From contig OZ244816.1 in the NCBI GenBank assembly GCA_965220255.1, positions 1,010,852-1,074,851 of the forward strand: DNA of 64,000 bases, read 5' to 3'. This DNA is from Dehalococcoidia bacterium. GTDB lineage: Bacteria; Chloroflexota; Dehalococcoidia; Lucifugimonadales; VXLM01. A program made the position numbers and the translations under genes. Each line of letters opens with the position of its first letter. Position 1 is the stretch's first letter. A model generated the notes under the pieces. It saw only the letters and a list, made by a program, of their open reading frames with translations. It ran no database searches and had not been told where the DNA came from. Shown here in pieces: positions 1-64,000 of this stretch.

Positions 1-334
1 CTGTATCTCTCCCCTGGCGGGGGCTGACAGGGGTAGGTATTTGCCTATCGCTCCACTCTCCATTGACCAGAAAGCTCCCCGGCTCTGTCATTCTGAGCGC
101 AGCGCAGCGGAGTCGAAGAATCTAAAGTGTCTGTCCTGACGTGAAGCTGACATAGGGAGTCCTTACGCTGTTTTCACTCTCGGTCACGATACAAGCGTGG
201 CTCTGGCTGTCCGGTCTTGAGATTATGGATTTTAGATTCCTCGCTACGCTCGGAATGACAGCTTGACGGGGGTCGAATCATAGCTGCAAAATCGTTTTGC
301 CTACCCCTGTCAGCCCCGGCGGGGGAGAGATTGT
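1..334. repeat. Composite nested MITE-like repeat, copy 1 (inverted relative to copies at 51362 and 55175; may be cut by window edge)
   Basis: Outer arms 1-38 and 301-334 are inverted repeats (ctgtatctctcccc..gggctgacaggggtagg / cctacccctgtcagcc..gggggagagattg). Inner arms 85-135 and 228-262 (ctgtcattc[ct]gagcg..gaatctaaa) are also inverted. The ~110-nt core matches 55310-55420 at roughly 85-90% by eye. Confidence 0.75.
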
Positions 335-347
335 GGGGTGCGCCGAT

Positions 348-376
348 TTGACGTGTGGGAACAGACGTTCTATATT
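348..376 (+). promoter_or_regulatory. Putative sigma70-type promoter upstream of portal-like ORF
   Basis: TTGACG (348-353), 17-nt spacer, TATATT (371-376). Lies 42-63 nt upstream of the candidate starts at 418/439. Confidence 0.4.
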
Positions 377-417
377 GGGTTGTGGGATAGTCGGCGCAGG
401 GGCGTCGCGGCCCGAAT

Positions 418-2094
418 ATGGGAGCACGGAGAGGATATATGCCAACGAATATCAACGACCCGGACGAGATCATTCGCGCGGTGGGACGGCAGGAGGAGCA
501 GACGCTTCCGCTGCGGGACCGCATGGAGGGGGACTACCGGCTGTACCGGTTGGAGCCGTTCCAGGAGGTGGACGGGTACGGGCAGCCGGTGGAGGGGTTT
601 CGGAGCTACACGTCGAACGCGCCGCAGGTGTACGCGGACAAGGTGATCCAGTGGATCGCACGGGCGGAGTTCGGCATCCGCATCCCGCAGGCGGGCAGGA
701 CGCGGGCGCAGCGGGCGGCGGACGCGCTGAAGGAGAAGTGGACGTGGGGGCTGATGCGGTCGGTCGACCGTCGCATCCAGCAGCGCATGGAGCCGCCGAT
801 GCGCGACCTGACGGCGTTCCACAACGTCGTGCGGGGGATGGTGGCCGGGCGCTGGCTGATGATGAACACGGCGTCGGGCGAGACGGTGGTGGACATGACG
901 CCGTGGGACCCCATGCACACCTACTGGGCCGTCGGGAGTGAGGGGCTGGAGTGGGCGTGCTACAAGGTCCGCAAGACGCGCGGGGAGATTCGCGCCGAGT
1001 ACGGCGTGGACGTCGGGGAGGACATCGACACGCTCAGGGTGGGAGCGCAGGACGGGGACGAGGCGGAACTCGAGGTGTACGATTTCTATGACCGGACGCA
1101 CAACACGGTGGTCGCGGGTAACAGGGTCGTGCTGAAGAGTCCGACGGCGCACGGGTCCGGACGGGTGCCTGTGGTGATCGTTCCGGTCGGGCCGGTGCCG
1201 CTGGTGCAGACCGACTCGGCGGCGGACTCGGTGTCCGACTACGGCGAGAGCGTGTTCAAGTCGAACCGTGAGATCTACGACAAGCACAACCTGATGATGT
1301 CGATCTTCCTGGAGCTTGCGGCGCGGGCGAGGAGGCCACCGCTGGGGGTGAAATCCCGCGACGGGCGTAAGACGCTGGACGAGGACCCGTACATGGAGGG
1401 GACGACGATCAGCATGAGCGAGGGAGACGACGTGGAGGCGTTCCCGCTGCTGAAGACGACGCAGGACGCGGCGGACCTGACGGGGCGGATATCGGGGGAA
1501 GTGCAGCGCGGGTCGATCCCGCACTCGGTCTACGGGGAGCTCCAGTTCCAGCTATCGGGTTTCGCGATCAACACGCTGCGGTCGGGCCTCGATTCGGTGC
1601 TGAGGCCGCGTCTGATCGCGGAGGCGTCGTTCTACTCGCAGGGGCTGGAACTGCTGACGGAGCAGTACGTTTCGGGGCGGTTCTCGGCGCTGACGGGCTC
1701 GGCAGGCGCGTCCTTCGATGCGGCGATGACGCCGGAGGTCATTTCGCGTGGCGGGACGCCGGAGATCAAGCTGGAGGGCAAGTTGCCGGAGGACGACACG
1801 GCGAAGTACGCGCAGGCAAGGATCGCGCGTGAGGGGACAGTGCCGCTGCTGCCGGACAGGTGGATATACGACAACATCCTCAAGATCCGGGACGCGGACA
1901 ACATCGAGCAGGCGGTGTCGGCGCAGGTGGCGCGACGCGGGACGGCGGAGTCGCTGATGCTGAACTCGATGATCGCGTCGGCCGACCAAGGGGACGACGA
2001 CTACGCGCGGCTGTACGAGAGCGAGTTGCGGCTGGCGAGGATGCGGAAGCTGCTGGAGCTGCAGGGGCTGCGGGAGGAGGAAGCGCGTTCGTGA
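418..2094 (+). CDS. Phage portal-like protein (putative)
   Basis: 558-aa ORF. The likelier start is ATG 439, behind GGAGAGGA at 428-435. Size and position at the head of a same-strand scaffold-like plus HK97-like capsid cluster fit a portal. I could not confirm any diagnostic motif by eye. Confidence 0.5.
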   Translation: MGARRGYMPTNINDPDEIIRAVGRQEEQTLPLRDRMEGDYRLYRLEPFQEVDGYGQPVEGFRSYTSNAPQVYADKVIQWIARAEFGIRIPQAGRTRAQRAADALKEKWTWGLMRSVDRRIQQRMEPPMRDLTAFHNVVRGMVAGRWLMMNTASGETVVDMTPWDPMHTYWAVGSEGLEWACYKVRKTRGEIRAEYGVDVGEDIDTLRVGAQDGDEAELEVYDFYDRTHNTVVAGNRVVLKSPTAHGSGRVPVVIVPVGPVPLVQTDSAADSVSDYGESVFKSNREIYDKHNLMMSIFLELAARARRPPLGVKSRDGRKTLDEDPYMEGTTISMSEGDDVEAFPLLKTTQDAADLTGRISGEVQRGSIPHSVYGELQFQLSGFAINTLRSGLDSVLRPRLIAEASFYSQGLELLTEQYVSGRFSALTGSAGASFDAAMTPEVISRGGTPEIKLEGKLPEDDTAKYAQARIAREGTVPLLPDRWIYDNILKIRDADNIEQAVSAQVARRGTAESLMLNSMIASADQGDDDYARLYESELRLARMRKLLELQGLREEEARS

Positions 2095-2213
2095 CGGGGG
2101 ATTCACCGCAGAGGGCGCAGAGAGCGCGGAGTGAAGAGAGAGGGGGAGGGTTTGGGTCTCCCGCCGGAAGTGTTGCCGGATACTTTCGTGCGGTCGCCTG
2201 AGCCGCCTGGGGT

Positions 2214-2241
2214 GTAGGGGCGATTCGCGAATCGCCCCTAC
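2214..2241. repeat. 28-nt perfect palindrome gtaggggcgattcgcgaatcgcccctac
   Basis: Perfect self-complementary 28-mer between the convergent portal-like and NHL genes; it overlaps the NHL stop codon. The identical 28-mer recurs at 25676-25703, and a variant with a different loop is at 36549-36577. Confidence 0.9.
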
Positions 2242-3263
2242 ATTGGTCTCTTGCCGACGGCGAGAGTGGCGCTGACTGCTGGGCCGTCGTCGCTGGAGAA
2301 GCCGTATGAGCCGTTTCCGGCGACCGTGGTGATGATGCCCGTCGTGGCGTCGACTTTGCGGACGCGGTAGTTGCCGGTGTCTACGACGTACAGGTTGCCG
2401 TCGCGGTCGAGGGCGATGCTGTAGGGCATGGAGAGGCTCGCCTTGCTTGCGGGGCCGCCGTCGCCGGAGAAGTCCGCCCTGCCCGTCCCGGCTACGGTCG
2501 TGATCGTGCCGTCGGGGGCGATCTTTCGGATGCGGTTGTTGGCGCCGTCGGCGATGTAGAGGCTGCCGTCGGAGTCGAGGGCGACATCGCGGGGGAGGGC
2601 TATCGCGGCCTGGCTGGCAGGGCCGCCGTCGCCGGAAAAGGCCTGCTTGCCGTTGCCTGCGACTGTTGTGATGGTGCCCGTCGCCATGTCTACCCTGCGA
2701 ATGCGGGAGTTGCGATGGTCGGCAATGTAGAGGTCGCCGCCTGCGCTGCAAGTCACTGCGATTGGTGAGGCGAGCATGGCCTCCGTAGCCGCACCGCCGT
2801 CTCCTGAGTACCCGTGTTCGCCGTTGCCCACGACGGTGGTGATGATTCCCGTGGAAGCGTCGACCCTGCGGATACGGTCGTTCTTGAGGTCGGCGATGTA
2901 GATGTTGCCGTGTCGGTCGAGGGTGGACCCGTGGGGCGATGCGAGTTGGGCGTGGATGGCGGGGCCGTCGTTGCCAGAGTAGCCCTCGGCGCCGCATCCG
3001 GCGACGGTCGCGATGGTGTTGATTGCGGCATCAATCTTTCGAATGCGGGCGTGGTGGGCGTCTGTGACGTAGAGATTGCCTGCACGATCACCCGTGACGC
3101 GCATGGGGTGTGAGGAGAACGAGGCTTGCGTGGCTGGGCCGCCGTCACCTAGGTCGCCAGTGCCTCCGCCCGCGATGGTGGTGATGACGCCTGTGGTCAG
3201 GTCGATCCTGCGGATGCGGCTGTTGCCGACGTCGGAGAAGTATATGGCGTCGTGGATGAACAT
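2238..3263 (-). CDS. NHL-repeat beta-propeller protein (possibly 5'-truncated)
   Basis: Six ~56-aa tandem repeats with the pattern GDGGPA..A.L..P.G[IV]A.D..GNLY[IV]AD..N.RIR[KR][IV]D..TG.ITT[VI]AG.G. The ORF begins mid-repeat and has no signal peptide. Confidence 0.8.
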   Translation of the reverse strand: MFIHDAIYFSDVGNSRIRRIDLTTGVITTIAGGGTGDLGDGGPATQASFSSHPMRVTGDRAGNLYVTDAHHARIRKIDAAINTIATVAGCGAEGYSGNDGPAIHAQLASPHGSTLDRHGNIYIADLKNDRIRRVDASTGIITTVVGNGEHGYSGDGGAATEAMLASPIAVTCSAGGDLYIADHRNSRIRRVDMATGTITTVAGNGKQAFSGDGGPASQAAIALPRDVALDSDGSLYIADGANNRIRKIAPDGTITTVAGTGRADFSGDGGPASKASLSMPYSIALDRDGNLYVVDTGNYRVRKVDATTGIITTVAGNGSYGFSSDDGPAVSATLAVGKRPM

Positions 3264-3335
3264 TGGGGGAGTGTATCACTTGGGGGTTCGTGCTTACCCC
3301 AAGGCTATTACTTCGATAATTGGAAGCTCAGCCGC

Positions 3336-3364
3336 TTGACAGGACCTTCCAAGTGGCGTAGAGT
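3336..3364 (+). promoter_or_regulatory. Putative promoter of the DGQHR island
   Basis: TTGACA (3336-3341), 17-nt spacer, TAGAGT (3359-3364), in a low-GC stretch. Confidence 0.35.
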
Positions 3365-3434
3365 ATGTACGTACGTCCTGCATAAACGTACATTCTTCTG
3401 TGATTTACGTATGTTGTCGCAGGGTGGACGTACA
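3365..3434 (+). promoter_or_regulatory. Operator-like array of ACGTA palindromic cores
   Basis: GTACGTACGT at 3367-3376, then ACGTA cores starting at 3386, 3407 and 3428 (exactly 21 bp apart). ATGTACGT (3365-3372) and ACGTACAT (3386-3393) are inverted repeats. The array lies between the -10 box and the SD of the 44-aa ORF. Confidence 0.4.
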
Positions 3435-3449
3435 GAAAGGAGGTAGGTA

Positions 3450-3584
3450 ATGGTCAACAAACAATATCACGACCAAGCTAGAGGCATCGTCTGTTTCGGA
3501 ATACGGCGCGGGCGACTATCGGCAAGGCAGCTCCAATGGCTGCTTGGCTATGTCGACCGATGCCGACGACAAGAAAAGCCCTAG
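3450..3584 (+). CDS. Small basic ORF (44 aa), hypothetical
   Basis: ATG at 3450 preceded by AAAGGAGG (3436-3443) at 6-nt spacing. Translation is MVNKQYHDQARGIVCFGIRRGRLSARQLQWLLGYVDRCRRQEKP. It is below the ORF-track cutoff and I recognise no homology. Confidence 0.25.
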   Translation: MVNKQYHDQARGIVCFGIRRGRLSARQLQWLLGYVDRCRRQEKP

Positions 3585-3705
3585 GACAAAGCCTAGGGCC
3601 CAGAAGCGACACGGATGGACGATTGTTGGTTCGGACATCCGTGCTCGCACCGTCCAAAGCATACCACACTGTAAGAACACATCTCAAAGACAAGGAGTAG
3701 AGTGA

Positions 3706-4833
3706 ATGATTAGGTTAAGAGCATTTAAGGGTCGCATAGGTATAACGGACTATTACCTTACCATGGCTACGTTTGGAGAGGTTGCACGTATGGTCAGGTA
3801 CAAGGAGAACGATCGTGATTGGCCTGCGGAATTACGACAGCAACGACCACTCAGCATGACACGCGTAAAGAACTTCATGGTCCCTTATCTGGTGGAGAAT
3901 CCTGACCACTTCTACAGTGCATTGGTCGTGGAGCACCTCCGCCCAGGTGAAACGACACATGATGTCAAATTCATCGAGGATCAAGACGACGAGAACACAG
4001 GATGGGTCGAAATGGAGGGCACTGAGATCCTGGAAACTCTTGATGGACAACACAGGCTAAAGTCGATTGAGTTGGCCGTCGAGGAGTCACCAGAGCTCGC
4101 AAGGGAGACGATAGCCGTGTTGATTGTCCCCCACAAGACTGTTGCGGTCGCCCAGCAGCGATTCTCGGACTTGAACAAGAACGCCAAACCGACTCCGAAA
4201 GCGCTGAATGTAATGTTCGAGCAGCGAGAAGAAGCAGCGTTACTAGCCAAGAACCTGGCCAAAAATTCAAAGATGTTGGATGGCCGAGTCAATTTGGCAA
4301 GCTCAAGTTTGTCAAAGCGGTCTCCCTACATAGTCACGATTTCCAGTCTGTACGAGGCGGTGAAAATAGTAGGGCCAGAATTGCAAGGGGACATCGACGC
4401 AAAGTCCGAGCAGTTGGTAAATTACTGGGACACTGCGTTAGCTGCGATGCCTGACTTCGAACGAATGGTGCAGGGAGAATTAACAGCCGGCGACATTCGA
4501 AGCAAGTACGTGTATGCAAGCGGTCTAGGATTTGAGGCATTAGCAGAAGTCATCCGCACTATACTGGATGACCACCCCGACAAATGGGAAACGGTCCTCA
4601 CAAACGGGCTTCCTCGGATAAATTGGGAACTTGGGAACTTTGAGTGGGAAGGGGTCGCACTGATCGCAGGACGAATCGCGATAGCCAGGGCTCCTCGGCG
4701 ACGGACGGCAACGTTGATTAAATACTTGCTTGGGCTACGGGTTGAAGAGAGCCACCTAGCAGACTTGAAAGAGGCCTACAGCAACTTGGGTCGGAACCTT
4801 CCTAGCCCATTGTTTGTCCCGAAGGCCGCATGA
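3706..4833 (+). CDS. DGQHR-domain protein (DndB-like, ParB/Srx-type fold)
   Basis: Literal DGQHR motif (LDGQHRLKSIELAV) and the downstream QRFSDLNKNAKP motif typical of DndB/DGQHR proteins. AAGGAG lies upstream of the ATG. About 50% GC versus higher-GC flanks. Confidence 0.8.
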   Translation: MIRLRAFKGRIGITDYYLTMATFGEVARMVRYKENDRDWPAELRQQRPLSMTRVKNFMVPYLVENPDHFYSALVVEHLRPGETTHDVKFIEDQDDENTGWVEMEGTEILETLDGQHRLKSIELAVEESPELARETIAVLIVPHKTVAVAQQRFSDLNKNAKPTPKALNVMFEQREEAALLAKNLAKNSKMLDGRVNLASSSLSKRSPYIVTISSLYEAVKIVGPELQGDIDAKSEQLVNYWDTALAAMPDFERMVQGELTAGDIRSKYVYASGLGFEALAEVIRTILDDHPDKWETVLTNGLPRINWELGNFEWEGVALIAGRIAIARAPRRRTATLIKYLLGLRVEESHLADLKEAYSNLGRNLPSPLFVPKAA

Positions 4834-4843
4834 GAACGCATGT

Positions 4844-4872
4844 TTGACATCGGTCTGGACGTGGGATAGACT
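4844..4872 (+). promoter_or_regulatory. Putative promoter between DGQHR gene and scaffold-like gene
   Basis: TTGACA (4844-4849), 17-nt spacer, TAGACT (4867-4872). Confidence 0.3.
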
Positions 4873-4934
4873 CGATTTGTGACGGTCGTCGTTCCGGTGG
4901 GATGGGGGCCGAAACTAAACAGAGAGACGCCAAG

Positions 4935-4977
4935 CAGAGCGTCCCGGAGATTGTTCCGGGGCGCTCTGTGTGTTTTT
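4935..4977 (+). terminator. Intrinsic terminator
   Basis: 14-bp stem (4935-4948 pairs with 4955-4968, one G-U pair), 6-nt loop, then tgtgttttt (4969-4977). Confidence 0.7.
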
Positions 4978-5030
4978 CCGGCATCAAGGACGGAGAGACA
5001 TGGTGGAGATTCAGTGAAAGGAGAGACGAG

Positions 5031-5570
5031 ATGGTGATGGCAACGGACATTGAGGAAGACGGGGCGATGGAGGGTGTGGACGAGTCGGAGGGCGAGGTCG
5101 ACGAGTTCGATCTGGCCGAGCTCCGAAGGGAGTTTGCAGGGCAAACTGAGACCGGTGTAGAGAGTCGGGAGGGTGACTCCGGCGGCGACGAGGGGGATTC
5201 CCAGGGGACTGATGAGGAGGAGTCGGAGGAGCTTTCGTCCGAAGGAGAGCCGTTCGGCTCGGACCGGGAGCGGTATCAGGCGGTGGTGCGCGCGGCGCGG
5301 GAGCACGGGCTGGGAATCGACGACCTCGAGGAGCTAGAGCGTGCGGAGAGCGCGGAGGACGTCGAGCGACGGGCGCGGGGCATGGCGGAGCGGCGGACGC
5401 TGAATCGGAGGGTGGAGGCGCTGGAAAGGCAGCTTGCGCCGGTGCAGCAGTTCGACAGCAACCGTCCGAGCGCCCCGTCGGCCGGCTCCGACGAGACTTG
5501 GATCGACCGGTACATGGCGGGAGACCGGAGCGCGCGAGCGGTTGCAGCGGCGCGACGGGCATTCGATTAG
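5031..5570 (+). CDS. Acidic scaffold-like protein (putative)
   Basis: Start chosen at ATG 5031, behind GAAAGGAGAG and downstream of the terminator that lies inside the longer 4902 ORF. The N-terminal half is highly acidic (D/E-rich) and the C-terminal half is helical and charged. It sits between the portal-like and capsid-like ORFs. Confidence 0.4.
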   Translation: MVMATDIEEDGAMEGVDESEGEVDEFDLAELRREFAGQTETGVESREGDSGGDEGDSQGTDEEESEELSSEGEPFGSDRERYQAVVRAAREHGLGIDDLEELERAESAEDVERRARGMAERRTLNRRVEALERQLAPVQQFDSNRPSAPSAGSDETWIDRYMAGDRSARAVAAARRAFD

Positions 5571-5603
5571 CAAAAACACAGACACAGGCAGAAAGGAGAA
5601 CAC

Positions 5604-6476
5604 ATGCCACAAACAACGAGCACAGGAAACCTGGAGAAGGCCCAGAGGACGATGATCGGGCAGATGCTGTACACGACGGAGCACAACGCGCCCGCGATGG
5701 CGCTGGTGACGCACATGAGGCTGCGGCGCGGGGCGTCGAGCGTGGATGTGCCGAAGGCGGGGCAGATGACGGTGTCGGACCTGGTCGAGGGACAGGACAT
5801 CACGGACGAGCAGAGCCTCGGTATGGAGTTCACGACGCTGACCACGTCCGAGGTGGGCGCGAAGGTGGTGGTGACGGACAAGCTGGTGCGGCAGATGCAG
5901 CCGGACGTGTTCAAGGTGATCGGGCGGCAACTCGGCGACGGCATGGCGCGCAAGAAGGACCAAGACGTGATCGCGCTGTACGGGTCGCTGAACGAAGGGA
6001 CTGCACTGGGGGCTGCGGGCGCGACGTTCAACGTCGCCCATGCGGCGGCGGCGTACACGCACGCAGTGGCCAACAAGTTCGGGACGAAGCTCTCGATCGT
6101 CCACCATCCGAACGCACTGTACAGCATCATCAACTCCGGCGCGATTACGCCGGGGGCCAGCGGTCCGGTCGACGCGGGGTGGTCGCGCGACCTGCTCCAG
6201 CGGTTCTTCGCGGGACTCGCGCCGGTGGGCGGAGTGCCGATGTTCCACGACGGCAACATCGAGGTGGACAACGATGGCGACGCGGTGGGCGTGATCGCCG
6301 ACGAGGGCGCGCTCGTCGTGCTGGAGTCGGTGACGATGCGGACGGAGCGTCAGCGGGACGCCTCGCTGCGGGGCACGGAGGTCGTCATCACGGCGGACTA
6401 CGGGGTCTTCGAGCTCGACGACTCTCGCGGCGCGCCGCTCAAGTACGACGCGACCCCGCCGTCGACATCGGAGTAG
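5604..6476 (+). CDS. Major capsid protein, HK97-fold-like (putative)
   Basis: 290 aa, with GAAAGGAG upstream. Composition and layout resemble Phage_capsid/HK97-type coat proteins (e.g. KVVVTDKLVRQM..DVFKVIGRQLGDGMARKKDQDVI). Positioned after a scaffold-like ORF. Recognition by eye only. Confidence 0.55.
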   Translation: MPQTTSTGNLEKAQRTMIGQMLYTTEHNAPAMALVTHMRLRRGASSVDVPKAGQMTVSDLVEGQDITDEQSLGMEFTTLTTSEVGAKVVVTDKLVRQMQPDVFKVIGRQLGDGMARKKDQDVIALYGSLNEGTALGAAGATFNVAHAAAAYTHAVANKFGTKLSIVHHPNALYSIINSGAITPGASGPVDAGWSRDLLQRFFAGLAPVGGVPMFHDGNIEVDNDGDAVGVIADEGALVVLESVTMRTERQRDASLRGTEVVITADYGVFELDDSRGAPLKYDATPPSTSE

Positions 6477-6487
6477 GCACCCCCTCT

Positions 6488-6523
6488 CTGTATCTCTCCC
6501 CCGCCAGCGCGGGGGAGAGATTG
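6488..6523. repeat. Solo hairpin version of the outer arms of the composite repeat
   Basis: ctgtatctctcccc-cgccagcgc-gggggagagattg reproduces the outermost arms of 1-14 and 321-333 with only a 9-nt loop between them. Confidence 0.7.
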
Positions 6524-6592
6524 ATGGGGCTTTTCTCTCCCGCTGAGAGGGTGTCATTGAAAGGGCATCATCCAGCTTCGGAGACGTCTCTG

Positions 6593-6617
6593 GATTCCCG
6601 CTTTCGCGGGAATGACG
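6593..6617. repeat. REP-like hairpin gattcccgctttcgcgggaatgacg
   Basis: Same hairpin family as 14773-14858, 9162-9213 and the variant at 28398-28427. Confidence 0.7.
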
Positions 6618-6730
6618 GTGGTTATGCAAAGGTCTCCGCCGGCAGGGGAGAGACTGATCGGAATTCACAGCAGTTGCTGATACCCGCATGGCCCCGTGTG
6701 CGGGGCAACGTGTTACTCAGGAGGAAATAT

Positions 6731-7108
6731 ATGGACCGGAAGACGCCCGCGACACTGTCGGAAGAATTGGCGAAGCTCGGCTACACGTGGGAGTACCTCG
6801 ACAAGTGGCAGCCGAAGGTCGACATGTACTGGCACGTCGACCAAGTGAACGTCGCGGGTGAGGTGGTCGGGAGGGCGGGCGCGATGCTGCCCAACCTGCC
6901 CGGCCACCCCGACCATCAGGCGAGGTACGCACGGCGAGGCCTGCTGCCGTGGCCGCCGGGCAAAGAGTGCGAGTGCAAGGGCTGTCGCGAGCGGTACGGG
7001 ACCGAGCGCACGGGCCGCAAGTTCATGTCGCCGGATGACGTGGAACGAGAGGTGGCGAGCGACAGGCTGTTTGGGGGTGGGGGCGCGGGTTCCAAAGCCA
7101 AGGAGTAG
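6731..7108 (+). CDS. Hypothetical protein (phage-module ORF)
   Basis: 125 aa. ATG 6731 is preceded by AGGAGGA (6718-6724). It is the only non-repeat part of the 5498-7108 ORF. No function recognised. Confidence 0.5.
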   Translation: MDRKTPATLSEELAKLGYTWEYLDKWQPKVDMYWHVDQVNVAGEVVGRAGAMLPNLPGHPDHQARYARRGLLPWPPGKECECKGCRERYGTERTGRKFMSPDDVEREVASDRLFGGGGAGSKAKE

Positions 7109-7160
7109 CTCTTTTCTATCCACCTCACTATGAATTTCGTTATTATGGACATGACAGGGT

Positions 7161-7189
7161 GTTGACAGCCCAACCACGTGTTCATACAC
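7161..7189 (+). promoter_or_regulatory. Putative promoter of second low-GC island
   Basis: TTGACA (7161-7166), 17-nt spacer, TACACT (7184-7189). Confidence 0.3.
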
Positions 7190-7263
7190 TGATGCACCCA
7201 TGACAAGGTACGGTTCTCATTTGAGGGACTTCGTACCTCCCCTAAAGAAAGAAGATATCACCG

Positions 7264-7671
7264 TTGGCTGAGTCCCTAAGTCAAGTTGTGCCGGTGATGG
7301 TCGCGGCCTTGGTATGTGATACGGCTGCTACTGAGCCCCACTCTAACAAGAAGAGTCTCATTGGCATCTTCGACAGACTGGAGGCGGTTTCTTTCCCGAC
7401 TCAAAGGATACTCTCTCTTTACTTGAAGCTTACTGATGCCGAGGGGCACTATGAGATGGAGGTGCGGTTCGTTCACCTGAACACCGGAAAAGTGTTGGCC
7501 AAGGCCGAAGGCAAACTCAATCACTCTGATCGGTTAACCTCGGCCGAGATGCTTATCCCGTCACTACCTTTTGAGTTTGGTGAGCAGGGGCGGTATGAAT
7601 TCCAAGTCTGGGCCAATTCGATGTTTCTTGGTTCCACAACCATCGACGCCATCCTGCGATCATCGAAATAG
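7264..7671 (+). CDS. Hypothetical small beta-rich protein
   Basis: 135-aa ORF from TTG 7264 (the ATG at 7297 is an alternative start). Low GC. Vaguely resembles uncharacterised DUF-type proteins with the pattern ..CD.A....gK.SLIGIFD.. No function known to me. Confidence 0.45.
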   Translation: MAESLSQVVPVMVAALVCDTAATEPHSNKKSLIGIFDRLEAVSFPTQRILSLYLKLTDAEGHYEMEVRFVHLNTGKVLAKAEGKLNHSDRLTSAEMLIPSLPFEFGEQGRYEFQVWANSMFLGSTTIDAILRSSK

Positions 7672-7682
7672 GAGATTGAACG

Positions 7683-8120
7683 ATGGTAACAACAGATGCT
7701 GAGATAAAGACTCTAGATTCGCCCGCTACCCAATCGGAGGCCAGTGACCATCCCATCATGGGAGAGTGGGGCTCCCTAAACCCTTCCACACCCCCTCTTT
7801 CCGAAGATGATGGAATAGTAGACATGGGTCCGGCATTTGAGGCAACTAGCCTTCTCGGAACATTAAACGATGCACGGCTAAGAGTTCGGCAGCCGTTCCA
7901 AGTGACTATGGCCACAGAGAATGACGACTTCATTGCGGAGGCCGTGGAGATCGACGAGTTCGGCTTTGGCAAGAACCCATCTTCGGCGGTCCGAGATCTG
8001 CAGTTGACGATCGTCGAACTCTACTTCACGCTCAAGAGCGAGGCAGATCGTCTCGGGCCCGATCTCAAGCGCGTGTTCGGCGTGCTCGAATCAAAGCTCG
8101 ATCTCACCCATGACGATTAA
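7683..8120 (+). CDS. HicB-like antitoxin candidate
   Basis: 145 aa. The C-terminal half (FQVTMATENDDFIAEAVEIDEFGFGKNPSSAVRDLQLTIVELYF) resembles the HicB/UPF0150 N-domain pattern. It overlaps the next ORF by 11 nt. Confidence 0.35.
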   Translation: MVTTDAEIKTLDSPATQSEASDHPIMGEWGSLNPSTPPLSEDDGIVDMGPAFEATSLLGTLNDARLRVRQPFQVTMATENDDFIAEAVEIDEFGFGKNPSSAVRDLQLTIVELYFTLKSEADRLGPDLKRVFGVLESKLDLTHDD

Positions 8121-8379
8121 GGCACGGCAGTTTGATCGATTAGTTCAGAAGCTGGGCCTCAAAACCCGAAGCAGCGACCACCTTCTCGCTTGGTTTGAAC
8201 ATGAAGGCAAGATCATCACCAGAACCAAGCGATCTCGCGGTTCCTCCAGTGACCTGCCGATGCAGCACAGCATTCGGCAACAGCTCAAGATGAACGAGCG
8301 AGAGTTCCAAAGCGCCGTCGGCTGTACCCTAACGAAAGAGGACTACCTGAAGATTCTTCGTATGAAGGGGCTGCTGTAG
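8110..8379 (+). CDS. HicA-like toxin candidate
   Basis: 89 aa. FDRLVQKLGLKTRSSDHLLAWFEHEGKIITRTKRS resembles the HicA/YcfA pattern (h..L.k.G...r..gSH). The 11-nt overlap with the upstream ORF is typical of TA pairs. Confidence 0.35.
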   Translation: MTIKARQFDRLVQKLGLKTRSSDHLLAWFEHEGKIITRTKRSRGSSSDLPMQHSIRQQLKMNEREFQSAVGCTLTKEDYLKILRMKGLL

Positions 8380-8395
8380 TCCGGGTTTCCCCGAT

Positions 8396-8424
8396 TTGAC
8401 ATACCAGCACATCCGTCCTATTCT
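8396..8424 (+). promoter_or_regulatory. Putative promoter restarting the phage-like module
   Basis: TTGACA (8396-8401), 17-nt spacer, TATTCT (8419-8424). Confidence 0.3.
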
Positions 8425-8516
8425 TGATTAGTAACCACCCCTGACCGGCACTGAGCGGGTCGGGAGAATAACCGAATACGACAGAGATGCCGGAGCGCGT
8501 CCCAGTTTAGAAAGAG

Positions 8517-8957
8517 TTGGGGCGCGCTTTGATGTTTAACGAAGGGATGATGACGAAGAACTCCGCTGTCATGTCTGCGGCACGGGATCTGTCGGCGGGT
8601 ATGGAGACGGCGTCGGGGCTGTGGGTGCCGGAGGGGTCGGCGGTGGAGATGCCGTATGTGGCGGGGCCGGACGGAGACACGGGCAGAAGTGTGGTCGTAC
8701 ACCGGTTCCGGTTCCACGATCCACGGACGGGACGGAGCCAGGTCTGCCACGTTCCGGCCCATCCCGATGCCGCTCCGGCCGAGATCGAGGACATGGCGGC
8801 GGAGGCTCTCGAGAGTTTTTTGACCGACGCTCACGAGCTGGGTCCGCTGCACCGTCATACGCCGGAGCAGCGCAAGGAGATCGGCGCCGGAATTCGGGAG
8901 TTCCGCGAGTACGCGGCACGGCGACGGCAGAGTGCCATGAACAAGGTCTATTTCTAG
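8517..8957 (+). CDS. Hypothetical protein (phage-module ORF)
   Basis: 146-aa ORF on the module strand with normal (non-Arg/Pro-biased) composition. No function recognised and the start is uncertain. Confidence 0.4.
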   Translation: MGRALMFNEGMMTKNSAVMSAARDLSAGMETASGLWVPEGSAVEMPYVAGPDGDTGRSVVVHRFRFHDPRTGRSQVCHVPAHPDAAPAEIEDMAAEALESFLTDAHELGPLHRHTPEQRKEIGAGIREFREYAARRRQSAMNKVYF

Positions 8958-9011
8958 GACGTTTCACATCATTCCCGCGGAAGAGGACCTTTGCACAACC
9001 TACCCAACGGC

Positions 9012-9146
9012 CTGTCATTCCGAGCGCAGAGAGGAATCTAAGGCGTCCTGAGGGACCTCATTCGGGCCGTTTCAGCTACGGAACTTCACTTGGAGGGCAA
9101 CAACTTTAGATTCCTCATTCCGCTCCGCTTCATTCGGAATGACAGG
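9012..9146. repeat. Short MITE-like hairpin element (gtcattccgagcg...gaatcta arms)
   Basis: Left arm ctgtcattccgagcgcagagaggaatctaagg and right arm ctttagattcctcattccgctccgcttcattcggaatgacagg are inverted. Same arm family as the inner arms of the composite repeat, but with a different short core. Confidence 0.7.
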
Positions 9147-9233
9147 CGCCGGGGTTATGCAGATTCCCGCCCCATATCGTGGTACGGGGTGACGTTCTTT
9201 CGCGGGAATGACGAATTGAGCTGGAGCTTGGCA

Positions 9234-10094
9234 ATGCACCATCGAGAAAGGACATTCAACATGACAGGCACACACGGACGGACACGGGAACAGCTACGCA
9301 AGAGCATCGGGCGGAACTTGATCGGGCACCAGCTGATCGTCTCGGCGGCAACGTCGGGAGGGGACACGTCAGGCCTCATCGACGATACGCTGCTCGGCGG
9401 GGACGATAACTACATCGGGTGGTGGCTCGTCGCGACTTCGTCCGGGGCGAATGCCGGGGAGATACGGCGCGTGTCGGATTACGACTCCGCGACCTCTCGT
9501 TTGAGTTGGACGCGACCGCTGCCGGAAGCAACGGCCGTCAAAGACTCGTACGAGCTGTGGCCTTCCGAGTATCCGCCAGAGGTCATACACGACTACATCA
9601 ACCAGGCCATCGGCGAGGCGGCGGGGCACATCTACGAGCCGGTGGAGGATTTTTCTCTTAATGCGGGCGGGGGGCTGGCACAGTTCACGATACCAGAGGA
9701 CATCGACGCCATCTCGAAGGTGGAGGTCAGGGTTTCTACTGCGTCGCGGTCCGATGTCGATGCGAACACCGCCGTGTGGCGGACGCTGCCACGGCACTTC
9801 TGGGGAATCGACAAGGGGGAATGTGTCTTGACGCTCACGGACGGGGGCAGGCGTCTGGCGGGCGACGCTCCCCTCAAGCTCGTTGGAGGCATGGAGCCGT
9901 CGTCGCTCCTGGCCGACGCCTCGACGACCGTGGTGCCGGACGAGTTCGTTATCGCACGGGCAACGGCGCTGGCACTACTCGCCTCGCCCGACCTGTCGGA
10001 GTCCGGCAGGGAGGCATGTGCAAGGTGGGACGCCCGGACGCGAGAAGCCCGCGCGGCATTCCCGCTGCTGACGAACGTGCGAAGGGTCGGATAG
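9234..10094 (+). CDS. Phage structural protein candidate (adaptor/tail-proximal), hypothetical
   Basis: Start at ATG 9234 or 9261; the upstream part of the 9090 ORF only translates repeats. About 280 aa, on the module strand, immediately precedes the 639-aa ORF. Confidence 0.45.
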   Translation: MHHRERTFNMTGTHGRTREQLRKSIGRNLIGHQLIVSAATSGGDTSGLIDDTLLGGDDNYIGWWLVATSSGANAGEIRRVSDYDSATSRLSWTRPLPEATAVKDSYELWPSEYPPEVIHDYINQAIGEAAGHIYEPVEDFSLNAGGGLAQFTIPEDIDAISKVEVRVSTASRSDVDANTAVWRTLPRHFWGIDKGECVLTLTDGGRRLAGDAPLKLVGGMEPSSLLADASTTVVPDEFVIARATALALLASPDLSESGREACARWDARTREARAAFPLLTNVRRVG

Positions 10095-10153
10095 CAACAC
10101 GAGGCGTCCCAGTCTTTCGAAAGAGGACCGGGACGACGGACTGGAGAAAATAC

Positions 10154-12073
10154 ATGGCGAAGATCGTAGTCAATCAACAAGAGGTATCCCTGGACGGAAA
10201 GCGGTACCGGATCGCGCCGAGGCGAGGGGCCAGCGTGCGGTCGTTCATCGCGTCGCGGTATCCGGGCAAGCTGGTGCTGGGCGACGTGGGGTCGGACTCC
10301 GACCCGAGGCGCAGCGTGATCAAGTGGACCGATCAGCGCGGCGGGCTGGGAGTGTATAAGCTCGATGCGCGAGACCCGGAACTCGACAGGTGCACGTATA
10401 CGTCGTGTGACGTCCGGTACAAGGGAGGGATCACCCTGCCACCGCTCTCACGGTACACCACGGGCGCCGAACTGTCGGGGGACATCACGGCCATCGGGGA
10501 ACTGAACGACGCATACGGTGACAGCGAAATCTACGCGGCGTGGGGCGGAGGGACGGACGTCCGCAAGTACGACAGCAGGACCGACTCGTGGGGCGAGTCG
10601 CTGCACACGCTGCCGGGCGCGGCGTCGGACGCGGTCACGATCTCACACCCCGGCACTCGTGGAAGCCACGCGCAGTATCTCGTCTTCGCGCACGGGGACG
10701 ACGGGTTCACGTACACTTCGGACGGGACGGCCTTCAGCACCAACGGGAGGGACGCAAAGTTCCTTGCGTACTGGAACGACCGCCTGTGGGGCATAGACGA
10801 TGGCGGGAGACTGTGGCAGGGGCCTGCGGGGCCGCTGAGAACAAGCAGGAGCTCGTGCGTCGACGACGCGGTGCTTCCGCTGCCGGCGGGATACGTCACG
10901 TCGCTGTTCGTCGGGCCGGACCGTTCGGGCAGGCCGATTCTCTACGCGGGGACGAAGGTAGGGCTGTACGCCCACGACGACGCGAACAACCGGTTCGTGG
11001 AGACTCCGGCCAGGTGGCCGAAGCACGACACCGGCGGGTCGGGCGCAACGGCGTGGAGGGGAGTCGTCTACGCGCCGGTTGCACGGCACGTCTATGCCTA
11101 TTCGCCGGGGCGTCGCACATTCGACATTGCCTTCCCTCGACGGGGTGAGGACGGCCTGTTCACAACGGCAGGCGCCAGGGGCGGCATCACCAAGCTCCTG
11201 CCGACCCATCTCGACCTCGCGGTGGTGATGGACGGCCTGGGCGCGCCGTTCACGCCCGCCGACGTCTTCCTCTGGGACGGCGTCGGCGTGAGTCACGCTC
11301 ACACCGTCCTCTCATGGATGTCGATAACGGCGGCGTACGTCTCCAACGCCTATGGGAAATACCGGCTGTGGTGGGCGACCGACGAGGGGCTGTTCGGAGC
11401 ATCACCGAACATAGGCTATACGGAGCTGCCCGATTCGCTGACAAACTCGCGATTCGGTCCCGCGGTGTCCTACGCCACGGGCTACCCTGACGCGAACAGC
11501 TTCCTCCGCGCGTCGCACGTCTACCCGTGGTTCGACGCGGGACAGCCCGAGGTGACCAAGACGGCGCTGCGGCTGAGGGTGGAGACGCAAGACTGCACGG
11601 CGACCGAGGTGATCGAGGTGTACGCGGCGGTCGACTACGCAGACGCGTCCCTGGCACTGGTCGGCACGATCACATCGGACGGAACGACAACATTCAATTT
11701 GCCGAATGAGACGACACCGAACGGCATCGACTTCAAGGCCATTCAGATCGAATGCCGGTTGAAGAGGGGGACGGACGAGACGAAGACACCCGTGCTCGTT
11801 TCAATGGCGTTGGAGTACCGCAAGAAGATTCCGACCAAGTACGGGTTCACCTTCGACGTTGCGCTGAACCAGGAGCATGGCGGACGCACGCCGAAGGACA
11901 TGCGCTCTGATCTGGCGGAGGCCATCGAGAGCACGAACCTCGTCGAGTTCACGTTCCGGGACGACGCAGGCACGACGCGGACGCACTATGTGGACGTGGT
12001 CAGCGTGTCGGGCGGCGAGGAGACCGGCCTCGACGAGCGGGGCACGAGCAGGGTGACGGTGGAGGAGATTTAG
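10154..12073 (+). CDS. Large phage structural protein candidate (tail tube/nozzle-type), hypothetical
   Basis: 639 aa from ATG 10154; the 9776 extension overlaps the preceding gene. Beta-rich. Its position after portal, scaffold and capsid mirrors the podovirus gp11/gp12 order. No motif verified. Confidence 0.45.
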   Translation: MAKIVVNQQEVSLDGKRYRIAPRRGASVRSFIASRYPGKLVLGDVGSDSDPRRSVIKWTDQRGGLGVYKLDARDPELDRCTYTSCDVRYKGGITLPPLSRYTTGAELSGDITAIGELNDAYGDSEIYAAWGGGTDVRKYDSRTDSWGESLHTLPGAASDAVTISHPGTRGSHAQYLVFAHGDDGFTYTSDGTAFSTNGRDAKFLAYWNDRLWGIDDGGRLWQGPAGPLRTSRSSCVDDAVLPLPAGYVTSLFVGPDRSGRPILYAGTKVGLYAHDDANNRFVETPARWPKHDTGGSGATAWRGVVYAPVARHVYAYSPGRRTFDIAFPRRGEDGLFTTAGARGGITKLLPTHLDLAVVMDGLGAPFTPADVFLWDGVGVSHAHTVLSWMSITAAYVSNAYGKYRLWWATDEGLFGASPNIGYTELPDSLTNSRFGPAVSYATGYPDANSFLRASHVYPWFDAGQPEVTKTALRLRVETQDCTATEVIEVYAAVDYADASLALVGTITSDGTTTFNLPNETTPNGIDFKAIQIECRLKRGTDETKTPVLVSMALEYRKKIPTKYGFTFDVALNQEHGGRTPKDMRSDLAEAIESTNLVEFTFRDDAGTTRTHYVDVVSVSGGEETGLDERGTSRVTVEEI

Positions 12074-12075
12074 CC

Positions 12076-12360
12076 ATGAGACTGATACACGGACAGGAAT
12101 CGGTGACGGCGGGCACGCCCGCCCAGCTTACGAGCGAGCCGCTGAGGGCGGTGAAGCTCTGGATAAGGTACGCGGACGGGGCCGAAGGCGTCGCACGCCT
12201 TTCGGGAGCGACGGACAGCGAGGCGGGCGTCGAGATCGGTGAACAACTCGCGGAATTCGACTTCACGGCGGCAGGCAGGGGCAGCGTAGACGCCTCCGGG
12301 CTGTACGTGGACGTCTCGACCGGCACGCAGACCGTCACCTGGACGCTGATGGTGGCCTGA
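12076..12360 (+). CDS. Hypothetical 94-aa protein (phage-module ORF)
   Basis: Starts 3 nt after the previous stop. Tight packing typical of phage modules. Confidence 0.4.
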   Translation: MRLIHGQESVTAGTPAQLTSEPLRAVKLWIRYADGAEGVARLSGATDSEAGVEIGEQLAEFDFTAAGRGSVDASGLYVDVSTGTQTVTWTLMVA

Positions 12361-12361
12361 G

Positions 12362-12802
12362 ATGATACCGATCGACAGTACGGACAAAGGCGTGCTCTCG
12401 TGGGCCATAGGCATCCTCATCACGGTCAATCTCGGCGTGCTTGGATGGTCGGTCGCTGTGCTGGACGGGAAGGCGGACGACGCAGCGGTGACGCGCATCG
12501 AGCGGCAGGCGGAGGAGATCGAGCGTCGCGACCGTGACTATCTGGTTCGCTCCCAGATCGAGGACCTCGTGCGGACCGGGTCGCCCTACGTGAGCGACAA
12601 ACCGAAGATCGAGGACCAGCTCGACAAGCTGGAGGCGGACGTCGCCCGCAACGAGGGGGACATCCGCGCCACAACGCGCTCGCTCGTGCGGATCGAGACG
12701 CAGGTCGCGCAGATACGGGAGACGCTGCAAAAGCTGGACGGCAAGCTCGACGAGATCACGGAGGCGCTCGCCCGCGCCGGGGCGCTGGCGCGTCGGGAGT
12801 GA
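12362..12802 (+). CDS. Membrane-anchored coiled-coil protein, hypothetical
   Basis: N-terminal TM helix (WAIGILITVNLGVLGWSVAVL) followed by a heptad-like charged helix. Starts 2 nt after the previous stop. Last ORF of the module. Confidence 0.45.
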   Translation: MIPIDSTDKGVLSWAIGILITVNLGVLGWSVAVLDGKADDAAVTRIERQAEEIERRDRDYLVRSQIEDLVRTGSPYVSDKPKIEDQLDKLEADVARNEGDIRATTRSLVRIETQVAQIRETLQKLDGKLDEITEALARAGALARRE

Positions 12803-12810
12803 GGGGCCAG

Positions 12811-12872
12811 GCCCGTTCGTGGTGAGCCTGTCGAACCATGAACGGGCTGCGCTTCGACAAACTCCGGGCGAG
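12811..12872. repeat. REP-like hairpin (ccgttcgtggtgag..tcgaacc family)
   Basis: 12-bp stem gcccgttcgtgg/ccatgaacgggc. Related copies at 20922-21006 and 29522-29582 share ggttcgaca[ag]gctcaccacgaacgg. Confidence 0.7.
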
Positions 12873-13013
12873 TTGCGAAAACTAGCGCCAATCCCCCAAA
12901 ATTCCCCCTACCCCGGCGCTATCCTATTGGAAGTCGATGCGTTATATAGTGTAGCATCGGCGCGCCGAGGCTAAGCGACGTGCCCTTGGCAGCTCCTGAC
13001 ACGGGAAGCCGAC

Positions 13014-13616
13014 ATGCCCGACCGCAACGATGCTCCGTCAAAGGAAGAAGTAGAGGACCTGGTACGACGAGCGCAGCAGGGACATAGTGAGGCGTTTGGG
13101 GGCCTGTATGAGGCCTACTACGACAAGATCTATCGCTACGTGATGTTCAAGACCGGTGACAGCCTTGAGGCGGAGGACCTGACCGAAGAAGTGTTCCTGA
13201 GGATGTTGGAGTCGATAGGCTCCTTCAAATGGCAGGGGTATCCATTCACGTCGTGGCTCTTTCGTATCGCGCACAACCTGGTAATCGACTACTACCGGAA
13301 GTCCGGACGGCAGAAGAAGACCTCGCTCGACGACGCGATGAGGGTGGTGGGGACGGACGGCGTGGACGTGGACAGGAAGCTCGACATCGAGCTGTCGATC
13401 AAGGAGGTCAAGGATGCGATGGGCGGGCTGACGCAACTGCAGCAGGAGGTGCTCTCGCTGCGGTTCGCGAGCGGGCTGTCGGTCGCAGAGACGGCCGAGG
13501 CGATGGGCAAGAAGGAAAACGCCGTCAAGGCGTTGCAGCACGCGGCGATCAAGAAGCTCCGAACGCTCCTTGGACCGGCGATGGAACAGGGCCTGATAAG
13601 CCAAGGCGGTGCATAG
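13014..13616 (+). CDS. ECF-type RNA polymerase sigma factor
   Basis: Region 2 (YRYVMFKTGDSLEAEDLTEEVFLRM..WLFRIAHNLVIDYYR) and region 4 HTH (LSVAETAEAMGKKENAVKALQHAAIKKLR). Confidence 0.9.
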   Translation: MPDRNDAPSKEEVEDLVRRAQQGHSEAFGGLYEAYYDKIYRYVMFKTGDSLEAEDLTEEVFLRMLESIGSFKWQGYPFTSWLFRIAHNLVIDYYRKSGRQKKTSLDDAMRVVGTDGVDVDRKLDIELSIKEVKDAMGGLTQLQQEVLSLRFASGLSVAETAEAMGKKENAVKALQHAAIKKLRTLLGPAMEQGLISQGGA

Positions 13617-14499
13617 GATGAGCGCAACCGTAGACGACGTACTGAACGAATGCATCGAGCGTCTCGCCTCGGGTGAGACGGTCGAGCAGTGCCTCGCGAG
13701 CTACCCCGACTTCGCGGTCGAGCTGGAGCCACTCCTGCGCACCTCCGCCGCGACGATGAACGTCGCCAACGCGATCACGCATCGCGAGGAGGCCAAGCAG
13801 CGGAGCCGCTATAAATTCATGGCGGCCATTGCCGACAGGGAGAAGACGAGCAAGCAGGGATGGCTCGGACGTCTCATCGGGCCCACGAACTGGCGAGTGA
13901 AACTCGCGCGGACGGCGCTCGTTGCCGTCGGCATCGTCGTGCTGGGGACGGGCACCGCGTACGGCGCGACCGTCGCATCGGAGGACAGCGTTCCCGGCGA
14001 TCCTCTCTACGCCGTCAAGACCCTCAAGGAGGACATCTCCCTGCGGATGCCCAAGTCCGACCTGGCGCGGGCGAAGGAGCACGCCCACCTGGCGAACGTC
14101 CGCACCGAAGAGGTGGGCACCCTCATCGACCGTGGCAGGATGGAGCAGGCGAACGCTCACGTCGTGACTGTCACGTACCACCTGAACTCCTGCGCGGAGA
14201 TCGTCGGCGTCACGGTCACGGCGCATGCCAACCCTCTTGAAATGCCCGCCGCGACCTCATCGATCGACCAAGAGCAGCGGGTAGCCGAGCTCGTCGCGTT
14301 CTACGAGGCCGAAGCACAGCGTGCGCGAAACCGCTTCGAGCGCCGGATGAGGCGACTGCCTCCGCACCGGCAGTGGGAAGCCTACCTGATGATGCAGCAG
14401 TGGGAGCTGATGCACCGAACGTTTATGCAGACCTTACTGAACGACGGGCTGCCCAGATGGACCGTCGGTGTCGACCCGAGGTCCGGACCACCGCAATAG
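13609..14499 (+). CDS. Anti-sigma factor candidate (single TM, DUF5667-like ectodomain)
   Basis: Overlaps the sigma gene stop (start GTG 13609 or ATG 13618). Central TM (ALVAVGIVVLGTGTAYGA), then PGDPLYAVKTLKEDISL, which resembles DUF5667. Confidence 0.6.
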   Translation: MHRMSATVDDVLNECIERLASGETVEQCLASYPDFAVELEPLLRTSAATMNVANAITHREEAKQRSRYKFMAAIADREKTSKQGWLGRLIGPTNWRVKLARTALVAVGIVVLGTGTAYGATVASEDSVPGDPLYAVKTLKEDISLRMPKSDLARAKEHAHLANVRTEEVGTLIDRGRMEQANAHVVTVTYHLNSCAEIVGVTVTAHANPLEMPAATSSIDQEQRVAELVAFYEAEAQRARNRFERRMRRLPPHRQWEAYLMMQQWELMHRTFMQTLLNDGLPRWTVGVDPRSGPPQ

Positions 14500-14530
14500 C
14501 GTCGGACTGCGCCTTACCGCATTGCGTAAC

Positions 14531-14573
14531 CCCCTCTCCCGTCGTGGGAGAGGGCTGGGGTGAGGGTGAGAGG
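14531..14573. repeat. REP hairpin cccctctcccgtcgtgggagagggctggggtgagggtga
   Basis: Near-identical copies at 30393-30428, 51695-51737, 52826-52862 and 55507-55543. Confidence 0.85.
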
Positions 14574-14772
14574 ACCGATTGCACAAGAGTCTCCCCTCAG
14601 CGTGGACGTCCTCAACCCCCAACACCACGCACTTCGCGTCACGCCGATGCTTCTTTCCCCCATGCACCGAAGGCTCGGCACACCACTCCCGGGATAGTTG
14701 GCGTACTCCCTCGTACACGTCCTCCTCGAAACCCAACAGGACTTTGCTAGACTAAGTTGTGTTGACATTTCC

Positions 14773-14858
14773 CGTCATTCCCGCGAAAGCGGGAATCCAG
14801 AGTCCGGCACACATATACTCTCTTTGAGGAATAGATTCCCGCTTTCGCGGGAATGACG
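14773..14858. repeat. Paired gtcattcccgcgaaagcgggaatc hairpins (mini inverted-repeat element)
   Basis: gtcattcccgcgaaagcgggaatc at the left end and gattcccgctttcgcgggaatgac at the right end. Each is self-complementary and each is the inverse of the other. Confidence 0.8.
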
Positions 14859-14988
14859 ACTTGATAACGGATAACAATGAGAAATTCAATAATATTCGAC
14901 CACTAGGCAGTCGTGGAGGCAGCCCTCGAATTACGACTCATGTGGCAACGACGGGGCATACTCCGTACGCCCGGTATCTGGAGCAACG

Positions 14989-15480
14989 ATGATAAATACC
15001 GACGAGATCGAAGCACGAGTGGCGGATGCCCTCAAGGCCCTGGGTGTCCCCTACGAGGTGATCGCCTGCGATCCGGAGTCGGCGGACACGGCCGACTTCT
15101 GCGAGAGGTACGGCTACCGGCTGGAGGACTGCGGGAATACGATCGCCGTCGCGTCAAAACGAGGCGCGAAGAAGTACAGCGCCTGCGTAGTGAGGGGATC
15201 AGACCGGCTGGACGTTAACAGGACGGTCCGTAAGCTGATGGGCGTCTCGCGCGCCTCCTTCGCCTCAGCGGAGGAGGTCATCGCGCTGACCGGGATGATG
15301 ATCGGCGGAGTCACGCCATTCGCACTGCCGGAAGACCTGCCGGTCTACGTCGACCGCAGGGTGATGGATCTCGAAAAGGTGATCCTCGGTTCCGGCAGCC
15401 GCTCATCGAAGATCTGGGTATCGCCTGAAGCGCTTGAGAGGCTGCCGAACGCGGAGGTGGTGGACGGGCTGTCGATGTAG
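14989..15480 (+). CDS. YbaK/EbsC-type aminoacyl-tRNA deacylase domain protein
   Basis: 163 aa. The pattern ..NTIAVASKRG..YSACVVRGSDRLDVNR..IGGVTPFALPEDLPVYVD.. resembles YbaK/ProX editing domains. TGGAG SD at 6-nt spacing. Confidence 0.7.
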   Translation: MINTDEIEARVADALKALGVPYEVIACDPESADTADFCERYGYRLEDCGNTIAVASKRGAKKYSACVVRGSDRLDVNRTVRKLMGVSRASFASAEEVIALTGMMIGGVTPFALPEDLPVYVDRRVMDLEKVILGSGSRSSKIWVSPEALERLPNAEVVDGLSM

Positions 15481-15585
15481 GGGGTGGACCAACCATCTCT
15501 GGCTTTGTTCACCCCGAATGCAGGCCGCCCCAGCTATTCTAAAACCCGCCGCTGGGTTCTTGGGAAATTTAGATTTGAGGTGACG

Positions 15586-15999
15586 TCATGGGCGCGGGGC
15601 ACGTATTAGGTGCAAACCGGGGATGTCGTCAAAGTCGCCGTCGTCTGAGGCGACAGGACAGGAAAGGCGTATTGCGGTGGCCGCGATCCAGGCATCGGCT
15701 GTGCTTAGCTTACGCCCAGCCCTCTCTCGTTCGACACGCAAATTCGCAGAAATGTCCGTCGTTTCTTGGTCAGGCCAGACCACCTCGTATTGGTCTAAAT
15801 GGAGCTCAAGTCTGTTTTTCTGACGCGCGCCCCATCTAGCTTTGTACGCTCCGTACCACACTTCTTCAATCGACTGAAAAGAAACCACCGCGCGCTGACC
15901 AGTCATATGGGGTAGATAGAAGTCGCCTCGCTCATGTCCCTTGAACAGAAGCGAAACAACGCTCGTATCCAAGACAATCACTCTGAATGCTTCCGCCAC
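15586..15999 (-). CDS. vapC: PIN-domain toxin (VapC-like)
   Basis: GTG start. VIVLDTSVV near the N-terminus, later acidic residues (SIEEV.., STADAWIAATA, VASDDGDFD), 137 aa. Classic PIN layout. Confidence 0.8.
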   Translation of the reverse strand: MAEAFRVIVLDTSVVSLLFKGHERGDFYLPHMTGQRAVVSFQSIEEVWYGAYKARWGARQKNRLELHLDQYEVVWPDQETTDISANLRVERERAGRKLSTADAWIAATAIRLSCPVASDDGDFDDIPGLHLIRAPRP

Positions 16000-16838
16000 A
16001 CGTCACGCCCTTCACGGATGCCACGGATGAACTCGTCCACGTCGAAGGGTTCACTGGTTGTAATCACTTTTTCGGGATCGAAGATTTTTGGTTTCGGGTT
16101 TTTCAAGAACGCCTCGACATCAAAAGGATCACTCCACGAACGAGCGAGGTTGAGCTCTTGCACTTCAACTGTTGTCCACCTGTTATTGTCATTGAACCTT
16201 CCCCTCCCTCTCACTTCCACACGCTGTGTGGCAAACCGGAGCATGTCTTCATGGAATTCCTCTGCAAACCTCAGTTGCACGTATTCACCTGAGTAGTCGT
16301 GTAGCTGGGCTGTCCGCTTGTCCCAATTGACCTCGTACAACCATCCATGAAGTAGGGTTTCAGTTACGCCGCTTGTCTTGCGGGCAGCAGTGGGCCTGCG
16401 TGAGATTTCCACCCTGTGGGGGTTGTCCCTGCTACCGAACGAAAGTCGCACACCGTCCGAAAGCTTCGCCGCTGTCGAATGTAGCGTGTCTCCTACGTCT
16501 TTTGGCAGAGTGGAATCTTGCGTGCCATCCCACTCTTTCAAGGCTTCTATTGCCCGATTGCCGAGACCCTCCAAATATGACTGACCATCCGAAGGAGCTT
16601 CTACCTCTAGGTCAGCGATGAAGGAGCCGGACCGTATATCGACTAGACGCAAGGTGCTCTGGTCCCGTATCCACTTTGGGGGTCGGCCAAGACCTTTCTC
16701 ACGGTCTCCCAAGTGCTGCACCATGAGTCGGACGGCATCTTGGATGCCCGTGAGGGCAGTGACGATCTCAGGCACCAAGCCACCGGGCCGGGAATCATCA
16801 GAATCTGATAGAGCAAATGTAAGTCTTTGCGCCGCCAT
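15978..16838 (-). CDS. 286-aa protein in antitoxin position, unknown domains
   Basis: Stop overlaps the PIN start by 22 nt. GGGAGG SD upstream of its ATG. I recognise no HTH, RHH, AbrB or Phd motif. Low-GC patch. Confidence 0.6.
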   Translation of the reverse strand: MAAQRLTFALSDSDDSRPGGLVPEIVTALTGIQDAVRLMVQHLGDREKGLGRPPKWIRDQSTLRLVDIRSGSFIADLEVEAPSDGQSYLEGLGNRAIEALKEWDGTQDSTLPKDVGDTLHSTAAKLSDGVRLSFGSRDNPHRVEISRRPTAARKTSGVTETLLHGWLYEVNWDKRTAQLHDYSGEYVQLRFAEEFHEDMLRFATQRVEVRGRGRFNDNNRWTTVEVQELNLARSWSDPFDVEAFLKNPKPKIFDPEKVITTSEPFDVDEFIRGIREGRDVWRKHSE

Positions 16839-17132
16839 GACCCCCCTCCCGACGCTAGTGCGCTGCCATGGTATTGCGGGGAATATAGTATAGCACCCAC
16901 CTCACATGTCCGCTTTAGGAACCGACCCAATGGGGATAAGCCAGTGTGGCACTCTTATAGCATCTTCGCCTATCGAACGTCTAAGCTTAGAACCCAATCC
17001 CGCGCTGTAGCATGTCCTGACACCTGCCTCTCGACCCTCCAGCTCTCCCTCCCGGTTCACACCATTGACGCCCTCTTAACCCACTCCCGGAATACTGAAA
17101 AGAATTTCCCGAAAAAAACGTCCGAAAAAACC

Positions 17133-17160
17133 TTGACCCCCCTCCGGAGCGGCGTATACT
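17133..17160 (+). promoter_or_regulatory. Putative promoter of ABC exporter operon
   Basis: TTGACC (17133-17138), 16-nt spacer, TATACT (17155-17160), about 110 nt upstream of ATG 17273. Confidence 0.35.
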
Positions 17161-17272
17161 GGATTGTGAGGGTTCTGATTTTCGTGTGAGTTAGGGGGTC
17201 TTATGCCCCCTCTCTGTTTGTCTCCCCTCGTAGATTGATGAAGGGTCCTGCCGGGGGCATAAGCCCGGCCTG

Positions 17273-19072
17273 ATGAGACTACTCATACGAATCCTCCGGT
17301 TCCCGTGGAACCACAAGCGGCGACTCTTGGCCGCATACCTGTTCACAGCAGGCGCTACCGCGGCATACGTATTCCTCCCCCAGCTATTCGGCGACGCGGT
17401 CGATACGGTGGCGGGCCTGATCGAGGCCGGTGAACCCGCCAACTCGGTCATTCTCGGCACCTGCATCCTTATCCTGGTGCTCGGCATCGCGCGCGGCATC
17501 TTCTCGTTCGGGCAGATGTACATGGGCGAGTCGCTCGGACAGCACGTCGTCTACGACCTGCGTAACCGGTTCTACAACCACGTCCAGCACCTGGGATTCG
17601 GCTTCCACGACGGCCAGCATACCGGCAAGCTGATGTCCAAGGCGATCACGGACGTCGAGGCGATCCGCATGTTCGTCAACCTCGTCGTCGTGCGAACGCC
17701 CTACTTCCTGGTCCTGTTCGCCGTGGTCGTGTTCCTGATGATGCGGATCGACTGGCAACTGGGACTGATCAGCCTAGCGCTGCTGCCCATCGCCATGACG
17801 GTGGCAAGCATGATCCGGCTGCGAATGCGGAACGCGTGGCTCGAAGCCCAGGAGAAGCTCGCAGTCCTGAACACCACGCTCCAGGAGAACCTGACGGGCG
17901 CGCGGGTGGTCAAGGCCTTCGCCTCCTCCGATTACGAGGAAGAGAAGTTCCGGGTCCACAACCAGGCCGTCGCCGACGACATGTACAAGGCGATGAGGCT
18001 GCATGCCTTCAACGGCTCGTTCGTGCTCTTCACCTTCATGCTGACGCTCGGCATCGTGCTCCTGTTCGGCGGCCTCGGCGTGATCGACGGGCGCATGACG
18101 CTCGGCGAGTTCACCAAGTTCATCCTCTACCTGCAGATACTGGCCCAGCCGTTCCGCATGGCGGGCATGATCGTGAACAACCTCGCTCGGGCGATGTCCG
18201 CCGCGACTCGCATATTCGAGGTGCTCGACGCGGAGTCGCCGGTCCGTGACCGCCGCAACGCCGTCGAGATGAAACGCGCCGCCGGTCACGTGCGGTTCGA
18301 AAACGTGGGCTTCGAGTACCGCAGGAACGCGCCAGTGCTGGACAGCCTGAACCTCGATGTTCCGGCCGGCCGCGTCGTCGCCCTGCTGGGTGCGCCCGGC
18401 AGCGGCAAGAGCACTCTCGCCAGCCTGATTCCGCGATTCTACGACTCGACATCCGGAACAGTCACGATCGACGGGATTGACGTCCGCGACGTGACGCTGA
18501 AGTCGCTGCGCCGGAACATCGGCGTGGTGCAGCAGGACGTGTTCCTGTTCACCGACACGATAGCCAACAACATAGCCTACGGACGTCCCGACGCGAGCAT
18601 GGATGATGTAATCGCGGCGGCGAAAGTCGCCCAGCTTCACGAGCACATCGAGGGCCTGCCCGACGGCTACGAGACCGTCCTGGGCGAGCGTGGAGTGTCG
18701 CTCTCCGGAGGCCAGCGTCAGCGCCTTTCGATAGCGCGCGCCGTCCTCCTCGACCCGCCGATACTGGTGCTCGACGACTCCACCTCGAGTGTCGACGCGC
18801 GTACTGAGAATGAGATCCGCAAGGCGATGACCTCGGTGATGGAAGGCCGCACGACCTTCATCATCGCGCACCGCCTCAGCACGGTCCATTCCGCCGACAC
18901 GATCGTCGTCCTGCAGGACGGGCGAATAGTGGAGCGCGGCAACCATGCCGAGCTCGTCAATCACGGCGGTCTGTACCGTGAGATCTACGACCTGCAGCTT
19001 CGGCCACAGGAAGAGGTCATGATGGAGTTCGACGTTCCGGAGAAGGTCGCGGCCGGGAGCTCGCCGTCATGA
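17273..19072 (+). CDS. ABC transporter permease/ATP-binding protein (exporter half)
   Basis: N-terminal 6-TM domain. Walker A GAPGSGKST, signature LSGGQRQRLSIARA, Walker B ILVLDDSTS. Confidence 0.9.
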   Translation: MRLLIRILRFPWNHKRRLLAAYLFTAGATAAYVFLPQLFGDAVDTVAGLIEAGEPANSVILGTCILILVLGIARGIFSFGQMYMGESLGQHVVYDLRNRFYNHVQHLGFGFHDGQHTGKLMSKAITDVEAIRMFVNLVVVRTPYFLVLFAVVVFLMMRIDWQLGLISLALLPIAMTVASMIRLRMRNAWLEAQEKLAVLNTTLQENLTGARVVKAFASSDYEEEKFRVHNQAVADDMYKAMRLHAFNGSFVLFTFMLTLGIVLLFGGLGVIDGRMTLGEFTKFILYLQILAQPFRMAGMIVNNLARAMSAATRIFEVLDAESPVRDRRNAVEMKRAAGHVRFENVGFEYRRNAPVLDSLNLDVPAGRVVALLGAPGSGKSTLASLIPRFYDSTSGTVTIDGIDVRDVTLKSLRRNIGVVQQDVFLFTDTIANNIAYGRPDASMDDVIAAAKVAQLHEHIEGLPDGYETVLGERGVSLSGGQRQRLSIARAVLLDPPILVLDDSTSSVDARTENEIRKAMTSVMEGRTTFIIAHRLSTVHSADTIVVLQDGRIVERGNHAELVNHGGLYREIYDLQLRPQEEVMMEFDVPEKVAAGSSPS

Positions 19073-20895
19073 TGCAAACCATGGGTGGAAGGCCGTCCGG
19101 CGCGAGCAAGGACGGGCTCGACGAAGAGGTCTTCGGGAACGCCGTAGACCCCAAGGTCATCCGCAGACTGCTCCCCTACGTCCTCCCTCAGACCCGGCTG
19201 GTCATCATCGCAGTCATCGCAATGCTGCTCTTCGCGGGAACGCAGGTGTCGGTGCCGTGGCTCATCAAGCTCGGTATCGACCGCTACATCGCCCACGACG
19301 ACAGTGCCGGCCTCATCATGGTGGCCGGCCTGTTCTTCGGGAGCGCCGTCGTGAACTGGATATCCCTCTACGTGCAGGACATCACGATAACGAAGGCGGG
19401 ACAGGGCGTCCTGCTGGCTCTGCGTCGCGACATGTTCGCACACATGCAGAAGCAGTCGATGCGCTTCTTCGACAAGACCGAGGTCGGACGCATCATGTCG
19501 CGCGTTCAGGGCGATGTGTACCAGCTCCAGGAGTTCCTCGGCACCATCGTCATGACCGTCGGCGACTTCCTCAGCCTCGGCGGGATCATAGTCGTCATGC
19601 TCCTGCTCGACGTGCAGCTGGGGCTCCTCGCCCTGGTTGTTTTGCCGCTGCTGGCCATAGCAATGGCCGTGTGGCAGCCGTTCGCCAAGAGAACGTTCAT
19701 CAAGGCAAGGGCGACGATCTCCATCGTCAACGCCTCGCTGAACGAGAACATCACCGGCGTTCGCGTCGTCCAGGCGATGAACCGACAGGACGAGAACCTC
19801 CGCCAGTTCGACGTGAAGAACCGGAGCAACCTCAACGCCTTCCTCGGCGCCGGACGGCTCTCGGCGGGCGTTCTGCCGGTGGTCGACTTCCTGCCGGCGG
19901 CGGCAATCGGCCTGGTGCTCTACTTCGGCTCCAGCATGGTCACCGGCGGAGTCATCGAGATCGGCCTGCTGATCGCTTTCATCATGTACATCCAGCGCTT
20001 CTTCGACCCGATCCGCAACCTGACCATCCAGTACACCCTGCTCCAGCGAGCGATGGCATCGGGCACGCGCATCTTCGAGACGCTGGACGTCGAGCCCGAC
20101 ATGGTCGACGCTCCGAACGCCTCCGTACTCCCGCCGGTCCGCGGTGAGATCGAGTTGAAGAACGTGAGCTTCGCCTACAAGAAGGGCGAGGACGTCATTC
20201 ATAACCTGAGCCTTCGCGTGGAGCCGGGACAGTCGGTCGCCATCGTCGGACCGACCGGCGCGGGCAAGACGACGCTCGTGTCGCTCATCGCCCGGTTCTA
20301 CGACGTTGAACAGGGACGAGGCGCTGTCATGGTCGACGGCCACGACGTGCGCGATGTCGTACGCACGTCCCTGGCCAGTCAGATGAGCATGGTGCTGCAG
20401 GAGCCGTTCCTCTTCTCGGGCACCGTGCGCGAGAACATCAAGTACAACCACGTCGACGTATCCGACGAGAAGATGATCGAGGCGGCGGAGGCAGTAGGAG
20501 CGCACGGCTTCATCACCAAGCTCGAAGACGGGTACGACACCTATTTGGAAGAGCGCGGCGAGAACCTGAGCGTCGGCCAGCGCCAGCTCATAAGCTTCGC
20601 CCGCGCCATCGTGGCCGATCCCAAGATACTCATCCTCGACGAGGCGACGGCCAACATCGACAGCCACACCGAGGCGCAGATCCAGCTCGCGCTGCGGAGC
20701 CTGCTAAAGGGCAGGACGGCAATCGTCATCGCCCACCGACTCTCGACCATTCGCGGAGCCGACAAGATCGTCGTGCTCAACAAGGGCGAGTTGGCGGAAG
20801 AGGGCACCCACGACGAGCTACTCGACAGGGACGGTCTCTATTCGCACCTGTACCACATGAACTACGCCGTCCTCGAAGAGATCGGCGTCGCGTAG
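19069..20895 (+). CDS. ABC transporter permease/ATP-binding protein (exporter half)
   Basis: 4-nt ATGA overlap with the previous gene. Walker A GPTGAGKTT, signature LSVGQRQLISFARA, Walker B ILILDEATA. Confidence 0.9.
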   Translation: MMQTMGGRPSGASKDGLDEEVFGNAVDPKVIRRLLPYVLPQTRLVIIAVIAMLLFAGTQVSVPWLIKLGIDRYIAHDDSAGLIMVAGLFFGSAVVNWISLYVQDITITKAGQGVLLALRRDMFAHMQKQSMRFFDKTEVGRIMSRVQGDVYQLQEFLGTIVMTVGDFLSLGGIIVVMLLLDVQLGLLALVVLPLLAIAMAVWQPFAKRTFIKARATISIVNASLNENITGVRVVQAMNRQDENLRQFDVKNRSNLNAFLGAGRLSAGVLPVVDFLPAAAIGLVLYFGSSMVTGGVIEIGLLIAFIMYIQRFFDPIRNLTIQYTLLQRAMASGTRIFETLDVEPDMVDAPNASVLPPVRGEIELKNVSFAYKKGEDVIHNLSLRVEPGQSVAIVGPTGAGKTTLVSLIARFYDVEQGRGAVMVDGHDVRDVVRTSLASQMSMVLQEPFLFSGTVRENIKYNHVDVSDEKMIEAAEAVGAHGFITKLEDGYDTYLEERGENLSVGQRQLISFARAIVADPKILILDEATANIDSHTEAQIQLALRSLLKGRTAIVIAHRLSTIRGADKIVVLNKGELAEEGTHDELLDRDGLYSHLYHMNYAVLEEIGVA

Positions 20896-20921
20896 GTTCC
20901 CACGCAACCCGGACAGCCTCA

Positions 20922-21006
20922 CCCCGTTCGACCCCGTATCAGGTACGGGGCAAGCCCGGAGCCTGTCGAAGAGCGTATCATGGTTCGACAAGCTCACCAC
21001 GAACGG
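20922..21006. repeat. REP-like hairpin cluster (ggttcgacaagctcaccacgaacgg family)
   Basis: Shares motifs with 12811-12872 and 29522-29582. Contains the nested hairpin ccccgtatcaggtacgggg. Confidence 0.7.
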
Positions 21007-21045
21007 CTTTCACGGCCTTCGCAATCACCCTAAAAGGACCGCACC

Positions 21046-21837
21046 ATGACCGACTACTTCCGCGCATCGCGCCACCTCGACCTCGAAGGCGCATACAACC
21101 TCAGGGACATCGGCGGGTACGAGACTACAGACGGGCGAGTGACCCGTCCGAGGACGCTGTACCGGTCCGACAGCCTTCACAGCCTCACGCCGGACTCCCA
21201 ACGCGCTCTCGTGTCGGAGGGACTGCGCACTGTGGTAGACCTGCGGGTGACTGATGCCGTCACGCAGCACCCCAACGTTTTCGAACAGTCGTCGGAGGTG
21301 GACTACAACTGGGTGAACGTCATGGGAGACGTGCCGCTGGTGGAGGTCTCTGACATCAACGTCTCGTCGCTCGGCCCCGACCGCCCGCCGGACATCTACG
21401 CGGCCATCCTCGACGTGCGGCGCGAGTGGATGGGCAAGGTGGTCAAGCTCCTCGCGGCGCCCGGAACTCTGCCCGCGCTCTATCACTGCAACTCCGGTCG
21501 CGACCGCGCGGGCCTCGTGACGATGCTGCTGCTGAGCATCGCAGGCGTTCCTGCGGAGACCATCGTCCGGGACTACAGCTCATCGGCCACGTATCTTTGG
21601 CGGCGCATCCCCGACCGCGAGGCCGGTAAACGGCTGCGCCTCGACCCGGCGGAATTCGACGCCAACGACGAGTTCCGGCAGGCATTCGAGACCGAGCGGA
21701 ACATCGCCCCGCCTCACGCCATGCGCGCCAGCATCGAGCACCTCGAACGCGAGTACAGCGGCGTCCGGCCTTACCTGATGGGCGCGGGCGTCACCGAAGA
21801 AGACCTGGAGCGACTGCGCGGCGCGATGGTGGAGTGA
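21046..21837 (+). CDS. Protein-tyrosine phosphatase (Y_phosphatase3-like)
   Basis: NLRDIGGY..LYRSDSL..VVDLR N-terminal pattern and the CX5R active site HCNSGRDRAG. Confidence 0.8.
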   Translation: MTDYFRASRHLDLEGAYNLRDIGGYETTDGRVTRPRTLYRSDSLHSLTPDSQRALVSEGLRTVVDLRVTDAVTQHPNVFEQSSEVDYNWVNVMGDVPLVEVSDINVSSLGPDRPPDIYAAILDVRREWMGKVVKLLAAPGTLPALYHCNSGRDRAGLVTMLLLSIAGVPAETIVRDYSSSATYLWRRIPDREAGKRLRLDPAEFDANDEFRQAFETERNIAPPHAMRASIEHLEREYSGVRPYLMGAGVTEEDLERLRGAMVE

Positions 21838-21860
21838 GCGGGCGGCGCTATAGCGTCGGC

Positions 21861-23273
21861 TCAGCGCTTCAATATTCCACGTGCTTGAAGCTGCGTCTTC
21901 AAGTACCCCATATCGCGACTCCCTTTAATCGCGTTGCAGGCGTGGCACAGCAGTTGAAGATTGCCAATGGCGTCTAGGCCGCCTTTAGAGCGCGGAGTAA
22001 TGTGATCTATGGTCAAAACATGGAGGGGTAGCTCATACTCACATCCAACGCACTTCCGTTCTTGACAGGCATACAGAAGTTCCTTATCCGACTGCGGATC
22101 CATAGAACCACGAAGCGCCGGATCGTCGGTGCGCGGGGGCGGTTTGCGAAGTATGCGGGGAGTCCAGTCTTCCCATCCATTGCCGTCATCGTCATTGAAA
22201 GGTATTTGTAACTCGCGTCTTGCCCTGTCGGCCAGAACTTGGGCGGCCTGCGGCACGATGTCGATGCCGATCCACTCGCGCCCAAGTTTCTCGGCGGCAA
22301 TGCACGCGGTTGCGCAGCCGCAGAATGGGTCGAGTACAAGGTCTCCCCTATTCGAGGACGCGCTAATTATGCGCTCCAAGAGCGCAACGGGCTTTTGAGT
22401 TCGCCAGCCGGTACGCTCACGCGCCTGTGAATTGATGACATCTATATCAGTCCAAGAAGATTGAACCGGCCTGCCCTTCATCTCATCCAAGTACCGCTTG
22501 CGCCTGATGCCTCCCCTGCTGGTGAAGTGCAATTTCCCCTCCGCGTCCAACTGCTCCATCGTTTCAAGGGGGACACGCCACAGGGACTTCACTCCCTTGT
22601 ATTCGTACTCATATCCTCCGCCTGCCAAACCCTTCGCCGTAATATCGTAGTCGGCCCAAGCCCGTCCGTCGGGGTCTTTATAGCGGAACCTCGCTCTGTA
22701 CGTCTCCTCATACGGGTTGTACTGAGTATTCCAGGTCCAGCGATTGCCTCTTGTGTAGAAGAGTATTGTGTCCGTATTTGCGCCGAACCGTTTTGAGTCG
22801 CTGTGAGCGGTGGTGCGTTGCCAAGTGATCTCATTCTGAAAACTGCTTCCCCCGAACAGAGCATCCATAATTCCCTTCAAGTAATGGGACGCTGCGGGAT
22901 CGCAGTGCAAATAGATGCTTCCGGTCGGCTTCAATACGCGGTGCAGTTCCAGCAGACGCACGCTCATGAACGTAAGGTAGCCGGCCATACTCTCGCCGTT
23001 TGACAGCTTTGCCCCGTTGATTAGGTGAAACAGCGCCGGGCGACGGTACTCGATCTCGTCGATCCACTCCTGCTTCATGTCGTCCAGAGTCCACACGTCG
23101 TCGAACTCCGCTCCCCTTGCCTCGCTGTCCAGTGGCGCGGCATAGGTCTTGTCCGACTTAAAGGGTGGGTCGAGATAGATGAGGTCCACACACTCGGAGT
23201 TTATCCCGCGCAGGATATCGAGATTGTCGCCCGTGAAGATCGTGCGGGAAGGTACGTTGCAGACGTTGGGCAT
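21861..23273 (-). CDS. DNA methyltransferase (beta-class N4/N6, DPPF) fused to C-terminal HNH nuclease domain
   Basis: Motif IV LIYLDPPF near the N-terminus. SAM-binding motif region VLDPFCGCATACIAAEKLGREWIGIDI near residue 310. C-terminal CVGC..DHITPRSKGGLDAIGNLQLLCHACNAIKG is a canonical HNH. Confidence 0.85.
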   Translation of the reverse strand: MPNVCNVPSRTIFTGDNLDILRGINSECVDLIYLDPPFKSDKTYAAPLDSEARGAEFDDVWTLDDMKQEWIDEIEYRRPALFHLINGAKLSNGESMAGYLTFMSVRLLELHRVLKPTGSIYLHCDPAASHYLKGIMDALFGGSSFQNEITWQRTTAHSDSKRFGANTDTILFYTRGNRWTWNTQYNPYEETYRARFRYKDPDGRAWADYDITAKGLAGGGYEYEYKGVKSLWRVPLETMEQLDAEGKLHFTSRGGIRRKRYLDEMKGRPVQSSWTDIDVINSQARERTGWRTQKPVALLERIISASSNRGDLVLDPFCGCATACIAAEKLGREWIGIDIVPQAAQVLADRARRELQIPFNDDDGNGWEDWTPRILRKPPPRTDDPALRGSMDPQSDKELLYACQERKCVGCEYELPLHVLTIDHITPRSKGGLDAIGNLQLLCHACNAIKGSRDMGYLKTQLQARGILKR

Positions 23274-23449
23274 GAAATGGACTCTTCAGTTACTCGCGTC
23301 AAGGCAGCGGCGCTAGTGCGTTACTGCCATCTTAACTCGTGCCACATGATAGAACGGTTGTTCACGCAGGTCAAGTGTCGTCGCTCCTGCTGGGCAAATG
23401 AAAGTCTTGGGTATGGATTCTATTTATGGATGGAAAAAGACCCTTCACC

Positions 23450-24232
23450 CTACCTGTACAGCTGCGTTGCGGTCGTTACGTTTCCGATGTGCCAGAGCAC
23501 AGAGGGCGGCAGGAGTAGGAGCAGGGCGACTACGACCGCCGAGAGCACTGTCGCGAGCACAGGCGGGCCGTACCTGGCGGCCTGGTCGTTGGAGAGCGCG
23601 GCGAGTCGGTCGATGGCCCATCCGCCAGCTGCGAACAGCAGTCCCGCGGAAACTGCCGTGTACATGAAGCGTCCGCCCTCCGAGACCATGCGGAACGGGA
23701 CGCCGAATATCGTGTCGAGGGAGAATCCCACGAAATCGACGAACGGTATCGCGCCCTCGACGTATGCCAGGACGACGTTCGCCTGAGGCAGCGCTACTCC
23801 CCCGAGGAGCAGCGAGAAGACGACCCAGTATGTCGCGCCGATGGCGGCCCAAGGGAGGATGCCCAAGGCGTGGCGTGGAGTCGATGTCTCGAAGGCTCGG
23901 GTAGACCTGTTGATGAGGTATCCAATGACTCCAGCGACCACCAGTCCCGTCAGGCCGCCGACCAGCATGAAGTACACGATGTCGTCGGGCGGCAGGGCGT
24001 CCGCATCGACGGCGAACTTCGAGGTCAGCCCGACGACGTTCGAGATGACGACGGCCGCGCCGAGGGCCGCGCCGTAGAGCCCGAGGCTGGCGGCGAAACG
24101 CCAACGGGGGCGCGAGTCCTCTCGCGGGTCAGCAAGAACGCGTCTGGATGTGTCGGCGGTGGTCGTCACGTGTGTCGTTCGGCGGGACTGCGAGATACTT
24201 CCAGTGTACATCAACGGCCCTTGCCGGAGCAC
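23450..24232 (-). CDS. Multi-pass membrane protein, hypothetical
   Basis: 260 aa with about 6 hydrophobic helices. Its start lies 1 nt after the stop of the upstream radical-SAM gene. Confidence 0.6.
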   Translation of the reverse strand: MLRQGPLMYTGSISQSRRTTHVTTTADTSRRVLADPREDSRPRWRFAASLGLYGAALGAAVVISNVVGLTSKFAVDADALPPDDIVYFMLVGGLTGLVVAGVIGYLINRSTRAFETSTPRHALGILPWAAIGATYWVVFSLLLGGVALPQANVVLAYVEGAIPFVDFVGFSLDTIFGVPFRMVSEGGRFMYTAVSAGLLFAAGGWAIDRLAALSNDQAARYGPPVLATVLSAVVVALLLLLPPSVLWHIGNVTTATQLYR

Positions 24233-24233
24233 T

Positions 24234-25577
24234 TTACGCCGCCTGCAGCCCTCGGTATCCGGGGTGTCCGGGTGCGCCGTACAGGGCGCAGCCGCTGCAC
24301 GAGCGGACCTGTCCGCATGGGGCGGCGGTCGCGGCCTCCGGGCGAGGGGCGGAGACCCTAGCGGGGGCCGGCTGACTTGGCCGCTCCTTGAAGAGTTCGA
24401 GCTTGAGTTGCCGGGCCGGAGTCGCGGCGCTGCCGGGGAACGACACGAAAGGCGTCGCCCGCTTGCGTACGACGCCCATGGCCTGGAGGTCTCGCCACGT
24501 GTCGATCTTGTGGCTCTCGCGCTGCTGGATGATCCGCTCCGCCGAGGTCGGTCCGATGCCCGGCACCCGCAACAGGTCGGTCTTGCTCGCGCCGTTGATG
24601 TCGAGCGGGAACCGGTCGACGTTCGACAGCGCGATGACCGTCTTCGGGTCGTCCTCCAGCGAGAGGAATCCCGCCGGATCGTAGGCGTGGCGTATCTCGT
24701 CGTCCTCGTACCGGTAGATGCGCTTGAGCCAGTCGACCTGGTAGAGGCGGTTCGTCCGCCAGATCGGCGTCGGCTCGTGGTCTTCCAACGGCGTGTAGCG
24801 GATCGGCAGGAACGGGTTGTAGTAGACCCGCTTGAAGTTCCACTGGCCGTAGAGCTGCACCATGCGCTGGTAGACGTCCCAGTCGGACTCGTCGGCTGCG
24901 CCGACGACGAGCTGCGTCACCTGCCCGACCGCGCCTCCTGGATTTCGCTGTCGCAGGAGGCCGTCCATCCAGTGCATCTGCGAGAGCATGTCGCGTTCGA
25001 GGTCCTTCATCTTGCTGAGCCGCCTCATGCCCTCGACCGTCGGCGTTTCGAGGTTCACGGACAGACGGGTTCCCAGCCGGTAGGCCTGCTCGACGTACTC
25101 GTACTCCGTGCCCGGCATGACCTTGAGGTGAATGTACCCCTTGAAGTCGTACTTGTTGCGGACGAGATCGACGACCTTGATGAGCTTCTCCGTCGTCTTG
25201 GAGCCGGAACCCGCCACGCCGGAGCTCAGGAACAGCCCCGCGACGGTGTGCCTCTTCTCCATCTCGTGGAACGTGCGCGCAAGCTCATCTACCTTGAACG
25301 AGAACCTCTTGCGGGGCACCCAGTGACTGTTCGGGCAGAAGTGGCAGTCCATCTTGCAGAAGTCGGTGAACATCACGCGGAACAGGTTGATCGTCTTGCC
25401 GTTCGGCATCGACGCCTTATAGACCCCCGGCGCGGGGTTCTTCTCCGCCCGCGAGTAGGGCGCGCGCACAGCGGCGTAGTCATTCCCCTTTCCCGGACGC
25501 GACAGGACATCGTCCGTAGCCATTCCCGCCAGCTTCTCCAGCTTCTGGTACCTATCCGGGTCGCTCTGTATCAGCAC
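24234..25577 (-). CDS. Radical SAM protein with helix-hairpin-helix (DNA modification/repair-type)
   Basis: CxxxCxxC cluster CKMDCHFC. HhH LLRVPGIGPTSAERIIQQRE near the C-terminus. Extra Cys-containing tail (CGQVRSCSGC). The layout resembles the radical-SAM family usually linked to UDG-like genes; this is from memory and unverified. Confidence 0.75.
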   Translation of the reverse strand: MLIQSDPDRYQKLEKLAGMATDDVLSRPGKGNDYAAVRAPYSRAEKNPAPGVYKASMPNGKTINLFRVMFTDFCKMDCHFCPNSHWVPRKRFSFKVDELARTFHEMEKRHTVAGLFLSSGVAGSGSKTTEKLIKVVDLVRNKYDFKGYIHLKVMPGTEYEYVEQAYRLGTRLSVNLETPTVEGMRRLSKMKDLERDMLSQMHWMDGLLRQRNPGGAVGQVTQLVVGAADESDWDVYQRMVQLYGQWNFKRVYYNPFLPIRYTPLEDHEPTPIWRTNRLYQVDWLKRIYRYEDDEIRHAYDPAGFLSLEDDPKTVIALSNVDRFPLDINGASKTDLLRVPGIGPTSAERIIQQRESHKIDTWRDLQAMGVVRKRATPFVSFPGSAATPARQLKLELFKERPSQPAPARVSAPRPEAATAAPCGQVRSCSGCALYGAPGHPGYRGLQAA

Positions 25578-25675
25578 GATGGCCCTCCCTCAATGAGAAC
25601 GTGTGTTCCTATAAGGACACATGTTCTTACATTAAGCGGGCCGTGTCAAGCCCCAAAATGCCGGGGTTAAACAAC

Positions 25676-25703
25676 GTAGGGGCGATTCGCGAATCGCCCC
25701 TAC
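25676..25703. repeat. 28-nt perfect palindrome gtaggggcgattcgcgaatcgcccctac (second copy)
   Basis: Identical to 2214-2241. Sits just downstream of the PhyH-family gene stop. Confidence 0.9.
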
Positions 25704-25731
25704 TGGAGGCCAGAGGAATTCAGGCAGTCTT

Positions 25732-26721
25732 CTAGAAGCAGAGCGGACTGGTCAGGGAGTATCGCGTGTGGTCCTCGATGCCGCCTTGGCTGGACTCGCG
25801 GGCGATGATGTCGCGCCACATGTCTCGCCAGTCCACGAAGTCGGTCATCTCGCGCTCGGGGTGCATGCGGCTGCGGGCGATCCACGCGGGACGTCCGCCC
25901 TGCCCGACGGGCTGTCCAATGGGCTGATAGCGAAGATCGTAGCTCCATCGGAGGCGGTCGCTCACGTTCACGAGTGAGCTGTGCTGCGTCAGCTTGTTGA
26001 GGATCACGAGGTCGCCGGGGTCGGCGGGCAGTGTCACCCGCTCCTCCGGGATGATCTCGTCGGGAATGCCCTTGAAGTGCGGCTTTAGCTCGGTCGGCTT
26101 GCAGTGGACGGAAAGCTCACCCGCGCGGTGACTGCCGGGAACGACCAGGAGGCATCCGCTCTCCTCATCGACGGGCACCATCGGCACCCACACCGTAAGG
26201 GCGTCGGTCTCGTCGGCATCGGTCTGGAACGCCCAGAGGTCCTGGTGCCACAGCGTCTTCGATATCATCCCGTTCGGCGAGCTCTGGACGGCCTCGGACA
26301 GGGAATGCTCCGGCGGCTTGATGCGCGTGATGTGCAGGGGGCTGACGGCGATCTCGTCGCCGATGAACTGCTCGATGGCGTCCAGCAGGCGCGGACTCCG
26401 CAGCAGGTTGAACATCTGCGGGTGCAGGTACATGGGACGGTCTGCCGACTCATAGGAGTGGGAGACGTAGACGCTCAGGTGGTCGAAGAACTCGTCGCCC
26501 GTGTCTGCCACGAACGCCGACAGCCGGTCGAGCGTGTTCCCGGCCGCATACTTGTGCCGCAGCTTGCCCTCGGCGTACAGCTTCTCGATCAGGCCGTCGA
26601 GCACCACGCCGTACTCGTCGATGAGCGGCTCAATGTCCTGCTCCACGTCCAGCACGCCACGAAGGACGGTGTACCCCTCTTCTCGAAGCTGCTCAGCCGC
26701 CCGCGTTTCCGTAAGAAGCAT
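25732..26721 (-). CDS. Phytanoyl-CoA dioxygenase (PhyH) family Fe(II)/2OG oxygenase
   Basis: 329 aa. LWHQDLWAF and later VVPGSHR motifs are consistent with the PhyH-family HxD...H facial triad. Confidence 0.75.
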   Translation of the reverse strand: MLLTETRAAEQLREEGYTVLRGVLDVEQDIEPLIDEYGVVLDGLIEKLYAEGKLRHKYAAGNTLDRLSAFVADTGDEFFDHLSVYVSHSYESADRPMYLHPQMFNLLRSPRLLDAIEQFIGDEIAVSPLHITRIKPPEHSLSEAVQSSPNGMISKTLWHQDLWAFQTDADETDALTVWVPMVPVDEESGCLLVVPGSHRAGELSVHCKPTELKPHFKGIPDEIIPEERVTLPADPGDLVILNKLTQHSSLVNVSDRLRWSYDLRYQPIGQPVGQGGRPAWIARSRMHPEREMTDFVDWRDMWRDIIARESSQGGIEDHTRYSLTSPLCF

Positions 26722-26729
26722 GTGTCACT

Positions 26730-26802
26730 CGTACCTCGTTCGAGTTATGCAAAGAGTGTATGTGCGCGGTCACGTACAGTCAAGGAGCGTGGGGCTCATA
26801 CG
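26730..26802. repeat. ~75-nt low-copy repeat (copy A)
   Basis: cgtacctcg.tcg.gttatgcaaa.agtgta.gtgcg..cacgt.cagtca.gg.gcgtggggctcatacg is about 85% identical to 29306-29376. Similarity extends left to 26712 / 29288. Confidence 0.75.
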
Positions 26803-26915
26803 TGGGGCGATCGTACTTGGAATTTGGGCTGCCCGTCTCAGTCGTGACTGCGGCGAGTAGCTCGCCCTGTACCCCGATACTGAGCCGGAGGCTAGAGGGC
26901 AGGGGGAGTGCAAAG

Positions 26916-27041
26916 CCAGGGCAATCGCATTTCACACAGGGCCGGGCGTTGAGGGGCCTCCCAACCCACCCGTCTGGACTCCGGCCTTCGCCGGAGTGAC
27001 GATTGCTGGTGTTCCTATCAACTCTAAATGCGATTGCCCTG
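26916..27041. mobile_element. 126-bp MITE with perfect 16-bp terminal inverted repeats
   Basis: TIRs are cagggcaatcgcattt (26916-26931) and aaatgcgattgccctg (27026-27041). Flanked by the 10-bp direct repeat agtgcaaagc (26906-26915 and 27042-27051). Confidence 0.8.
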
Positions 27042-27270
27042 AGTGCAAAGCGCACAATACTTAACCTGATGCTCAGTTATATAGTAGGCTGGAAATGAGT
27101 AGACCGCTGAAAAAACGACCGCAATTGGCGCGGCGTTATGTTGGCGGTGACCACCGTCGTTGCGGGAGTCCTATGAGTACAAGCCACGGACCACAAACCT
27201 ACGGCGATAGAGTCCGATCCCTGCCAGTCCCATCTCGTACAGGCTTTTAACCTTGAGGAGGCAACAATAG

Positions 27271-28257
27271 ATGGAGAACGCCATTTACACCCCGGAAAGC
27301 TACACGGACCGAATACGCCAGGAGCTCGGAAACTGCCTCATCGAGACGAATATTTCTCAAGGTGAGAAGTTCACAGGCAAAGTGCGGGACCGATTCGATC
27401 TTGGAGATCGCATGGCACTCATCACCACCGACCGGCAGAGTGCCTTCGACCGGGTGCTGGCCGCCGTCCCCTTCAAAGGGCAGGCTCTCAACTTAACGAG
27501 CGCATGGTGGTTTGAACAGACCCGCCACATTGTGCCGAACCAGGTCCTATCCATCCCCGATCCAAACGTCACGATTGCCGAAAAGTGTACCGTCTTCCCG
27601 ATTGAGTTCGTGGTGCGTGGATACATCACCGGAACCACGAGCACCTCCCTCTGGACGGTCTACGACAGTGGCCAACGTCAATACTGTGGCATCGATTTGC
27701 CCGACGGCCTGGTTAAAAACCAGAAGCTCTCGACGAATCTCCTCACACCGACCACCAAGGGGGATTATGACCGTCCGATCAGCCCTGACGAGATCGTGTC
27801 CGAGAACTGGATGACGGCCGATGATTGGGAACAATGCAGCCGCATCGCGCAGGAACTCTTCGCTTTCGGTCAATCCAAGGCGGCAGAGCATGGCCTGATT
27901 CTCGTCGATACCAAATATGAGATGGGCCGTGATGAGAACGGTGAGATCCTTCTGATCGACGAGATCCACACTCCTGATTCCAGTCGCTACTGGATCGCCG
28001 ACACTTATGAACAGCGCATGAGGGATGGACAGGAACCCGACAACGTCGACAAAGAATTCCTCCGGCTCTGGTTCACGGAAAACTGCAATCCCTACGAGGA
28101 TGACGTCCTGCCACCGGCGCCGGATGACCTTGTAGTCGAGCTCTCGAGACGCTACATCTACCTTTACGAGACGATCACCGGTCGCTCTTTCGAGTTTCCG
28201 GAGGCGGACCAACCGATCGAGACGCGTTTGAAAAGCAACCTTGAAGGAATCACATGA
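27271..28257 (+). CDS. purC: Phosphoribosylaminoimidazole-succinocarboxamide (SAICAR) synthase
   Basis: GKVRDRFDL..MALITTDRQSAFD..NQVLS..FVVRGYITG.. are hallmark SAICAR synthase motifs (long form, 328 aa). GAGGAGG SD. Confidence 0.9.
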   Translation: MENAIYTPESYTDRIRQELGNCLIETNISQGEKFTGKVRDRFDLGDRMALITTDRQSAFDRVLAAVPFKGQALNLTSAWWFEQTRHIVPNQVLSIPDPNVTIAEKCTVFPIEFVVRGYITGTTSTSLWTVYDSGQRQYCGIDLPDGLVKNQKLSTNLLTPTTKGDYDRPISPDEIVSENWMTADDWEQCSRIAQELFAFGQSKAAEHGLILVDTKYEMGRDENGEILLIDEIHTPDSSRYWIADTYEQRMRDGQEPDNVDKEFLRLWFTENCNPYEDDVLPPAPDDLVVELSRRYIYLYETITGRSFEFPEADQPIETRLKSNLEGIT

Positions 28258-28618
28258 AGGCATACCGAGGGCAATAGACCCCAGGTGATTCTGTTCCCAC
28301 TTCAATTGACGGAAAGCCCTATCCAATAAGCATGAAGTGTAGGCTGACCAGGCGTAAGCGTTCAGAATCGGTGCGAACCCCTCTCTGAGCACAGCACTGT
28401 CATACCCGCGAAAGCGGGTATCCACAGAGGGGTGGCGGGCGTTCATCTCATCAACTCTCAACAGTCACGACCTGGTGCTAAACTTGACCGAGCCAGCGAA
28501 GGACTTTTAAAGTTCTCGCTTATCATCGCAAACACGGTCAACCCTTCTCCGACGAGTTCGTCGCAGGGGCTCGTCAACTTAGCTTGAGCGTTGAGCCAAG
28601 ATTGAATCGAGCGCAAAA

Positions 28619-29266
28619 GTGAAGAAATACATTCTCTTTGACCATGATGGGGTTTTGGTCGATACCGAATTCTGGTACTACAAAGCCGGAGAGCGCGCCC
28701 TGGCTGACATTGGATTTGCCATGGATAGAGATCAATACCTCCGAGACATGATCCAGGGAATGGCCACCTGGGCCCAAGCCAAAGCGGCCGGTATTGATGA
28801 ACAGACCATCAGCAGGCAGCGTGAGGTCCGTAATGTCTATTACCAGGAATACCTGATGACCGAAGACATCGAGATTGACGGCGTCTTGGAAACGCTGGAT
28901 GTGCTCGCAGGTGAGTACAGGATGGGTATCGTTACTACATCCAAACCGGCTGACTTCGCCCTGATACACGAAAAGCGATCCATCCTGGACTATATGGAAT
29001 TCTATTTGGCTAGGGATGACTACAAGCGAGCTAAACCACATCCTGAACCCTATCTGAAAGGACTCCAACGCTTTGGCGCCACTGCCGCTGAAACGGTCGT
29101 TGTTGAAGACTCGGCGAGAGGGCTGAAGTCGGCAATAGCGGCGGGTATTGACTGCATCGTGGTTGCAAACGAGTTCACTGCATCTCAAGATTTGTCCAAG
29201 GCAACTGCAAAGGTCGCTACGTTTAGGGAGTTGCCTTCTGCTATAAGGGGCCTAACAGGCTCATAG
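28619..29266 (+). CDS. HAD-superfamily hydrolase (phosphatase-type)
   Basis: Motif I ILFDHDGVLVDTE, motif III/IV ..KPHPEPYL.. and VVVEDSARGLKSAIAAG. GTG start. Confidence 0.8.
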   Translation: MKKYILFDHDGVLVDTEFWYYKAGERALADIGFAMDRDQYLRDMIQGMATWAQAKAAGIDEQTISRQREVRNVYYQEYLMTEDIEIDGVLETLDVLAGEYRMGIVTTSKPADFALIHEKRSILDYMEFYLARDDYKRAKPHPEPYLKGLQRFGATAAETVVVEDSARGLKSAIAAGIDCIVVANEFTASQDLSKATAKVATFRELPSAIRGLTGS

Positions 29267-29305
29267 TCAGGACCGCGCGCGTTTCCATAAGGAGCGTGTG
29301 GCAGC

Positions 29306-29376
29306 CGTACCTCGCTCGGGTTATGCAAAAAGTGTAAGTGCGATCACGTTCAGTCAGGGGGCGTGGGGCTCATACG
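29306..29376. repeat. ~75-nt low-copy repeat (copy B)
   Basis: See 26730-26802. Confidence 0.75.
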
Positions 29377-29521
29377 GTGATCAAGTGTGGAACCGAAGGG
29401 ATGAAGGGAAGGCGGTCGTGCAGGAAGTAGCAATGGATCAACGGAAAGGGTTGGACCGACGTACTACGGCGCGAAGCATGGTCAGGATGGCCTGTACGTC
29501 GTTGCAAATAACTCGCCCATT

Positions 29522-29582
29522 CCGTTCGGCCTGAGCTTGTCGAAGACCATCTTCGCGGTTCGACAGGCTCACCACGAACGGG
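29522..29582. repeat. REP-like hairpin (ggttcgacaggctcaccacgaacgg family)
   Basis: Shares motifs with 12811-12872 and 20922-21006. Confidence 0.7.
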
Positions 29583-29678
29583 TCCTGCAAAGGCCCGCTC
29601 GCGAGGCTCCCGTGTTGAACCCCGTCGAGCATCCTGATAGAACTACGTAGCACCATCTCATCGACATAGAGGCGTACA

Positions 29679-30365
29679 TTGACAGAGACGCACTTCACCC
29701 CCGAACTCTTCGAGTTCCTTCTCGAGCTGCGGACGAACAACAATCGTGAGTGGTTCCAAGCCAACAAGGGCCGTTACGAGCTGCACGTCAAAGAACCGCT
29801 GCTCCGGTTCATCGAGGACTTCGAGCCGAGCCTGCACTCCGTCAGCACGCGATTCATCGCGGACGCGCGGGCCAACGGCGGCTCGATGTTCCGCATCTAC
29901 CGGGACGTGCGGTTCTCGAAGGACAAGAGTCCCTACAAGACGCAGGCGGCGGTGCAATTCCGTCACGAGGCCGGGAAGTCGGCCCACGCGCCCGGATTCT
30001 ACCTGCACCTTGCTCCCGGCGAGGTCTTCGCCGGCGTCGGCATCTGGCGCCCCGACTCCCCGTCTCTCGGCAAGATACGAAACGCCATCGCGTCGAATCC
30101 CGGCAAGTGGGAGCGCGCCGCGAAGAACCCCGACTTCCTGAGCGAATACTCGATAGGCGGCGAGTCGCTCAAGCGCCCTCCCAAGGGCTTCGACCCGGAC
30201 CACCAGTACATCGACGACCTCAAGCGCAAGGACCATATCGCGTCCGTGGAGTTCGACGAGGGCGACGCCGTCTCTCCGGGCTTCCTCAATGACTTCGCAG
30301 ACGTGTGCCGCCAGGCCTCGCCCTACATGGAGTTCCTCACAACCTCGCTCGGCCTGCCGTACTAG
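29679..30365 (+). CDS. DUF2461/TIGR02453-family protein
   Basis: FEFLLELRTNNNREWFQANKGRYELHVKEPL and RIYRDVRFSKDKSPYKT are typical of this family. TTG start. Confidence 0.75.
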   Translation: MTETHFTPELFEFLLELRTNNNREWFQANKGRYELHVKEPLLRFIEDFEPSLHSVSTRFIADARANGGSMFRIYRDVRFSKDKSPYKTQAAVQFRHEAGKSAHAPGFYLHLAPGEVFAGVGIWRPDSPSLGKIRNAIASNPGKWERAAKNPDFLSEYSIGGESLKRPPKGFDPDHQYIDDLKRKDHIASVEFDEGDAVSPGFLNDFADVCRQASPYMEFLTTSLGLPY

Positions 30366-30392
30366 ATCCCAACTGTCATTCCGGCGGAAGAT

Positions 30393-30428
30393 CCCCTCTC
30401 CCGTTGTGGGAGAGGCTGGGGTGAGGGT
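30393..30428. repeat. REP hairpin cccctctcccgttgtgggagaggctggggtgagggt
   Basis: Member of the 14531 family. Preceded by ctgtcattccggcggaag. Confidence 0.8.
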
Positions 30429-30511
30429 CTACGAGGCTGTCAGGCGAGAACACGGTCGCACCACACCGAATTGGTATAGCATCTAAGCAAGAAACCCAGA
30501 GGTATACCCAA

Positions 30512-31282
30512 ATGAACATCACCGACTACGGAAATTCCTACGTCACGTGGACGGGCTTCGTCGTCAAAGACGACACTCGCGTGCCGGGCCACATGCCGTG
30601 GCCGAACACCGTCCGCATCCTCCTCGACTCGCGGTGCTGGATCACCGACGATTCGGGCGATGAACGCGAGTACAACATGCTCTCGCCGTGCCGCACGGAG
30701 TGGATGTACCGCTCCGACGTGCTCTGGCAGGAGCCCAACTACGAGTTCGCGGGAATCTACTCCGATGCCGAGTGGATGGCCGGACACATCAGGGCAGGCG
30801 ACGTCAACGAGTTCGGAGGTGACTGGCGAGTGGCCCAGCCCATCGAGGGACGGTTCAAGGAGCTCAAGACCGTCGTCCGCCACTACCCGAAGGTCCAAAA
30901 GCTGGACAACGACCGGCAGGTCGTGGAGGCCACACAGGACTACCTGCCGATCATAGCCCGCACGGAGGTCTGGAGCGACGACGGCAAGACGCGAGCCACC
31001 GTCGAGTACCCGGTCAAGACGATGAACGTCCAGATCGAACGCGGGAGGATGCAGGTCGACACCGGCCCCCTCATCTACCCCGACTTCCAGAGCGCAGAGG
31101 AGTCCGAGATACGCAAGCTCCAGTTCGCGTACGTCTGCTACAACACCGACGACGTTGCGGAGTTCGTCCTTCGCGCCCCGACGCCGGTGACCAGCGGCGA
31201 CAGCGAGGTGGGCACCTACATCGACTACTCCGACATACGCCGCGTCCCTATGCAAAACACCTTCTACGCGGCGATGATCTGA
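30512..31282 (+). CDS. Hypothetical protein (256 aa)
   Basis: Clean ORF with normal composition. No motif recognised. Confidence 0.55.
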   Translation: MNITDYGNSYVTWTGFVVKDDTRVPGHMPWPNTVRILLDSRCWITDDSGDEREYNMLSPCRTEWMYRSDVLWQEPNYEFAGIYSDAEWMAGHIRAGDVNEFGGDWRVAQPIEGRFKELKTVVRHYPKVQKLDNDRQVVEATQDYLPIIARTEVWSDDGKTRATVEYPVKTMNVQIERGRMQVDTGPLIYPDFQSAEESEIRKLQFAYVCYNTDDVAEFVLRAPTPVTSGDSEVGTYIDYSDIRRVPMQNTFYAAMI

Positions 31283-31292
31283 AGGGAAAGAC

Positions 31293-31838
31293 ATGTCGTC
31301 GAAATTGAACATGCTCATCAAGGTACTGCTGGCGCTTCTGCTATTGTTCGGAAATGTCCTGTTAGCCATTGCGATTATCAATGTTTCCTCCGTGTTTGAC
31401 ACAGTAAACAGGCTGGGAGAGACCGCCAGCACCTTAGAAAAGACCGCCGAAGGGGCAGGGAAGGATGTTAGCCGCGCAGTGGATGAGTTGGATCAAGTGC
31501 AGGCGGATATAAGTAGGATGGCGGAGAGTTTCGATCGTAACGCGAACGCTATGAGCGAGTCAGTTTCACTGGCTGCAACCGCCCTTGAAGAGGCAGGGCA
31601 AAATATCAGCCGCACAGTAGATGAGCTGGATCAAGTGCAGACAGACATAGGCAAGGTGGCTGAAAGTTCCGACATTATCGCTAACACAATGAGTGACTCG
31701 GTATCGCGTGCCGCAGATGCCCTCGAACAGGCCAGGCAGGATGTTGATCGCGCAGTCGATACCTTGGATCTGACGCAGGCTGACATTCGTAACTTGGCGG
31801 AGAACCTCCGCTTGATCGCGAACGCAACGCCCCCCTAG
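31293..31838 (+). CDS. Membrane-anchored protein with ~46-aa tandem helical repeats
   Basis: N-terminal TM (VLLALLLLFGNVLLAIAIINV). Then repeats G[KQ][DN][VI]SR[AT]VDELDQVQ[AT]DI..[MV]AES......[AT]MS[ED]SVS.AA.ALE[EQ]A, 2.7 copies. Low GC. Confidence 0.6.
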   Translation: MSSKLNMLIKVLLALLLLFGNVLLAIAIINVSSVFDTVNRLGETASTLEKTAEGAGKDVSRAVDELDQVQADISRMAESFDRNANAMSESVSLAATALEEAGQNISRTVDELDQVQTDIGKVAESSDIIANTMSDSVSRAADALEQARQDVDRAVDTLDLTQADIRNLAENLRLIANATPP

Positions 31839-31893
31839 GCGACTGGACAATTTTGACTTGCAATCTTGCCTAGAGATTCCGCCGGAAACCACC

Positions 31894-32562
31894 ATGGGAC
31901 ACTTCCCAATATTGAACCAAAATAAGAACCCCATCATCTCCGGCCTCTACGTCATCGTGGGCCCCGACGCAACGAGAGATCGTCCCGTCGTGGAGGTCGC
32001 ACAGGCGGCCTTGCGCGGCGGCGCGCGTCTCCTGCAACTCCGCTACAAGACGGGCGACCGTGGCGACGTGCTGCCAGTGGCCATCAGGTTGCGAGAGCTG
32101 TGCCACGACCACGGGGCGCTGTTCTTCGTGAACGACGACATCGCGCTCGGATTCGCCTGTGACGCGGATGGTGTACACCTGGGGCAGTCCGACCTTCCCG
32201 TGGACGTTGCGAGGCGGATCCTCGCGCCGGGCAAGCTGATCGGCCGCTCGAACAACACGGACGCGGAGGTCGAGGAGTCGGTGTCGATGGGTGTAGACTA
32301 CGTTGCGGTCGGCGCGGTGTTCCCGACGACGACCGTGGGAAAGGGTGCGCGTCAGGCCATCGGGCTCGACGGCATCAGTCGCGCCCGCGACCTCATGGAC
32401 CTGCCGCTCGTGGCGATAGGCGGCATCAACGAGAGCAACGTCGGGGCTGTCATACGGGCCGGGGCCGACTGCGTGTCAGTTATCAGCGCCGTCACGATGG
32501 CTGACGACCCCGAAGCCGCCGCCCGACGATTGGTCGAGGCCATAGAAACCGCAAGGAGTTGA
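31894..32562 (+). CDS. thiE: Thiamine-phosphate synthase
   Basis: LYVIVGPD, LLQLRYK, DGVHLGQSDLP, AVGAVFPTTTVGKG, VAIGGI motifs. ATG 31894 preferred over TTG 31858. Confidence 0.85.
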   Translation: MGHFPILNQNKNPIISGLYVIVGPDATRDRPVVEVAQAALRGGARLLQLRYKTGDRGDVLPVAIRLRELCHDHGALFFVNDDIALGFACDADGVHLGQSDLPVDVARRILAPGKLIGRSNNTDAEVEESVSMGVDYVAVGAVFPTTTVGKGARQAIGLDGISRARDLMDLPLVAIGGINESNVGAVIRAGADCVSVISAVTMADDPEAAARRLVEAIETARS

Positions 32563-32565
32563 CCC

Positions 32566-33216
32566 CTGAGTACCACACCTGACCGCAAGTACGAGCTTCA
32601 AGCTATAGCAGAATCGGCATCGCAGGAGTTCGCAAGCACCCACGCCGACCGCGAGCAGGGGCTTCGCCTCTCGCGGGAGATCGTCCGCAACTCCGCCAAC
32701 TCGATCCGCGCCACTCACCGGGGAGAGCACGATCAGGCGCGGGAGCTCCTCATCGAGGTGAGGAAGCTCGCGGAGAAGGCCATCGCCCTCCGTGAGCAGC
32801 AGCCCCGTGTGTACTATGGCGGCTACATCGAGGACGCCCTCAAGGAGTACACGGAGGCCGCCGTAACCCTCGCCCTCATCGAGGGCCGCCCCATGCCCAC
32901 CGCCGACGAGCTTGGCATCGGGGCGGCGCCCTACCTGGGTGGCCTCTCAGACACCGTAGGCGAGTTGCGGCGCTTCATCCTCGACGCGCTCCGAACCGAC
33001 GACTTCTCCCGCTGCGAAGAGTTGCTCGACGTCATGGACGAGATATACACCGTCCTCGTCACGATGGACTACCCCGACGCGGTGACGCGGGGCCTCCGCC
33101 GGAGCACGGACATGGTGCGCGGCATCCTCGAACGCACCCGCGGCGACCTCACCGTCGCCCTCCGCCAACAGCGGCTCGAAGAGCGCCTCGCCGAGGCGCG
33201 GGAACGGTTCGAATAG
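32566..33216 (+). CDS. Translin-family protein (apparent CTG start)
   Basis: Homology-like sequence (LSREIVRNSANSIRATHRGEHDQARELL..YYGGYIEDALKEYTEA..GELRRFILDAL..RTRGDLT) begins well upstream of the first ATG/GTG/TTG (GTG 32758). The frame is open from 32563. CTG 32566 sits 7 nt after AAGGAG (32553-32558). Confidence 0.65.
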   Translation: MSTTPDRKYELQAIAESASQEFASTHADREQGLRLSREIVRNSANSIRATHRGEHDQARELLIEVRKLAEKAIALREQQPRVYYGGYIEDALKEYTEAAVTLALIEGRPMPTADELGIGAAPYLGGLSDTVGELRRFILDALRTDDFSRCEELLDVMDEIYTVLVTMDYPDAVTRGLRRSTDMVRGILERTRGDLTVALRQQRLEERLAEARERFE

Positions 33217-33242
33217 AAGACAGTCCATTTAGGGAGCCTCAA

Positions 33243-33569
33243 ATGAGCATCAGCAACGGTATGCGACTGGTACATCCCGGTGAGATTCTGGGCGAGGAAC
33301 TTCAGGAGCTAGGCATGTCGGCCAATGCCTTAGCCATCGCCTTGAGAGTACCAACCAACCGGATTACCGCGATATTGAAAGGACAGCGCGGAATAACAGC
33401 AGACACGGCCCTGCGGTTGTCTCGCTACCTAGGTACTACACCGCAGCTCTGGCTGAATCTGCAGCAGACTTACGAACTGCGAACCACGGAGATCGAGTCC
33501 GGCGAGGACATTGCGGAACGAGTGCGACCGAGAGAGATGGCGCAAGCCACAGGCAGCCGGTCTGAGTAA
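33243..33569 (+). CDS. higA: HigA-family antitoxin / XRE HTH protein
   Basis: HPGEILGEELQELGMSANALAIALRVPTNRITAILKGQRGITADTALRLSRYLGTTPQLWLNLQ is the classic HigA (VapI-type) HTH pattern. Confidence 0.8.
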   Translation: MSISNGMRLVHPGEILGEELQELGMSANALAIALRVPTNRITAILKGQRGITADTALRLSRYLGTTPQLWLNLQQTYELRTTEIESGEDIAERVRPREMAQATGSRSE

Positions 33570-33599
33570 CTGTTTAGCTACGGTTCACTTCATCATCCC

Positions 33600-34325
33600 G
33601 TGAAGCTCACCATCATCATCCCCGCCTTCAACGAAGAGGCCTACCTCCCATCGACCCTTGACGCAATTCAGACCTCCGCTGCCCATCTTCGTGCCCACTC
33701 GGACGTTGAGAGCAACATAATCGTCGTCGACAACAATAGCGAGGATGACACAGCCACCGTCGCCCAAAGCAAGGGGGCGACGGTCGTCCACGAGCCGGTA
33801 CAGGGCATTGCCCGCGCTCGAAACGCCGGGGCAGCCCACGCCGACGGTGATGTTCTCGTCTTCGTCGATGCGGACGTTATCCTGCCGCCCACACTGCTTG
33901 AAGAGATCCACACAACGTTGAGCGACCCGGCCTGCGTCGGCGGCGCGGTTGACGTTGACTACCGCCCCAAGCGCCGTTTCATCAGGTTCTACCTGCGTGC
34001 GTGGCGCATCCTCTCGCGCCTGACTGGAATGGCACAGGGAGCGACGCAGTTCTGCCGCAAGTCCGTCTTCGATGAAGTGGGAGGCTACGACGAGCAGGCG
34101 TGGATCGGTGAGGACGCCGACTTCTTCTGGGCGCTCAAGAAATATGCCAAGAGGACCGACCGCACCGTGCGGTTCATACGCGACCCACGGGTAAGGGCAT
34201 CCTCCCGCCGCTTCGACAAGTGGCCGCTGTGGAAGACCTTGGTCTGGACCAACCCGCTCTTCATCGCCCTGTTCCGCCGTCGGAAGGCGTTCTGGGGCGG
34301 GTGGTACTCGCGCGCGGTGAGATAG
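33600..34325 (+). CDS. Family 2 glycosyltransferase
   Basis: IIIPAFNEE, VVDNNSEDDT and the FVDADV (DxD) motifs. GTG start. Confidence 0.8.
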   Translation: MKLTIIIPAFNEEAYLPSTLDAIQTSAAHLRAHSDVESNIIVVDNNSEDDTATVAQSKGATVVHEPVQGIARARNAGAAHADGDVLVFVDADVILPPTLLEEIHTTLSDPACVGGAVDVDYRPKRRFIRFYLRAWRILSRLTGMAQGATQFCRKSVFDEVGGYDEQAWIGEDADFFWALKKYAKRTDRTVRFIRDPRVRASSRRFDKWPLWKTLVWTNPLFIALFRRRKAFWGGWYSRAVR

Positions 34326-34438
34326 TAGGCCGCACGGGCGCGTAACCTTGAATGCCGTTCACGGCTATGGTACTTTTACGGCGCTTCCAAACATAGGCAA
34401 AGCACACGAAGTCTTCCCGTCACAGGGGAGGCTTTTTC

Positions 34439-36526
34439 ATGGGGGACAAGATGCAGGAAATCATCTTCTTCGCAATCGGCGCGGCCGTCGTCGGACTGCT
34501 GTTCGCTGTCTACCTCACCTTGAGCATTTTGCGGGAGGACGAGGGCAACGAGCGAGTACGGTTCATCGGCGACGCCATCCGGAAGGGCGCTGCCGCCTTC
34601 CTCAAGCGCGAGTACGGCGTTCTGGCGGTCTTCGTGATCGTCGTCGTCATCATTCTTGCCCTGTTCATCGACTACGACATCCTGGGCAAGGTGGGTGAAA
34701 GCTCCGACGGCCTCCCGTCCACGGCCATCGCCTACCTCATCGGGGCCGTCGGCTCCGCGCTCGCCGGATACATCGGCATGAGCATCGCCGTTCGCGCCAA
34801 CACGCGCACGACCGTCAAGGCGCAGACGGGACTCAACCCCGCCCTTCGCCTGGCCTTCAACAGCGGCGCAGTTATGGGGCTGACGGTTGTCGGCATCGGG
34901 CTGCTCGGCGTCGCGATCCTGTACTGGATATTCAAGGACATCCAGATCGTCGCCGGATTCGGCATGGGCGCGTCGTCCATCGCGCTATTCGCCAGGGTCG
35001 GCGGCGGCATCTATACCAAGGCGGCGGACGTGGGAGCCGACCTCGTCGGCAAGGTCGAGGCGGGCATCCCCGAGGACGATCCCCGCAACCCCGCAACCAT
35101 CGCCGACAACGTGGGCGACAACGTGGGCGACGTAGCCGGTATGGGCGCGGACCTGTTCGAGTCGTACGTCGGCTCGATCATCGCGACCCTCGCGCTGGCG
35201 GCGACGGGTGGCGCGCTCCTCGCAGAAAAGGGCCTGATTACCCTGAACGCGGACCTCGCCGACACTGCAAAGAACTTCGACCACGAGCTGTTCATGCTCC
35301 CAATCCTCGTCGCCTCCGTGGGCATCATCGCGTCAATCCTCGGAACGTTCCTCGTACGAGCCCCGGAGGGCGCTCACATGGGCCGCCTCCTCTGGTCGCT
35401 TCGGACCGGCATATTCTCCTCCGGCATACTGGTGCTCATTGCGGCCGGCATACTTATCCCCCTGCTTGACCTTCCCTTCCAGCTATTCTGGGTGATTCTC
35501 ATCGGTCTTGTGGCGGGACAGGTCATCGGTACGGCCTCGGAGGTCGCGACATCCTACGAGTACCGGTTCACGAAGTCACTGGCCGCGCAGTCCGAGACAG
35601 GTCCGGCGACGGTCATCATCGGTGGCCTCGGACTGGGAATGCTGAGCACGCTCGTGCCCGGCATCGTGGTGGTCATCGCCATGTGGCTAACCAACGATCT
35701 CGCTGGCACCTACGGCGTAGCACTTGCGGCAGTAGGGATGCTGTCCACGCTCGGAATCACCCTTGCCACGGACGCCTACGGCCCCGTGGCCGACAACGCG
35801 GGCGGCATCGCGGAGCAGGCGGGACTCGATCCTGAGGTCCGCGAGCGCACGGACGCGCTCGACTCGCTCGGCAACACGACTGCGGCCACCGGAAAGGGCT
35901 TCGCCATCGGGTCGGCGGTTCTGACCGCTCTCGCCCTCATGGCTGCCTACTCGGAAGTCACCGACGTGAGTGTGTTCAACCTCACGGACGTGAAGGTGCT
36001 CATGGGCGTCCTGCTCGGCAGCCTCATGCCCTTCCTCTTTGCCGCGCTCACGATGCAGGCGGTCGGACGGGCCGCGGGCGCGATGGTGCAGGAGGTGCGC
36101 CGTCAGTTCCGTGAGATTGCCGGACTGATGGAGGGCGAGGCGGAGGCCGACTACGCGCGAGCCGTCGACATCAGCACACGAGGCGCAATGCGCGAGATGG
36201 TCCTGCCCGGACTCATCGCCATCATCGCCCCCGTAGCCGTCGGGGCTATTCTCGGCGCAGAGGCGCTGGGCGGGCTCCTCATAGGCGCGATTGCCACCGG
36301 CTTCCTGCTCGCCATCATGATGGCCAATGCGGGAGGCGCGTGGGACAACGCCAAGAAGTACGTCGAGGCGGGCGCACACGGCGGCAAGGGCACCAAGCAA
36401 CACGAGGCCGTCGTAGTCGGAGACACCGTAGGCGACCCCTTCAAGGACACGTCGGGCCCCGCGCTGAACATCCTCATCAAGCTCATGTCCATCGTCGCCC
36501 TCGTCTTCGCGCCGCTGTTCTTGTAG
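34439..36526 (+). CDS. hppA: Membrane-bound proton-translocating pyrophosphatase
   Basis: About 16 TM helices. H+-PPase signatures [40 protein letters not shown] and [22 protein letters not shown]. Confidence 0.95.
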
Positions 36527-36548
36527 GCGGATTTGTCGGTTCTTGTTC

Positions 36549-36577
36549 GTAGGGGCAGGTTTGAAACCTGCCCCTAC
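36549..36577. repeat. 29-nt palindrome gtaggggcaggtttgaaacctgcccctac
   Basis: Shares the gtagggg....cccctac stem ends with the 28-mers at 2214 and 25676. Located 23 nt after the hppA stop. Confidence 0.85.
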
Positions 36578-36615
36578 CTGTATGCGGTCGGAAATCACCG
36601 CCCCAGGAGGTAGAC

Positions 36616-37662
36616 ATGCCAACGATATCGGAACGCGATCTTCACGACGTAGTCAGACGAGTCCTCGATGCGGCGGGCGCAAGCGAGGCGAACGCCGCCC
36701 GAATGGCAGACGCGCTGGTGTCGGCCAACATGCGCGGCGTGGACACCCACGGCGTGTTCCATCTCAATGGGTACGTCCAAGCCATCCTCGACGGAAAGCT
36801 CGACGCCACGGCCAGCCCGTCCATCGTGCGCGAGACGCCCAACACGGCGCTCGTGGACGGCAACCGGACGTTCGGCCACGTCGCGGCGAAGTTCGCCACC
36901 GACGTCGCCGTGCGAAAGGCCAAGACCCACGACGTTGCCGTCGTCGGACTGGTCCGCTCGGAGCACATCGGGCGGCTCGGCGAATACGCGGAGATAGCTG
37001 CGGCCGAGGGCGTGGTCGCCATCGTCTGCGGCGCGGGATACTCCCTGCTTGGGAGCAAGGTTGCCGCCCCCTACGGCGGAAGCAAGGGGCTGCTAAGCTC
37101 GAACCCGATAGCTATAGGATTCCCCGGCGACGAGGAGCCCGGAATGGTCTTCGACTACGCCACCACGGCGATGGCGAACTCCAAGATGAACCTCTACAAG
37201 ATGCGAAACGAGGAGCTCCCCCAGGGCACCGTCATCGACAAGGACGGCTACCCTACGACCAACCCCACCGCTGTACAGGAGGGTGGCTACCTCCTCCCGT
37301 TTGGCGGCCACAAGGGCTTTGCCCTGATGATGGCCGTGGAGTTCCTCGGACAGGTCCTCGTTGGCTCCGACGCCGTGGAGGACGACGGGATGGGCACCCC
37401 GTCGATGGTGCGGCAGGGCGTCTCGATCATCGCCATTCGCGCCGACGTCTTCCGCCCTGACGCCGACTTCAAGCGGCGCGCCGACGAGATTGTCCGCGAA
37501 GTCAGAAGCATCCCACCCGCGCCGGGCTTCGAGCGGGTCATGGCCCCCGGCGACCCGGAGTCACGAGCACAGGCGCAACGCTCTGCTGAGGGCATTCCGG
37601 TCCCAGACAAGGTCTGGCAGCTTATCGTCGAGGCAGGCGAGTCGGTGGGCGTGGCGGTCTAA
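36616..37662 (+). CDS. Ldh2-family (malate/L-lactate/sulfolactate-type) dehydrogenase
   Basis: 348 aa. N-terminal pattern ..LVSANMRGVDTHGV..L..Y and ..FGGHKGFALMMAVE.. resemble the Ldh_2 family. GGAGG SD. Confidence 0.75.
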   Translation: MPTISERDLHDVVRRVLDAAGASEANAARMADALVSANMRGVDTHGVFHLNGYVQAILDGKLDATASPSIVRETPNTALVDGNRTFGHVAAKFATDVAVRKAKTHDVAVVGLVRSEHIGRLGEYAEIAAAEGVVAIVCGAGYSLLGSKVAAPYGGSKGLLSSNPIAIGFPGDEEPGMVFDYATTAMANSKMNLYKMRNEELPQGTVIDKDGYPTTNPTAVQEGGYLLPFGGHKGFALMMAVEFLGQVLVGSDAVEDDGMGTPSMVRQGVSIIAIRADVFRPDADFKRRADEIVREVRSIPPAPGFERVMAPGDPESRAQAQRSAEGIPVPDKVWQLIVEAGESVGVAV

Positions 37663-37748
37663 GGGGGCGCTTCGAGAGTCTCCTACTTCTCGTTAGCTCA
37701 TTTGGAAGCAACTTCTCTTAAAAGTCGGCTATCAAAAAAGAGGGTGGG

Positions 37749-38114
37749 TTAATTTCGTGGTTCCTCTGATGACTCAGAGGTCAAGAGTAATCGCTCAATC
37801 ATTTGAAACTGTACATCAATGCATTCTTCAAATGCTCTGCGTGCATAGTCAGAAGAATGCTCAGTGTTTTCAAGTGCTATTTCATGAAGCTCCTCAATAG
37901 ACATAGCAAGCCACCTTACGAGATCGAGCTTGTAGAGTTCCTCGGACACGGATGGCGCGTAGCGTTGCCGAATCTCTTCATGCGTTTGGCAGAAGACTTG
38001 CGCGAATACGGCCAACACTCCTACGAATCCTTCCATGGTGAGGTGTTGGTACACGGTCTTGAGTTCATCTGGCAACTCTCCTCGCATTATGGAGTCACGG
38101 TAGTCGTCGCCCAT
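37749..38114 (-). CDS. Hypothetical protein (121 aa, low GC)
   Basis: Clean ORF in a low-GC patch directly downstream of the CorC-type gene. No motif recognised. Confidence 0.45.
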   Translation of the reverse strand: MGDDYRDSIMRGELPDELKTVYQHLTMEGFVGVLAVFAQVFCQTHEEIRQRYAPSVSEELYKLDLVRWLAMSIEELHEIALENTEHSSDYARRAFEECIDVQFQMIERLLLTSESSEEPRN

Positions 38115-38136
38115 GATGAATTACTCCCTACTTTCT

Positions 38137-39321
38137 TCACTCCGCCGTCTCGCCGGAGTCGCCCTGGGCCGTCACCTTCAGCGTCTTCAGCCGCCGCCCG
38201 ACCGTCGAGACAACCTCGATGGTCAGGCCGTCGTGGGTCACCTTCTCGCCGATGGTGGGTATCTTGCCGAGCCGCTGGTACACCAACCCCCCCAGCGTAT
38301 CGAAGCCGTCGGCCTCCACAACCACGTCGAGGCGGTCGCGAAGATCGTCCAGGCTCGCGCGGGCGTCCATGATGTACTCGTTCTCGGCTGTCTGCTCGAT
38401 CTCCGGCTCGCCGGAGTCGAACTCGTCCTGGATCTCACCGACGATCTCCTCGAGCAGGTCCTCGATGGTGACGATGCCCTCTGCCCCGCCGTACTCGTCG
38501 ATGACAATCGCTATGTGGACGCGAGTCTCCTGGAACTCGGTGAGCAGCTCTTCGAGGGTCTTGGTCTCCGGTATGAAGATAGGTGCCCTCAGCATCTCCT
38601 CCGTCAGCATGGTGGAATCATCCGCCGGATCATTGAGGATCTTCAGCAGGTCTCTCGCGTAGACCAGCCCCTCAATATGGTCAAGGGCCTCTCTGTAGAC
38701 CGGCAGACGGCTGTGCCCTGACTCGATCATGCGGTCGACGACATCGGAAATGGGTGTGCCTATTTCGACCGCCTCAACGTCCACGCGCGGCACCATGATT
38801 TCGCGCGCGATGGTCGTGTCCAACTCCACGACGCCGCGGATCATCCGCACCTCGAACTCTTCAAGAGGCTCGCCCTCGTTGTCGACCGCCATGTTCAGGT
38901 CGGCTGCGAAGGCGTCAGCGGGTGAGGCCGCTCCGGTTCCTCCGTTGCCGTCCGCTTCGGCACTCATGCGGGCGACTACGAGACGCAGACCACCCACAAG
39001 CGTCAGGGCCGCCAGGGCCGCGACCGTGACCGCGGACCAGTTCCCGTTCCAGAAGAGAATGGCGAACGACGCGCTTGAAAGGACGGCGGCCGCAACGGCG
39101 ACGTGTTTGATCGTGCTGAGACCGACTGTCGCGCCCATGGGAAGGCGGTCGAGCATTCGGAGCAAAGGAGTACGTGGCGAGCGAGGCGCGACTGCCTGCT
39201 GGAGACGCTCGAGACGCTCCACAGCCGCAAGGCCGACCTCGGCGCGAACTGCGAGAGCGTACACGGCCAGGGAGATCGCCACGAAGGCGAGCGGTATTAA
39301 GCTGCTACTGTCAGGGTCCAC
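38137..39321 (-). CDS. HlyC/CorC-family transporter (DUF21-CBS-CorC_HlyC)
   Basis: N-terminal TM domain, CBS pair ([10 protein letters not shown].., SRLPVY..), C-terminal [30 protein letters not shown]. Confidence 0.85.
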
Positions 39322-39339
39322 TGTACTCGACTCTTCGTC

Positions 39340-40716
39340 CTATGAAGAGTCTTCTCCTCCGTCGCTGCTGCGTTTCTTCTTCTTGTCCGTGATTCTCGCG
39401 GGCACGCCGACCGCCATGGCATCCGGCGGCACATCCTTCGTCACGACCGCGCCCGCAGCGGTCTGTGCGCCGTCCCCTATCTCAACCGGGGCTACCAACA
39501 TGGTATCGCATCCGATGAATGCACCGTCGCCGATGCGGGTGGGCTGCTTGCTCTCACCGTCGTAGTTCACCGTGACGGTGCCCGCCCCGATGTTGACGTC
39601 ATCACCCACCTCGGCGTCGCCCAGATAGCTGAAATGTGCAGACTTCGAGTTTCGTCCGATGGTGCTGCGGTTCACCTCCGCGAAGTTGCCGAGAACGGCT
39701 CTCTCCGCGATGTGCGAGCCCGGTCGTATGTGGGTGAACGGCCCGACGCTCACGCGCGATTCCAGCTTCGATCCTTCGACGACCGACGACCACACTCTAC
39801 ACTCACTGCCTATCTGAGCGCCGTCTATGATCGTGTTCGGACCGAGCACGCACCGGTCGGCGACACTCGTCGCCCCCGTGATGTGTGTGTTTGGCAGGAC
39901 GGTAGTGTCCTGTCCGAGCGACACGTCTGCGTCAATGTACACCGTCCCGGAATCGGGCATCGTCACGCCACTCCTCATCCAGTGGAGCCGTATCCTCTCC
40001 CGAAGATGTGTCTCGGCTTCCGAAAGCTGCACCCGGTCATTGATGCCGAGCGCCTCCGCAGGGTCGTCGACCTCGATGGACCCGGGCGGCGTTCCCTGCT
40101 CCACGGCCATGCCGATGACGGCGGGCAGGTAGTATTCGCCGCTGTCCGACGGCTCCACGGCATCCAGGGCTTCCCAAAGCCACGGTCCGTTGAAGCAGTA
40201 GGACCCGACGTTGACCTCGCCGATTGTCTTCACTTGCTCATCTGCGTCATGGTCTTCGATGATCTCCGTAATCGCGCCCGACGAGTCCCGGACGACCCTC
40301 CCGAGCCCGGAAGTATCGCAGTGGGCCGTGAGAAGCGAAGCGCTGGCGTCCATCGACTCGTGGTGTTCCAACAGGTTGCGGAGCGTCTCAGGACGAACGA
40401 GCGGGACATCGCCGTTCAACACTGCCACCGTCTCAACGTCGCGGAGCAGCTCCTTCGCTTGGAGGGCAGCGTGTCCGGTACCCAGCATGTCGGTCTGCAC
40501 GGCGTACTCGACGGTGTCGCCAAGCAGTTCCCGTACGGGGCCGTCACTGGAAGGGGAGACGATGACGACGATTCGGTCGTATCCGGCCCCCTTCGCGGCG
40601 TCCACGACATGCCGCACCAGTTCCTTCCCGCAGATCTTGTGAAGGACCTTGGAGAGCCCCGACCTCATGCGGACGCCCTTGCCGGCGGCGAGAATCACTG
40701 CTGCCTTAGTAGACAT
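39340..40716 (-). CDS. glmU: Bifunctional UDP-N-acetylglucosamine pyrophosphorylase / GlcN-1-P acetyltransferase
   Basis: AVILAAGKGVRMRS nucleotidyltransferase motif at the N-terminus (start ATG 40716). C-terminal hexapeptide-repeat left-handed beta-helix region. Confidence 0.9.
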   Translation of the reverse strand: MSTKAAVILAAGKGVRMRSGLSKVLHKICGKELVRHVVDAAKGAGYDRIVVIVSPSSDGPVRELLGDTVEYAVQTDMLGTGHAALQAKELLRDVETVAVLNGDVPLVRPETLRNLLEHHESMDASASLLTAHCDTSGLGRVVRDSSGAITEIIEDHDADEQVKTIGEVNVGSYCFNGPWLWEALDAVEPSDSGEYYLPAVIGMAVEQGTPPGSIEVDDPAEALGINDRVQLSEAETHLRERIRLHWMRSGVTMPDSGTVYIDADVSLGQDTTVLPNTHITGATSVADRCVLGPNTIIDGAQIGSECRVWSSVVEGSKLESRVSVGPFTHIRPGSHIAERAVLGNFAEVNRSTIGRNSKSAHFSYLGDAEVGDDVNIGAGTVTVNYDGESKQPTRIGDGAFIGCDTMLVAPVEIGDGAQTAAGAVVTKDVPPDAMAVGVPARITDKKKKRSSDGGEDSS

Positions 40717-40937
40717 CGCCCTTAGAAACGACAAACGCCCGACGCGCAACCGAGATAGTGCGCCAGGCGTGACTCGCGAATATGGTCTTGCGTCTGTCCT
40801 CTTCGTCGTCCACCGTTTCGGTCATGCTACCACCGTGCGCTAAGAAGGGTCAACCGGGTTCAAAGTCGGCTGGAGATTGCTGGCTACGAGCCCTCAGTGC
40901 GGCGCGCCCCACCTGCGACTGCGTGTCCTACTGGCCG

Positions 40938-41366
40938 CTACTCCTTCCCATCGCTGTCATCCTTGCCGGGGCCAAGCTCAGCACGTGCTCTTCCTTCCGG
41001 GAGTATGAGCATTACGCCCCCCACGATGATGCTGCCGGCGATAGCGACAAAGGCCAACTCTGCCCCAGCTACAGCGGCTATTGGAATCGACAAGCCGAGG
41101 CAGGCCGCCGTATAGCCGATGACGGCTCTGATGCGCCCATTTGACGGACTGGCAAAGCGGGGCCGCGTAGGCAGACTTCGCAACTCCTCTTTCATCCTCG
41201 CCTCCACGCGGGCGTCGATTGTATCCTGCACCCGTTCCAAGAACGACTCAATGACCTCGTCCTCGTGGTCTAGACCAAGTTCCTGACGGGCCTTGACAGC
41301 CACTCTGAGCTCTTCGTCGACATCCGTTGAAGTGTCTTGCTGTCGCATCTGCGTCCTTCCCCTCAT
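40938..41366 (-). CDS. Hypothetical membrane protein
   Basis: Charged helical N-terminal half, then two hydrophobic helices (VIGYTAACLGLSIPIAAVAGAELAFVAIAGSIIVGGVMLIL). Confidence 0.5.
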   Translation of the reverse strand: MRGRTQMRQQDTSTDVDEELRVAVKARQELGLDHEDEVIESFLERVQDTIDARVEARMKEELRSLPTRPRFASPSNGRIRAVIGYTAACLGLSIPIAAVAGAELAFVAIAGSIIVGGVMLILPEGRARAELGPGKDDSDGKE

Positions 41367-41455
41367 TCATCGTATGGAGATGCAATGTGGCGTGATGTAA
41401 TTACGTTAGGATGGAAGCATATTCCTTACAGATTGTCAATGACGGGGCGAAGGAG

Positions 41456-42629
41456 GGGACTGTTTCAGGGAGTGTAGGAACTGACAGAGGATTGAGGGAA
41501 GGGAGAGTCACCTTTAGAATTGGAGATGTCTAAAACCATTTCAAAAGGATGAATCTCCCATGCGCATCATACGCCTCGCTCAGCAACCCGTCGAGGCCGA
41601 TCCCACACCACCGGGTCAGTGTCCAAGATGTGCAGCACAAGCCTGGCACAAGTGGGGTAGCTCCAAACTCCGCAAGATCGTGGACGTGAACGTCACCCAT
41701 GTAACCACTCAGCGATATCGCTGCAAGAATTGTGGTAAGACGATGACTGCCAGACCGAAAGGTGTGGGAAGAGCCGGACGCAGCCATTCGTTCATGGCTC
41801 TACTCGGCGTGCTGTACGCATTGGGACTGAGTCATCGGGGTATAGAGACTGCGTTGGGACTGTTCGGTCACCGTGTCGACCACGTGAGCAGTTGGAGGGA
41901 TATACAAAGGCTGGGCAAGGCGGTGAAAAGACGACTGCCGGAGGGCAAGGCACGGGTTGTGGGCGTGGACGAGACATGGGTGAAGATCAAGGACAGATCG
42001 AGGCCGGTGGGAGTGGTGATAGACGTGGGGGGAAGGGTGTTGAGCATAGAGCTGACCGGCACGGAGTTCGACTATGAGAGTTGGTTTGAGTCGATGGCGG
42101 ATGAGTTGGGAGTGGAAGTAGTGGTGACAGATGACTCGACCGACTACTCGATACCGACTGGGTGCGGCTCAGTGATACGTCAGCAGTGTCTGGTGCATAT
42201 GAAACGGACCTTGGGCCGTGCTATCGGCAGACTCCCTGAGAACATACGTAATCGGTACGGTGACCTGCTCGACCAGATCACCGAGACCGTTCGGGAGTTG
42301 CCACCCGATGGCGCCGACAGGCTGTTCAGATGGTTACAGGACAGACGGTTACCATCGGAACTGAGACGACTGGTGATACACCTGCTGGAACGATGGAGAC
42401 AGATGACGGTGCACCAACGACGATCAGGAGTCCCAAATAGCACGAACTGGGTGGAAGGAAGGTTCGGACGGATCAAACCAAGGTACAGGACGACGAGAGG
42501 ACTGAAGACCGAATCAGGAGCAGTCAACTTCATGGCGGTAGTCTGCGATGTCCTCGCCTAACCACCAGCGCAGTATCCCAGACCAACAACGCCTCGTCTC
42601 CAGTTCACTACATCAAGTGAAACAGTCCC
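41456..42629 (+). mobile_element. IS1-family insertion sequence (single-ORF type), intact
   Basis: Ends are gggactgtttca (41456-41467) and tgaaacagtccc (42618-42629), extendable as imperfect ~26-bp IRs. They fit the IS1-like GGnnnTG terminus. Flanked by the 9-bp direct repeat gcgaaggag (41447-41455 and 42630-42638). Confidence 0.8.
41560..42561 (+). CDS. IS1-family transposase (zinc-finger + DDE)
   Basis: N-terminal CPRC...QRYRCKNCGKT resembles the IS1 InsA zinc finger (..QRY.C..C.KT). VGVDETWVKIKD is DDE-type. Confidence 0.7.
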   Translation: MRIIRLAQQPVEADPTPPGQCPRCAAQAWHKWGSSKLRKIVDVNVTHVTTQRYRCKNCGKTMTARPKGVGRAGRSHSFMALLGVLYALGLSHRGIETALGLFGHRVDHVSSWRDIQRLGKAVKRRLPEGKARVVGVDETWVKIKDRSRPVGVVIDVGGRVLSIELTGTEFDYESWFESMADELGVEVVVTDDSTDYSIPTGCGSVIRQQCLVHMKRTLGRAIGRLPENIRNRYGDLLDQITETVRELPPDGADRLFRWLQDRRLPSELRRLVIHLLERWRQMTVHQRRSGVPNSTNWVEGRFGRIKPRYRTTRGLKTESGAVNFMAVVCDVLA

Positions 42630-42689
42630 GCGAAGGAGCGGCGGGAAAGTGACGTTGTGGGAAAGACGGGCGTGGGACAAGGGGTTCTC

Positions 42690-43451
42690 CTATGCCGCGA
42701 CGATCTTGCTCACCACGAAGATGGCCGCGTACGGCGCGGTCTCGGTGCCGGGGTAGGGGTTCAACTCGCGCATCGAGAACACGTACTGCCCGATACCCTG
42801 CGCCGAACCACCGATCGCGCGCTGATCGAGAACGAACTCGTGCATACCGAGAGGCCTTTCCCCATCGACCACGTCGACGCGCACCTTCGCGAGTCCTGAG
42901 ACGACGCAGTTGGTCGCGGCAGGACACCGTGAGTCCTCCGAAACGTCGATAAACGTGACCCTGAGTCCCTCGTCGCCGAAAACGGCCTCCTGCCCGATGT
43001 GAAGCTCGAATGGCGAGTCGAGCAGCGCCGTGACGGGGTCGCTGGCTCCTTCCTCTCCTGAAACTGCACGGGCCAGCGGCCTCTGGGTTATCACGTCCCA
43101 GATGTTGTCGATACGCGCGGACGCAACGAGGCCGTCCTCGATGGATATTACCGCCTCGTGCGGCGTCAAGGCGGCGGCGAGTGGAATGTCGGTCCTGTCA
43201 CCGTAACCCGGATGCGAGCTTTCAAACCCGAAGGTGTACAGCACACAGGTCTCGCAGTCCCCTTCTGCGCGGTCAATCAGTTCCACGCTCTCGGGGAGTC
43301 CGTCGAACCGGAAGGTCGGACTGTTTCGCAGAAAGCTCTCCGCCAAGCGCCGGTCGACCTCGTCGTCTCCGGTGTCCGATGAGCATGCCGCGAACGCGAG
43401 CAGGACCACGATGAATACGGCCAGTCCTATGACCACGCGCTTGACGCTCAT
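42690..43451 (-). CDS. Lipoprotein, hypothetical
   Basis: Start ATG 43451. Signal peptide with lipobox LLAFAAC. No catalytic motif recognised. Confidence 0.6.
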   Translation of the reverse strand: MSVKRVVIGLAVFIVVLLAFAACSSDTGDDEVDRRLAESFLRNSPTFRFDGLPESVELIDRAEGDCETCVLYTFGFESSHPGYGDRTDIPLAAALTPHEAVISIEDGLVASARIDNIWDVITQRPLARAVSGEEGASDPVTALLDSPFELHIGQEAVFGDEGLRVTFIDVSEDSRCPAATNCVVSGLAKVRVDVVDGERPLGMHEFVLDQRAIGGSAQGIGQYVFSMRELNPYPGTETAPYAAIFVVSKIVAA

Positions 43452-43566
43452 GCTTGGTTCTCTATAATGCAACATAGTCTGCGAAGCGGGCTAACGGGTT
43501 AAGTTCAGTTTTTCACACCCGCGCCGCCTCGCGCAATGTCCGCGATATCGAAAGGAGCTTTCAGCA

Positions 43567-44463
43567 ATGGGTGACAAGAGCGTAGGATTCGTCGGCCTGG
43601 GGATCATGGGCAAGCCGATGGCAAGGAACCTCATGGCCGCGGGGTACTCGCTGACCGTCTACGACGTGGTGGGGAGCGCCATAGAGGAACTGGTGACTGA
43701 TGGAGCGACCGGCGCTTCGTCGGCGCGTGAGGCCGCGGAGGCCTCGTCCGTCACGATAACCATGGTGCCGGACTCCCCGCAGTCGGAGGCAGCCATTCTC
43801 GGACCGGACGGCGTCCTCGAAGGGACGGCCAAGGGCAACGGCATCATCGACATGAGCTCCATCGCCCCGGGAACGTCCCAGAAGATCGGCGCGGCCTGCG
43901 ACGAGGCGGGCGTGGCATTCCTCGACGCGCCCGTGAGCGGCGGTGAGCCGAAGGCCATCGACGGCACCCTCGCGATCATGGTCGGCGGCAGCCAGGAAGT
44001 CTTTGACGCGCACAGGGATATGCTGGACGTGCTGGGCGGAAGCGTGGTGCTCTGCGGCGGCTACGGCGCAGGCAACACGACCAAGCTGGCAAACCAGATC
44101 ATCGTCGCAATCAATGTCGAGGCAGTTAGCGAGGCTCTCGTCCTTGCGAGGAAGGCCGGCCTCGACCCGAACGTCGTCTACGAGGCAATCAAGGGCGGTC
44201 TCGCGGGCAGCACCGTGCTCGACGCCAAGGGCACCATGATGATCGCCGGGGACTTCAATCCCGGTTTCCGCATCAAGCTCCACCAGAAGGACCTCAACAA
44301 CGCCCTCATCACGGGCAAGGAGCTTGGCGTGCCGCTCCCCGTGACGGCCCTCGTGCAGCAGATGCTCGGCTCCCTTATGAACGATGGCAAGGGCGACCAC
44401 GACCACGCCGCCATAGCAAACTTCATCGAGGACATGGCGGGAGTCACCATCGCGGAGGGTTAG
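43567..44463 (+). CDS. 2-hydroxy-3-oxopropionate (tartronate semialdehyde) reductase-like NAD(P) oxidoreductase
   Basis: GFVGLGIMGKPMARNL Rossmann motif and the overall 3-hydroxyisobutyrate dehydrogenase family pattern (..DAPVSGGE..A..GTL.IMVGG..). Confidence 0.85.
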   Translation: MGDKSVGFVGLGIMGKPMARNLMAAGYSLTVYDVVGSAIEELVTDGATGASSAREAAEASSVTITMVPDSPQSEAAILGPDGVLEGTAKGNGIIDMSSIAPGTSQKIGAACDEAGVAFLDAPVSGGEPKAIDGTLAIMVGGSQEVFDAHRDMLDVLGGSVVLCGGYGAGNTTKLANQIIVAINVEAVSEALVLARKAGLDPNVVYEAIKGGLAGSTVLDAKGTMMIAGDFNPGFRIKLHQKDLNNALITGKELGVPLPVTALVQQMLGSLMNDGKGDHDHAAIANFIEDMAGVTIAEG

Positions 44464-44691
44464 TCGGGTTCAACCTCCGTGTAGTTTCCGAACTACATTC
44501 TCTTCGAGGGGGCTACGACGAGCCCCCTCTCCCTCGGAGTCTGCCTCAAGAGTTGGATGGCCGGCGACTCGTGGGACTCCATACTCGCCCGCGCCGACCT
44601 GATCGGCGACCCTAGTTACATCACCCCCGAGGCAAGGCGGACACTACGAGGTCGAGGAGATCGAATCGTTGCGAGACGAAGGAATGGTCTG

Positions 44692-45156
44692 ATGAATAAA
44701 GAAGAGGTCATCACCCGCGTAAAGACCGAGCGCAGTCGCTGGAGCGACATCATTGCCCAGATCGACGACGATATGATGCTGAAACCCGGGGTCGAGGGGC
44801 ACTGGTCCGTCAAGGATATGCTCGCCCATGTGGTCTGGTACGAGCGAGAGATAGTTGGAGTGCTCACGGCACGTGCCTTCGTCGGCTCCGACCTCTGGGC
44901 ACTGCCGCTGGACGAGCGCAACGCCGGAGTCTATGAGGAGACCAGGAACATGACCCTGGAGGAAGTCCGCGCCGAGTCCGCAAGAGTGTTCCCTCAACTC
45001 TTGGAACTACTCGAGGCTCTCCCCGAAGACGCCTATGGAGACGCTTCCTGCTTCCCGGGAATGCCCGCTGAGTGGGAGCCGTGGTTCATAATCGCCGGCA
45101 ACACCTTCAACCACTACCTCGACCACACCCAGTCCCTCAAGCAGTTGCTGGAGTAG
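44692..45156 (+). CDS. DinB/ClbS-like four-helix-bundle protein
   Basis: Start ATG 44692. WSVKDMLAHVVWYERE and NHYLDHTQSL His-containing helices are typical of the DinB_2/DUF1706 superfamily. Confidence 0.6.
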   Translation: MNKEEVITRVKTERSRWSDIIAQIDDDMMLKPGVEGHWSVKDMLAHVVWYEREIVGVLTARAFVGSDLWALPLDERNAGVYEETRNMTLEEVRAESARVFPQLLELLEALPEDAYGDASCFPGMPAEWEPWFIIAGNTFNHYLDHTQSLKQLLE

Positions 45157-45207
45157 CTCGGCTTGGGATGCGCGTCATCGCGCCCCCAACCTGGCGCACC
45201 CAAATCC

Positions 45208-45258
45208 TTCATCGCAACCTTCATCGCGGACATGGACGGAATCACCATCGCGGAGGGC
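45208..45258 (+). pseudogene. Relic 3' end of a garR-like gene
   Basis: Encodes FIATFIADMDGITIAEG versus the genuine C-terminus AIANFIEDMAGVTIAEG at 44410-44460. 42/51 nt identical by my count. The stop codon is lost. Confidence 0.65.
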
Positions 45259-45267
45259 TGGCGGCCC

Positions 45268-45663
45268 CTATCTCGTCCAGACGTTGAACCCTTCGGCCTG
45301 AAAGTCCGAATCGTACGCGAGCGCCGTCGTGACGCCGTAGCTCTTCATGACGACGAAGCTCATGCAGTCGACCAGGCTAAGGTTGCGTTTCCCACGCCGT
45401 TCTAGGAGTTGGACGGCTTCCATGTGGTCTTCCGGGGTGACCCAATGAACCTTCAGGTGGCGCGTATCCTTGAGAAAGGTTAGCGCCGCATGGAGCCCCA
45501 ACCTCCGCTGGATGAGAGCTGCGCTTTCCAGCACAACATAGTTGTGAGTCAGGACGGGAATTTGCTGTTGAAACGCGGTCTGGAGATGTCCAACCGCTTC
45601 TTCGTGGTGAGGGTCGGCACCGTCGATAGCGGCATACGTTGCCGAAGTATCAAGGAAGATCAA
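45268..45663 (-). CDS. vapC: PIN-domain toxin VapC
   Basis: MIFLDTSA.. N-terminus and conserved acidic residues. 131 aa. 4-nt overlap with the upstream RHH gene. Confidence 0.85.
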   Translation of the reverse strand: MIFLDTSATYAAIDGADPHHEEAVGHLQTAFQQQIPVLTHNYVVLESAALIQRRLGLHAALTFLKDTRHLKVHWVTPEDHMEAVQLLERRGKRNLSLVDCMSFVVMKSYGVTTALAYDSDFQAEGFNVWTR

Positions 45664-45950
45664 TGATCGCTAAACGCTTCTTCCAATGCCTCGTCGTGAC
45701 GTTCGGACACAGGGCTCAATTCGCCTTGCTCCGAACGGCCCATTCCGATGAACGTGAGGTCTTCGATGGAGACGGGCTTTGCATTGCCGGGTACAGGATA
45801 CTGTTTTTCCCCCTGTCGGTCTTCCGGCGCGATCTGCCGCTCCACCGCCTTACGAACGAATGCCGCGAAGGAAATGCCTTCGGCGGACGCCCTCTGTTGC
45901 GCCAGCGCGTAAGTCGCCTCATCCATTCGTATGTGGGCCCGCCTCATCAT
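45660..45950 (-). CDS. vapB: Ribbon-helix-helix antitoxin (VapB/CopG-like)
   Basis: HIRMDEATYALAQQRASAEGISFAAFVRKAVERQI is an RHH pattern. Immediately upstream of and overlapping vapC. Confidence 0.75.
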   Translation of the reverse strand: MMRRAHIRMDEATYALAQQRASAEGISFAAFVRKAVERQIAPEDRQGEKQYPVPGNAKPVSIEDLTFIGMGRSEQGELSPVSERHDEALEEAFSDH

Positions 45951-46067
45951 GGTCCCGCCCTCCCGCGCGTGGTAAGCGTATTATAGCACCCCGCCTCGGC
46001 CCGGTGATTCTCAAACCCTCAGTTCCGGCGTTGACTTCAACAGGTGTCGCGAACTACCGAAATGCGC

Positions 46068-46562
46068 CTATTTCGGCAGCCTGATTTTCACTTCACGTTC
46101 GACATGGGCATCGCGGCCCCGTGCAACGTCGACGGTTGCGACAAGGGTCCAACTGAACCCCCAGGAACTGCTGGCATCGCGCTCCAGAGCCTTGGCTTCC
46201 TCGAAATGTGGCGGCGCCGAGTTGCTCACAACGAGTCTCACCCTCCTGCTCTCAATCGCGCCCCCGGTCAGCCTCGTCTCCTCCATGAATTGGACGGTGC
46301 TGTGTACGAACGATTCCTTGCGCTCCTGCGCCACGTGTCTAGTCTGTCCGGAGATGACCCTGTTGGTTGCGTAGAAGTCGGGCACGAACGACTCGCCTCT
46401 CTGGATGTAGCGCTCTTCGCAGACCAGGTCGAGACGACCGCTCCTCACCGAAACGTTGGCGCTAGGCTGTAGCTCCACAAGAACGTCGATCGTCTCGCCC
46501 AGGTTGTAGGTCCGAGCCTCAAACCCCACGCTCAATTCCAGAGGATCACCTCGTTGTATCAT
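46068..46562 (-). CDS. Hypothetical beta-sandwich-like protein (164 aa)
   Basis: Start ATG 46562 (MIQRGDPLEL..). The longer 46820 extension is Arg-rich and overlaps the VOC gene in another frame. Confidence 0.5.
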   Translation of the reverse strand: MIQRGDPLELSVGFEARTYNLGETIDVLVELQPSANVSVRSGRLDLVCEERYIQRGESFVPDFYATNRVISGQTRHVAQERKESFVHSTVQFMEETRLTGGAIESRRVRLVVSNSAPPHFEEAKALERDASSSWGFSWTLVATVDVARGRDAHVEREVKIRLPK

Positions 46563-46575
46563 TGCGCGTCTCCTG

Positions 46576-47004
46576 TTAGTCCGCCGTCGCCTTAAGCTCC
46601 TGGCTGATGCGCCGCGCCCACGGAGTTTCCGAGAATCCACTGAGCATCCCGCTGGGCAACATGAAGCGGCTCGTCGATTGGCCCCAAGATTCCGTCTTCG
46701 GCGGCTGTACGACCCGCCACCCGCGCTCGCTGATGGCGTCCGTGGCGTCCTCAACCGAGTCCACCTCGAACTCCACGGAGAAGCCGAGCGGGATGCGGTC
46801 GTCGGCAGCCTTGTCGCCATAGGTCGCTTCGGCAGCGGCGCTTCTCGACCAGATGCTGAAGTGCAACGCCCCGGATATCTCGACCGTCGCGTACCCGCCG
46901 CCCGGTTGGTGCTCGACGGTCAGGCCCAGCACCTCGCGATAGAACTCCACGGCGGCATCGACATCGTCCACCACTTCGGCAATCGCCGATATGTGCCTGA
47001 TCAC
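46576..47004 (-). CDS. VOC (glyoxalase/bleomycin-resistance/dioxygenase) family protein
   Basis: 142 aa. ISAIAEVVDDVDAAVEFYREVLGL.. is the typical VOC beta-alpha-beta-beta-beta N-terminus. Confidence 0.75.
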   Translation of the reverse strand: MIRHISAIAEVVDDVDAAVEFYREVLGLTVEHQPGGGYATVEISGALHFSIWSRSAAAEATYGDKAADDRIPLGFSVEFEVDSVEDATDAISERGWRVVQPPKTESWGQSTSRFMLPSGMLSGFSETPWARRISQELKATAD

Positions 47005-47044
47005 GTGTTCCTCCCCGTGCGCTGTTCGGAACCGACTCTTCCCC

Positions 47045-48214
47045 CTACCCTACGCCCATCAGCCTCGCCGCGTTCCCACCGCAGATCAGGTCGATGTCCG
47101 CCTGGTCGAGAAAATCAAGGTTGAGGCTGAGCGACTCGCGACTCTGCAGGTACGTCTGGAAGCGCATCACCATTGGGATGTCCGTGCCCCACATCAGGCG
47201 GTCGGCCCCCAGCCGCTCGACCACCTTCTCCAACGCTGGCCTGATCTGTCGCATGGGGAAGTCGTACATGCCCCCGCAGAAGATGGCGAAGAGTAGCTGC
47301 ACGTGGAAGTTCGGATTGCCGATCGGGAGAGCGTCGTAGGCCGCGTCCGGCACGTCGATGCCGTTCTCGTCCGCAAAAGAACGCCAGCTCAGTCCGTGAG
47401 TCAGCACGACGGGCACGTCGGGGTAGCACTCCATGAACCGGCTGATAGTCTCGAATTCCGTCAGGTCCATACCTGCGCCGCTGTCGGTGCGCGCCAACGA
47501 CGTGTAGCCCGGCGTCACGAAGAGGGGTACGCCCAGCGTGGCGAAGTGCTCCCAAAACGGGGCGAGGGGCTCACTCACCCAGTCGGTCGACTGCCCGTAC
47601 AGGGCCATGTGGTCGGGCAGCATCTGGAGGCCGTGCAGACCAAGGTCACTGATGGCGTGGTCCAACTCGGCAATAGCCCCGTCGGGGTCGGGGGCGATCT
47701 TCCACTCAGGAACGTGTGCGAGCGCCTGTATCCGGTCGGGATACGCCCGCACCGCGTCAGCGACGAGACCGTTCCCGATGCCCAGGTAAGGCGTGCGGTG
47801 CAACAGGGCCCAGTCGACCTCGGCGTAGTCCATCTCGGCGATCAGGTCGTCCGCAGTGAACTCCATGTCCACCACAGACGGCGGCATGTACTGCTTGAAA
47901 TAGTCCTCGCCGTCGGCGGTCCACTCGAACCGCCCGAACTCCGTCGCCCGGAAGTCGGCCTCCTTCAGCGCACCGAACCCGCGCGGCATGGACGGATCCA
48001 ACAGCCCGCTGTTGTCCCCTACAACTCTGTCACGACGACGCCAAACCGGCATGAAGTGCGAAGCAATGGCAAGCTGCAGATGACGTTGGAATTCATCCCG
48101 GTCCTCAAACCCGCCGTCGCCCTTCATGTCGGGAAATATGTACGCGTGCCCGTCGTAGATCATGGTGCTTGGAACGGCCTCCCGCGGAGAGTGGTCGCGC
48201 ACAGTATATATCAC
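47045..48214 (-). CDS. Amidohydrolase-2 family metal-dependent hydrolase
   Basis: 389 aa. TIM-barrel hydrolase pattern with ..VLTHGL.. and C-terminal LMWGTDIPM typical of PF04909-like proteins (from memory). Confidence 0.7.
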   Translation of the reverse strand: MIYTVRDHSPREAVPSTMIYDGHAYIFPDMKGDGGFEDRDEFQRHLQLAIASHFMPVWRRRDRVVGDNSGLLDPSMPRGFGALKEADFRATEFGRFEWTADGEDYFKQYMPPSVVDMEFTADDLIAEMDYAEVDWALLHRTPYLGIGNGLVADAVRAYPDRIQALAHVPEWKIAPDPDGAIAELDHAISDLGLHGLQMLPDHMALYGQSTDWVSEPLAPFWEHFATLGVPLFVTPGYTSLARTDSGAGMDLTEFETISRFMECYPDVPVVLTHGLSWRSFADENGIDVPDAAYDALPIGNPNFHVQLLFAIFCGGMYDFPMRQIRPALEKVVERLGADRLMWGTDIPMVMRFQTYLQSRESLSLNLDFLDQADIDLICGGNAARLMGVG

Positions 48215-48303
48215 AGGACGTTACCCCAACTTGAGGCGATGCCCCATGCCCTCAACCTACGCACCCGTGTACACTACCCGCCACCACGACAGGACGGGCC
48301 AGC

Positions 48304-48873
48304 ATGAAGCTTTACACCAAGAGCGGCGACGATGGAACGACGGGCCTTCTATTCGGCGGCAGGGCGTCCAAGGCAGGGCCGCGAACGGAGGCCTACGGCG
48401 CTATCGACACTGCCATTTCGGCCATGGGGATGGCGCGGGCTCTTTCATCCGACGAGCGGGTCAAGGACATCCTCCTGCAGTGCCAGCACGATATGTTCAC
48501 CGCCGCCACCGAGGTGGCCGTCGACCCCGCGCACTACGACCTGCTGATAGAGAACTTCTCGCCGGTCACCGGGGACATGGTCGGGCGCTTGGAGCGATGG
48601 ATCGACGCCCTCACTGAAGAGATCGACCTGCCTCCGCGCTTCATCGTTCCCGGTGCATCTGCCGCGTCGGGCGCTATGGACCTCGCACGCACACTCACAC
48701 GGGACGCCGAGCGCCGCACCGTCGCCCTCGCGGAATCGGAGCCGCCCCGCAACGACAACGTCCTGCGCTACGTCAACCGTCTTTCCGACCTGTTATTCAT
48801 CCTCGCCCGCTACGAGGACAGGGACCTGCCGTTCGAGATTACAACCGGCGAGATGCGCCGCGAGGCGGAATAG
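48304..48873 (+). CDS. ATP:cob(I)alamin adenosyltransferase, PduO type
   Basis: MKLYTKSGDDGTTGLLFGGRASK..RTEAYGAIDTAISAMG and ..FIVPGAS.. motifs. Confidence 0.85.
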   Translation: MKLYTKSGDDGTTGLLFGGRASKAGPRTEAYGAIDTAISAMGMARALSSDERVKDILLQCQHDMFTAATEVAVDPAHYDLLIENFSPVTGDMVGRLERWIDALTEEIDLPPRFIVPGASAASGAMDLARTLTRDAERRTVALAESEPPRNDNVLRYVNRLSDLLFILARYEDRDLPFEITTGEMRREAE

Positions 48874-48890
48874 CGGTCCGCTGAAGGTAG

Positions 48891-50063
48891 CTACCTGGTG
48901 GGTGGTTCGTACGAAACATCCAGCCACGGCGTCTCGATGCGAACGCCCCCGAGATAGCGGGAATCCATGAGGGCGGCGTGCGCCCCCGTCGTCAGCAGGC
49001 TGCGCTCTACGGGGTACTGGGCCCGCCCCGTCAGGAACATTTCCTGTATGGCGATCCCCTGCGCGCCGAACGACTCCTTAATGGTCGTGTCGCCGGTGTG
49101 AAACCCCGTGCTGACAGTCGCGCCCTTCACCCGTGCGGCATACGCGAATCCCCGCACGTGCCGGTCGAGCATCAGGGTCGTGGCGTGGAAGCCGTCCACG
49201 TACTCAAGTTGAAACAGAACAGGACGAACGCAGTTGTCCTCCATACGTCCGGCTTCGACTTCCGCGATGCGCGACTCCGCGTCTGCCGCGAGATCCCTCG
49301 GCCACAGTCCCTCCTCAGCCGCTTCCCAAACGGCGTCACCTTCCAGGCACCGGACAGCAGCGATACCCGTCTCACCACCCCGACGCCGCTCGACCATGCA
49401 CTGCAGCGCCTCCAACCCGTGGAAACCGTACGAGTCGAGCCCGTTCGGGTACGGATTGAAGTGGCCCAGCACCAGCGCGTCGTCGATCTCTACGCCGATC
49501 TCGTGCTCCAACCACGGCGTGCGGCCGGTGACGGGCAGGGAAGAGCCTGCCATGAATGGAATGCCGAGCTCCAACGCGCGGTCGTACATCCACCTGGCGT
49601 CTTCCCACGTGTACGCGAGATGCTTGTCGCTGAAAACCGGTATCGCGCGACCTGAGAGGCCGATCATCCCACAGACCTGCTCGAAGAAGTGCCGGCGCGG
49701 ATAAAGCTGACGTCCGCGCTCGTTGGGCGAGTAGTCGCCGTGCTCGGCGATGATGAGCACCCCGTCGACCGCAATCTCGCCGATCTCCCAGCCCGGAGCT
49801 GTCGGCCAGGGCCCGCTCATAGGCTGCTGCAGTGTCAGCGCCGACCGGATGCTGGGGAACAGCTCGATCTCGTGCTCGCGGGCGAACTCGACCCCGATAT
49901 CCTGCGGATGGAGTTGCTCCATGTACATCGAGACGACATCCACCTGCGACTCAACGATGCCCGAAGGCATCGGGAAGCCCTCCACGAACCGTGACACCAG
50001 CAGGTCGGCATGAGACCCGGGAAAGAACGTCGTGACAATCGCGGCGATCTTCTTGCGCGCCAT
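48891..50063 (-). CDS. Hypothetical protein (390 aa)
   Basis: Start ATG 50063 (MARKKIAAIVTTFFPGSHADL..). The upstream 140 codons of the 50483 ORF are Arg/Ser-rich and overlap the divergent gene region. Confidence 0.55.
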   Translation of the reverse strand: MARKKIAAIVTTFFPGSHADLLVSRFVEGFPMPSGIVESQVDVVSMYMEQLHPQDIGVEFAREHEIELFPSIRSALTLQQPMSGPWPTAPGWEIGEIAVDGVLIIAEHGDYSPNERGRQLYPRRHFFEQVCGMIGLSGRAIPVFSDKHLAYTWEDARWMYDRALELGIPFMAGSSLPVTGRTPWLEHEIGVEIDDALVLGHFNPYPNGLDSYGFHGLEALQCMVERRRGGETGIAAVRCLEGDAVWEAAEEGLWPRDLAADAESRIAEVEAGRMEDNCVRPVLFQLEYVDGFHATTLMLDRHVRGFAYAARVKGATVSTGFHTGDTTIKESFGAQGIAIQEMFLTGRAQYPVERSLLTTGAHAALMDSRYLGGVRIETPWLDVSYEPPTR

Positions 50064-50226
50064 CAGGTGAGGGCAACCTCCTCTGCAAGGTGCGGCGTAT
50101 GATATGGCCGCAGCTACGATGCGGGCAAGGCTGCGATTAGGCGGTTTCCGTGTGGCCTCCCGCTTGGACATCTCCCGACCCCGTGATACCATCGACTGGT
50201 GATCGATACCGAAATTCGAGAGAGGC

Positions 50227-50811
50227 ATGGCCGTTCTTAGCGAGCACATCGACCTGGAGCAGACGGAGTTTGCGAGCGTCGACCTTCTGGAGGGCGAGCG
50301 TACTGAGACGACCCTGAGCCTCCGCGACGACTCAAAGGGCAGGCGCAACGCACCGACCGATATGTTGGTGCTGACAGACCGCCGTCTCATCCACCTCGTG
50401 GACGACGGACGTACCCGGGATGCCGTGTTCGTCTGGCTCGGCGATATCTTCGCCGTACGCGTGGGCACGGAACGAAAGGGCAATATCGGCGGCTACATCT
50501 GGGGCGTTCTCGCGTTCATCGCCGCCTCGCTCGTCTGGACCGTATGGGACCAGCCCGTCCTTGACGTAATCGTGGCGGGCCTCGTGCTCCTCATGGGCGT
50601 CTACCTCGTGTGGGACCGCATAAACACAGCCCCCATCTTCCAGGTGACCATAAGCGCCGGAGGGTCGCAGATGACGATGAACGTCCATCGCTCAGTCCCG
50701 CCGGAGCTCGTGTACGCGTTCACCAACAGGGTGTTCGAGACCAAGGCCCGGGGCGACCGCCCCGATGACGACGACCACGACTCCCGCGCGACGTTCTTCG
50801 CGCCGGGGTAA
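50227..50811 (+). CDS. Hypothetical membrane protein
   Basis: GAGAGAGG SD. Soluble N-terminal ~90 aa, then two TM helices (IWGVLAFIAASLVWTVW, VIVAGLVLLMGVYLVW). Confidence 0.55.
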   Translation: MAVLSEHIDLEQTEFASVDLLEGERTETTLSLRDDSKGRRNAPTDMLVLTDRRLIHLVDDGRTRDAVFVWLGDIFAVRVGTERKGNIGGYIWGVLAFIAASLVWTVWDQPVLDVIVAGLVLLMGVYLVWDRINTAPIFQVTISAGGSQMTMNVHRSVPPELVYAFTNRVFETKARGDRPDDDDHDSRATFFAPG

Positions 50812-50832
50812 CCCTGCCCCTTCAATCGAGGG

Positions 50833-51315
50833 CTAGTACAGGCTCCCGCTCTGCCAGCGCCGGAACCACAGCGTCAGCAGAGCGAACACGCCCAGGATGA
50901 AGACCGCTCCCACGAAGTCCTGCGCCAGAGCCGCGTTCTTCGCGTCGCCGAGCAGCGGCCTGATCGCCATGGACGCGGAACCCCCCACGAGGATCAGGAA
51001 CGGCGCCGTCAGACCCAGCGGCACGTGCTTGAACCGACCCACCCTCACGGCCCTGAAGAACGTGGCGTCCAGAAACGTCATCAGCACGGCGAACAGGTAC
51101 GAGACTCCACCCACCGTGCCAAGCTGGCTGAACGCGACCGGAGCTATGGCATTGGCGATGAGGAGTCCCACGACCAAATAGAGAAACCTGAGAGGCCGCG
51201 CCGGTTCCCTCCATGCACCTCGCCACGCCCTTCGAGTCTCCCTCCAACGCCACGCCACCAGCTTCCCGAGCAGCCTAAGGGGCAATAAGACGACTTTCGC
51301 AAGAAGGGCAAGCAT
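50833..51315 (-). CDS. Hypothetical membrane protein
   Basis: 160 aa with 4 predicted TM helices. Confidence 0.5.
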   Translation of the reverse strand: MLALLAKVVLLPLRLLGKLVAWRWRETRRAWRGAWREPARPLRFLYLVVGLLIANAIAPVAFSQLGTVGGVSYLFAVLMTFLDATFFRAVRVGRFKHVPLGLTAPFLILVGGSASMAIRPLLGDAKNAALAQDFVGAVFILGVFALLTLWFRRWQSGSLY

Positions 51316-51361
51316 TGCCCGTCATTATAGAGGCATCTGGATTCCCGCCTCCGCCGAAAAT

Positions 51362-51683
51362 CCCCTCTCCCACGACGGGCTGACAGGGGTAGGCAAAACG
51401 ATATTGCAGCTATGATTCCGAACCCTACCTTTCTGTCATTCCGAGCGTAGGGAGGAATCTAAAGTCCATAACCGCAAGACCGGACGGCCAGTGCCGCACT
51501 TCTCATCATCACCAGCAGTTAAACCGGGCAGAATTCTCCGTGTCGGCGTTACCTTGTGACAGACACTTTAGATTCTTCGACTCCGCTGCGCTACGCTCAG
51601 AATGACAGTGGTCGGACTGCTCGCAGGTTCATGGAGAGTGGCTGATAGTCAAATACATACCCCCTCTCCCGTTCGCGGGAGAG
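51362..51683. repeat. Composite nested MITE-like repeat, copy 2
   Basis: cccctctccc..gggctgacaggggtaggcaaaacgatattgcagctatgatt..ctgtcattccgagcgtagggaggaatctaaag..[divergent core]..cactttagattcttcgactccgctgcgctacgctcagaatgacag..atggagagtgg..caaatacatacccc. Collinear with the reverse complement of 1-334. Confidence 0.75.
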
Positions 51684-51694
51684 CCGCCGTCTTT

Positions 51695-51737
51695 CCTCCT
51701 CTCCCTTGAGGGAGAGGATTGAGGTGAGGGTGAGGGT
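51695..51737. repeat. REP hairpin (cctctcccttgagggagagg + ggtgagggtgagggt)
   Basis: Member of the 14531 family. Abuts the tsaD stop. Confidence 0.75.
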
Positions 51738-51744
51738 TCCACCC

Positions 51745-52770
51745 CTACCCCAACCGCAGCGTCGGCACAACGTCCATGTCCCAGCCGTACTGCGGCGCGT
51801 CCTTGAGGTGGTGCCAGGCCGCCGCACCGATCATCGCGCCATTGTCGGTGCACAGGCCCGGACGCGGAACGATGACGGGCACCGGCGAGCGCGCAATGGC
51901 CTCTTTGCGGAGCAGGCTGTTCGCCGCTACGCCCCCACCAAGCACAATCCCTGACACCCGGTAGGTCTCCGCGGCGGACACGCAGCGAGTGACGATGCTG
52001 TCCACGACGGCCTCCTGGAACGCCGCCGCCACGCCTGCCAGCTCCGACTCGTCGATCTCGTCCTCGCCGGGCGGGTACCATCCCTTCTCCTGCGCCCGGT
52101 GGAGCATAGCAGTCTTGAGTCCGCTGAAGCTGAAGTCGAGCGAGTCCTTGACGTTGGGGCGCGGGAACCGCTTCTCCGGGCCATGCGGTCGCTCGGACAT
52201 CCTCTGTATCTCGGGACCGCCGGGGAATCCCAGTCCCAGCACCCGCGCGGCCTTGTCGAACGCCTCACCGGCCGCGTCGTCGCGCGTCTGTCCAACCAGC
52301 TCGTAGCGCCCGTGGTCGCGCATGAGCACGAGATCGGTGTGCCCCCCTGACGCGATGAGGCAGAGCAGGGGGAAACCGGGATCGTTCGCGGGGTCGGGAA
52401 TATCCTCCAGCCACGCGGCATAGATGTGCCCTTCAAGGTGGTTGATGCCCACCAGTGGCGTACCCTCGGCCAGGGCAAGACCCTTCGCCGCGTTCACTCC
52501 GACGAGGAGCGCGCCCGCAAGGCCGGGGCCATACGTGACCGCGATCCCGTCGAGGTCGCGCAGTTCGATGGTCGCCTGCTCCATGGCCTCCCTGACCACG
52601 GCGTTGAACGTGAGCATGTGCTGGCGCGAGGCAAGTTCCGGCACGATGCCGCCGTACTGGGCGTGCATGTCGATCTGCGTAGCGACGACGTTAGAGTGGA
52701 TCGTCCTCCCGTCCTCGATGACGGCGGCCGCCGTCTCGTCGCAGGATGTCTCGATACCGAGGATCTTCAT
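51745..52770 (-). CDS. tsaD: tRNA N6-adenosine threonylcarbamoyltransferase
   Basis: MKILGIETSCDETAAAV, NHLEGHIYA, LIASGGHT and GVAAN motifs of Kae1/TsaD. Confidence 0.95.
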   Translation of the reverse strand: MKILGIETSCDETAAAVIEDGRTIHSNVVATQIDMHAQYGGIVPELASRQHMLTFNAVVREAMEQATIELRDLDGIAVTYGPGLAGALLVGVNAAKGLALAEGTPLVGINHLEGHIYAAWLEDIPDPANDPGFPLLCLIASGGHTDLVLMRDHGRYELVGQTRDDAAGEAFDKAARVLGLGFPGGPEIQRMSERPHGPEKRFPRPNVKDSLDFSFSGLKTAMLHRAQEKGWYPPGEDEIDESELAGVAAAFQEAVVDSIVTRCVSAAETYRVSGIVLGGGVAANSLLRKEAIARSPVPVIVPRPGLCTDNGAMIGAAAWHHLKDAPQYGWDMDVVPTLRLG

Positions 52771-52825
52771 GCCGGCTAGTTTCCAGAGTTTAACATTCGC
52801 TGCACAAGTCTACCGAACTGTCTTT

Positions 52826-52862
52826 CCCCTCTCCCGTCGTGGGAGAGGGCTAGGGTGAGGGT
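52826..52862. repeat. REP hairpin cccctctcccgtcgtgggagagggctagggtgagggt
   Basis: Member of the 14531 family. Confidence 0.8.
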
Positions 52863-52894
52863 TGCGTACACACCCATCTGGACTACGCCGCCGG

Positions 52895-54094
52895 CTACCC
52901 TTCGCCCGTCAGGACGTCGGCCAGCCGCGTGATGCCCTCCCGGATCTCGTCGGGCGTGTTGTACCCGTAGCACAGACGGGCGAAGTTCTTCGCCGAGACC
53001 CCGTCCGGACTGAAGATCGGACCCGGCTGGTACCCTACGTCGGCCTCCAGCGCCGCATCCAGGGAACCTGCGAGGTCGGTGCTTTCCGGCATCTCCAGCC
53101 AGACATAGAGCCCGCCTTCCGGCCTGCTCCACTTGGCCTGGGAGCCGAAGTTCTCCCCGAGGGCGGAGAGCATGGCGTCTCGCTTGGTGCGCTGGACGCC
53201 GTTGATCTTCTGAATGTGGTCGTCGAGGTGCTTCTCGGCGAAGCGGTGGATGGCCCACGACGCGAACTGGTTCACGCCGCCGCCGCTCTTGATGGGCCTG
53301 AGCCGCAGCAGCATCTCCTCGGAGGCGGCCACGTATCCGATTCTCATGCCCGGTCCCGTTATCTTCGAGAAGGAGCCGACGTAGCTGACGATGCCTTCCC
53401 CGTCCAGCGATGCGATGGACGGCACGTTCTCACCCTCAAATCGTAGGTCGACGTAGCAATCGTCCTCGATGATGGCGATACCCTGCCTACGGGCGATGTC
53501 GAGCATCGCCTGCCTTCGCTCCAGCGACATCGTCCACCCCTGCGGGTTCTGGAACGTGGGGATCGTGTATAAGAGCTTGGTGCGGCTGCCCTCATTCTTC
53601 GCCTTGACGATGGCCGTCTCCAACGCGTCCGGCAGCATCCCGTCGTCGTCGCATTCGATGCCGCGAACGTCCGCCCCGAATCGCTGGAGTTGCCGCAGCG
53701 TCCCGCTGTACACGTAGCACTCGGTGAACACCACGTCGCCGGGGTCGATCAGGGCCTCGATGAGGATGTGGTTCGGCTGGCTTGAACCGTCGGCCAGGAG
53801 GATATTGTCCGGTTCCGTCTCGATGCCGCGGTCCCGCGCAAGCTTGCGGGTGACGTACTCCCGAAGGGGCGGATACCCCTGGTCATGCGGGTAGATGGCG
53901 AGCTCGCGGCCCTCCTCCGCGACGGCCTCCCGGACGCACTCGGCGAGGGCCTCCGTCGGCACCGTGTCGGGATCGGGGTACGCAATCGCGAAGTCGTACT
54001 TCGCCCGGTTGATGACGCGCGCAGGCGCGGGCTCCGGCACGCGGGACGCGAACAAGCTCTCAAGGTTGAATCCGCCGGTCTCGGTCATCGACAC
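52895..54094 (-). CDS. PLP-dependent aminotransferase (class I/II)
   Basis: 399 aa. SFSKITGPGMRIGY PLP-lysine motif. ..Y.HDQGYPPLRE.. N-terminal pattern. Confidence 0.85.
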   Translation of the reverse strand: MSMTETGGFNLESLFASRVPEPAPARVINRAKYDFAIAYPDPDTVPTEALAECVREAVAEEGRELAIYPHDQGYPPLREYVTRKLARDRGIETEPDNILLADGSSQPNHILIEALIDPGDVVFTECYVYSGTLRQLQRFGADVRGIECDDDGMLPDALETAIVKAKNEGSRTKLLYTIPTFQNPQGWTMSLERRQAMLDIARRQGIAIIEDDCYVDLRFEGENVPSIASLDGEGIVSYVGSFSKITGPGMRIGYVAASEEMLLRLRPIKSGGGVNQFASWAIHRFAEKHLDDHIQKINGVQRTKRDAMLSALGENFGSQAKWSRPEGGLYVWLEMPESTDLAGSLDAALEADVGYQPGPIFSPDGVSAKNFARLCYGYNTPDEIREGITRLADVLTGEG

Positions 54095-54253
54095 ACTCCT
54101 ACGGCCGCTAGAGTTTCGACCTCAAAGCCTACCCTAATTCGGGCAACCGTGCACGGCGTGGATGGGGAGAGACCGGTTGTTGCCATCCCACCCCGTGATA
54201 CCATACGCCCACCTTGGCCGAGGGCACACCGAACTGCAGAGGAGGCGCCGATT

Positions 54254-55168
54254 ATGAGCAACGCACTGCCCACCGCGATACTGGGTCGGACGGGCATCGA
54301 GGTCACGCGACTCGGCTTCGGGACGGCGCTGTGGCGACCGGACCGACACCATTGGACCGAAGAGGCCGCGTCGGAGGTCTACAACGAGGTGCTCGAACAC
54401 GGCATCAACTTCCTCGACACGGCCTATGACTACATGTTCGCCGAGGAGTGGATCGGCAGGAGCATCAGAGACCGCTATGACGAGTTCCGGCTGGCGACAA
54501 AGTGCGGCTGCACCGACTCGCAGTTCGACCGCAACAGCTCCAAACACGACTGGACCCGCGCGAACTTCCTGAGCAACATCGAAGGAAGCCTCGAACGGCT
54601 GGGACGCGACAGCGTGGACATCATCCAGCCACACAACCCGACTGTTGCCGAGGTCGAGGACGGCGGACTCGTCGACGCCATGAGGGAGATGCGCGACTCC
54701 GGCAAGGTGCGCCATCTCGGCATCTCGACGACCCTGCCGTACCTGCCGACCTTCCTCGACTGGGACGTGTTCGACACCATGCAGATACCCTACTCCGCCC
54801 TGGAGCGTGAGCACGAGGACTGGATCACCAAGGCCGCCGAGGCGGGAGTGGGCATCATCATCCGTGGCGGCGTCGCGCAGGGCGAGTCGTCCTCAGGCGA
54901 CCGCGCCGGCACGTGGGGCCAGTTCGAGCGAGCGGGCCTGGACGAATTGCGCGAACCCGACGAGAGTCGCTCCGCGTTCGTGCTCCGCTTCACCCTCTCT
55001 CACCCGCACGCCCACACGATCATCGTCGGCACCACCCGCGTCGCGCACCTCCGCGAGAACGTGGAGGCCGTCATGCGCGGCCCTCTACCGGACGACGTGT
55101 ACGCCGAAGCCAAGCGCCGCCTAGACGCCATCGGCCAGACCCCCGTGCCCACGGGTGACGACGAGTGA
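54254..55168 (+). CDS. Aldo/keto reductase
   Basis: Start ATG 54254. LGRTGIEVTRLGFGT, INFLDTAYDY, GKVRHLGIS motifs. Confidence 0.85.
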   Translation: MSNALPTAILGRTGIEVTRLGFGTALWRPDRHHWTEEAASEVYNEVLEHGINFLDTAYDYMFAEEWIGRSIRDRYDEFRLATKCGCTDSQFDRNSSKHDWTRANFLSNIEGSLERLGRDSVDIIQPHNPTVAEVEDGGLVDAMREMRDSGKVRHLGISTTLPYLPTFLDWDVFDTMQIPYSALEREHEDWITKAAEAGVGIIIRGGVAQGESSSGDRAGTWGQFERAGLDELREPDESRSAFVLRFTLSHPHAHTIIVGTTRVAHLRENVEAVMRGPLPDDVYAEAKRRLDAIGQTPVPTGDDE

Positions 55169-55174
55169 TGCCTA

Positions 55175-55545
55175 TTCCCTCTCCCGTCCTGGGCTGACAG
55201 GGGTAGGTAAAACGAATTTTAGCTATGATACGGCTACAGCAACTCTGTCATTCCAAGCACCCCCTGTCATTCCGAGCACCACCCTGTCATTCCGAGCGCA
55301 GCGAGGAATCTAAAATCCATACCCGCAAGACCGGACGGCCAGTGCCACGCTTGTATAGTGACCAAGAGCGAAAACAGCGTAAGAACTCCCTATATCAGCT
55401 TTGCGTTGGGACAGACACTTTAGATTCTTCGACTCCGCTACGCTCCGCTCAGAATGACAGTGCCGGGTTGCTTTCTGTTCAATGGACAGTGAACCCCTTG
55501 CGTATTCCCCTCTCCCTTGAGGGAGAGGGCCAGGGTGAGGGTGAT
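55175..55545. repeat. Composite nested MITE-like repeat, copy 3 (with triplicated arm motif)
   Basis: Same order of modules as copy 2. ctgtcattcc[ag]agcac occurs three times in tandem (55245-55300). Core 55310-55420 closely matches the reverse complement of 135-228. Ends in a 14531-family hairpin (55507-55543). Confidence 0.75.
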
Positions 55546-55567
55546 GGTGAAGGCCAAGGAGGTCAAA

Positions 55568-56428
55568 ATGAAAATCGACATCATCGGCTCCGGCACCCCG
55601 TCTCCGGCCTCCGAGAGGTTCGGCTCCTGCTACGTCGTGAACGTCGGCGATGAGCGGCTGATGTTCGACTGCGGCCCCGCGTCGACGCACAAGCTGGTGA
55701 AGATGGGGATACCGCTCACCGAGATCGAGAACCTCTTCTTCACGCACCACCACTTCGATCACGACGTCGACTACCCGTGCTTCATCCTCAGCCGCTGGAA
55801 CCTCTTCACGGGCGGTGAGGAGGACCTTCGGGTGTACGGCCCCAACCTGACCGAACGGATCACCCACCGCATCATGGACGAGAACGAGGGCGCGTTCGCC
55901 CATGACTGGATCGCGAGGATCAACCACCCGCTGAGCCTCAACGCCTTCACGTCGCGGGGCGGCGTGCTCCCTCGACCGGCTCCCGTCGTGGTCGCCAAGG
56001 ATATCGGCCCGGGGAAGATCGTCGACGGCCCGGACTGGGAGGTCACCGCCGCACCCGCAGAGCACGTGCAGCCGTGGCTCGACTCCCTCGCCTACCGGAT
56101 CGACAGCGACGAGGGCAGCGTCGTGGTCACGGGCGACACGAGGCCCTGCGACAGCGTCGTTGAGCTCGCCAGGGACGTGGACACGATGGTCTGCCTCTGC
56201 ACGTACATCGAGGACGATGCGGAGGGCACGGCGGAGGAGGAGTACATGTGCGGCAGCGAAACCGCCGCCAAGATGGCCCAGGACGCGGGCGCCAAGCGAC
56301 TCGTCATCGTGCACCAGACCGACGCCATGGACGCTCCCGGCGAGACCGAGCGCGCCCTCCGCGACATTTCACGCCACTATGACGGCGAGATCGTCTGGGG
56401 CCGCGAGCTGATGACCGTGGCCGTGTAG
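55568..56428 (+). CDS. MBL-fold metallo-hydrolase
   Basis: Start ATG 55568. HxHxDH motif (FTHHHFDHD). RNase Z/beta-lactamase-fold-like layout. Confidence 0.8.
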   Translation: MKIDIIGSGTPSPASERFGSCYVVNVGDERLMFDCGPASTHKLVKMGIPLTEIENLFFTHHHFDHDVDYPCFILSRWNLFTGGEEDLRVYGPNLTERITHRIMDENEGAFAHDWIARINHPLSLNAFTSRGGVLPRPAPVVVAKDIGPGKIVDGPDWEVTAAPAEHVQPWLDSLAYRIDSDEGSVVVTGDTRPCDSVVELARDVDTMVCLCTYIEDDAEGTAEEEYMCGSETAAKMAQDAGAKRLVIVHQTDAMDAPGETERALRDISRHYDGEIVWGRELMTVAV

Positions 56429-56443
56429 CGGCTCCTGACCTGC

Positions 56444-56887
56444 GTGTGGGACAATATAGACATGGAAGATCGCCTCACGGTAGGACGTGTGGTTCGTGCG
56501 CTGCTGAGCGCGTTCTTCACCACGGCCGCGACCGCTGCCGTGTTCCTGCCCACCCTCGGTCCGCTGCTCGACCACCACTACGCCGAGCGTCTGCCGAACC
56601 ATGCCCACCTGTATTTCGGTACCGGCGGCCCCGACCACGTTCACCCTTTCGAGGTCCAGGACCACTACCACTACTACCCCGATGAGACCCCGCGCGACGG
56701 CATCGTCTACCTGGCCTCGTACGACGGCACCAGCCCGGTGATGATCGACGCGACGGTGCATGCTATCCAGCAGTCACCGCCCTTCATTGGCCCGGACAAC
56801 GACCCCACAGCCTACGGCCCTTCCCCCGATTCCCCCATTCCCGACGACGCGGTACTCGCCGTACCCAAGAGACCCCCTCGCGCCTAG
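56444..56887 (+). CDS. His-rich membrane-anchored protein, hypothetical
   Basis: N-terminal TM (ALLSAFFTTAATAAVFLPTL), then LLDHHYAERLPNHAHLYFGTGGPDHVHPFEVQDHYHYY (10 His in 39 residues by my count). Confidence 0.5.
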   Translation: MWDNIDMEDRLTVGRVVRALLSAFFTTAATAAVFLPTLGPLLDHHYAERLPNHAHLYFGTGGPDHVHPFEVQDHYHYYPDETPRDGIVYLASYDGTSPVMIDATVHAIQQSPPFIGPDNDPTAYGPSPDSPIPDDAVLAVPKRPPRA

Positions 56888-56992
56888 CTCCTTTCCCGCA
56901 TTCCGGCTTTGACCGTTCCGGCCGGGCTCGCCCACACATCAGCGTGGTGCACCCGTCTGCTGGAGCGGCGTAAGTTTGCGAAAGGAGCTTTC

Positions 56993-57787
56993 ATGCAGCT
57001 TGTATTCAACAAGAGATATTGGCTTGCGGCGGCGGTCGCTGCCGTGCTGAGCCTGACGGTCAGTGCAGTATTCGCTCACGAGGGCAGAGAGGTGGGCGAC
57101 TACCGGATCAACATCGGATGGATCGTGGAACCGGCCTACGAGGGGTTCATCAATGGGGTGGAACTCCGCGTGACCAGGGTGATGGAGGGTGGCGATGATC
57201 ACCACGGCGAGTCGTCGTCGATGAGCATGGACGAGTCGGGAGATGGCATGGCGATGCCCGATCACCACGGCGGAGCGCTGACCGTCGAGGGTCTTCAAAA
57301 CACCCTCCAGGTGGAGGTCACCTACGTTCCGACAGGAGCGTCGAGGGTGGTCAACCTTAGCGCGGACGTGTACGAAGCGGGCCGCTACACGGCGGACCTG
57401 TTGCCGACGACGCCGGGGGTGTACGAGTTCCGCGTCTTCGGGGCCATCGAGGGGATGCAGGTCGACGAGACCTTCGCCTCGATGGGGGGCGGCGGCGGAT
57501 TCGACGACATCCGGCCGCTGGCGTCGCTCCAGTTCCCCGAAGAGCTCCCGTCCGTCCGCGAGATGGAAAGCGCGGTGCGCGGCGCCATCAGCACGGCCGA
57601 GGAGGCTCGTGATGCAGCGAAAGAGGGACCGGGCGTACTGCCCATCATTGCCCTGGCGTTCGGTGCAACAGGTATGGTGCTTGGGACCGTCGGCCTCGTT
57701 ATCGGACTGCGGCAGCAGCCCGGTAGGGATCTCTGCGACCGTACCCGCCAATCGGCAAGCTCCACTGTTCGTGGGGCGGGACGATGA
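56993..57787 (+). CDS. Secreted/anchored protein with N-terminal His after signal peptide and His-rich loop (paralog 1)
   Basis: GAAAGGAG SD. Signal peptide ..LTVSAVFA|HEGREVGDYRINIGW. Loop GGDDHHGESSSMSMDESGDGMAMPDHHGG. C-terminal TM (LPIIALAFGATGMVLGTVGLVIGL). Confidence 0.65.
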   Translation: MQLVFNKRYWLAAAVAAVLSLTVSAVFAHEGREVGDYRINIGWIVEPAYEGFINGVELRVTRVMEGGDDHHGESSSMSMDESGDGMAMPDHHGGALTVEGLQNTLQVEVTYVPTGASRVVNLSADVYEAGRYTADLLPTTPGVYEFRVFGAIEGMQVDETFASMGGGGGFDDIRPLASLQFPEELPSVREMESAVRGAISTAEEARDAAKEGPGVLPIIALAFGATGMVLGTVGLVIGLRQQPGRDLCDRTRQSASSTVRGAGR

Positions 57788-57975
57788 CTCGGTCGCCTAT
57801 GACATCTCCCCCTGCGCCCTTATTCCGAAGACCCAATTCTCGCCGTTCAGGAGAAATCCCTAGCGCCTGACTCCTTTCATTGGCATAGGCATTGATCGTT
57901 CCGGTTGGGTCACCCTCGTAGTATAGTAATGTGGCCCGCACGTCGGGACGGCGTCAGCTCGCGAAAGGAGCATTC

Positions 57976-58677
57976 ATGCGACTGGTATTCAACAAGAGAT
58001 ATTGGCTTGTGGCAGCGGTCGCTGCCATACTGGGACTGGTAGTTGGAACCGTAGTAGCCCACGACGGCCGGGAGGTCGGCGACTACCGCATCAACGTCGG
58101 CTGGATCGTGGAACCGGCCTACGAAGGATTTCCCAATGGCGTGGAGGTCCGTGTGATCAAGGTAGCGGAGAGTGGTGGTGATGATCACCACGGCGAGTCC
58201 ACGGCGGCGGCTGATGACCATCACGGCGACTCGGGGGCGGTGAAGGGGTTGGAAAACACCCTGCAAGTGGAAGTCGTATACGTTTCCACCGGCGCTTCGA
58301 GGGTAGTCACCCTGAGCGCGGACGCGGACGAGCCCGGTCGCTACACCGCAGACCTCATACCGTCCACCCCTGGCGTGTACGAACTCCGCGTATTCGGGGC
58401 AATCGAGGGCATGCTGGTAGACGAGACGTTCGCCTCACATGGCGGAGGCGGCGACTTCGACGACATCCAGTCGCCTGCGGCGCTCCAGTTCCCAGAAGAA
58501 CTCCCGTCCGCCCGCGAGATGGAGAGTGCAGTGCGGGGAGCCATCAACACGGCGGAAGAAGCGCGCGACGCAGCGGAGGAGGGACCGGGCGTGCTGCCCA
58601 TTATTGCCCTGGCTTTCGGTGCAGCAGGGATGGTGCTTGGGATCGTCGGCCTCGTTGTTGGACTGCGGAGACGGTGA
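57976..58677 (+). CDS. Secreted/anchored protein with N-terminal His after signal peptide and His-rich loop (paralog 2)
   Basis: Tandem duplicate of 56993-57787, including the upstream region and SD. ..VGTVVA|HDGREVGDYRINVGW. Loop SGGDDHHGESTAAADDHHGDSG. C-terminal TM. Confidence 0.65.
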   Translation: MRLVFNKRYWLVAAVAAILGLVVGTVVAHDGREVGDYRINVGWIVEPAYEGFPNGVEVRVIKVAESGGDDHHGESTAAADDHHGDSGAVKGLENTLQVEVVYVSTGASRVVTLSADADEPGRYTADLIPSTPGVYELRVFGAIEGMLVDETFASHGGGGDFDDIQSPAALQFPEELPSAREMESAVRGAINTAEEARDAAEEGPGVLPIIALAFGAAGMVLGIVGLVVGLRRR

Positions 58678-58706
58678 CGGGTCTCTCGGTAAGGCCCACA
58701 AACAAT

Positions 58707-58735
58707 AAGGGTGGCCTCCGCTGGAGGCCACCCTT
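58707..58735. terminator. Bidirectional hairpin terminator between convergent genes
   Basis: aagggtggcctcc-gctg-gaggccaccctt (12-13 bp stem). T/A-rich on both flanks (aacaat..; ..attcatcc). Confidence 0.55.
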
Positions 58736-58759
58736 ATTCATCCTCGGGCTGATTTGCAG

Positions 58760-59137
58760 CTAGCTGGCTGCGGCTGCGGACTTGGGGGCCGCAGCTTCTT
58801 TCGCTTCCTCTTCCGGCTCCGCTTCGGCGGCGCCGTTGGTGCTTGCCACTTCCGGCTCGACCGGGGCCGCCACCGGTTCCATACCCATCTTCTCGCGGAC
58901 AACCTCGACCGCCGGACTGACCTGCTGCCGCAGGTTGTCGATGGTCGGGCTGATGTTGTGGCCGATCTGGCCGGCTATGTCCTCGGCCCGATTCCTCCAC
59001 GCATCGCTGTGCTCGGCGATGCCCGCTCGCGTCTCCGCGCCGGACTTGGGAGCAAGCAGCATGCCGACCGCAGCGCCTACCAGTCCGCCCAACACGAACC
59101 CTGAAATAAATGCCATTCCGCTATCGTTATCAGCCAT
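58760..59137 (-). CDS. YtxH-domain protein
   Basis: FISGFVLGGLVGAAVGMLLAPKSGAETR is the YtxH signature. Confidence 0.75.
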   Translation of the reverse strand: MADNDSGMAFISGFVLGGLVGAAVGMLLAPKSGAETRAGIAEHSDAWRNRAEDIAGQIGHNISPTIDNLRQQVSPAVEVVREKMGMEPVAAPVEPEVASTNGAAEAEPEEEAKEAAAPKSAAAAS

Positions 59138-59167
59138 GATATGTATCCTCCTTATATTGGACTGAAC

Positions 59168-59437
59168 TCACGAATCCGCGCGAGACCGTCGCAGTAGAAA
59201 AGATAGTACCTTCCCAATCCCTGATGCCACACCCGCGCCCGAGGATGACGACTCCGAGAACCGCTCCGATATCGCGTCCGCCACTTCCCTTGTACTCTTT
59301 AACGTTCCATCCACCGATTCGAGTACGCTCGACAGCTTCCTGTAGACCACAAAGAGAGCGACGCCGGTAAAGACCAAGACGAAGATTAGAAGAATGTCCC
59401 GGATGATTCCGACGACATATGCCGTGTCTTGCAGCAA
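59168..59437 (-). CDS. DUF948-like small membrane protein
   Basis: 89 aa. N-terminal TM then a helical region (..LSSVLESVDGTLKSTREVADAISE..). Commonly paired with YtxH genes (from memory). Confidence 0.6.
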   Translation of the reverse strand: MLQDTAYVVGIIRDILLIFVLVFTGVALFVVYRKLSSVLESVDGTLKSTREVADAISERFSESSSSGAGVASGIGKVLSFLLRRSRADS

Positions 59438-59628
59438 CTCACACCCCTCCTTCGCCCCGACACTGAGTTAATCGTAGCACGCGAATTGAACCTGTGTAAA
59501 CGAATTTTAGGTCACGTGAAAGGGAATTACGCAGTGCTGTCGGCGGTGGGGGTCCAGCCCTTCATTGGGCCCGGCTCCAATTTGGAAATCCGAATGGGTC
59601 GGTGGTACGTTAAGTGGTAATGAGGGGG

Positions 59629-59656
59629 ACGCGGGCAGTGCTGCCCGCGTTTTGTT
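59629..59656 (+). terminator. Intrinsic terminator-like hairpin in the 5' leader of the 582-aa lipoprotein gene
   Basis: acgcgggc (59629-59636) pairs with gcccgcgt (59643-59650), 6-nt loop, then tttgtt (59651-56). AAGGAG (59661-66) and ATG 59677 follow. Confidence 0.55.
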
Positions 59657-59676
59657 ACGCAAGGAGATGAGCGCCT

Positions 59677-61425
59677 ATGAGGTATAGGACGGTCATCTGC
59701 GGGCTGTTGGCTGCGGTGGTGGGATTCCCGCCGGTGACGATGCTATTGGCGTGCGGTCAGGAGGCGGATGAACCTATCCCGCAAGCCCAGGAAGTCCGTG
59801 CGCCCGAAGTCGTAACGCCGGACGCAGCAGTCGAGACGCCCAAGCAGGACAAAGCAACGTCGTCTGCGCCGCCTGCGACCCCGGCGACACCCGAACCGGC
59901 GAAAGCCGAGGAACCCGAACTCGTCACAACGACCTTCCCGCCGCTGGGATTGCACGTTGACATCTTTCCATATCGTGACGGGCCGGTAACGTTGGAACGC
60001 CGAATTGTCGATGCCGACATAATTGCCATTGTCAGCTTGGAGAGTTCGACAACCGCCGTCGAAACACTTACACATGAAGGACTGACCGGTTATGTCGGCG
60101 CGTTGAAGTTCACGTTCACCGTCGAGGAACTCATCAAGTCACCTGACGGCAGCCCACCAACTCAAATAGTGGCCATGGTGGGTTCCTTGCAGGCGTATGC
60201 CGAACGTTCGGATGCACAGGCCAGAGCCGAGATGATGGCAAGTGATCGAGACACGCAATGGGACGACCGGCAGGCAATCGTGTTCCTTGCCACACACAGT
60301 TTAGAGTTTCCGGGTTCGTTGGCCGACGATCTTTACTTCATGTCATACGTCGACTATACCTATGGACTTGGGGACAGCTACTCCATAGCCAGCATACGGA
60401 ACCAGCTATGGCTGCCGGAAGCGAGGGATAGCGACAATGGCGGGGGTACCACGGCGCGGACGCCACAGGAACGTCGATTCGTAACCGGCATTGCACAAGA
60501 GGTTCCCGACATCACCTATAAGGCAGCGACCGTGTTTACCGAATCCACTTCCATTGCGCTTTCTGAATTCAGAGCTATGGTTGCCCGCATTGAAGCTGAG
60601 CTAGCCGGACAATCTATAGGATACCGAAGGTGCGTTCAGGCAAATTACGAACGCTTGCAGAAAGCAGCGCTCTGGGCTGCACGCGGCGATGATTTCATGT
60701 CGCCTGAAACGTTCACGACAGAAATAGGTTCGGGCGAAAAGGCCGGTACCGAAATCATATACAACACCCGGAAGATCGTTCACGGCCCGAACGGGTGGGA
60801 ATCACGCTCTGAGCTTCTAGGAACGAACGCTGCACTGTTCCGATTTGGCGAAACTACGAAGTTGGATACGCTTACTATCGGAGGGCGTGACAGCCTAAAC
60901 GCTGAGAAAGCGGAAATCGAAATTGTTTGGCACGTCCAACCTATGGAGACTGTCAGACCGCTGCCAAGCGGTTTCTACAGCTTCACGTGGAAGTACCACA
61001 GGGCCGAGTACATCCTGTGCGCACCCGACGTTTTCTACAACCATACCGTGAACGTAACCGTGACCGCACCCACGGGCACCCTGCACGAGGCGTTCTTCGA
61101 CCCCGTGACCGACGGCTCGGCCATAGCTGCTGACTCGTCCAACGGCATTCTCAAACCCGCGTCCTTCACCGACGCCAACAACGCCTCAGCGAACATCCAG
61201 CGCATCGAGTGGGCGTCCGACACGGTGAAGGTGAAGGTCAGTCCCCACACGGGGCTTACTGGCCAGACCGTGGACTTCATCGAGTTGGACGGGGCGGTGT
61301 CGCTGTCACTAAAGATAGCCGACGCGACGGTGGATGCAGCGAACAACACGCTGAGTTGGAGCGTGTCGTCACAGCCCTGGCACGACGGGGATTTGTTGGT
61401 GGTGCGGATACGGGAGGAGTGGTAG
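59677..61425 (+). CDS. Large lipoprotein, hypothetical
   Basis: Signal peptide with lipobox MLLAC. Pro/Ala/Thr-rich linker. 582 aa. No catalytic motif recognised. Confidence 0.65.
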   Translation: MRYRTVICGLLAAVVGFPPVTMLLACGQEADEPIPQAQEVRAPEVVTPDAAVETPKQDKATSSAPPATPATPEPAKAEEPELVTTTFPPLGLHVDIFPYRDGPVTLERRIVDADIIAIVSLESSTTAVETLTHEGLTGYVGALKFTFTVEELIKSPDGSPPTQIVAMVGSLQAYAERSDAQARAEMMASDRDTQWDDRQAIVFLATHSLEFPGSLADDLYFMSYVDYTYGLGDSYSIASIRNQLWLPEARDSDNGGGTTARTPQERRFVTGIAQEVPDITYKAATVFTESTSIALSEFRAMVARIEAELAGQSIGYRRCVQANYERLQKAALWAARGDDFMSPETFTTEIGSGEKAGTEIIYNTRKIVHGPNGWESRSELLGTNAALFRFGETTKLDTLTIGGRDSLNAEKAEIEIVWHVQPMETVRPLPSGFYSFTWKYHRAEYILCAPDVFYNHTVNVTVTAPTGTLHEAFFDPVTDGSAIAADSSNGILKPASFTDANNASANIQRIEWASDTVKVKVSPHTGLTGQTVDFIELDGAVSLSLKIADATVDAANNTLSWSVSSQPWHDGDLLVVRIREEW

Positions 61426-61455
61426 GGGTTGTCGACGGGCCGCCGAGTTGGGACC

Positions 61456-62703
61456 CTAACCCGCCGCCGGTACAGCCTTCGGCAGAGTGAAGCTGAAGAC
61501 GCTGCCTCTGCCGGGTTCGCTCTCTACCCAGATTCGGCCTCCGTGGGCCTCGATGATGCCCTTTGCGATGCTGAGGCCGATGCCAGCACCGCCGGAGTCG
61601 CGGTGGCGTGCGGGGTCTGCGCGGTAGGCGCGTTCGAAGATCTTGGGCAGGTCGCGCCGGCGGATGCCCTCTCCAGTGTCGGCCACCTGCACGTGGACTT
61701 CCTCACCGGCGTCCACTGCTCGTATCGAGATGGAGCCGTCGGGCGGCGTGTAGCGGATGGAGTTTTGCACAAGGTTGTAGAGCACCCGCTGGACGCGCTG
61801 GGAGTCCATCGAGACGGGTGAGATATCCTCCGCGACCTCGCCCTCCAGCCGGAGACGCCGGTTGTTCGCCTGCGCCGCCATGCTTTCGAGCGTGTCGGAT
61901 ATGAGGTCCTGGATGGACGACGACTCGATGTGGAGTGCCAGGATGCCTGCGTCGATCTGGGAAAGCTCGAAGAGGTCGCCTATGAGGCCGCTGAGGTTCT
62001 CGACCTCGGATTGAATCGTCGCGAGGTAGCGGGTCTTGGTGTCCTCGTCGGTCACTACGCCGTCGTTGATGCTCTCGATCATGGCGCGAATGGAGGCGAG
62101 CGGCGTCCGGAGGTCGTGGGATACCGCGCCGAAGAGCTCCTTGCGGGCGTTTTCGAGGTCGCGCTCGCGCTCGAAACTTCCCTGGAGCCGCTCGACCATG
62201 TCGTTGAAGGCCGCAGCAAGCTCGCCGACCTCGTCGTTGGACTCGACTGGCACCCTCGTGTCGAGGCTTCCGGTATTGATCTCGCGGACGGCGCTGACGA
62301 ATCCGCTCATCACTCGCGCCGTGGGCACGGAGGAGGCGTAGGCCACGAAGATGGAAATGCCGACCGAGAAGACGGTGAGCACGACGAGGAGGTAGAGGTC
62401 GTGCTGTGAGAAGAACATGAGGACGGCGACGAACCAGACGTTGGCGAGGGAGAGCGCCATTACGAGGGCGGATATGAGGATGAGACGGCTGCGAATCGAA
62501 CGCGCCCAAGAGGGCAGCCCGAACTGGGAGACGGCGACGCCGAGGGCGACGGTGATCCCGCCGGACAGGAGGAGGAAGAGGCCAAGGGCGACCAGGTCGC
62601 CGGCGGGCGGGTCGAGGAGCACGACGGTGGCGGCCAGTACGACGGCCAGAAGGATAAGCAGCGTCGCCACCGCCTGCACGGAGTGTTTTGCAAGTGCGGC
62701 CAT
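61456..62703 (-). CDS. Sensor histidine kinase (TM-HAMP-HisKA-HATPase)
   Basis: Two TM helices. H-box SHDLRTPLASI, N-box LYNLVQNSIRYT, G1 DTGEGI, G2 GGAGIGLSIAKG. Confidence 0.9.
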   Translation of the reverse strand: MAALAKHSVQAVATLLILLAVVLAATVVLLDPPAGDLVALGLFLLLSGGITVALGVAVSQFGLPSWARSIRSRLILISALVMALSLANVWFVAVLMFFSQHDLYLLVVLTVFSVGISIFVAYASSVPTARVMSGFVSAVREINTGSLDTRVPVESNDEVGELAAAFNDMVERLQGSFERERDLENARKELFGAVSHDLRTPLASIRAMIESINDGVVTDEDTKTRYLATIQSEVENLSGLIGDLFELSQIDAGILALHIESSSIQDLISDTLESMAAQANNRRLRLEGEVAEDISPVSMDSQRVQRVLYNLVQNSIRYTPPDGSISIRAVDAGEEVHVQVADTGEGIRRRDLPKIFERAYRADPARHRDSGGAGIGLSIAKGIIEAHGGRIWVESEPGRGSVFSFTLPKAVPAAG

Positions 62704-63392
62704 TAGTCTGCCTCGAACTTGTAGCCGACGCCCCAGACGGTCTTGATGTACCTCGGCTTGAGGGGGTCGGACTCCAGCTTCGCCCGGAGACGGCGGATGT
62801 GGACGGTCACGGTGGAGTAGTCGGCGGCGTAGGAGTAGTCCCAGACCTGGTCCATGAGCTGCGTCCTGGTGAAGACGTGGTTGGGATGAGACGCCAGGAA
62901 GAAGAGGAGGTCGAACTCTTTGGCCGTCAGCGTGACCTTGCGTGGGCCGTCGGTCACCTCCCTGGTGTCGGGGTTGATTTCCAGCGATCCGAACTTGAGC
63001 GTAGAGCCAGTGCCCGTTCCCGGACTCGCCTGCGCCCGCCGCAGGACCGACTTGACACGGGCGACGAGCTCTCGCGGGCTGAATGGCTTGACCATGTAGT
63101 CGTCCGCGCCCATCTCAAGTCCGACGATGCGGTCGGTCTCCTCTCCACGTGCCGTGAGCATGATGATGGGCACGTCGGAGTTCTTGCGGAGGATGCGACA
63201 GACCTCGAGTCCGTCGAGGATGGGGAGCATGAGGTCTAGGACGACGAGGTCGGGGTTCCACTCCTGGGCGACCTTGAGCGCGTCGGCCCCGTCAGCCGCG
63301 ATGGCGGCGTCGTACCCTTCGAGCTTCAGGTATCGCTCGACGACCTCCGTCACAACACGCTCGTCGTCTACGATGAGTATTCGAGTCGCCAT
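62703..63392 (-). CDS. OmpR-family response regulator
   Basis: Start ATG 63392 (MATRILIVDDE). Receiver D in VVLDLMLP. C-terminal winged helix (..YIKTVWGVGYKF). Stop overlaps the kinase start. Confidence 0.9.
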   Translation of the reverse strand: MATRILIVDDERVVTEVVERYLKLEGYDAAIAADGADALKVAQEWNPDLVVLDLMLPILDGLEVCRILRKNSDVPIIMLTARGEETDRIVGLEMGADDYMVKPFSPRELVARVKSVLRRAQASPGTGTGSTLKFGSLEINPDTREVTDGPRKVTLTAKEFDLLFFLASHPNHVFTRTQLMDQVWDYSYAADYSTVTVHIRRLRAKLESDPLKPRYIKTVWGVGYKFEAD

Positions 63393-63642
63393 GATGTCGT
63401 CGCGCCGGTCGCTCGCACCTTCGAAGTGTGGTGTTTTCAGTATACGCGAGTTGGCGGGTGCAGGCGCGGGCTGTGAAGGGGTCATCGGTCCTTCCCGTTC
63501 GTTTGGTTGGTCTCCATACTACGGGGTAAAGGTTTCCGCCTCATTACGTACCTTACAGAACTGTTAACGCTTTGGAGGCGGCGCTCCCACCCCTCGTCGC
63601 GTAGAATGAACTGCCACAATTACGAATCGCGAGGAGGATGAG

Positions 63643-64000
63643 ATGTCGCGAGCACCTGAGTACGGGATCATCTACAACTGGGACGGCGCTCCGCATGGCC
63701 ACCACGAGTTTCCGCAGACGATGGAGCAGTTCCTGGGCTCGATGTACGCCCCGCTGGAGGACACGCAGGTGGGAGCGCATTTCTGGTGCATAGGAGAGCA
63801 CGTCGCGCGGTACCGGAGCGAGGTGCAGGAGACCACCGGCGAGCACGTGGGCAGGGAGTACCACAGCACCCACGCCTACACGTTCAGCGAGAATGTTCTG
63901 GCGATGCTGGAACGTGGGGAGGACGCCCAGGCGGCCGCGATCGAGAGGGGCCATGAGCTGGGGATGCACGTCTACGCGTCGGTGCGCATGAACGACAACC
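63643..64000 (+). CDS. Hypothetical protein, 3'-truncated by window end
   Basis: ATG 63643 behind GAGGAGGA. The frame stays open to the last base (MSRAPEYGIIYNWDGAPHGHHEF..). Not in the ORF track because it has no stop. Confidence 0.6.
   Translation, partial: MSRAPEYGIIYNWDGAPHGHHEFPQTMEQFLGSMYAPLEDTQVGAHFWCIGEHVARYRSEVQETTGEHVGREYHSTHAYTFSENVLAMLERGEDAQAAAIERGHELGMHVYASVRMNDN

Follow-up and report, generated by a model that had tools for sequence, protein, structure and literature searches.

Does a gene that joins a DNA methyltransferase (MTase) to an HNH nuclease in one polypeptide encode a complete restriction-modification (R-M) system? This question is raised by a reading frame in the window, i.e. 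the whole 64-kb stretch of DNA that was analysed. A first-pass annotation had described this reading frame at 21861-23273, and it is present there as described, on the minus strand and with 470 amino acids in the ORF list. An exact-sequence look-up of the protein returned no record. The protein has a target-recognition domain (TRD) within the MTase and an HNH domain behind a linker, and on comparative evidence it is probably a one-protein R-M enzyme. Its features are the following:

21861..23273, minus strand: MTase-TRD-linker-HNH gene, 470 aa plus stop codon (ORF list; Pfam PF01555 and PF01844/PF14279)
22839..23273, minus strand: conserved N-terminal arm, residues 1-145, near-identical among syntenic alleles (alignment A1)
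23160-23171, minus strand: motif IV DPPF, residues 35-38, within the N-terminal arm, read from the translation
22419..22838, minus strand: variable target-recognition cassette (TRD), residues 146-285, with unrelated versions at one syntenic site
22239..22418, minus strand: conserved C-terminal MTase arm, residues 286-345, holding the motif I variant
22308-22331, minus strand: motif I variant DPFCGCAT, residues 315-322, conserved in alignment A2
22059..22238, minus strand: Pro-rich, poorly ordered linker, residues 346-405, with low pLDDT and no secondary structure over 356-392
21864..22058, minus strand: HNH nuclease domain, residues 406-470 (Pfam HNH/HNH_5), with Cys4 zinc site and catalytic residues
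23346..23374, minus strand: promoter-like site TTGACC-17-TATCAT, 5' of the gene (consensus scan, 10/12 matches)

The Pfam search assigned residues 29-345 to PF01555 (N6_N4_Mtase) with an E-value of 4.3e-44 and a score of 151.5 bits (cutoff 26.7). This score, together with the location of DPPF (35-38) N-terminal to DPFCGCAT (315-322), places the module in the beta class. Motif IV, reported earlier as IYLDPPF at about residues 33-39, was found at residues 32-38 of the translation, from which the motif I region VLDPFCGCATACIAAEKLG could be read at residues 313-331. In alignment A2, D315, P316, F317, G319, C320 and A321 are invariant and T322 is near-invariant (at least 90%). Compared with the canonical FxGSGTT, the predicted SAM loop F-C-G-C-A-T retains the first Gly, while Ser is replaced by Cys and the second Gly by Ala; DPFCGCAT aligns with the FxGSGTT of M.MboIIA and of PDB 9c3u (described as M.BceJIV). 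Position 321 is an invariant Ala in the HNH subfamily and a Gly in 23 of the 88 homolog ORFs of related loci. The odd motif I noted in the first-pass annotation exists as a variant reading but is not a peculiarity of this single gene, since 80 of the 88 MTase-homolog ORFs carry DPF[CA]GC[AG]T[AT]; DPPF is present in 81 of them. Among 142 family members, DPPF and the motif I DPFcGCAT are at least 98% conserved, and residues ~95-175 form a conserved MTase core. Such conservation of catalytic and SAM-binding motifs is unexpected of a mere reader domain, and the earlier suggestion of a modification-dependent nicking enzyme found no support.

A structure model of the monomer was predicted with alignment A3 (mean pLDDT 70, moderate confidence), with dimerisation and HNH docking outside its reach. 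Foldseek matched this model best to 4zcf (EcoP15I Mod, E 1e-16) and to 6k0w, a structure catalogued as Mod adenine MTase, and the predicted MTase-TRD fold also matched MboIIA, CcrM and RsrI. PADLOC MTase_III models gave E-values down to 3e-34. PADLOC and NCBIfam recognise the MTase alone in this protein, apart from partial NCBIfam hits to the HNH parts of IscB and Cas9. Public records of relatives give plain methyltransferase annotations.

For the C-terminal part, PF01844 / PF14279 matched residues 408-453 with an E-value of ~1e-10 and 41 bits (cutoffs 21.4 / 27.5). The complete HNH described before, CVGC...DHITPRSKGG...NLQLLCHACNAIKG, is located at residues 408-451, and the Pro-rich stretch RKPPPRTDDPALRGSMDP between motif I and the HNH agrees with the linker that had been proposed. 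In the model, the pLDDT of the linker is 36-62 over residues 351-400, and residues 356-392 lack secondary structure. The putative Cys4 zinc site consists of C408/C411/C443/C446 and the predicted catalytic residues are D423-H424, N438 and N447. All of these (C408, C411, D423, H424, N438, C443, C446 and N447) are at least 98% conserved in the 142 members, so that a substitution of the catalytic His/Asn residues, which the first-pass annotation had named as a reason to abandon its proposal, did not occur. A beta-beta-alpha arrangement was predicted in the structure model (E420-423, E440-443, H444-450). Taken with the Pfam score and the conserved catalytic and Cys4 residues, this predicted fold places the domain in the HNH superfamily. 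In one relative (L054/L055), an rve-type IS sits inside the linker; a naturally split MTase / HNH system was ruled out for this locus, because the MTase and HNH parts share one frame and the inserted IS lies between them.

The ortholog at the syntenic site of locus L081 shares 94% identity with the window protein. Overall dN/dS against this ortholog was 0.031 for the whole gene and ranged from 0.014 to 0.041 in five gene segments, including 0.014 for the N-terminal arm, 0.036 for the TRD and 0.024 for the HNH. Purifying selection is acting on every module of the protein.

The middle region of ~250 aa that had been proposed as TRD does contain one, but its extent has to be revised: the segment from motif IV to motif I covers ~275 aa, of which only residues ~146-285 (~140 aa) are variable. 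This part of the model has a pLDDT of 85-93 over residues 200-260. At one syntenic site, at least three unrelated TRD versions occur between near-identical arms, and L004 has two tandem copies in one genome with differing TRDs. Clustering gave nine TRD clusters and essentially one arm cluster, and in 15% of the pairs with arms at least 90% identical the TRDs share less than 35% identity. The window TRD is only ~30% identical to those of the syntenic L003/L004 alleles, and shows 71-77% identity to TRDs of Mrr_cat-fused proteins and 58% to that of a T5orf172-fused one. On these comparisons, the central ~140-aa TRD behaves as an exchangeable cassette.

The nuclease appears to be interchangeable as well. 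In the family, 234 clusters (50% identity) span motif I, linker and HNH at E <= 1e-30, and relatives with 45-62% identical MTase modules end in a C-terminal Mrr_cat (PD-(D/E)xK), T5orf172 or HNH domain. The Mrr versions retain the GxDxGIDG...QVK signature at 90% or more. The occurrence of three unrelated nuclease folds at one C-terminal position points to nuclease activity as the function under selection. Streptomyces phages and a Mesorhizobium plasmid carry Mrr_cat-fused relatives. For the HNH form, a phage-derived origin, also considered in the first-pass annotation, found no support: coverage of the protein by a phage record never reached 80%, and the best phage matches are 44% identical MTase modules bearing Mrr_cat instead of HNH. 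In the literature searched, no specific account turned up of a characterised single-chain enzyme of the beta-class MTase-HNH or MTase-Mrr type, nor any report of methylation or cleavage by a family member. The layout beta-class MTase-TRD-HNH, as predicted here, is absent from the characterised examples found in this literature. The family is sizeable and uncharacterised, and most likely represents a one-protein restriction-modification system.

The absence of a separate endonuclease or specificity gene was borne out, as a partner R or S gene could not be found near the window gene. The window flanks, and the called genes within ~10 kb in syntenic L081, include no gene for Res, a helicase, an REase or S. 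Across 81 loci there is no helicase cluster among the neighbours and no conserved partner gene, the most frequent neighbour being common to at most 11 loci; what recurs around the gene is an IS1595 transposase or a member of unrelated metabolic gene families. The lower-GC patch and the phosphatase neighbour were likewise found as described. The gene has a GC content of 0.558 and a GC3 of 0.665, compared with 0.63-0.66 and 0.80-0.89 for its neighbours, and falls into the lowest 8% of 1.4-kb windows by GC across the 64 kb. Downstream it is convergent with a Y_phosphatase3 gene, and the ORF upstream, a putative membrane protein gene in the first-pass annotation, has no Pfam match. The same chromosomal site is occupied in at least four genomes, with flanking DNA ~82-88% identical, and every syntenic locus found is occupied. 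The gene sits among metabolic genes and is stably inherited, with no recognisable defence island at the site. The promoter-like element is kept upstream of the L081, L003 and L004 alleles (-35 TTGAC[CTG], -10 TA[TC]CAT), and TTGACC-17-TATCAT may serve as a promoter. A direct repeat, D4 (21842-21856 / 23307-23321, 13/15 matching), was rejected as a target duplication or att site because it is unconserved in L081 and L004. In L003 there is partial resemblance to the upstream copy only, and the downstream copy belongs to a palindrome of 10 nt, CGCTATAGCG, located where the two genes converge.

From the constrained MTase and HNH sites, the alternative nucleases, the exchange of TRDs and the absence of partner genes we infer a one-protein R-M enzyme, which is the best supported reading. 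The Type III Mod-like beta-class MTase would read a short DNA site via its internal TRD and methylate this site with SAM, m6A being the most likely product because of the DPPF motif. The same TRD would position the C-terminal HNH on its ~60-aa flexible linker for cutting at or near unmethylated sites. An HNH domain acting alone will typically nick only one strand, and double-strand restriction would need an oligomerisation step, which is assumed here. Dimeric beta-class MTases and Mod2 suggest by analogy that cutting would probably follow dimerisation, with two HNH sites brought together. If one TRD serves both activities, a swap of the cassette would change methylation and restriction specificity together, and this could explain the allelic and tandem TRD variants. 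In this scheme, cleavage of DNA and its control by methylation are inferred, as are the identity of the modified base, the formation of dimers and a role in defence or addiction. Stable inheritance at one metabolic-gene site in place of a defence island, and the detection of the MTase only by PADLOC/NCBIfam, speak against the one-protein R-M reading. A further difficulty is that newly replicated host DNA would be open to cutting, particularly if only one strand is methylated.

The first alternative takes the MTase-nuclease mainly as cargo of IS1595 elements that enforces retention of the element, either by post-segregational killing upon dilution of methylation or by cutting unmethylated 'empty' alleles, followed by repair from the occupied copy; the window copy would be a domesticated or stranded descendant. 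Relatives elsewhere speak for this idea. Three unrelated MAGs contain elements of ~2.6 kb in which an IS1595-family transposase gene and an MTase-nuclease gene are the sole content, in 2-3 copies with 99.9% identity and perfect terminal inverted repeats of 22-30 bp. IS1595 passengers were found at L035-37, L044/45 and L048/53, with the inverted-repeat core GTAGTTAKGGGCTT, and the element of L036 has an 8-bp target-site duplication. The HNH-type L034, L038 and L048 also fall within the IS1595-transposase neighbour cluster, the IS-borne L035 protein has a TRD 71% identical to that of the window, and gene composition is atypical in every locus checked. Transposon-like mobile R-M units have been described already, as has TRD allelic diversity for Type IIG genes (Furuta, Abe and Kobayashi 2010, PMC2853133). 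Against this, the window copy adjoins no DDE_Tnp_IS1595 transposase, and GTAGTTAKGGGCTT gave no match in the whole 64-kb window (with up to two mismatches allowed). The earlier statement that mobile-element signatures are missing thus holds for the window copy, which lacks transposase and inverted-repeat ends, but not for the family, which is tied elsewhere to IS1595-family elements. The same site with flanks ~82-88% identical in at least four genomes also counts against this alternative, and a search of metagenome contigs with the flanking phosphatase for an empty site that would document insertion returned only 57-66% identical homologs in unrelated contexts. Addiction and defence are moreover compatible, so that this alternative differs from the R-M reading in purpose and not in biochemistry. 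We regard it as unlikely.

A broader version of the same idea is speculative and decidedly doubtful: the family would be a minimal self-mobilising R-M module in which one protein unites MTase, TRD and an interchangeable nuclease, the sole passenger of IS1595 elements whose retention or spread it enforces, with chromosomal copies domesticated as TRD-swappable defence. TnpB/IscB in IS200/IS605 elements offer a proposed parallel, the MTase-nuclease being the protein-guided counterpart of their role. Nothing specific on IS1595 elements with MTase-nuclease passengers was found in the literature searched.

The absence of a partner gene, a housekeeping-like and stably inherited neighbourhood, and annotation resources and public records that name only the MTase would also fit a solitary regulatory or protective MTase. 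Its HNH would then act outside restriction, e.g. in a repair or recombination nick at methylated sites, or persist as an inactive zinc-finger clamp. This is improbable, because not only the zinc cysteines but also the catalytic D-H...N...N are at least 98% conserved, with a dN/dS of 0.024 for the HNH. Replacement of the HNH by two other nuclease folds that appear catalytically intact is hard to fit with a clamp, and TRD turnover and tandem paralogs are typical of R-M specificity diversification and not of a conserved regulatory MTase. Very improbable indeed is an MTase-like module used for DNA recognition only, whether in a Type IV-like nuclease that depends on modification or in a homing endonuclease of the free-standing HNH kind: Type IV enzymes often have HNH fused to a domain that reads modifications (PMC6765204, PMC12707154) and HNH is a classic homing-endonuclease fold (PMC4081073), but the near-invariant SAM-binding and catalytic motifs argue for an active transferase, the Pfam search detected no SRA, EVE, RAMA or wH reader domain, and the gene is free-standing and intergenic with its own conserved promoter-like site, outside any host gene, intron or intein.

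If the one-protein R-M reading holds, the window encodes a compact (~50 kDa) R-M enzyme on a Type III Mod-like scaffold without motor subunit. With annotation as MTase only, such genes would be counted as orphan MTases, and restriction systems would as a result be undercounted, notably in Dehalococcoidia and other lineages holding the family. The three-way modularity of arms, TRD cassette and nuclease type provides a test bed for one recognition domain directing methylation and cleavage, and enzyme engineering might draw new specificities from the family. With the IS1595-borne relatives, selfish-gene models of R-M spread could be tested on a very small and clean example of a mobile R-M unit.

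Among known systems, the mobile R-M units (PMC2853133) resemble these relatives, which are likewise bounded by terminal inverted repeats, with an 8-bp duplication of the target, and show TRD allelic diversity. The IS1595 units are minimal in comparison, with one transposase and one MTase-nuclease in 2.6 kb and multiple identical copies; the window copy, unlike the mobile units, is not inside such a unit. The HNH REases with a CxxC...CxxC zinc site (Hpy99I, PacI), KpnI, MnlI and McrA-type enzymes share the beta-beta-alpha-metal core (PMC4081073). Each of them is a nuclease in its own right that carries its recognition domain, and the MTase is a separate protein (or missing, in Type IV), whereas recognition by the window HNH would be expected to come from the fused MTase-TRD. 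Type III Mod proteins (EcoP15I Mod 4zcf; 6k0w; Mbo45V Mod) are the best structural matches of the predicted model, with ~400 columns aligned including the TRD. They have in common the beta class, in which motif IV precedes motif I, and a variable TRD in the centre that acts as allelic cassette. An adjacent res gene is absent: in place of Res (SF2 ATPase plus PD-(D/E)xK nuclease), the window protein has its nuclease fused directly and no motor, which leaves it no means of communicating between sites by ATP-driven action.

In Type IIC enzymes, R and M share a single chain, and Type IIG is defined by a single TRD serving both activities (Blow et al., PMC4752239). Their typical layout is an N-terminal PD-(D/E)xK nuclease with a gamma-class (NPPY/F/W) MTase, with only BtgZI listed as departing from it (PMC4081073). 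The window protein differs from this layout by its beta-class MTase with DPPF and its C-terminal HNH. At the domain level it is alike in being one polypeptide with one TRD, expected to serve as the single recognition module for nuclease and MTase, and in the absence of a separate REase or S gene (MmeI family; BtgZI); TRD exchange would be expected to shift both specificities together, as in these enzymes. BtgZI has the same order, an N-terminal MTase followed by a C-terminal nuclease (PMC4081073; PMC4752239), but combines an alpha-class MTase with a PD-(D/Q)xK variant, compared with the beta-class MTase with internal TRD and Cys4 HNH of the window protein. As far as its sequence tells, the window protein can be described as a Type IIC/IIG-like enzyme.

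Pfam searches placed a DNA methyltransferase (MTase) domain (PF01555, N6_N4_Mtase, residues 29-345, E 4.3e-44) and an HNH nuclease domain (PF01844/PF14279, residues 408-453, E about 1e-10) in the same 470-aa open reading frame, both well over the curated cutoffs. The MTase-HNH fusion reported in the first-pass annotation is therefore real, and the motifs quoted there were all found in the protein.

21861-23273 (-): MTase-HNH gene, ORF of 470 aa
Residues 32-38: motif IV, IYLDPPF
Residues 313-331: motif I region, VLDPFCGCATACIAAEKLG
Residues 408-447: HNH motif, CVGC...DH...N...CHACN

No NCBIfam match reached its threshold; the weaker ones were with beta-class adenine MTases, and the C-terminus resembled the HNH regions of IscB and Cas9 at that level. 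PADLOC returned Type II and Type III MTase models only. Current annotation resources such as these would count the protein as an orphan MTase. An AlphaFold2 model was obtained with a mean pLDDT of 70 (85-93 in the target-recognition domain, TRD; low in the linker and part of the HNH loop). Its best structural matches were EcoP15I Mod, a Type III subunit (4zcf, E 1e-16), and 6k0w, listed as a Mod adenine MTase, followed by Type II beta-class MTases, e.g. MboIIA, CcrM and RsrI. The predicted fold is thus Type III Mod-like.

The protein belongs to a family and is not an accident. All but one of the best 120 homology matches share the PF01555 + HNH architecture, a length of 455-511 aa and 59-95% identity, the sole exception being a 311-aa MTase-only protein; none of the 120 carries a protein name in any source. 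A query limited to the last 185 residues, which hold the motif I arm, linker and HNH, was run against a representative library of 1.84 billion proteins. At E <= 1e-30 it retrieved 234 clusters (50% identity). Of the top 150, nearly all align to it as one stretch covering most of its length, as only fused proteins can. One very large protein from this search (P0141, 1598 aa) matched the motif I arm three separate times and may be a multi-MTase polyprotein. According to the titles of records L001-L080, the family occurs mostly in Dehalococcoidia MAGs, with further hosts among Arenicellales, Caldilineaceae, Nitrospirales, Latescibacterota, Binatota and various Alphaproteobacteria, a mix presumably typical of marine sponge microbiomes. 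Several of these genomes carry 2-3 paralogs.

Alignment of 142 full-length members showed at least 98% conservation of DPPF, DPF-GCAT and the HNH residues C408, C411, D423, H424, N438, C443, C446 and N447. The pattern DPF[CA]GC[AG]T[AT] is present in 80 of the 88 MTase-homolog ORFs of the related loci, where the second glycine position holds either Gly or Ala. The unusual motif I is a clade signature, and it reads as a mild FxGxG variant, not a broken site. The ortholog at the syntenic locus L081 is 94% identical in protein and only ~84% in DNA, and dN/dS lies between 0.014 and 0.041 in all five segments (HNH 0.024, TRD 0.036), which indicates strong purifying selection on every module.

Relatives with an MTase module 45-62% identical to that of the window protein were found to have other C-terminal domains at the HNH position.

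L023, L030, L039 (Leptolyngbya PCC 7375), L059, L068, L070: Mrr-type PD-(D/E)xK version
L028: T5orf172 version

Two further relatives have an Mrr_cat domain.

L082:3989-5713: Mrr_cat version, Mesorhizobium japonicum MAFF 303099 pMLa, MAFF_RS35095
L083:2465-4108: Mrr_cat version, Streptomyces phage Hippo gp48

The T5orf172 domain is taken here to be GIY-YIG-related. Among the Mrr versions, the catalytic signature GxDxGIDG...QVK is at least 90% conserved. MAFF_RS35095 and Hippo gp48, both with DPFCGCGTT as motif I, are annotated merely as 'methyltransferase' and are in fact MTase + Mrr_cat fusions; coming from a cultured organism and a phage, they are tractable experimental candidates. Three unrelated nuclease folds, each intact, occupying one position argue for DNA cleavage as the selected function.

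The size of the middle region, proposed earlier as a TRD of ~250 aa, has to be corrected: its variable recognition segment measures ~140 aa (residues 146-285). At the syntenic site, alleles hardly differ over residues 1-145 and 286-470, and residues 146-285 occur in at least three unrelated versions. In L004, the site of the window's single gene holds a tandem pair of intact genes with near-identical arms and unrelated TRDs.

L004:6452-7975 and L004:8001-9500: tandem MTase-HNH genes, 25 bp apart

Such a pair would yield two specificities from one locus. Family-wide, TRD identity is below 35% in 15% of the pairs with arms at least 90% identical, and the TRDs form 9 clusters against essentially one for the arms. 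Compared with the window TRD, identity is 71-77% for TRDs of Mrr_cat-fused proteins and 58% for that of a T5orf172-fused one, and only ~30% for those of the syntenic L003/L004 alleles. The TRD thus behaves as a cassette in these comparisons and, together with the swappable nuclease, it backs the one-protein restriction-modification (R-M) enzyme suggested at first pass.

In the window, a Y_phosphatase3 gene converges on the MTase-HNH gene. Upstream on the same strand lie a Pfam-less ORF (the 'membrane protein' of the first-pass annotation) and a radical-SAM gene, and farther out ABC transporter genes and a PhyH gene.

TTGACC-17-TATCAT, upstream of the MTase-HNH gene: promoter-like site
24234-25577 (-): radical-SAM + helix-hairpin-helix gene, 447 aa

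This order is syntenic in L003, L004 and L081, with flanking DNA ~82-88% identical, and the promoter-like element is kept, slightly varied, upstream of all syntenic alleles. Between the upstream ORF and this element, ~70 bp (23376-23445) have no counterpart in L081 or L003 and are a small lineage-specific insertion. The radical-SAM gene, two genes upstream and syntenic at the same three loci, has no link to the MTase family at non-syntenic loci; its domains suggest a DNA-directed radical-SAM enzyme. The precomputed Pfam annotation of L081, covering all called genes within ~10 kb, lists neither a helicase nor a REase, a specificity subunit or any further defence gene. Across 81 loci no neighbour family was common to more than 11, the recurrent ones being an IS1595-family transposase and unrelated metabolic families.

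The lower-GC patch was confirmed (gene GC 0.558 and GC3 0.665; neighbours 0.63-0.66 and 0.80-0.89), and a deficit of ~2-10 points was seen at every related locus checked. A second, comparable patch at 27000-29500 (GC 0.51-0.57), which includes the ORF 27271-28257 (+) with GC3 0.70, makes this dip not unique within the window.

Some relatives are the sole passenger of a 2.6-kb element present in three unrelated MAGs, in 2-3 copies each at 99.9% identity.

L035:7017-9629, L036:7017-9629, L037:7013-9629: IS1595-family elements, cargo MTase-Mrr_cat gene
L044:7042-9654, L045:7043-9655: IS1595-family elements, cargo MTase-Mrr_cat gene
L048:4167-6749, L053:7044-9626: IS1595-family elements, cargo MTase-Mrr_cat gene

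The element opens with an IS1595-family transposase gene, the stop codon of which overlaps the start of the MTase gene, and it is bounded by perfect 22-30 bp terminal inverted repeats (core GTAGTTAGGGGCTT; ends CGGAATAAGTAGTTAGGGGCTT and variants), with an 8-bp target duplication (AAGAGCAA) in L036. L035 and L037 seem to have swapped one flank, which suggests that an inversion took place between them. The IS1595-transposase neighbour cluster includes HNH-type members as well (L034, L038 and L048), and the IS-borne L035 protein has the window's TRD type (71% identity). In L054 and L055 (7437-12044) the MTase-HNH gene is interrupted in the linker by a ~1.5-kb insertion with an rve-type integrase, and a single Latescibacterota genome holds the whole 4.6-kb arrangement in duplicate, the copies being 99.96% identical. 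This sole-passenger arrangement would fit an MTase-nuclease acting as an IS-retention (addiction) module, an unlikely explanation however, as the window copy is stably inherited and, in line with the first-pass annotation, has neither a transposase nor an inverted-repeat remnant, both of which were looked for.

The window protein is most likely a single-chain R-M enzyme. Beta-class MTases and Mod subunits function as dimers. The Mod-like MTase-TRD would recognise a short site and methylate it, m6A being likely because of the DPPF motif and m4C also possible, and the HNH domain on its ~60-aa flexible linker would cleave DNA at or near unmethylated sites. As such MTases and Mods are dimeric, two HNH sites could be brought together for a double-strand break. 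For the family we infer all these steps, including dimerisation, which, if concentration-dependent, could make restriction lag behind methylation, as proposed for Type IIC enzymes in an EcoSal review (PMC12707154).

Furuta et al. (PMC2853133) have described R-M units that resemble transposons, as well as allelic diversity of the TRD in Type IIG genes, so the mobile R-M principle is already known, but the 2.6-kb elements are unusually minimal in comparison. A beta-class Mod-like MTase with internal TRD and C-terminal Cys4 HNH had no match in the searchable literature; REBASE, outside this search, may list such ORFs as putative fused enzymes. With Type III systems the MTase-HNH protein shares the Mod-like fold, yet these require Res and no res gene is present. 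Type IIC enzymes mostly combine an N-terminal PD-(D/E)xK with a gamma-class MTase, BtgZI being a known exception (N-terminal alpha-class MTase, C-terminal PD-(D/Q)xK variant; Pingoud et al., PMC4081073). What defines Type IIG is that one TRD serves both activities, and none of the several atypical layouts reported for it is that of MTase-HNH (Blow et al., PMC4752239). Fused R-M enzymes that rely on one TRD are an established concept, and MTase-HNH, a sizeable, uncharacterised and clearly modular family, has the logic of Type IIC/IIG in a layout that departs from their typical one.
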